Below are positions 1-32,206 of a DNA stretch of 32,206 nt, one piece after another. The notes below the pieces were generated by a model. The model saw only the letters and a list, made by a program, of their open reading frames with translations. It was not told the origin of the DNA and made no database searches. This stretch comes from Galeopterus variegatus. Its lineage: Eukaryota. The stretch is taken from contig NW_007726576.1 of the NCBI RefSeq assembly GCF_000696425.1, forward strand, positions 620,165 to 652,370, read 5' to 3'. How positions within the stretch are numbered: the stretch's first letter is position 1; each line of letters starts with the position of its first letter. The position numbers and the translations under genes are program-made.

Positions 1-80
1 TGTGGGATCCGAACCCGGGGCGGGAGCGCCGCCACACTCCCAAGCGGCGCACTGTAGCAGTGCGCCACTGGGCCAGCCCT
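1..80 (-). mobile_element. tRNA-derived SINE, family A: head fragment, truncated by the window edge
   Basis: Reverse complement matches the 5' head (gggccagcccagtggcgcactgctacagtgcgccgcttgggag...ggttcggatcccaca) shared by the full-length copies at 4838, 12577 and 28863. Confidence 0.7.
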
Positions 81-109
81 GTAAATGGTATTTTTAAATT
101 GCATTTTCT

Positions 110-210
110 GGGCTGGCCAGTTAGCTCAGTTGGTTACAGTGCAGCCTTATAACCTCAAGATCACGTGTTTGGATCCCTGTACAGGCCTGCCACAAAACAA
201 ATACATAAAT
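110..210 (+). mobile_element. tRNA-derived SINE, family B (monomeric, tRNA-Ile-like), with A-rich tail
   Basis: gggctggccagttagctcagttggtta...ggatccctgtacaggcctgcca followed by an A-rich tail. Flanked by the direct repeat aaattgcattttc (96-109 and 211-223), which is a TSD. Confidence 0.75.
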
Positions 211-508
211 AAATTGCATTTTCCAATTATTCATAGCTAGTATATGTAAGTATAACTGATTTTTGTATTTTGACCTTGTATCAGCTTTTCTTTGTCAGTC
301 ATTTGTTAATTTTTTTCATTTTTAAAGACCTTTTTTGCTGGATATAGAATTCTTAGTTTACAGGCTTTTTCTTTTAGAAGTTTAGAGACATTATTCCATT
401 ATCTTCTATCATCTATTACATCCAATGTGAAGTAATATAAAATTCTTACAGATGTTCTCCTGAATGTAATGTGTTCTTTTTCTCTGGCTGCTTTTGAGAT
501 TTATCTTT

Positions 509-606
509 GGGGCGGGCTGGTTAGCTCACTCAGTAGGGTGTGGTGCCGATAATACCCAGGTCAAGGGTTTGGATCCTTGTACCAGCCAGTCACCAGAATA
601 AGAAAA
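509..606 (+). mobile_element. tRNA-derived SINE, family B
   Basis: gggcgggctggttagctcactcagtagggtgtggtgccgataatacccaggtcaagggtttggatcc... with tail accagaataagaaaag. TSD gatttatctttgggg on both sides (about 497-510 and 607-620). Confidence 0.75.
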
Positions 607-639
607 GATTTATCTTTGGGGGGTTAGCAGTTTGACTCT

Positions 640-2180
640 GATCTACCTAAATGTAATTTTTTTGTGTGTGTGTTTATCCTGCTTGTAGTTCTGCTGAGTT
701 TCTTGGATCTGAAAGTTGATGTCTTTCACTAATTTTAGAAAAAAATTCAGTCATTATTTACTCAAATATTTTTCTGCCTATCTTTTCACTTTGGGGGCTC
801 CGATTACACAAATGTTAAGCCTTTGATATCATTCCACAGATGTTAAATCCTCTGTTCTTTCTTCATTCTATTTTTTTCTTTCTATGCTTTGGTTTGGATA
901 ATTTATGCTGTGTGCATTATATTATAATTTAAGTTAAATCATCTTTTTTCTTGTGTCCAGTTTGCTGTGAAGCCCCTTCAATGACCTTTTCATTGCAGAT
1001 AATGTATTTTCCAGTTCTAGAATTTTCACTTAGTTCTTATTTACAGTTTCCATCTGTTTGCTGAGATTCTCCCACATGTTCACTTATTTTATCCTTCTTT
1101 TCTGGTAAGTCCTTAACTGTATTCATAATAGCAGTTATAAAGTCCGTGTCTGCTAATTCCAACTTCTAGGTCATCTGTGGGTCACCAACTGCAGACCATT
1201 TTTTCCCCGTGATAATAAGTCATATTTTCCTGCTTCTTCATATGATTAAATTTCCATCCTGTACTGAACATTAAAGAGGACACCTTGTAGAGACTCTGGA
1301 TTATGCTCTCCTACTCTAAAGAGTTTTGTTCTGGTGGATCCATGAAGGCTGTTTCAGGCTTTGTTAGGGTGGGCCTATTTTGGTTTTTCCTTTTGTCCTC
1401 AGGTATTGTCTTTGGTCATAAGATATAGTCCTTATGACCCTCTCATGGTTTCAATGGAAAGACACTGATCAAGTCTAATTTGGTGTGACCCCAAACTCCA
1501 AGCTCTGTCACGCCAGCACTTGGCAGCAGCTGAAATCTCTACTCAGCTCTTTAGTTTCCCAGACGTTTCTTTTTTTCTGGATTTCTTCAAGTCACACACT
1601 GCCTATGTAGAGGTTAGGGGAGAGCCAAGGATCTGAGGAGAATTGGGGCAGATTTCAGAGCTCCGTCCTCTGTGGCTCCCTCCTTTCTTGGATTTTCACC
1701 TTTAATTTCCAGCCATTCTGGCAGCCTTGAACTCTGACCCTATGTCATCTCATTAAGGCTCCCTCTTCTAGTTCTACCCTCCTGTGTGCCTCATGAGCAG
1801 ACAGGTGCCTTTAGGTGAGAAGCTGGATAAATATGGAGCTCACCTAGTTTGCTTCCCTCTTTCAAAGATGGTGTCCCCTCCAGTCTCTGCCTCTTTTTGA
1901 TTGTTCTCCTGGTCTTCAAAGAGTGGTTTTTAAGTATTTTGTCCAGAGTCAATAACTGTTACTGGCAGGAGGTCTAGTCAGATACGAGCTCTTCTGTCAT
2001 TCCAGCAACAGGCACCCTTTCCTCACACGAGCTGCCACCACTCCACGGTGCAGGCCACGCGGCCTGCGTGTCTGCTCACCTGCCCAGCCCGCAACAGGAA
2101 ACCCTGACATTGTAGAGCTGATGGCTATCCTATTTATCCACGAACACTGCCAGTTGTTTAATAATGTTTATTTTATTTTA
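640..2180 (-). mobile_element. Degenerate older LINE-1 remnant (ORF1-like and 5'UTR-like sequence, reverse orientation)
   Basis: Minus-strand translation of about 640-1320 gives L1 ORF1p-like strings (IIQSEEQREKRMKK.., ..RSPQSEKIGRKIFE.IM.E.F..) with stops and frameshifts. Boundaries are approximate. Confidence 0.35.
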
Positions 2181-2326
2181 CTTTATTTATTTTTTTGTCC
2201 TTTTTTTGAGACCGGCCGCACCACGCTCAGCCAGTGAGCGCTGTGAGCGCACCGGTCATCCCTATATAGGATCCGAACCCGCGGCGGGAGCGCTGCACTC
2301 TCCCGAGTGCGCCACAGGCTCGGCCC
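2181..2326 (-). mobile_element. tRNA-derived SINE, family A' (short form)
   Basis: Reverse complement is gggccgagcctgtggcgcactcgggagagtgcagcgctcccgccgcgggttcggatcctatatagggatgaccggtgcgctcac..tggctgagcgtggtgcggccggtctcaaaaaaaggacaaaaaaa, the same unit as 31825-31986. TSD atgtttattttatttt at 2165-2180 and 2327-2342. Confidence 0.7.
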
Positions 2327-3310
2327 ATGTTTATTTTATTTTTAAGAATCTCTTATCCCAGGGCTAGTACTTGGCCTTCAAACCACTTGCTGACTTGAGG
2401 CGGCTCAGGAGCTCCTCATCCATCTCCTTCATTGTCATAACGAGAAATACATCCAGAGGCTGCACCGCTGGCTCCGGCAGAGGCTGGCTGGACGCTAGTC
2501 AAAGCTGTTTTCTTCTCCTGGTGCAGAGCTGAAGGTACGTTTGCCAGCCCCGTGCACCTCAGTGGGCTATGTGACTAGCTCCTGGCACATTTCCTCTCTT
2601 CCTCTTGTCTACCAGGTCAGTGATGCCAGGGTAATATTCTCCTTCTTCCCTTTCACCAGGTTAATTTTAAAACACTGAAGACAGTAGAGCCACAGTGTGG
2701 AAGGAGCAGGGTCTCTAAATGACTACCTGAAATAGAACTTTCTTGCTGACCAATATTTTACTGTGATATGGGCATAAAAGTAATCTTCAATTGTGCTAAA
2801 CTACTGAGATTCTAGTTTTTTTCTTTTTAACACCAGTTAGTGCTAATAAATTTGCACAGATAATATCCTAATTAGTGGTAAAGATATGACTGGAAACCAG
2901 TCTCCTACTTCCTTTGATGTTAACAAGTATAGTTCCATTCATATAGAACTTTCATAATTTAACGGACCATGCCTATGAGTGAATGGGAAAATAGTAACTT
3001 ACCTAGAGATCGAATGCCTTTTTGTTCAAGAAAGCTGTGTAAAACATTTGTATTAAGGTTTAATATAAAGCCCAGTTCTGGTGTAAGTTTCCAGAAGCCA
3101 TCCTGTGAAATTAAGAAAACAAATTTGTCACACTATTGAATTTCACCATCTAAGAAATTATGTGATATAAATAAAAGCTCTTCATAAGCTAGTGTCACAG
3201 TACTGCTTAGAATCTCGTAAATACTATGATCCCTATGTATCTGGTGGCATTCATAAAAAGTCTAGAAAGAGGCTTGTGTGTAGTGATTTTACAAAAATGG
3301 TACTATACAT

Positions 3311-3544
3311 TTTTTTTTCTTTTTCCTTTTTGTCTTTTTTACTGAACGGCAACAGATCGCAACCCTCAGTGTCGCGCCCGTACCGGACCGGGACCGGCAA
3401 CGGGATCGCAACCCTCGGTGTTGCACCTGCACCACGCTCAGCCAGTGAGTGGGAACTGGTCTCCACATGGGATCCGAACCCTCGGCGGGAGTGCCGCCAT
3501 GCTCCCACGCGGCGCACTCTCCAGTGCACCACTGGGCCAGCCCT
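3311..3544 (-). mobile_element. tRNA-derived SINE, family A (full length)
   Basis: Poly-T/CT tail at 3311-3350, then the reverse complement of the roughly 235-bp composite unit, ending ...cagtgcaccactgggccagccc. Probable TSD tacattttttt. Confidence 0.8.
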
Positions 3545-3594
3545 ACATTTTTTTCTTCTAGCAATGCTCTGAGCCAAAGTTTCTCAAATTTTTA

Positions 3595-3721
3595 TTTATT
3601 CATTTATTTATTTATTTGTATTTGTATTTTCTTCTGGCAGCTGGCTAGCACAAGGGTTTAACCCTGGATGTTGGTGTTATCAGCACCATGCTCTAACCAA
3701 CTGAGCTAACAGGCCAGGCCC
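3595..3721 (-). mobile_element. tRNA-derived SINE, family B, with (TTTATT)n-like tail
   Basis: Reverse complement of gggcctggcctgttagctcagttggttagagcatggtgctgataacaccaacatccagggttaaaccc. T-rich tail at 3595-3636. TSD tctcaaa(t/c)tttta at about 3582-3594 and 3722-3734. Confidence 0.65.
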
Positions 3722-4399
3722 TCTCAAACTTTTAAATAGCATGATTCCTTTTTTTAAAAAAAACACTTTATGCAGGTATGATTGACATACAGAAGGCTAT
3801 AGATATTTAATGTAAACAACTTGATGTGTTTGGAGGTTAGCATACACTTGTGAAACCATCAAACCATTATATTATCACTATCAATACCATAAACTTATCT
3901 ATCACTTCCATAAGTCTCCTTCCATTCCCTTTATTTTGTTTTGCTTTGTTTCTTCTTGTAGAAAGAACACTTAACATAGGATCTACCTCTCAGCAAGTTT
4001 TTAAGTAGATAATACAGTACCATTAATCAGAGGCCTTATGTTGTACACCAAATCTCCAGCACAATTCCTTTTATTCAACATTTAAAATGTACCCTTGTGT
4101 AGTCTAAAACATGAAAGTGATCGTTTTTTCTAAATATGAAACTGTTATATAAAACATGCTCTTTAAAACTACCTTCCCTGTGCCACTGTCCCCTGCCCAC
4201 CCCATCACATGCAAAGGACAGTGTAATAAGCCTGAACATGGAGATCCTAACCCTGAAGGAGACAGACTCCAGGCGCTAGGGGAATAATACAAGGAGCAGA
4301 AAGGAGGGTGCCGTCATAGGCGGGTGCAAGGGTTAAAGGATCTAGGGCAGCAACTTGGAAAATAATAGCAGTGATAATATGTGCCAACCCATACAGAAC

Positions 4400-4580
4400 T
4401 GGTACCAGGTGCTATTCTTTTATCTTTTCAGCCACTTATTGTGTGGGTACTATTATTATACCCACATTGCAGATGAGGACACTGAGGCACAGAGAGGTTA
4501 AGCAACTTGTCCAAAGTCACACAGCTAACAAGCAGCATAGTCAAATGGTCTAGCTGCAGGGCCTCACTCTGCACTATCTG
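4400..4580 (-). mobile_element. MIR (mammalian-wide interspersed repeat) core
   Basis: tattattatacccacattgcagatgaggacactgaggcacagagaggttaagcaacttgtccaaagtcacacagctaacaagc is the reverse complement of the conserved MIR core. Confidence 0.6.
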
Positions 4581-4669
4581 CAATACTTCTCACAGGCTTT
4601 CACATGTATTATCTCAGGCAGGGAAGCTGGGTGGCTATTAGTATCCTGTTTAAACTTCAAAACTACTCT

Positions 4670-4790
4670 ATGAAGCAGATATCACTATTATTCTCATTGT
4701 ATAGATAAGGAAATTGAGACTCGGGTTATCCTACCTGCCCAGAATCACAAAGTGATAGGGCTGGGACTCACAGTCTTATACTAAATGAAG
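4670..4790 (-). mobile_element. MIR-like fragment
   Basis: ttctcattgtatagataaggaaattgagactcgggttatcctacctgcccagaatcacaaagtgatagggctgggactcac, a diverged MIR core. Confidence 0.45.
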
Positions 4791-4837
4791 AACTTGCTAC
4801 TTTACTAAACTATTTTACATCAAAACAAATCATTACA

Positions 4838-5086
4838 GGGCCGGCCCGGTGGCGCACTGCTACAGTGCACCGCTTGGGAGCACGGTGGCACTCCCACCGA
4901 GGGTTCGGATCCCACATACAGACCGGTTCCCGCTCACTGGCTGAGCAAGGTGTGGGCGCAGCACTGAGGGTTGCGATCCCGTGGCCGGTCCCGGTCCGGT
5001 ACGGGCGCGACACTGAGGGTTGCGATCCGTTGCCGGACACGAAAAAAGACAAAAAGGAAAAGAAAACAAACAAACAAACAAAAAAA
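4838..5086 (+). mobile_element. tRNA-derived SINE, family A (full length, trimer-like composite)
   Basis: gggccggcccggtggcgcactgctacagtgcaccgcttgggagc...ggttcggatcccacatacagaccggttcccgctcactggctgag...gagggttgcgatcccgtggccggtcccggtccggtac...gagggttgcgatccgttgccggacacg, followed by an A-rich tail with (caaa)n. Perfect TSD atcattacag (4828-4837 and 5087-5096). Confidence 0.85.
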
Positions 5087-5550
5087 TCATTACAGATTTA
5101 AGATTGGGTCTTAGTACCAGGTGCAGGATCTATATTTACAGGGTGTTTACTAGTGTAACAAATGGAATAAACAACTCTAACACAATATTACATGTTGAAT
5201 AATACCTATATTCCCAAGACCTTATGTGATTAAAGTATACTCACAGCACCTGTGCTTTACTTCACAATGGGAAATGTATATGAATGGCAGTTCATCAGTT
5301 CTAGTACCTAGGAAATTAAGGTCAGCCTGTGATCTGTGTAGGGATGCTAGTTTTCAGATGAGGAATACTAACAGTCATAGCATGAGGTCTGGCCTAAAGG
5401 TTGATAGGCAGAGGCCACCAGTCACTATCAAGCACAGTGTTTGGTGCAGTGACTGTTTTCTCTTTTGGCAGCAGGACTCCTGATGCAAGAAACAGTGTGA
5501 TTTCATGCTGGCGCAAGTCCCTTCTTGCACTGCAGACGGGAACCGACCAA

Positions 5551-6615
5551 TTATGTGATCAGCCCGTTTGAATAGCACTGTTCTAAATTATGAAGCTCAC
5601 TAAGCACAGATTTAAGGGAAAGTAAGACAAATACCTCAGTTTGTAGATGGAAGAGCTCGGTCCAAGGCACAAGATTCCTCTGGCTCTCTTTGCAGACCAC
5701 ATCATCCTCAGCTTCCTGTGCCTGAACGCTTGCAGCAAAGTCACCTGTATGCTGGTGTCTCATCACTTTCTGTTGTATAAGACACTTGTACGCTGGTGTC
5801 TCACCACTGTCTCTTTCACAAGAGCTTTCATGACTTGGGGCCCACAAATCTTGGAGAGAATCTGGTGATGCAGTTTCGGCAGAAGTACTCAGAAGGGAAG
5901 AAGCCTGTGACTGACAGTGAGCAAGCGGAGGCAAGTCTACAGGCGGCTTGTAACTGGTGCTTGAAGTGGCTAGGAAGCTTTGCAAATGAAAAGGAGAGGA
6001 ACCAGAGGGAAGACAAAAACCTGAACCAGTGCTAAGAACTCTAGAAGGAGAGGAAAAATCTGGCTGGGAGAGAAAGACCTGCCTATGGGAGGCGTGAGCA
6101 TGTGGGCTGATCTGACAGTCTTGAGAAGGTTCAGGTGGATCTGACTGCTGGAAGCCCAAAAAGCCACCTGAAAAAGCACCGCCAGTGAGGGATCCAAAAG
6201 CTGGGTTCTGGGGAGGCAATGGGGAAGGAGATGTCGACCCACAGAGAATGCCAGGCCAACCGCCAGTCCAAAGGCCTTGGCCACGACGAGATAGGCCTAA
6301 CAGCTTGGGACGAGCCAGAGAACCACAAAGAAATCTCTGCGGAGGTAAGCGGGGAGAAGGGCAGGCAGTGCCAGGTAAGTGGGGAGGAGGGGGGGCACCT
6401 GCGCGGGGGGTTGGGGCAGCCAGGAAAGAGGGTACGCCAGAGGCTGCAGCAGCAGAAAGAAAGTTAGATACAGTCGTTGTCCGTGAAATACGTCTCATCA
6501 ACGATGTTTGTTTAAACAACTCCCTCTGACTTAAACCCAGTGGCTTTCCCACACCTTTACATTCAGAATTGGGTGTGGGAGGTTGGACTGCTGATTGCGA
6601 ATCAAAGCGAGCCAC
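5551..6615 (-). CDS. 354-aa ORF, Ser/Pro/Leu/Phe-rich and low-complexity. Candidate exon or compositional artefact; product unknown.
   Basis: Uninterrupted ATG-to-TAA frame of 1065 nt. It lies on the pyrimidine-rich strand of a purine-rich block. Third codon positions are T-rich rather than GC3-biased. I recognise no domain. No polyadenylation signal lies downstream. Confidence 0.25.
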   Translation of the reverse strand: MARFDSQSAVQPPTPNSECKGVGKPLGLSQRELFKQTSLMRRISRTTTVSNFLSAAAASGVPSFLAAPTPRAGAPPPPHLPGTACPSPRLPPQRFLCGSLARPKLLGLSRRGQGLWTGGWPGILCGSTSPSPLPPQNPAFGSLTGGAFSGGFLGFQQSDPPEPSQDCQISPHAHASHRQVFLSQPDFSSPSRVLSTGSGFCLPSGSSPFHLQSFLATSSTSYKPPVDLPPLAHCQSQASSLLSTSAETASPDSLQDLWAPSHESSCERDSGETPAYKCLIQQKVMRHQHTGDFAASVQAQEAEDDVVCKESQRNLVPWTELFHLQTEVFVLLSLKSVLSELHNLEQCYSNGLIT

Positions 6616-8107
6616 TTCACCATCTTCAGCAACTTCCAGCTCAGGTGACCTAACTCTTCTTCCAGTCAGACTTTTCTCTTTTTTTCTTTTTCTCTTAACA
6701 TGTTGCGATTCTTCATTCCGTTCAGAGGATGCTGAAAGAGGCTGCCCAGGAGAGAGAATTATTCATGTTGGGGGAAACCCAGAATAAAATGAACAGTCAA
6801 GAAAACATCTTTCTAGTAGCCGACTTGCCAGCAGTGAAGCAACTGCTCAACCTAGAGCACGATTCCCAGAATCAGGATCGTCAACACGGGCAGGGACACA
6901 GAAAACACCACTGGAGATAACTGAAGACCATTTAAGTACGAGGCCCTCCTTTGGTAGCTGCGGAAGCTGGAGAGCATACCAGCAATTGGTAAATTGAAAG
7001 GTCTTTCTGTTTTCATTCTTAGGGCCACGAAATTTTAAACACCCCTCATTTTACACATGAGAAAACCAAGGACCACAGAAACAACATGCTTAAAATTTTA
7101 CAATGAATAGTACCATAGTGTGTAAAACCGCTTTAAAATAAACTAATAATTTGAAGTACATTATTCCATTCTTCTACACTGCTTTTCAGCAATACTAAGA
7201 AATTGAGAAAATATTTAGAAATCTTCAAAAGCTTCAAAGTAACCAAATGAATATATCTTTACATCAGAATGTGAACAATATGTAAAACAAAAGGGAAAGA
7301 GGGGATGCTGTTACTGCTATTATTTGAATTTAAATGTGAAGAGTGCACCTTAAAAAGTTGCTAGTGAACCAAATCCAGTTTTATATGGATGACAAGTTTC
7401 CGAGATATTTTGGAAATACAGTTAGTCCCCCTTTATCCAAGACCCCCACTGGATGCCTGAAATCATGGATAGCCTGAACCCTACACATACAATATTAAGA
7501 AAATAAACGTTTCTGTTGCAATTTTTTTTCCCTAATTCATCATTGTCTTTGGATTTTATTTCTTGTATGTCTAAATCTCTTTCAGCTTTTGGAAATACCA
7601 TCCAAAGACCTCCTTGGTGTTAGCCTTTCAGTGCAGTTGTGGTTCACTGATGCCTTGCCTCATTGCACAAGAGGACAGAAGATGCTGGTTGTGCATTTTC
7701 ATTCACCCTGTCTTGTCGCTACCGTCATTCTATGGCAGCGACAGCTTCCCTTCTATCAATAAGAGGATGTGACCAGGACATCAGCCCAGACAAGGAGAGG
7801 AAGCATGGTTTTCTGAAGTTATCATCCCCACTCCCTGCCCTTTCTTTACAGACAACTACAAAATAAAACAAAAATACTGCACAAAGGGTTGAGGAAACAC
7901 ATTTTCTGTTTCTTTCTCTTTTTTCTATACCATCTCAAAACACACCAAACATGATTTTATGAACAAATGATATGTGCTTTTTTAAATCAACTAACATAGT
8001 CACTTTAAAAAAGGATCAAAGAAAATGAGTATTTCACACATTTATTTTTCCCCAAATTTCCCTACCCACAAACGTTTTTCCCTTAGAATTCTAAATTCTT
8101 TTTTTAG

Positions 8108-8178
8108 CAGCTGGCCCATATGAGAATCTGAACCCTTGACCTTGGTGTTACAACACTGCACTCTAACCAATTGAGCTA
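8108..8178 (-). mobile_element. tRNA-derived SINE, family B fragment (diverged at the 5' end)
   Basis: Reverse complement is ..ttagctcaattggttagagtgcagtgttgtaacaccaaggtcaagggttcagattctcatatgggccagctgc, with a T-rich tail upstream at about 8090-8107. Confidence 0.5.
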
Positions 8179-8929
8179 ATAAATTCTGGAAATTTTACTT
8201 CTCTAACCTGGATACCTGAGACTCTTATTAGCACTGTTTTATTCCTCTGCTTTTGAATATACCTTCTAATTTTTATTTAAGTCACATTTCTCGATATCTA
8301 TTATGTTTCTGGCTATAAAGGCCACAGTATAAAGCATTATAAACTTTAAGAAATATTGGTGGTAAATTTAGATTACTAGATAGGACTTTTATCACTAATT
8401 TCATAATGAACCTATTACATTACCTAAATGACTTTAGCTTCTTGTATGACAGCTTAGTTGTCCATGAATGACATATAACCACAGTTCTCTTTTTGTACTT
8501 TACAGCTGCATTTATATATAGTGAATGGCTCAGTAATGCAATGGCATTTCTATAAATGTGTGAATATTTCCCACCATCAGGGATACAACAATTTCTGCAT
8601 AGACAGGTAATAAGGCTGCTATTTTAGCAAAGGGTCACCTCACCATCAGGAAAATATAAAAGCACAATATCAATTTATATGGTAATTACCATTTACCTGT
8701 TTCATGTTGGCATCTGGCTGCTCCTCCTGCCAACTCAGGTATGGCAGAAAGTCTACATCTTCTGTGGCAATAAGTTCCGAAACATTTGGAGTATTAGGAA
8801 AAGATGACTCACTATCATCCTATATTGAATCACAACTGGGTTAAATCAAAGCAGACGTTATCGAATTAAATGATTATTACACATTCTAAAGCCCTGTGGA
8901 TGTTGGGTTTGGAATACACTTGTGTGTGA

Positions 8930-9045
8930 GATTGGACCTCGTGTCCTGGGCCACAAGCACGGGAGAAGGCGGACGTGCACAGGTGGGTGGCTGTCCTCTC
9001 TGCGGGTGCCGGGCGTTGCCCGTGTGCACTTAAAGATTTCCCTCT
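8930..9045. other. Short CpG-rich GC block
   Basis: About 9 CpG in roughly 100 bp (ctcgtgtcc..cacgggagaaggcggacgtgcacaggtgggtgg..ctgcgggtgccgggcgttgcccgtgtgcac). Contains CAG|GTGGGT, a splice-donor-like motif. Confidence 0.25.
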
Positions 9046-10697
9046 TACGCTTTTGAGGGGAAAGGGCTTCTCAGAGGGTAAAGGAAACCCAGGCCTTTTC
9101 CATTTTTTGAGGGTCTTGAATTAATAAAAGATGAGAACAGCCAAAAATGTAACAAAATTGTGGTATATCTTACAAATACTCATGTAGCTAATTAATACTT
9201 ATAATATTAAAAATGACAACACAGGCAACTCGTTTAGCGAGACCCTGGTAAATCCCACTTCAAGGTCTCTCCACCGTCTCTCCACAGGCCTCAGGCGTCG
9301 GCTGCCGCTGACAATCAGAGCAAGAGTAATGTTCTCGATGTGTGAATATAAGTAAAATAACTTCACCATGAATGAACAATACATACCCTTTTCTCAACTG
9401 CCACAAAGCTTGTAAATTGTGTTATGAGAGAGTGTTCCTTACTGAGTTTAATAATCAGAGATTTCAAGGCTTGTTTCTTCATCTACAATAGAATAAAACA
9501 AATGAAATCATGTCCTGTTTTATTTATAGATGACCAATTAAAAGAGTATTAATTTAAAAAGGTGTTTTTCTATGACAATTAAATTATCTTATAATTAGTA
9601 CTTCAAACTAAATATTGAGTCAAGGGTCCTGTCTAAATATTTTAAGTAGGTAGCTCAACGTTCCCTGCAAAACGGGATCAACTGACTCAGCTGAGGCACA
9701 GAGAAAGAAGGTCACATTTATATGCTCTCCGGAGCTCACAAGAGCTGTCACATGAGGTGCCCTCTGTCATTCTCGCACAGTGTCTAGCTCCGGTTTTAAA
9801 GCGGAGTAACTGGAGAAGCGGAGCAGCTTGTTCGGGATTGTTGAGAACACAAAGGCTGCTAATCCAAGAGTGGTCAAGAACTGTGAAAGCAGAGGCCACC
9901 TGTCACCTGCTGCGACTGTCTGCGGGGGTATCCAGGGCCCTGCACGCCATGCTAGCATCTTCTTTTTGGGATAGCATGGAGCACCAATGCTCCCAACCTC
10001 ATTCAAGGTCACAGCCCCTGAGAGACCAGACAGCCCAGCACGGTGGGCTGGCTGAGGGGGACACTTTCCAGACCCCTCATCTGCAGAGTTAGGAGTGAGC
10101 AAGGTGGGCGTGGCTCCACCGTGTGTCCTCAGGCAGGTCGCCTGCCGTGCTGCACCTGGGCTTCTCCATCATTGCGATGGGAACGCTAACACTACTACAT
10201 GTGAGGGTAGGTGACGTCCACTGCAGACGCTCAGGGAGCGTTGTCTGAGCCCTCCACCAGCCTCTCTCTGAGAGGTAAAATATCTGAATTCTCAGGGGAC
10301 CACTGACATCCGATCTTTCTTGAATTCATCCAAATAACATTTATTGAGCTCCCTACACCCAGGCATGGATGTCACAGGTACAGTGAGGAAAGCTCCCTGA
10401 CACCACATCCTTCTCTATCCTGCTATTCTAACTTCACACTTCCAGGGATAAATCAATTGTAGAATGATCAAGAACAATGCACAATGGTTTTTACTGTGAA
10501 AACAACGAACCTCATGACTGGTTTCATTTTCGTGGAGAATGCCATCTTCATAATCTCTGATCAGAGCTCGTGCTGTCAGCTTGTGAATCATCTGTGTTTA
10601 AGCAGCAAAGGAAAAAAGGACTCAAATGGCTTTGGAGACATCCACAGAACACCATTTTAAAATTGAGGTATAATTTACATACAGCAGAATTCACCCG

Positions 10698-23648: not shown

Positions 23649-23879
23649 TTTTTTTTTTGTCTTTTGTCTTTTTCCGTGTCCGGCAACGGATCGCAACCCT
23701 CAGTGTTGCCCCCGTACCGGACCGAGGACCGGCAACGGGATCGCAACCCCCGGCGCTGCTCCCGCGCCTCGCTCAGCCAGTGAGTGGGAATCGGTCCGTA
23801 TGTGGGATCCGAACCCTCGGGCGGGAGCGCCACCGCGCTTCCCAAGCGGCGCACTATCCAGTGCGCCACCGGGCCGGCC
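23649..23879 (-). mobile_element. tRNA-derived SINE, family A (full length)
   Basis: Poly-T of 17 nt, then the reverse complement of the A unit. TSD ttgcagaattttt (23636-23648 and 23880-23892). Confidence 0.85.
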
Positions 23880-23910
23880 TTGCAGAATTTTTAAAAACAA
23901 AACAAAACAA

Positions 23911-24103
23911 GGCCGGCCTGTGGCTCACTTGGTAGAGTGCGGTGCTGATAACACCAAGGCCACGGGTTCGGATCCCATATAGGGATGGCTGGTTTGCTCA
24001 CTGGTTGAGCGTGGTGCTGACAACACCAAGCCAAGGATTGAGATCCCCTTATCGGTCATCTTTTACAAACAAAAACAAAAACAAAACAAAACAAAACAAA
24101 ACA
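23911..24103 (+). mobile_element. tRNA-derived SINE, family C (dimeric), with (AAAAC)n tail
   Basis: ggccggcctgtggctcacttggtagagtgcggtgctgataacaccaaggccacgggttcggatcccatatagggatggctggtttgctcactggttgagcgtggtgctgacaacaccaagccaaggattgagatcccctta, then (aaaac)n at 24065-24103. Confidence 0.75.
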
Positions 24104-25032
24104 GACCACCTGTGAAGAATGGGGATAAGCTTCTCAAAAGTGACCCTGGAAGCTGGAATACAAGGCCCTCAATATCCCGAGAGAAGACGCTCTCCCGCCT
24201 GCGATTCCAGGCCTCACCCAAGGACCAAGTGCAGCATGTAGAATAAAGACATTTCCAGACACTGCTGCCTGTACACTCTTACTCAGGAAGTTAATGAAGG
24301 CCACGCTCTGCCAAACTGAGGCAATAAAACAAGAAAAAGATAAAGATAAAAAGCCCCATGAAGGAGAGGAGCAAAGGGAGGCCTCAAGCCAGGCTGGAGT
24401 GGGAGACAGGAGGAGGAAGGAAATTAAATGGATTATCTGAAGCGCTCAACAGGATGAAAGTAGTATTGATGGGGGTTTTAACTGATGGGTTAGAGCTCTG
24501 AAGAAAAAACAGTCTAGAAATTAAGCAAATAAAAAAGGCAACTTTTTTTTTCAAGAAATATTATGTGAAGTGGTTAAAAAAAGGAAATACCATAATACTT
24601 TTCTTGACTCAGTGGTAAACTTTGTTCACATATTCACAATAATTTAAACACTACTGATTTAACTAAAAACTGTAAAAAACTCTTTTGGAATGAAGGGGAC
24701 AGGAAAAGTTGAGGGTGAGGTGGGTAGAGGGAGTAGAAGATAAATGCTCACCTACCATTACAGGAAGTTGAAAGATAATTTCAGAAACAGATGAATTAAG
24801 AAACAGCAGTAAAAATTTACTATCTAAAACTTTGGAGGCAGTACCAGAGAAACAGCTCAAATATTCAAAGTGTTTCACTGTCTCCGGAAGCTGGTCTGGG
24901 AGAGAGGCAAGGGTAGGTAGGACTGGATAGCTACTTCTTGTTAAAAGCTATTGGTAGCATTATTTAACCTTTTAAATCATATGCATGAATTGCTTTGATA
25001 AAATAAAATTAGTGTTAAAATAAGAGTTCTTG

Positions 25033-25157
25033 GGGCTGGCTGATTAGCTTAGTTGGTTAGAGTGTGGTGTTAGACCACCACCAAGGTCAAGGGTTTAGAT
25101 CCCTGCAGTGGCCAGCACCAAAAAATAAAGAAAAAGAAAGAAAGAAAAGAAAAAAGA
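25033..25157 (+). mobile_element. tRNA-derived SINE, family B, with (AAAG)n-like tail
   Basis: ggggctggctgattagcttagttggttagagtgtggtgttagaccaccaccaaggtcaagggtttagatccctgcagtggccagcacc, followed by aaaaaataaagaaaaagaaagaaagaaaag. Confidence 0.7.
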
Positions 25158-26188
25158 GCTTTTAAGAAATCAGGCACTGGCAGGAGCACGGAGACCTCAC
25201 AAGCTAAGGGCAGCCCCAGCTGACAGACGGCAAGCGTGTTGGGTGCCATTGAGTGGATGGCCCACTGCTACTATAGACATTGCCACCATGCAGGGGAGTC
25301 TGTCACAGCCACCACCACTGCAGGGGCAGAGTTCTGCCACTCCTGCCACAAAGGCAGCTCACTGCCACAGCAGCAGCCACTGTCACCATCCAGGCAGCTA
25401 ACTGACCACTTGACTGCATTGACACAAAGAGGGTTACCAGTATAGCTCAGGGAAAGAGCTGAGTGATTGCAGATCTGTGTGACCAGTGGCCCATCCCAGA
25501 GGAGGAATTACACTGACACTCCATGGTAGCACACCCGGGGATGGGAGGTACATGCACAGCCCACATGACTGCCTTGATCCACGCAGAGACATGCACGAAC
25601 ACCCAGAGTGTGTAGAAACCCAGGATACCCCAAAAGAGTAAGAGACAAAGATCCCAATCACCACCAACCCATCCCCCAGCTGGGGAAGCAAAGACCCAGG
25701 AGGAGCCTCTTCCTGTAAGAAAGAGGAAAGAGAAACCCTGGTCAGGGTCACCCATTCAAACTAAGGAGCTCTAGTATACCCTAGTGCACCCATCAGGGTC
25801 AGGGGACACTAGCTGGGTGCCAACAAGCCTGCCCAGGGTCACCTGCCCCAACCAAAGAGTGACAGGGCACCCAGGTGCTTCTCCCAAGAATTTGAGAGCT
25901 CACCCATGTACTTGACAACCTAACACAGTGTCACTAACCTCGACAAGGAATCACTAAGTGCCCTAGTACTTAAGCCATTGAGGCACTCACATGCAATTCT
26001 AACGCTGAATATAGCTGAAGTACCCACACAGAGACTACACTACTGCATCTACCCAGAACCAATATTAAAACACCCTACTCAACCGTCAATATGAAACACA
26101 CCTAGGAGGAAGTCTCTCTCCTCAAAGCCCACTCTGGAGTAAAAAAAGAAGCACCTGCTCTACAAGATGACCAGACATCAATGCAGAG

Positions 26189-26587
26189 ATGCTAGAAATA
26201 CAAAAAAAAAAAAAAAAAAAAAAAAACCAAGAAAATATGACACCACCAAAGGAATACAAAAATTCTCAAGTACCAGACCCCACAGAGCAGGAAACCCTTG
26301 AAATGACTGAAAAAGAATTCCAAGCAACAATCTTAAGGAAACTCAATGAGACACAAGAAGACTCAGTTAGACAACACAATGAACTCAGAACAAGTATCCA
26401 GAATATGAAGGAGGAAACTTACAAACAGATTAATATCTTAAAAAAGAATGTAGCAGAACTCCTGGAACTAAAGGTCTCATTCAACAAAACAAAAAACACA
26501 AGGGAGAGTATAAGCAGCAGGTTAGAGCAAGCAGAAGAAAGAACTGAGAAGGGTGGGACACTAGTAAGTCCACCAACATATGTGTAA
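26189..26587 (+). pseudogene. L1 ORF1p remnant (coiled-coil region), containing an expanded A-tract and truncated
   Basis: MLEIQKKKKKKKNQENMTPPKEYKNSQVPDPTEQETLEMTEKEFQATILRKLNETQEDSVRQHNELRTSIQNMKEETYKQINILKKNVAELLELK is the typical L1 ORF1p N-terminal and coiled-coil sequence. Confidence 0.7.
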
Positions 26588-26648
26588 TAGTAGTATCAAA
26601 AGGAGAGGAGAGAGAAGAGACCAAAAAACATTCCAAGAAAGAGTGGTT

Positions 26649-26801
26649 CGCGCCGGCGTGTGGCTCACTCGGTAGAGTGCGGTGCTGATAACACCAAGGC
26701 CACAGGTTCGGATCCCATATAGGGATGGCCGGTTCGCTCACTGGCTGAGCGTGGTGCTGACAACACCAAGTCGAGGGTTAAGATCCCTTTACCGGTCATC
26801 T

Positions 26802-26825
<24 letters not shown>
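26649..26825 (+). mobile_element. tRNA-derived SINE, family C (dimeric), inserted into ORF1 of L1 #1
   Basis: gcgccggcgtgtggctcactcggtagagtgcggtgctgataacaccaaggccacaggttcggatcccatatagggatggccggttcgctcactggctgagcgtggtgctgacaacaccaagtcgagggttaagatcccttta, followed by a22. Confidence 0.8.
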
Positions 26826-26832
<7 letters not shown>

Positions 26833-27633
26833 GAACTTCTGATCTTCGGGACAAACTTCTTGAAATAACTCAGGCACACACAAAAAAAAGAAAATGAAAA
26901 AAGAATTTTTTAAAAAAAGAAAAAAATCTGAGAGCTAGCAGACAACCTTAAGCACACAAAAATCCAAATCATGGCTGTTCCAGAAGGGGAAGAGAAAGGT
27001 AAAGGCATTAAAAACATATATTCAATGAAATAATACTGGAAAACTTCCTAGGTGTAGGGAGAGACATGAACCTTCAGATCCAGAGGGCTCAAAGAACCCC
27101 AAACAGACTCAATTTGAAAAGGTCCTCTCTGAGACACATTATAGTCAGACTGGCAAAACTCAAAGTCATAGACAATCCTAAGAGAGAAAAGTGTTAAGTC
27201 ACCTAAAAGGAGTCTCCATCAGACTAACAGCAGACTTCACAACAGAAACTCTACAGGACAGAAGAGATTGGGATGATATATTTAAAATACTAAAATAAAA
27301 AAGCTGCCAGCCAAGAATACTAGACCCAGCAAGGCTATCCTTTGGAAATGAAGGAGAAATAGTATATTTCTCATACAAAAACTGCAGGAGTTCACCACAA
27401 GACGAGCCCTACAATAAATCCTTAAAAGACTGCTGAATCTGGAATGCAAAAAATTACAATCACTACCATGAATACACAAGAAAGAACAAAACCCATTGGT
27501 GGAATAAAAATGCAAACAAGAAAGAGAAAGAAACTATATCTTACCACGTCAAAAAACCAATTAATGACAAAGACAATAAAAGGGAAAGAAAGGAACAAAA
27601 GATATTTAAAACATCCAAACAGAAATCAATAAA

Positions 27634-28303
27634 ATGCCAGGACTAAGAAAATATCTTTCAGTAACAACCCTAAATGTAAATGGATTAAATTCCCTACTCA
27701 GAAAACATGAACTGACTGACTGGATTAAAAAGCTAGACCCAACTGTATGCTATCTACTAGACTCCCCTCACCTGTAAAGACACACACAGACTGATAATGA
27801 ACAGACAGAAAAAGATGCACCATGAAAATGGAAACCAAAAGTGAACAAGAGTAGCTATTCTCACATTGGCTAAAATAGACTTTAAATCAAAAACTGTAAA
27901 AATAGACAAAGAAGGCCAATATATAATGATAAAGAGACCTATACAGTAAGAAGACATAACAATCATAAATATATATATGCACTCAACACTGGAACACCCA
28001 GACATATAAAGCAAACACTATTAGAACTAAGGAAAGAGCTAAATCTCAATACAATAATAGTTGGGGACCTGACCACCCCTCTCTCAGCATTGGACAGGTC
28101 ATGTAGGGAACAAATCAATAGAGAAACACACGATTTAAACTTTCCTTTGACCAACTGGACCTAACAGCTATCTACAGAACATTTCATTCAACAACTACAG
28201 AATATACACTCTTCTCACCAGCACATGGAATATTCTCTAGGATAGACCACATGTTAGGTCACAAATCAAGTCTCAACAAATTTTTAAAAATTAAAATCAT
28301 TTC
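27634..28303 (+). pseudogene. L1 ORF2 endonuclease-domain remnant (N-terminal about 220 codons, multiple stops)
   Basis: Start motif MPGLRKYLSVTTLNVNGLNS. Downstream ..IIVGDLTTPLSALDRSCREQINRETHDLN..IDHMLGHK.., which are typical L1 EN motifs. Confidence 0.65.
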
Positions 28304-28305
28304 AG

Positions 28306-30057
28306 GTTCTGGTCAAGATGGAGGAATAGATAGTACCCAGCATCACTCTCTCCCAGAAGTCAAACAATTCACAAATATATAAAAAAGCAACAAAAGCCAA
28401 GCTGGGGCTGCTAGAGCTCAGGGGAAGAGGAGGAGAGACCTACGGAGTACATGAAGGTGGGAGAAGCCATGATGAAATTAAAAACTGCTCTGACCATTTT
28501 GTGCTGCAGCCGCTTTAAGGCTGGAACTGCTGAGCACACAGAGCAGGAGCTGGCAAAAGCTGCAGCTGTGCCCTTTGGATGGAGTTGCTTGGAGGCAGCA
28601 GGGAAGAAGAGGGCCTTGGTGGCACCAGCAAGACCACTAATGGGGTTCCCATGGACCCACATAGGAGGGAGGAGCCACAACAACTGAAGGAATGGAGCCA
28701 CTCAGAGGCCAGTGAGTTATCGCAAGGGACTGGTGCACAGCCCAGCCCATGGGAAATGTTTGCAGCACAGGCAGTGGGAGAGATGGGCCCTCTGGGGGAA
28801 CACTGGGGCACAGCAAGAACAGCTGATCTGCACCCCATTTAGCACAAGACCACTCAGAGGAGGGCCGGCCCGGTGGCGCACTGCTACAGTGCGCCGCTTG
28901 GGAGTGCGGTGGCGCTCCCGCCGAGGGTTCGGATCCCACATACAGACCGGTTCCCGCTCACTGGCTGAGCGAGGTGCGGGCGCAACACCGAGGGTTGCGA
29001 TCCCGTTGCCGGTCCGGGTCCGGTCCGGGCGGGACACTGAGGGTTGCGATCCGTTGCCGGACACGAAAAAAGACAAAAAGAAAAAAAAAAAAAAAAAAGA
29101 CCACTCAGAGGAGACTGGTCAGGAATATAGAATTACATGTGGTGCAGTTTGATGAAAAGACTGAAGCCCAGATCAGAGTTTCTACACAACCCAGGTGCAT
29201 CGAGTTTCTGGAGAGCTGGAAGTACCTATAAAGTCAAACATTATAACTTGTGCTGCACAAAAAGCCTTCCCTAGGGAAGCAGCAGCAAAGCAGCAATTTA
29301 GCTCAACCACAGAGCTCAAGTACTGGTCCCAGGAGGAAGTTCCCCCACTTCAGAATTAAGCAAAGGAAAAAACAATTAGTTTTAGCTCAGACACACTGCC
29401 AGTGCCTTGGGTCCGCCTGGGGACATGAGCCATGGAATTGGGGACTGGAGTCCCCTCCCAAAACTAGGCACACCATCAGCACCTCAGGGGCTACCAGCGG
29501 ACCCGAGGCAGAGAGTCAGGGACCAAACCCCCCTCCCATCAACCAGGCACACTGTGCCAGCACCAAGGAGCATGCCAAAAACATCACCTCCATGTGGGTG
29601 GCCCACCACAGCCACCACAATAACCATGGCTGCCGCAAAAGCGGCTAGATGGATGCCACAACCACCATGCAGATGGTCCGCCAGCCACTGGAGTATATTG
29701 ACACAGAGTTAGCAGCAGAGATAAAGAAAAGAAGATGTCTCTCTCCACAAAGCCCATTCCAGAGTGACAGAACCAGCATCTGCTCTATGATAATATTGGG
29801 GGACCTGATCACACCTCTCAGCAATGGACAGATCATCTAGGCAACAAATCAACAGAGTTACCATTATTCTTTCAGAAGGAGAGAAGAAATCAAGGGTAAT
29901 TAGAGGGGAGAGGAGGAAAGGACAGCAGGATGGGGTGACATTGGACAAGGGGCATAAAGAATAAGTAGGATTTGTAACAATATATATGCTAGTAATATTG
30001 ATTTGATCAACATATCTCAATGTTGAACCCCAGAAATATGTATAATCAAATTTGATT
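28306..30057 (+). mobile_element. Internally deleted LINE-1 (intact 5' terminus and 5'UTR joined to a short ORF2 fragment and a 3'-end-like segment), inserted in ORF2 of L1 #1
   Basis: Begins ggtcaagatggaggaatagatagtacccagcatcactctctccc, the same 5' terminus as L1 #2. Carries the ORF2 fragment IILGDLITPLSNGQII at 29785-29855. Flanked by a near-identical roughly 28-bp duplication caacaaatttttaaaaattaaaatcatttc (28275-28303 and 30058-30092). Confidence 0.5.
28863..29097 (+). mobile_element. tRNA-derived SINE, family A (full length), inserted in the 5'UTR of the deleted L1
   Basis: Full A unit with an A-rich tail ..gacaaaaagaaaaaaaaaaaaaaaaaa. Perfect 16-bp TSD agaccactcagaggag (28847-28862 and 29098-29113). 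Confidence 0.85.
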
Positions 30058-30139
30058 CAACAAAAATTTTTTTAAAAATTTAAAATCATTTCGAGTATCT
30101 TTTCAGGCCACAATGGATTAAAACTAGAAATCAAGGGAG
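30058..30139 (+). mobile_element. Resumption of L1 #1 ORF2 after the insert (..KIFLKI.NHFEYLFRPQWIKTRNQG)
   Basis: Continues the ORF2 sequence interrupted at 28303 (KFKKIEII..FS.HNG.KLEI motif). Confidence 0.5.
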
Positions 30140-30235
30140 ACTTCCGGTCAAGATGGCGGAATAGACAGTCCCTAGCATCACTCTCTCCCACAAATCAACC
30201 AATTTAAACTATAAAAACATGACATAAAGTGCATA

Positions 30236-30960
30236 CGGAACGGGGAGACGTCCAGCGGGGGAGGCAGAAGCTCCGCGGAGACCACATGTCCTGCGGGGCC
30301 GCCATCGCACGATCCGGCAGATAGGCTTCACCGCCGCCACCCAACTCCATTCCCAGCCTGGCCCAGTGCGCACAGAGTGGGGAGACGTCAAGCAGGGGAG
30401 GCAGAGGCTCGGCAGAAACCACACACCCTGTGGGGCCACGACTGTGTGATCCAGCAGGTAGGCTTCACTGCAGGCACCCAGCACCATTCCCAGCCTAGCC
30501 TAGTACACACGGAGCAGGGAGACTTCCCACAGGGGAAGCGGGAACTCCATGGGGACCACACCGCTGCAGTGCGATCCAGCAGCCCAGCCCAATGCGTATG
30601 GAGCACAGAGACATCCAGCAGGGGAGACAGAAGCTCATAGAGTACATACACCCTGTGGGGGGACCGCCACCGTGCGATGCAGCAGCAGGTAGGCTTCACC
30701 GCCGCCACCCAGCTCCATCCCAAGCCCGGCCTAGCGCCATGAAGCAGGGAGACATCCAGCAGGGGAATGGGAAGCTCCTCAGAGACCACACGTTCTGCGG
30801 TGCCTCTGCGCATCCCAGCAGCCCGGCCCAGAGCACATGGAACAGGGAGAAGTCCAGCACAAGAGGTGGAAGCTCAGCAGAGAACACACACCCTGCGATA
30901 CCACCCCGTGACCCAGCAGCCCAGCCAAGTCCGAACTAACCAGAGAGGTGGCTCCCCGGA
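30236..30960 (+). repeat. Tandem monomers (about 6 units, roughly 145 bp and roughly 90 bp variants) forming the L1 #2 5'UTR
   Basis: Repeated unit gggagac(g/a)tccagc(a/g)gggga(g/a)gcagaagctc..gagaccacac..ctg(c/t)gggg..cgc..gatccagcag..aggcttcaccgccgccacccagctccatcccagcc..gcgc... Unit starts at about 30240, 30381, 30528, 30609, 30749 and 30846. Confidence 0.7.
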
Positions 30961-31107
30961 GAGGCCCAACACCTGAAGCAACCACACACACAAGGCACTA
31001 ATGGCCAACAGAGCAGTCACTGAGGTAGGAATACCAAATTGGCAACCAGAGCAACATCTCAGTAAGTCAATAGTGTCAAACCTGTGGACTGTGAAACCCC
31101 TGCCACA

Positions 31108-31560
31108 ATGAATAAACATCAAAGAAAAGATAACAGAAATACAAAAAATCAAGAAAATACACCACCAAAGGGTAATAACTCTCAAGCTCTAGAACCCATA
31201 GAACAAGAAGCCCTTGAAATGACTGACAAGGAATTTTGAGTGACAATTCTAAGGAAACTGAATGAGATACAAGAAAACTCAACTAGACATGATGATGAAA
31301 CGAGGAAAAGTATACAGGACCTGAAAGAAGAAATGTACAAGGAAATCAATGCCCTGAAAAAAAATGTAGCAGAACTTGCCAAACTGAAGAAGTTATTCAG
31401 CGAAATAAAAAACACAACAGAGAGTTTAACCAGCAGCCTTGCAGAAGTTGAAGAGAGAACCTCTGAACTTGAAGATGGGCTGTTTGAAATAACACAAGCA
31501 GACAAAAAAAAAGAAAAAAAAAAGAAAAAAGAATCAAAGGCATTGAAGAAAATCTGAGAG
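31108..31560 (+). pseudogene. L1 #2 ORF1 remnant (in-frame TGA at about 31236; A-tract expansion at about 31500)
   Basis: ORF1p coiled-coil sequence as above. Track ORF 31240-31557. Confidence 0.65.
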
Positions 31561-31824
31561 AGATATCAGACAACTTTAAGCGCTCAAATATCCAAGTCAT
31601 GGGTATTACAGAAGGGGAGGAAAAAGGAGATTGCATTGAAAACATATTCAACAAAATAGTGGCAGAAAACTTCCCAGGTATAGGAAAAGTCACAGATCTT
31701 CAGATCCAGGAAGCTCAACAATCTCCAAACATATTCCACCCATAAAGGTCTTCTACAAGACCTGTTATAGTCAAATTGGCAAAACTCAAAAACAAAGAGA
31801 GAATCTTAAAAGCTACAAGAGAGT

Positions 31825-31986
31825 GGGCCGAGCCCGTGGCACACTCGGGAGAGTGCGACACTGGGAGCACAGTAGCGCTCCCGCCGCGGGTTCGGATCCT
31901 ACATGGGGATGACCGGTGCGCTCACAGTGCTCACTGGCTGAGGGCGGTGCAGCCGGTCTCAAAAAGGACAAAAAACAAAAAAAAAA
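31825..31986 (+). mobile_element. tRNA-derived SINE, family A' (short form), inserted in L1 #2 near the ORF1 C-terminus
   Basis: gggccgagcccgtggcacactcgggagagtgcgacactgggagcacagtagcgctcccgccgcgggttcggatcctacatggggatgaccggtgcgctcacagtgctcactggctgagggcggtgcagccggtctcaaaaaggacaaaaaacaaaaaaaaa. TSD aaagctacaaga (31813-31824 and 31984-31995). Confidence 0.8.
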
Positions 31987-32206
31987 GCTACAAGACAGAA
32001 GCATCAAATCATCTATATGTGAGTCCCAATCAGACTAACATCAGACTTTTCATCACAAACCCTAAAAGCCAGAAAGGAATGGGATGATATACTCAAAATA
32101 CTAAAAGACAGAGATTGTCAGCCAAGAATACTCTACCTCACAAGACTATCCTTCTGAAATGAAGGGCAAATAGTATATTTCTCAGATAAACAAAAACTGC
32201 AGGAGT

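Follow-up and report, generated by a model that had tools for sequence, protein, structure and literature searches.

SINE copies and PARP4 exons in the window

The window, that is, the whole 32.2-kb stretch of DNA that was analysed, contains exons of PARP4 on the minus strand, a group of related short interspersed elements (SINEs) and decayed remnants of L1. Using tblastn with database fragments, we located PARP4 exons at about 19881-19657, 18674-18603, 17995-17780, 15698-15483, 14255-14090 and 13846-13718, and further ones at about 10591-10505, 9524-9387, 8801-8697, 5709-5635 and 3114-3001. The best named matches to the concatenated exons were a Panthera onca PARP4-like sequence and a Macaca mulatta PARP4 C-terminal fragment, with 60-90% identity per exon, values too low to place the sequence taxonomically. 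This exon map indicates that the SINEs are intronic. A Pfam analysis of the long open reading frames (ORFs) revealed a weak VWA match for a PARP4 exon, as well as L1 ORF1 domains; the L1 ORF1 remnants correspond to two decayed regions (Transposase_22, E 1e-12 to 1e-14).

The SINE copies were found by blastn with the element at 2180-2326 and then with nhmmer profiles, both applied to the 32.2-kb window. In total, 18 related copies are dispersed on both strands, comprising six monomers (B), three dimers (C), two copies of a short form (A') and seven copies of a long form (A). TSD stands for target site duplication:

1..79, minus strand: A copy, unit 1 only, cut by the window edge
110..213, plus strand: B monomer, tRNA-Ile-like, TAT at the anticodon position
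510..603, plus strand: B monomer, 13-bp TSD
2180..2326, minus strand: A' copy 1 (Ap1), composed of unit 1, a unit-2 5' half and an A-rich, structured tail; nhmmer E 1.5e-50
3311..3543, minus strand: A copy of the older subtype (A2), 7.5% non-CpG divergence, D arm and linker intermediate
3590..3721, minus strand: B monomer, GAT at the anticodon position, Rfam tRNA 34.5 bits
4838..5085, plus strand: A copy, young subtype
8099..8179, minus strand: B monomer, 5'-truncated, old
10698..10867, minus strand: C dimer; unit 2 (10718-10789) with Rfam tRNA 46.7 bits and an ARAGORN call of tRNA-Val(GAC)
11266..11498, minus strand: A copy, young subtype, perfect 17-bp TSD
12576..12812, plus strand: A copy, young subtype
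23244..23356, minus strand: B monomer, Rfam tRNA 28.8 bits
23644..23879, minus strand: A copy, older subtype (A6), facing the C dimer at 23911 head-to-head
23911..24103, plus strand: C dimer, Rfam tRNA 32.7 bits for unit 2 and 28.0 bits for unit 1
25031..25135, plus strand: B monomer
26650..26825, plus strand: C dimer, inside decayed L1 ORF1
28862..29098, plus strand: A copy, young subtype, 18-bp TSD
31825..31986, plus strand: A' copy 2 (Ap2), 17-nt insert in unit 1, inside decayed L1 ORF1, 16-bp TSD with 1 mismatch

The elements are 80-250 bp long, the flanks of the copies are unrelated and Tandem Repeats Finder reported no arrays where the copies sit, in agreement with the formal SINEBase definition of a SINE as a short (<1 kb), interspersed, non-tandem repeat. 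Extrapolated from the 18 copies in 32 kb, the genome-wide copy number would be very high. All copies carry an A-rich tail, and TSDs of 8-18 bp were detected in 16 of the 17 copies that are not cut by the window edge. Several of the TSDs begin with an A run (AAAA) preceded by TT, which resembles the L1 endonuclease site TT/AAAA. The hallmarks of L1-type insertion (A-rich 3' tail, variable-length TSDs and an L1 endonuclease-like site) are all present, and two of the SINEs, one C dimer (26650) and one A' copy (31825), are themselves nested in decayed L1 ORF1.

Unit 1 displays an A-box-like motif, TGGCNCACTNGG, around position 12 and a B-box-like motif, GGTTCGGATCC, at position 48 or 65, with tRNA-like spacing. 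No T4 run was found within A, A' or B, whereas all three C dimers (10698-10867, 23911-24103 and 26650-26825) carry TCTTTT directly before the poly(A). The Pol III terminator of C, compared with the conserved structured tail without T4 of A and A', suggests that the source transcripts differed in the formation of their 3' ends. It is established that SINEs are transcribed by Pol III and inserted by L1-mediated target-primed reverse transcription. The boxes, TSDs, A tails and L1 remnants fit this scheme: Pol III would transcribe each source gene, with the boxes in unit 1 (A and B) as the promoter, and the RNA, ending in or acquiring an A-rich 3' end, would be inserted by the L1 ORF2 protein through target-primed reverse transcription, generating the flanking TSDs. 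Both the Pol III transcription and the L1 dependence of these particular elements are predicted from what is established for SINEs in general.

The original prediction had placed an element at the position of Ap1, and its coordinates proved to be right, since 2180-2326 on the minus strand corresponds to a full element between identical 16-bp direct repeats. Ap1 is a complete short SINE of 147 bp with an A-rich tail and a perfect 16-bp TSD. On the minus strand its sequence consists of the body GGGCCGAGCCTGTGGCGCACTCGGGAGAGTGCAGCGCTCCCGCCGCGGGTTCGGATCCTATATAGGGATGACCGGTGCGCTCACAGCGCTCACTGGCTGAGCGTGGTGCGGCCGGTCTC followed by the tail AAAAAAAGGACAAAAAAATAAATAAAGT, and its parts are as follows:

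2327..2342, minus strand: 5' TSD, AAAATAAAATAAACAT, identical to the 3' TSD
2258..2326, minus strand: unit 1, homologous to C unit 1 (88%), with GCGCTCCCGCCG in place of the anticodon loop
2303..2314, minus strand: A-box-like motif TGGCGCACTCGG, element positions 13-24, putative promoter element
2269..2279, minus strand: B-box-like motif GGTTCGGATCC, element positions 48-58, putative promoter element
2208..2257, minus strand: unit-2 remnant, comprising the acceptor 5' strand and a D arm with a 9-nt duplication (GCGCTCACA)
2180..2207, minus strand: structured A-rich tail TCAAAAAAAGGACAAAAAAATAAATAAAGT, sharing the motif AAAAAGGACAAAAAA with Ap2 and resembling the A-family tail
2164..2179, minus strand: 3' TSD, AAAATAAAATAAACAT, identical to the 5' TSD

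Unit 1 of Ap1 lacks a 17-nt insert that is present in Ap2 and in all A copies. In unit 2 of A', GGTGCGG abuts the 3' acceptor CCGGTCTC with no intervening sequence; compared with C, about 31 nt extending from the anticodon loop to the T arm are gone, including the second B box. Directly upstream of Ap1, at 2343-2480 on the minus strand, a short ORF ends in ...MKEMDEELLSRLKSASGLKAKY* and is followed by AATAAA-like, A-rich sequence, and it is in the A-rich stretch after this ORF that Ap1 is inserted. The short ORF gave no match to the macaque PARP4 C-terminus.

Relationship of the units to tRNA-Ile and to each other

To compare the units with tRNAs, a mammalian-type tRNA-Ile(AAT) sequence printed in a preprint was taken as the reference and a tRNA-Leu from the same source as the control, with z scores calculated against shuffles. 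The B monomers are 78-85% identical to tRNA-Ile, C unit 1 78% and C unit 2 85% (z 14-27), while the tRNA-Leu control gave z <= 2.5 against every unit. These identities lie above the value of at least 60% to a tRNA (or 7SL or 5S) species that SINEBase gives for a SINE head. The gathering score of the Rfam tRNA model is 29. It was exceeded by the second units of the three C copies (46.7, 33.4 and 32.7 bits) and by a B monomer (34.5 bits), and narrowly missed by another B monomer (28.8 bits) and one C unit 1 (28.0 bits). The anticodon position is occupied by GAT in C unit 1 and in monomer B1, by TAT in monomer B3 and by GAC in C unit 2; GAC, the anticodon in the tRNA-Val call of ARAGORN on one C unit 2, is one transition from the Ile anticodon GAT. 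When paper texts were searched for sequence strings of the elements, only a tRNA-Ile sequence matched.

A and A' gave no match to the Rfam tRNA model at E <= 1. Their tRNA origin may be traced by a chain of homology through C, in which unit 1 of A and A' is linked to tRNA-Ile through C unit 1 (88% and 79%). The original prediction had regarded all four architectures as tRNA-derived; our comparison agrees and points specifically to a tRNA-Ile-like parent, in A and A' probably by way of this chain.

We aligned six A, two A' and three C copies (11 sequences) with MAFFT. The three forms align colinearly, starting at the first base and continuing across unit 1 and the linker to the end of the 5' half of unit 2. 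The alignment contains 51 invariant columns. Many of these columns lie outside the A and B boxes, such as CTCACTGG.TGAG in the D arm of unit 2 and several positions of the linker, which indicates a specific homology of A, A' and C beyond the promoter boxes. The proposal that the modules share more than generic A and B boxes was therefore upheld by the alignment and by the low scores of the tRNA-Leu control.

C consists of unit 1, a palindromic linker (ATCCCATATAGGGAT), a cloverleaf-competent unit 2, TCTTTT and poly(A), and its two units are 80% identical. In unit 1 of A' the anticodon loop is deleted and GCGCTCCCGCCG is found instead, with C-like states in the D arm and linker. This derived segment in place of the anticodon loop is common to A and A', and unit 1 of Ap2 is 79% identical to that of A (z 17.5), in line with the original claim that the head of A recurs in A'. 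In the A form unit 2 is complete, with 86% identity to that of C, and is followed by a third unit without a D arm that is 87% identical to unit 2 of A. The 204 nt of the A body divide completely into units 1, 2 and 3 of 85, 68 and 51 nt. Additionally, A and A' have a structured proximal tail in common (GAAAAAAGACAAAAAGG in A and TCAAAAAGGACAAAAAA in A'). RNA folding showed that unit 1 of A forms two perfect GC hairpins of 8-9 bp (z -4.3), for example GGCGCACTG-CTA-CAGTGCGCC and GGGAGCGC-GGCG-GCGCTCCC at 4838-4922, and that C unit 2 keeps the cloverleaf. The A body (about 203 bp) contains 28 CpGs, and mismatches to the consensus amount to 5-18% at CpG sites, far more than at non-CpG sites (0-2% in young copies).

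The four blocks that the original prediction named as shared do exist, but parts of its description have to be modified. It had assigned the 3' half of A' to the second unit of C; this half does match the linker and unit-2 5' half of C (82% over 40 nt), but it is not a feature of C alone, as it also matches the same region of A (92% over 37 nt). The first unit of C had been singled out as close to the B monomers. We found it to be 76-79% identical to B, compared with 68-81% for C unit 2, and C unit 2 is nearer to tRNA-Ile (85% versus 78%), so unit 1 has no special claim to be the B-like unit. The third unit of A is a copy of unit 2 without the D arm and not an independent module. The description of monomer (B), dimer (C) and trimer-like (A) forms was accurate, as was the absence of a non-tRNA body: every stretch of A, A' and C belongs to a tRNA-like unit, a 10-15-nt linker or an A-rich tail. 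According to the rules of SINEBase, internal deletions or duplications do not make a new family and the joining of near-complete SINEs does. This makes B a simple SINE, C a dimeric family and A' a deleted subfamily of the dimer; the placement of A as a trimeric derivative is borderline.

Proposed descent of the forms and alternative explanations

Taken together, these data make it very probable that the element at 2180-2326 arose by retroposition and belongs to a short subfamily, A', of a tRNA-Ile-derived SINE lineage whose members are made of tRNA-like units and an A-rich tail only. It is scarcely credible that the copies are tRNA genes, ordinary tRNA pseudogenes or products of local segmental duplication, as the ARAGORN call of tRNA-Val on one unit and the Rfam tRNA matches, with four units over the gathering score and two just under it, might by themselves have led one to think. 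The copies have diagnostic substitutions and indels in common that differ from tRNA-Ile, each has its own TSD and A-rich tail between unrelated flanks, and the dimer and trimer-like architectures recur with identical junctions. In SINEBase, simple SINEs are told from RNA pseudogenes by the substitutions and indels that they share from a source gene, and family-specific changes of this kind (the anticodon-loop replacement, the linker, the 9-nt duplication and the structured tail) were found here in every copy. The TSDs, the A-rich tails and the diagnostic changes in common therefore led us to reject tRNA genes and pseudogenes.

How the forms arose from each other was also considered. The original prediction saw in them different assortments of a few tRNA-derived modules. 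In its strict form, as a rival explanation, this would mean that A, A' and C are true chimeras, put together again and again from independent modules; template switching in the course of reverse transcription could have joined these, as could recombination or gene conversion among source genes. Dimers are by their very nature fusions of two units of monomer type, as the 80% identity of the C units illustrates, and the A' form combines a C-like D arm and linker with an A-like anticodon region. In the 5' part of unit 1, A' agrees with C at 27/31 positions and with A at 22-23/32, and in the linker and unit-2 5' half at 39/43 and 35/42, respectively, whereas in the anticodon region it agrees with A at 9/10 and with C at 4/10. 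Such a C-like/A-like/C-like pattern would, however, require two crossovers within about 80 nt, and an early branch point produces the same pattern without recombination. Moreover, the three complex forms are colinear with identical unit order and linker, and no module is newly placed or reoriented in any of the 18 copies. The differences among A, A' and C consist of an anticodon-loop deletion, a 17-nt insertion, a 9-nt duplication, an internal deletion of about 31 nt and a partial unit duplication.

The older A copies also bear on this comparison. A2 and A6 show a non-CpG divergence of 7.5% and 6.2%, while the remaining A copies show 0-2%, and they retain C/A'-like states: CACTGGAGAGTGCG or CACTGGATAGTGCG is found where young A has CACTGCTACAGTGCG, and the linker of A2 is ATGTGGAGA. 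Because of these intermediate character states, stepwise descent is favoured over shuffling of modules, which we consider unlikely; the terms 'chimeric' and 'different assortments' are thus overstated, and clear module-joining is limited to the fusion of monomers into a dimer and the addition of the unit-2 copy. The simpler reading of the alignment is that A' would have branched off the A stem after the remodelling of the anticodon region and before the D-arm and linker changes specific to A. A single character conflicts with a clean tree: the 17-nt insert occurs in Ap2 and throughout the A copies but is missing from Ap1, a distribution that speaks for shuffling. A secondary deletion in Ap1, one of two A' copies, is plausible, since the junction seems by inspection to be flanked by AGT..AGT microhomology; exchange between source genes is the alternative.

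The ranking by divergence, with B (8.5-23%) above C (3-5%) and old A, and these above young A, accompanies the order of events that we infer for stepwise descent. A tRNA-Ile-like monomer SINE (B) would have given rise to the dimer (C) by fusion of two monomer-type units. One dimer source gene would then have lost the anticodon loop of unit 1, which would have been remodelled into GC-rich hairpins. From that stem, A' would have originated through the deletion of about 31 nt of unit 2, between the anticodon loop and the T arm, together with the 9-nt duplication, and A would have originated from the same stem by keeping the full unit 2 and adding a third unit, the copy of unit 2 without the D arm.

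Comparison with known SINE families and genomic setting

The CYN elements credited to Schmitz & Zischler 2003 and the t-SINEs credited to Piskurek et al. 2003 are reportedly tRNA-Ile-derived, have no tRNA-unrelated region and occur as monomers, dimers and trimers. In their organisation, the SINEs of the window probably match these dermopteran elements, and the link to Dermoptera that the original prediction put forward as a hypothesis is probably right. The likenesses to the reported organisation include the tRNA-Ile parent; the construction from tRNA-related units and an A-rich tail, with no tRNA-unrelated body; the coexistence of monomer B, dimer C and trimer-like A with its third unit without a D arm; the several subfamilies, which imply multiple source genes; and the high copy density, here 18 copies in 32 kb. 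At the level of organisation no difference from CYN / t-SINE is demonstrable. Two details, the internal deletion in unit 2 of the dimer that makes up A' and the missing D arm in the third unit of A, may or may not correspond to published subtypes. The designations 'CYN-I/II/III' were not found in the literature texts searched. A tRNA-derived SINE family (t-SINE / CYN) described in dermopterans appears among the reference titles of SINEBase.

Simple tRNA-only SINEs in SINEBase include rodent ID, camelid vic-1 and armadillo DAS-I. The elements described here resemble them in having a head and a tail without a body, a presumed internal Pol III promoter and L1-type insertion hallmarks, and the B monomers fit this class; unlike them, the elements here are also dimeric and trimer-like, and they have a different parent tRNA and an independent origin. 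The parent of ID, vic-1 and DAS-I is tRNA-Ala. Dimeric SINEs are known to derive from fused monomers, as primate Alu does from FLAM/FRAM. As in Alu, two related monomers are joined head-to-tail, the left one carries the promoter, and small indels set later subfamilies apart. Alu is 7SL RNA-derived and has an A-rich linker, whereas the units here are tRNA-Ile-derived and separated by the short palindromic linker. Overall, the SINEs of the window are a known kind of element with ordinary behaviour.

It is improbable, although less so than the shuffling of modules, that they represent an independently evolved and possibly undescribed tRNA-Ile SINE family of a non-colugo mammal that merely resembles CYN / t-SINE. 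The name t-SINE is also used for cetaceans, as far as a reference title tells. On the other hand, the combination of a tRNA-Ile parent, monomer, dimer and trimer-like forms and no body corresponds to the definition reported for dermopteran CYN / t-SINE. In addition, no 7SL-derived SINE was detected in the 32 kb (Rfam, no SRP-family match at E <= 1), which argues against primates, rodents and tree shrews, and a megabat origin was rejected, as megabats reportedly have only low-copy, 5S-derived MEG SINEs. If the window is nevertheless from a non-colugo mammal, or if A and A' are undescribed, we might be dealing with a tRNA-only SINE lineage that went on amplifying after its promoter unit had lost the cloverleaf, with the anticodon loop deleted and the D and anticodon arms turned into the two GC hairpins, and in which units were gained and lost by template switching; the patchy distribution of the 17-nt insert hints at such switching, but we hold this scenario to be a long shot, a little more so even than shuffling.

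As typical lineage-specific SINE insertions in PARP4 introns, the copies have little significance beyond annotation. They offer a compact example of the diversification of a tRNA-only SINE, from monomer to dimer and then to a deleted dimer and a trimer-like form, with intermediates visible. If the host is a colugo, the insertions would be useful as presence/absence markers for dermopteran phylogeny, and the order of the subfamilies (B oldest, then C, old A and young A) could serve as a relative clock.

Head-to-head inverted SINE pairs occur at 1-213, with A on the minus and B on the plus strand, and at 23644-24103, with A on the minus and C on the plus strand, 31 bp apart. These pairs are long palindromes in PARP4 introns. 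The only other Rfam matches at E <= 1 were sub-threshold ones to miRNA families, 'mir-3473' and 'mir-1972' at 57-133 and 23854-23935; they are due to the inverted pairs, and miRNA genes were rejected at these positions. The pairs could form double-stranded RNA in the PARP4 pre-mRNA; they show no sign of a selected function.

We also observed a stop-free ORF of 354 aa at 5551-6615 on the minus strand, which includes the PARP4 exon at 5709-5635. For the other ~300 aa, neither a homologue in the protein collection nor a Pfam domain was found. The ORF represents a PARP4 exon with a lineage-specific extension or else an intronic chance ORF of unusual length. A peptide profile translated from the A family likewise gave no match in the protein collection. 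A tandem repeat with a 137-bp period (2.3 copies, 76% match) occupies 30228-30536 and may reach as far as ~30950. Decayed L1 ORF1 (31240-31557) lies some 700 bp downstream of this repeat, which looks like a monomer-type repeated L1 5'UTR or promoter. Finally, a (CA)18 microsatellite lies at 20741-20777.

Follow-up and report, generated by a model that had tools for sequence, protein, structure and literature searches.

A decayed LINE-1 of Galeopterus variegatus interrupted by later LINE-1 and SINE copies in a nested stack

Results

Composition of the locus

A 7-kb stretch of the Galeopterus variegatus contig NW_007726576.1 consists of an old LINE-1 that was hit by two later LINE-1 copies and three tRNA-derived SINEs. 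The window, i.e. the whole stretch of DNA analysed, is 32,206 nt long (620,165 to 652,370 of the forward strand), and all positions refer to it. The host element, named L1-1 here, is interrupted three times: by a 279-bp insert in ORF1, by the ORF-less L1-del and by the 5'-complete L1-2. L1-del carries SINE-A and L1-2 carries SINE-A', each with its own TSD. The stack very probably arose by L1-mediated nested retrotransposition, through six insertions, all in the same orientation, that form three levels of nesting. An earlier note on this DNA had described these pieces, and all of them were found at, or a few bases from, the coordinates given there. Its view of a nested stack of L1-mediated insertions in which the host predates the guest was borne out; its "at least four rounds" holds as to several rounds of insertion, but the count is six. 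The following features were assigned:

About 25180-28306, resuming at about 30093-30139, plus strand: L1-1, the old and decayed host
25180-26168, plus strand: 5'UTR-like region of L1-1, contiguous with ORF1, its 5' boundary lying somewhere within 25159-25273
26169-26545, plus strand: N-terminal part of L1-1 ORF1 (tblastn), ending in the left copy of the composite insert's TSD (26533-26545)
26546-26824, plus strand: composite insert of 279 bp within L1-1 ORF1
26546-26648, plus strand (sense): 103-bp L1-ORF1 fragment, start of the RRM domain, from a different L1
26649-26824, plus strand: SINE-C, a dimeric tRNA-derived body (26649-26803) with a pure A21 tail
26825-28306, plus strand: continuation of L1-1, starting with the right TSD copy (26825-26837) and covering the remainder of ORF1, the spacer between the ORFs and the ORF2 endonuclease
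28273-28303/05, plus strand: left copy of the L1-del duplication, with a TTTTT/AAAAA endonuclease site at 28285/28286
28307 to about 30056 (possibly 30073), plus strand: L1-del, an ORF-less L1 interrupting the L1-1 ORF2 endonuclease
28307-28394, plus strand: 5' leader of L1-del, by homology to the start of L1-2
28395-28862 and 29114-29789, plus strand: 5'UTR of L1-del, ending at the ORF1 ATG and split by SINE-A
28863-29096, plus strand: SINE-A, a trimer-like tRNA-derived SINE in the L1-del 5'UTR
29790-29857, plus strand: endonuclease fragment of L1-del, 68 bp, by sequence homology
29858-30056, possibly to 30073, plus strand: presumed 3' end of L1-del, from position and architecture only
30057-30139, plus strand: right copy of the L1-del duplication (30057-30092/95), then L1-1 ORF2
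30140/42-32206 (window end), plus strand: L1-2, with a full-length 5' end at 30142
To 31107, plus strand: 5'UTR of L1-2, tandem monomers with a period of 137
From 31108, cut by the window end, plus strand: L1-2 ORF1, by Pfam domains
31824-31982, plus strand: SINE-A', a monomer-type tRNA-derived SINE in L1-2 ORF1

The host is restored by excision of the inserts

When the inserts were excised, the pre-insertion L1-1 regained an uninterrupted ORF1 together with an endonuclease domain, as the earlier note had proposed to check. Past the guest and its TSD, the host resumes in register at the composite insert, L1-del, SINE-A and SINE-A'. The exact flanking repeats are 13, 17, 13 and 13 bp long, the last one lying inside the 31/36-bp duplication around L1-del, and an exact flanking repeat of at least 13 bp was seen in 1 of 3000 random SINE-sized intervals.

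ORF1 of L1-1 was collinear with that of L1-2 at 72-77% nucleotide identity (26203-26544/31125-31460, 26826-27172/31450-31798 and 27183-27391/31993-32206), and residues 14-118 of L1-2 ORF1 matched 26225-26545 at 64% identity by tblastn. The collinearity breaks exactly at both SINE inserts, each L1 providing the empty site for the insert of the other. The ORF2 endonuclease runs from the ATG at 27634 to 28306 (about residue 221) and continues over about 30093-30139 (about residues 222-238). With 28307-30092 excised, it aligned over residues 1-238 with human L1 ORF2p (1vyb/8uw3; E=8e-45). An alignment with pangolin ORF2 was also obtained, in which 30070-30132 corresponded to residues 234-254, and the Pfam domain Exo_endo_phos was marginal (24.2 bits versus a cutoff of 24.5). 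In the 5'UTR-like region, nhmmer matched 25271-25501 (E=2e-6) and 26103-26162 (E=9e-5) to the final ~210 bp of the L1-del 5'UTR, and a 650-bp block (25456-26105) was present that L1-del does not have.

L1-1 would be the old target, later hit three times by target-primed reverse transcription. The shared orientation of the inserts may be due to the composition of the L1 sense strand, which is rich in A and in which TTAAAA is much commoner than TTTTAA (11 versus 2 on the host sense strand). All three LINE-1 copies are dead or incomplete, and no RT domain was found within the window (L1-1 is interrupted before it and continues outside the window, L1-2 is cut by the window end and L1-del has it deleted).

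L1-del and its flanking duplication

L1-del and L1-2 begin at the same consensus nucleotide, and the first 87 bp of L1-del aligned from position 1 with the start of L1-2 at 30142 (81% identity). The region 29858-30056 gave no significant match to any L1 3' end searched. In a local alignment of the flanks, 28273-28303 and 30057-30092 (31/36 bp) differed by no substitutions and by three homopolymer indels. Since the similarity ends at both edges, the repeat does not belong to any longer duplicated segment; a segmental duplication, which the earlier note had named as an alternative origin, was rejected because the repeat is confined to 31/36 bp. The insertion at 28303-28306 and its duplication stand, but the "roughly 28 bp" becomes 31/36 bp once gaps are allowed, and a poly(A) is all but missing, the tail having at most 5 A.

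The apparent 28-bp TSD may be composed of an 18-20-bp TSD from the TTTTT/AAAAA site and a stretch that looks like the L1 3' end. Because the last 17 nt of L1-del are similar to the host sequence immediately before the canonical nick, the boundary between the TSD and the L1 3' end is ambiguous. A non-canonical route (internal or microhomology priming, or break capture), in which the whole 31 bp would be duplication and a poly(A) would never have existed, is rather unlikely, and predicts a consensus 3' end of the L1-del subfamily of ...AATCAAATTTGA(A)n. It would account for the match of the two copies over 31 bp without substitutions, which takes in 13 nt (TCAACAAATTTTT) preceding the canonical nick, and for the lack of an A-run longer than 5 before the right copy. 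However, a perfect TTTTT/AAAAA site lies inside the duplication and gives an 18-20-bp TSD beginning with A5, and other mammalian L1s end in a similar AAAAATT...A(n), the pangolin L1 in ...GATTAAAAATTAAAAAAA. Endonuclease-independent insertions are, in addition, usually without TSDs. In the canonical reading, L1-del, full-length at its 5' end and devoid of ORFs, would have inserted at the TTTTT/AAAAA site in the ORF2 endonuclease region of L1-1, and the subfamily consensus should end in ...GATTCAACAAAAATTTTTTT(A)n.

Three SINEs with their own TSDs

The insert in L1-1 ORF1 is bounded by a 13-bp exact duplication (AGAAGAAAGAACT) at 26533-26545 and 26825-26837, and the empty-site alignment of L1-1 with L1-2 showed no gap across the excision point. 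The dimeric SINE-C reported here previously does start at 26649, but the actual insertion covers 26546-26824 and has 103 extra bases inside the TSD. In a blastx search against 95 L1 ORF1 proteins, these 103 bp reached 35 bits (E=6e-7; best shuffled control 20 bits), with 67 matches, all at one ORF1 position. The fragment was only ~60% identical to the homologous region of L1-1 itself. For SINE-C, the second monomer gave an Rfam tRNA match (26728-26797; 33.4 bits, gathering score 29), and copies were found elsewhere in the window at 10698-10866 (minus strand) and 23911-24085 (plus strand) with 90-92% identity. The ORF1 fragment is fused directly to the 5' end of SINE-C at 26648/26649 (junction AAGAAAGAGTGGTTC/GCGCCGGCG) with no A-run between them. 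The composite therefore has two unrelated RNA-derived parts in one orientation with one TSD and one 3' A-tail, which are the features of a chimeric retrocopy. A chimera of a 103-bp piece of another L1's ORF1 and a dimeric SINE would have inserted into L1-1 ORF1.

SINE-A is flanked by a perfect TSD of 16-17 bp (AAGACCACTCAGAGGAG; 28846-28862 and 29097-29113), in agreement with the 16 bp claimed before. It diverged by 2.9% from the local consensus and kept 27 of 29 CpGs; the 6 further copies in the window were aligned and each has its own TSD. The insertion of SINE-A' into L1-2 stood as well, with its TSD (31808-31820(23) and 31983-31995(98)) corrected from 12 bp to an exact 13 bp, or to 16 bp if one mismatch is allowed (15/16). 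SINE-A' was 80% identical to a copy at 2182-2353 (minus strand), and its empty site is visible in L1-1 at ~27172-27183. Neither SINE-A nor SINE-A' had an Rfam match; both align to the SINE-C-type head and share GGTTCGGATCC. The window contains 7 SINE-A, 3 SINE-C and 2 SINE-A' copies, and the TSD differs in each. A tRNA-related head (by Rfam for SINE-C monomer 2), an A-rich tail and multiple copies identify them as tRNA-derived SINEs. SINE-A would have landed later in the L1-del 5'UTR, and SINE-A' later in L1-2 ORF1.

Order of arrival

The CpG observed/expected ratios were 0.13 for the L1-1 5'UTR, 0.12 for the L1-del 5'UTR, 0.46 for the L1-2 5'UTR and 0.84-1.06 for the SINEs (SINE-C, 0.92); CpG decay is a rough clock, since it varies with the starting CpG content and with methylation. 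Together with the integrity of tails and TSDs, it suggests the age order L1-1 ≥ L1-del > L1-2 > SINEs. The order of L1-1, later L1s and then SINEs proposed previously is compatible with CpG decay, the integrity of TSDs and poly(A) and the 2.9% divergence of SINE-A, but nesting yields a partial order and leaves SINE-C versus L1-del, SINE-C versus L1-2 and L1-del versus L1-2 unordered.

It is very unlikely that the source copies of L1-del and L1-2 already contained the SINEs (and the internal deletions) and brought them in, so that the SINE layer would not date the locus. Nesting alone is compatible with such a transfer, and the ORF-less L1-del would anyway have been mobilised in trans or been deleted after insertion. 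A co-mobilised SINE, however, would be as old as the insertion of its carrier or older, whereas the CpG observed/expected ratio is 1.06 in SINE-A versus 0.12 in L1-del, and 0.84 in SINE-A' versus 0.46 (5'UTR) and 0.10 (ORF1) in L1-2. The TSDs are perfect or 15/16, and the A-tails are long and pure.

L1-2 and the integrity of the stack

ORF1 of L1-2 contains the Pfam domains Transposase_22 (PF02994, RRM; E=2e-17) and Tnp_22_dsRBD (PF17490; E=5e-15). Homologues of its ORF1p were found in the protein database with E-values down to 2e-85, and no close relative of these L1s was present in the database searched. The 5' end at 30140/42 agrees with the position of 30140 given earlier. That L1-2 is a true insertion into L1-1 is inferred; the window ends before its 3' end, its TSD and the point at which L1-1 would resume. 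The element, with its full-length 5' end and monomeric 5'UTR, would have inserted ~50-60 bp further along L1-1 than L1-del, and a poly(A) should follow downstream, then a repeat of ~AAAACTAGAAATCAAGGGAG and the remaining L1-1 ORF2.

We consider it highly improbable that the nest was created by faulty assembly, or by recombination or segmental duplication between L1 copies lying close together. Mis-assembly is common where repeats abound, and a single assembly was examined, but every junction has a short TSD of its own, excision brings back the host frames with single-base accuracy and the flanking duplication ends at 31/36 bp. Overlapping parts of the three L1s share only 72-84% identity, which is too divergent for collapse or mis-joining. 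Least credible of all is one contiguous rearranged L1 spanning 28307-30057 and 30140 onward, an alternative raised in the earlier note and rejected here: the two pieces have the 87-bp leader in common, lie near each other and share their orientation, but between them 30057-30139 holds the second duplication copy and L1-1 endonuclease in register (residues ~213-238, continuing over 30093-30139), and both have the same consensus 5' nucleotide as their start, which is what two independent full-length transcripts would show.

Discussion

Nested retroposons serve for relative dating in the TinT ('transposition in transposition') approach (Churakov et al. 2010, PMC3014933). The locus follows the same host-before-guest logic, a younger element interrupting an older one that resumes past the guest and its TSD, but TinT uses thousands of nests genome-wide, whereas a single locus gives a partial order only. 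The ORF1 Pfam domains and the endonuclease homologous to human ORF2p are those of mammalian LINE-1. TSDs and a TTTTT/AAAAA target are present too; the tail of L1-del has at most 5 A and its 3' boundary is ambiguous. L1-del differs in that, apart from the 5'UTR, it retains no more than 68 bp of the endonuclease region and a presumed 3' end. A monomeric 5'UTR like that of L1-2 is of a kind known from mouse L1.

Dermopteran t-SINE/CYN elements are cited in PMC3531059 (Piskurek et al. 2003; Schmitz & Zischler 2003). The SINEs of the locus resemble them in their GGCCGG... heads, the B-box-like GGTTCGGATCC, the monomer, dimer and trimer architectures, the A-rich tails, the TSDs and the high copy number in the window. 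They may belong to the t-SINE/CYN family.

In chimeric L1-mediated insertions of the U6/L1 and Alu/L1 type, the non-L1 RNA is 5' and the L1 is 3' (PMC13174262, PMC4476161). The composite insert likewise joins two RNA-derived parts of one orientation within a single TSD and with a single 3' A-tail, but its polarity is reversed, with an internal L1-ORF1 fragment 5' and the SINE 3'. It is possible, though we think it doubtful, that L1-del belongs to an ORF-less non-autonomous family (5' leader/5'UTR plus a short 3' end) that was trans-mobilised full-length, and likewise that the 103-bp fragment and SINE-C form a reverse-polarity L1-to-SINE template-switch chimera. To our knowledge, this class of chimeras has barely been catalogued.

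The reverse-polarity L1-fragment/SINE chimera, the ORF-less 5'-complete L1 copy and the L1 lineage with a monomeric 5'UTR are minor leads, whose significance would hang on genome-wide data. A transposon-in-transposon stack is an ordinary, already known phenomenon; nested retrotransposons occur throughout mammalian genomes, and genome-wide relative dating is already built on them. The locus carries little weight beyond annotation and is a clean teaching example.

Structure of the host element

The locus consists of an old LINE-1 (L1) and the retroposons nested in it:

25180-28306, resuming at about 30093-30139: L1#1, the host L1
26546-26824: composite insert in ORF1 of L1#1, containing the dimeric SINE-C
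28307 to about 30056/30073: L1-del, an ORF-less L1 in ORF2 of L1#1
28863-29096: SINE-A, carried by L1-del
30140/42 to the window end: L1#2, an L1 with a full-length 5' end
31824-31982: SINE-A', carried by L1#2

The host was in an advanced state of decay: it had numerous stops and frameshifts and a CpG observed/expected ratio of 0.07-0.13. Its 5' boundary fell somewhere within 25159-25273. Its ORF1 was collinear with that of L1#2 (72-77% nucleotide and 47-66% protein identity), and its ORF2 started at 27634. When 28307-30092 was left out, the conceptual endonuclease aligned end to end with the human L1 ORF2p endonuclease (residues 1-238, E=8e-45). The endonuclease region also matched a pangolin ORF2. 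Searching a large protein database with endonuclease and ORF1 queries returned no close L1 relatives, only distant mammalian L1s, the best of them about 50-67% identical and aligned over only part of the length.

The L1#1 5'UTR segments 25271-25501 and 26103-26162 were homologous to the final ~210 bp of the L1-del 5'UTR. There the two segments are contiguous (29577-29788), and in L1#1 a 650-bp block (25456-26105) splits them. Either L1#1 gained this block by a further insertion or an expansion, or L1-del lost it by deletion. No second copy of this block was found within the window. A pure A25 run at 26202-26226, inside the decayed ORF1, corresponds to about 6 A's in L1#2; a recently expanded homopolymer or the insertion of a tail alone may explain it.

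Insertion of L1-del into ORF2

L1-del is flanked by a duplication (28273-28303 and 30057-30092) whose copies align over 31 bases and differ by three homopolymer indels and no substitutions; after the right copy, the ORF2 of L1#1 continues in register. A segmental duplication, which the earlier note had considered as the source of this repeat, was refuted because the similarity ends at both edges. The first 87 bp of L1-del, from its start at 28307, align from position 1 with the start of L1#2 (30142) at 81% identity. Thus, both are 5'-complete copies from a lineage with a single transcription start. This leader is all that L1-del shares with the 5'UTR of L1#2. The L1-del 5'UTR reaches the ORF1 ATG, with 29731-29787 being 79% identical to L1#1 26106-26162, and forms a bridge between an L1#2-like leader and an L1#1-like end. 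Next come 68 bp from the endonuclease region (29790-29857), which share 84% identity with L1#1 28054-28123, and then a last segment, 29858-30056, with a G-rich tract and then an AT-rich end. Position and architecture suggest that this segment is the L1 3' end; it had no significant nucleotide or protein match to the pangolin L1 (L001) used as an outside comparator, and no other L1 3' ends were present in the window.

Deletion junctions of L1-del, two: CTCTATGATAATATTGGGGGACC and CAACAGAGTTACCATTATTC

A spliced L1 as the origin of the first deletion was rejected, the junction having no GT...AG.

The target of L1-del, TTTTTAAAAA (28281-28290), is a perfect palindrome of the endonuclease consensus. 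A perfect TTTTT/AAAAA site between 28285 and 28286 gives a target-site duplication (TSD) of 18-20 bp starting with A5. L1-del would then end in ...GATTCAACAAAAATTTTTTT, recalling the pangolin L1 end ...GATTAAAAATTAAAAAAA. This shorter TSD leaves a 13-nt likeness to the host without explanation: the host sequence upstream of the target, TCAACAAATTTTT, is mirrored at the L1-del end, TCAACAAAAATTTTTTT, a coincidence unless the TSD is the whole 31 bp. If all 31 bp are the TSD, L1-del has no poly(A).

The composite insert in ORF1

A dimeric SINE-C had earlier been placed at 26649-26825. The SINE body is present; it is 90-92% identical to the two other copies in the window, and its second monomer matched tRNA in Rfam. 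The real insert is longer. The exact repeat AGAAGAAAGAACT flanks it at 26533-45 and 26825-37, and without 26546-26837 the alignment of L1#1 to L1#2 was gap-free (...AEERT/SDL... vs ...VEERT/SEL...), so that the insert includes 103 bp upstream of SINE-C (26546-26648).

This 103-bp piece is in sense orientation, and its translation, EGWDTSKSTNICVIVVSKGEERE, aligns with the beginning of the RRM in L1 ORF1p. The one comparison that settled its identity was blastx with 95 retrieved L1 ORF1 proteins, where it matched pig ELWDNVKRTNICIIGVPEGEERE with 35 bits (E=6e-7); 67 matches fell at the same position, and shuffled controls reached at most 20 bits. Nothing significant was found against the in-window ORF1s (nucleotide), Pfam or PDB, and the window held no further copy. 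Since the piece is only ~60% identical to the corresponding region of L1#1, it derived from another L1. The piece runs straight into the 5' end of SINE-C without an A-run in between, and a single 13-bp TSD encloses both.

Junction of the 103-bp ORF1 piece and SINE-C: AAGAAAGAGTGGTTCGCGCCGGCG

Two mechanisms explain the composite insert equally well. Reverse transcription could have switched template from the SINE RNA to an L1 RNA, or an L1 transcript ending in a resident SINE could have been retrocopied with 5' truncation. Catalogued chimeric L1-mediated insertions include Alu/L1 and U6/L1 (PMC13174262, PMC4476161); a template switch here would have the reverse polarity.

Probable insertion of L1#2

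The ORF2 of L1#1 breaks off at about residue 238 (30139-30141), where L1#2 starts at the consensus 5' nucleotide. The L1#2 5'UTR has about six tandem monomers (30228-30930), the long ones of 137 bp and the short ones of ~95 bp, and retains 39 CpGs (observed/expected 0.46). Its ORF1 encodes Pfam Transposase_22 and dsRBD domains and has three stops and one frameshift. An L1 keeps its own 3' end when it inserts, and therefore a 3'-less L1#1 abutting the full-length 5' end of L1#2 points most readily to a host that was interrupted. From this we infer that L1#2 inserted into L1#1. The window ends in the ORF1 of L1#2, before its 3' end and any resumption of L1#1. The repeat after the L1#2 poly(A) would then be approximately AAAACTAGAAATCAAGGGAG, beyond the window end.

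The SINEs

The window DNA is mammalian and rich in tRNA-derived SINEs, which resemble the colugo t-SINE/CYN family (monomer/dimer/trimer). The 32 kb contain seven SINE-A (~205 bp), three SINE-C and two monomer-type SINE-A' copies, each with its own TSD. Those outside the locus are:

1-80, 3310-3544, 4837-5074, 11266-11498, 12575-12811, 23644-23879: SINE-A, six further copies
10698-10866, 23911-24085: SINE-C, two further copies
2182-2353: SINE-A', further copy

SINE density is very high across 1-25160. Two SINEs abut side by side at 23644-24085, and monomer SINEs also occur, such as 25033-25158 adjoining L1#1 on its upstream side. A fragment of an old L1 ORF1 lies on the - strand at 315-500 (tblastn with L1#2 ORF1 residues 233-294, E=6e-8).

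The SINE-A in L1-del has a perfect 16-17-bp TSD, diverges by 2.9% from the six-copy local consensus and has kept 27 of 29 CpGs. The TSD of SINE-A' is 13 bp exact, or 15/16, and its empty site is visible in L1#1. For a control, random SINE-sized intervals were tested, and 1 of 3000 had a flanking exact repeat of at least 13 bp.

Order and orientation of the insertions

Nesting proves that L1#1 predates the composite insert and L1-del and, given the inferred insertion of L1#2, suggests that it predates L1#2 as well. It also proves that L1-del was there before SINE-A, and L1#2 before SINE-A', provided that neither SINE arrived together with its L1. Such joint arrival is unlikely, because decay is far less advanced in the SINEs than in the L1s that carry them. 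The order among the three first-level guests, and of SINE-C relative to the later L1s, is not set by nesting. Nesting alone is therefore insufficient for the order in the earlier note, L1#1, later L1s and then SINEs, but the proxies agree with it. The CpG observed/expected ratio was 0.13 in the L1#1 5'UTR, 0.12 in the L1-del 5'UTR, 0.46 in that of L1#2 and 0.84-1.06 in the three SINEs. The TSD of L1-del contains three indels and its tail is nearly absent; the SINEs have intact TSDs and pure tails of A10-A21. The bridging 5'UTR of L1-del also fits. All three proxies are rough clocks.

All five guests across 25180-32206 are oriented like the host L1. Adenine makes up 40% of the host sense strand, which has 11 TTAAAA vs 2 TTTTAA; the + strand is A-rich over 25-32 kb. 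With the endonuclease preference, same-sense insertion is expected from these counts, and the preference probably accounts for the bias.

Taken together, the nested stack was confirmed as an observation, and its interpretation held in part, with corrections. Nested retroposons, and relative dating from them, are long established (PMC3014933), and this locus is a tidy, ordinary case.

Follow-up and report, generated by a model that had tools for sequence, protein, structure and literature searches.

A tandem array in the 5'UTR of a decayed L1 element

One L1 retrotransposon in the analysed window (the whole stretch of DNA, 32,206 nucleotides long) carries an array of tandem units inside its 5'UTR. 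The array, which occupies positions 30228–30942, consists of six head-to-tail units on the + strand, and the copy that contains it (L1 #2) is single and decayed. We consider it probable that this region is the 5'UTR of a full-length, long-dead L1 whose internal Pol II promoter was made of reiterated units. That such an array represents a family-wide L1 feature with promoter function is, from our analysis, plausible.

Tandem Repeats Finder detected a 137-bp period over 30228–30536, and self-BLAST and a repeat search showed that the periodicity continues to ~30930, with spacings of 137, 137, 89, 141, and 98 bp between consecutive unit starts. The unit-start motif GGGAGACNTCCAGCAGGGGA, allowing up to 2 mismatches, was found five times, at 30243, 30380, 30517, 30606, and 30747, against 0 occurrences expected from dinucleotide shuffles; the start of the sixth unit, at 30845, is more diverged. 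Pairwise identity among the six units ranges from 70 to 78% (mean 74%), and all the alignment scores of unit pairs (18–75) are higher than the shuffle maximum of 10.9. Motif counts and pair scores, compared with those of shuffled sequences, thus rule out chance or low-complexity similarity among the units.

Tandem Repeats Finder, self-BLAST, and motif counts therefore confirm the original prediction of about six head-to-tail units preceding the ORF1 of L1 #2, and the unit identities lie well above the 60% that it had set as the floor for true monomers. Several details required adjustment. The best placement of the array is 30228–30942 instead of 30236–30960, and the long units measure 137–141 bp, not ~145 bp; the short variants of ~90 bp are real (89–98 bp). 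Likewise, the two CpG-bearing strings quoted for the monomers do exist, but both occur in unit 1. The comparison that it proposed with the 5'UTR of another element in the window, L1 #1, revealed no unit-type tandem repeats there.

Unit structure and duplication history

The array opens with a partial unit corresponding to the final 15 nt of a complete one (AGTGCATACGGAACG, 30228–30242, + strand). According to Tandem Repeats Finder and BLAST, it is in phase with the ends of the units; its match is weak when taken alone (equalled by 19 of 500 shuffles). It is followed, all on the + strand and delimited by motif and alignment, by the long unit 1 (30243–30379, 137 bp), the best preserved of all, the long unit 2 (30380–30516, 137 bp), the short unit 3 (30517–30605, 89 bp), the long unit 4 (30606–30746, 141 bp), and the short unit 5 (30747–30844, 98 bp). 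The short unit 6 (30845–30942, + strand, 98 bp), the most diverged one, was delimited by repeat search and alignment. Immediately downstream, the ~48 nt at 30943–30990 continue the register of the array and may represent a seventh unit, partial and degenerate; this match is weak, as it was equalled by 29 of 500 shuffles.

A MAFFT alignment showed that the short units 3, 5, and 6 correspond to long units minus one common segment of ~40 bp (GTAGGCTTCACCGCCGCCACCCAGCTCCATTC). The deletion boundaries are identical in all three, with CAGCAG on one side and CC(A/G)GCC on the other; unit 3 has in addition an extra gap of ~15 bp. Along the array, long (L) and short (S) units follow the order L L S L S S. 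This interspersion shows that units were duplicated in several rounds once the deletion had occurred, and hence points to a multi-step history and not to a single slippage event. A higher-order repeat of L-S dimers was also considered; it is unsupported beyond the alternation itself, as identities are uniform (70–78%) for all pairs of units.

It may be asked whether this growth took place in the L1 family or at this particular locus. In the second case, the family would have had one copy of the segment or none, and the six units would have arisen after insertion by minisatellite-like slippage or unequal exchange. We find this unlikely. A BLAST search detected no further occurrence of the unit sequence in the rest of the 32-kb window and, as far as the window goes, the array is indeed seen in this copy only, as a local expansion would predict. 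However, such an expansion would need at least five duplications together with a re-duplicated deletion, all of them shortly after insertion and strictly limited to the 5'UTR. Moreover, arrays encoded by the family are documented for the L1s of mouse, rat, horse, elephant, hyrax, and opossum (PMC5381506).

Candidate transcription-factor motifs recur along the array, which is expected because the units themselves are repeated. The RUNX-type core RACCACA, a bare consensus match, occupies a fixed unit position in four of the six units and in the partial seventh one, and a candidate ETS-like motif (GGCGGAAGC) appears in the CpG-restored consensus only (see below).

The L1 element around the array

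Upstream of the array lies the 5' junction of L1 #2. A putative copy of the target site (AAAACTAGAAATCAA, 15 nt, 30120–30134, + strand), recognised from the sequence and preceded by TT at 30118–30119, sits within an older L1 ORF2 fragment in the same orientation. The L1 endonuclease prefers TT/AAAA, and the site upstream of L1 #2 fits this preference. The L1 5' terminus and a non-repeated leader of 93 nt, starting with GGGAGACTTCCGGTCAAGATGGCGGAATAG, follow at 30135–30227 (+ strand) and were identified by the sequence and the known L1 start consensus. The terminus at 30135 reads GGGAGACTTCCGGTCAAGATGGCGGA and a YY1-type box (CAAGATGGCGGA) lies at 30149–30160. This kind of box is found at the start of almost all mammalian L1s, with mouse and rat as the exceptions (PMC5381506). 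The leader shares 81–84% identity with the beginning of a different L1 5'UTR of the window, at 28307–28394 (BLAST).

This last similarity bears on a reading of the region as two elements, in which a monomer-bearing L1, 5'-truncated within a unit at 30228, would have inserted into a separate leader-type L1 beginning at 30135. The monomeric family would then be devoid of the YY1-type start, like those of mouse and rat, and the array would still be made of L1 monomers. Three observations would suit this reading besides the fact that the monomeric L1s of mouse and rat are precisely the exceptions without a YY1 start (PMC5381506): the leader resembles the start of an element without monomers (that at 28307), the array opens with a partial unit, and an A-rich sequence (AAAAACATGACATAA) lies just upstream of 30228. 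However, the A-rich stretch is a feature of the leader itself, as it recurs at 28370–28394, and an extra nested insertion would be required. In addition, the first 27 nt of L1 #2 resemble the first 27 nt of the unit (GGGAGAC.TCC...GGCGGAA). This resemblance of the element start to the unit start is marginal (3 of 300 shuffles reached the same score), but it fits a single 5'UTR whose parts evolved together. All in all, we see two elements as improbable, slightly more so than a local expansion, and retain, as the probable reading, a single element with its own leader.

Downstream, a non-repeated tether of ~165 nt (30943–31107, + strand) connects the array with ORF1 and shows no significant similarity to the unit consensus beyond the possible partial unit. 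Local alignment yielded no match of the tether with the unit consensus or with the 5'UTR of the element at 28307, and a single weak local match of 31 nt with the 5'UTR of L1 #1 (score of 15, for a shuffle maximum of 14). The complete 5'UTR of L1 #2 thus amounts to ~970 nt. A decayed L1 ORF1, recognised by its translation and its homologs, starts with an ATG at 31108 and runs off the window end (31108–32206, + strand). Its reconstructed product of 305 amino acids matches L1 ORF1 proteins with the domains PF02994 and PF17490, with E values down to 1.3e-57. The best matches are L1s of Glires (marmot, squirrel, and rabbit), at 40–45% identity; the only muroid matches, from Scotinomys, rank lower (40–42%). 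ORF1 is interrupted by a SINE (31821–31983), recognised in the sequence and by BLAST against other SINE copies and flanked by a duplication (AAAGCTACAAGA, at 31809–31820 and 31984–31995). As the window stops at 32206 inside ORF1, the 3' end of L1 #2 and the second copy of its target site lie beyond it.

The units appear to be specific to L1 #2 within the window. Neither of the other two L1 5'UTRs (25160–26190 and 28307–29790) has unit-type tandem repeats, and the units show no significant similarity to either of them; a resemblance seen by eye, which could have suggested that the units derived from these 5'UTRs, was not significant on testing. The array had no match in Rfam, its translated ORF had 0 matches among 1.84 billion representative proteins (HMMER), and an antisense ORF of 141 amino acids running through it corresponds to no exact protein on record. 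A degenerate version of the unit motif retrieved 113 single 20-mer matches in JGI metagenome contigs, which we judged to be due to chance because BLAST with the whole 5'UTR found nothing longer than 22–23 nt there.

This lack of similarity to the other L1 5'UTRs of the window, to Rfam families, and, upon translation, to proteins might be taken to mean that the array is foreign to L1, for example an unrelated satellite of high GC content or a different mobile element inserted between the start of the L1 and its ORF1. However, missing similarity is to be expected, since L1 5'UTRs share little or no homology between families (PMC5381506). Furthermore, the array is accompanied by no poly(A), flanking duplication, or terminal repeats, and both its edges grade into partial units. 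We consequently regard a foreign origin as very improbable and treat the array as part of the L1 5'UTR.

CpG content, decay, and age

The array has 64% GC and a CpG observed/expected ratio (o/e) of 0.49; the ratio is 0.14–0.17 in the tether and ORF1. We reconstructed a CpG-restored unit consensus (GGGAGACGTCCAGCGGGGGAGGCGGAAGCTCCGCGGAGACCACACGCCCTGCGGGGCCGCCACCGCGCGATCCGGCAGGTAGGCTTCACCGCCGCCACCCAGCTCCATTCCCAGCCCGGCCCAGTGCGCACGGAGCA) by taking CG as the ancestral state wherever the units are split between CG and TG or CA. It contains 17 CpGs, with 75% GC and a CpG o/e of 0.85, over 143 alignment columns (~137 bp without an insertion unique to unit 4). Such a CpG-rich restored unit implies that the array was formerly a CpG island of ~700 bp. 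Relative to this consensus, changes are seen at 35% of the CpG-site positions; the divergence at non-CpG sites is 11% overall, unit 1 having the lowest value (5.8%) and unit 6 the highest (16%).

Unit 1 stands apart in its preservation. It retains 13 CpGs (o/e 0.83), as compared with 2–7 in each of units 2–6, and only 15% of its CpG-site positions have changed, versus 33–47% in the others. Unit 1 has diverged least from the consensus and units 3 and 6 most, so that divergence rises from 5' to 3' only roughly and not monotonically. This pattern could be due to chance, gene conversion, or residual protection of the 5' edge against methylation.

The reading frame of ORF1 offers a second measure of decay. 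Four in-frame stops and one frameshift occur in its 305 codons, and in a substitution simulation this stop load was best fitted by a decay of ~12%, with a plausible range of 6–20%. The similarity between this value and the non-CpG divergence of the units (11%) suggests, as a rough estimate, that the units were probably near-identical at insertion, like those of young mouse arrays, and that most of their divergence is post-mortem. The same agreement between 11% and ~12% would be predicted by a local expansion if the units had arisen in a burst of duplication early after insertion.

Comparison with the L1 promoters of other mammals

The original prediction had presented monomeric promoters as classically murid, with most other mammalian L1 5'UTRs being non-repetitive. 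This view is outdated. Tandem motifs of 70–100 bp are duplicated in the L1 5'UTRs of rat and hyrax, triplicated in those of horse, elephant, and opossum, and present in many copies in mouse (PMC5381506), a distribution across mammals repeated in a later work (PMC9022269). The novelty claimed for a monomeric promoter in this lineage was consequently overstated: at least six units outside murids would be unusual, yet not a new kind of promoter. Mouse has the highest monomer number among vertebrates, and two monomers constitute its minimal promoter (PMC9022269). The distant monomers of the mouse Tf subfamily act as enhancers through repeated YY1 sites (PMC11602158), and it has been proposed that the duplication of monomers preserves promoters that 5' truncation would otherwise erode (PMC6454616).

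The array shares several features with those of the mouse L1Md A, Tf, and Gf subfamilies: most of the 5'UTR is taken up by head-to-tail units that are rich in GC and contain CpGs, the array has a partial unit at its edge, and a non-repeated tether precedes ORF1. The unit number is also similar, six here and 5.7 and 7.5 in the cited mouse Tf insertions (PMC9022269). In contrast, the units are smaller (137–141 or 89–98 bp versus ~200 bp in mouse) and, unlike in mouse L1Md, belong to two interspersed length classes. Unlike in mouse and rat L1s, a YY1-box 5' terminus and a leader of 93 nt precede the array (PMC5381506). Unless this leader belongs to a separate element, L1 #2 does not start inside its monomers without a YY1-box terminus, as murine elements do. 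The unit length (137 versus ~200 bp), together with the best matches of ORF1, argues for an origin of these units independent of the murine monomers.

L1 #2 also resembles the L1s of horse, elephant, opossum, and hyrax, which likewise combine a YY1-box start with tandem duplication inside a CpG-island 5'UTR (Boissinot and Sookdeo 2016, PMC5381506). However, the motifs in these species and in rat are of 70–100 bp in 2–3 copies, as opposed to six units in L1 #2, which measure up to 141 bp and are accompanied by edge fragments; a count of six has so far been described only for mouse. In the literature searched, whose coverage was incomplete, we found no description of an L1 having both a YY1-box start and at least six units of this larger size.

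The human L1PA/L1Hs elements are comparable in 5'UTR length (~900 nt in human, ~970 nt here) and have, like L1 #2, a YY1 box at the extreme 5' end, a CpG island, and a RUNX-type core motif; a functional RUNX3 site is present in human L1. However, the human 5'UTR is not made of tandem units.

A putative promoter of reiterated units

L1 families replace their 5'UTR promoters repeatedly, and some lineages have taken up reiterated units. To our knowledge, mouse is the only well-studied case of an L1 with many units. It is possible, although we advance it only tentatively, that a non-murid L1 lineage independently evolved a mouse-like promoter of at least six monomers while keeping the ancestral YY1-box leader.

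Under this model, the active progenitor would have had near-identical units forming a CpG island of ~700 bp, with ~17 CpGs per long unit. The reiterated units would have supplied repeated transcription-factor sites, as in mouse L1Md, so that promoter strength would scale with unit number, and would have provided redundancy against the 5' truncation that L1 undergoes whenever it retrotransposes. The YY1-type box in the leader would have fixed initiation at nucleotide 1, and thereby the promoter would have been copied along with the element. After insertion, the copy was presumably methylated and decayed, as seen in its CpG loss, the stops in ORF1, and the insertion of a SINE. The resemblance of the element start to the unit start and the RUNX-type core at a fixed unit position are both compatible with this model, although neither is proof of it.

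The unit starts look like near-copies of the first 11 nt of L1 #2 itself (GGGAGACnTCC), so that copies 5'-truncated into the array could still expose a start-like sequence and stay transcribable. If true, truncation, the problem that monomers presumably overcome in mouse, would have been solved a second time and independently. A second many-unit L1 promoter, with a YY1 start, would offer a natural comparison with that of mouse, and could serve to ask how unit number relates to activity and whether arrays buffer 5' truncation or aid escape from host repressors. Being known from a single fossil copy, and given the tandem motifs already documented outside murids, the array of L1 #2 is a lead for a genome-wide survey and not a surprise.

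Other features of the window

The window has a mammalian-type composition, with 43.5% GC, a CpG o/e of 0.35, and a high density of L1 and SINE sequences. Its long ORFs showed no Pfam domains and, therefore, no gene anchors the locus. An open frame of 354 amino acids at 5551–6615 (− strand) lies in a locally GC-richer stretch (51% GC; 6001–7000). Neither a Pfam domain nor an identical protein on record was found for it, and it probably arose by chance in non-coding DNA rich in GC.

Upstream of L1 #2, the region 25160–30134 contains nested L1s that all lie on the + strand. L1 #1 comprises a non-repetitive 5'UTR truncated at its 5' end, an ORF1 containing a SINE at ~26647–26826, and an ORF2 extending to ~28306, where a second L1 begins, at TT/AAAATCATTTCAG, and interrupts it. 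This second element (28307–29789) consists of a 5'UTR only and passes straight into an ORF2 fragment (29790–29857) that is 84% identical to 28054–28123. ORF2-like sequence resumes at ~30040–30134, where L1 #2 inserted at an ORF2 position ~40 nt beyond that of the first interruption. The sequence at 28262–28307 is repeated at 30046–30095, which may represent a long target-site duplication or a second ORF2 copy.

For the older L1 #1, the best match of the endonuclease domain (63%) lies on a metagenome contig, CAXVQW010051269.1 (GCA_964261755.1). This 22-kb contig has bacterial two-component and NACHT-like genes joined to a mammalian L1 ORF2, with no 5'UTR, that is 76% identical to L1 #1 at the nucleotide level; apparently, it is a chimeric assembly or a case of host contamination. 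The best named match of the domain was from Rhinolophus (56%), and those from pig, macaque, and horse reached 53–54%. Judging from these identities and from those of ORF1, the protein libraries searched evidently contain no L1s of the host itself.

A young, CpG-rich SINE family is represented by at least seven copies in the 32 kb, with 87–92% identity: 1–80, 3310–3544 (−), 4814–5074, 11261–11498 (−), 12561–12825, 23644–23879 (−), and 28838–29098. Its consensus of ~205 bp plus an A-tail comprises three tRNA-like units, each with a GAGGGTT(C/G)(G/C)GATCC box; a SINE-derived peptide had 0 protein matches. The family resembles the colugo t-SINE/CYN family, built only of tRNA-Ile-related units, a tentative hint that the host may be a colugo. 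The copy at 28862–29098 is flanked by the duplication AGACCACTCAGAGGAG.

Older or different forms of tRNA-derived SINEs also occur: one with a single tRNA-Ile-like unit (25035–25115) and an A-rich tail to 25157, and one with two directly adjacent Rfam tRNA matches (23917–23984 and 23987–24058). The tRNA-like sequence at 10716–10790 (− strand) was predicted as tRNA-Val (GAC) by ARAGORN and scored 46.7 bits with the Rfam tRNA model, which exceeds the gathering score. It probably represents a unit of a SINE instead of a tRNA gene, since 10719–10868 aligns to the SINE family with 68% identity. The SINEs inserted in the two ORF1 sequences also count among the older or different forms: that of L1 #1 (26647–26826) is a two-unit copy and that of L1 #2 (31821–31983) is only 72–80% identical to the other copies.
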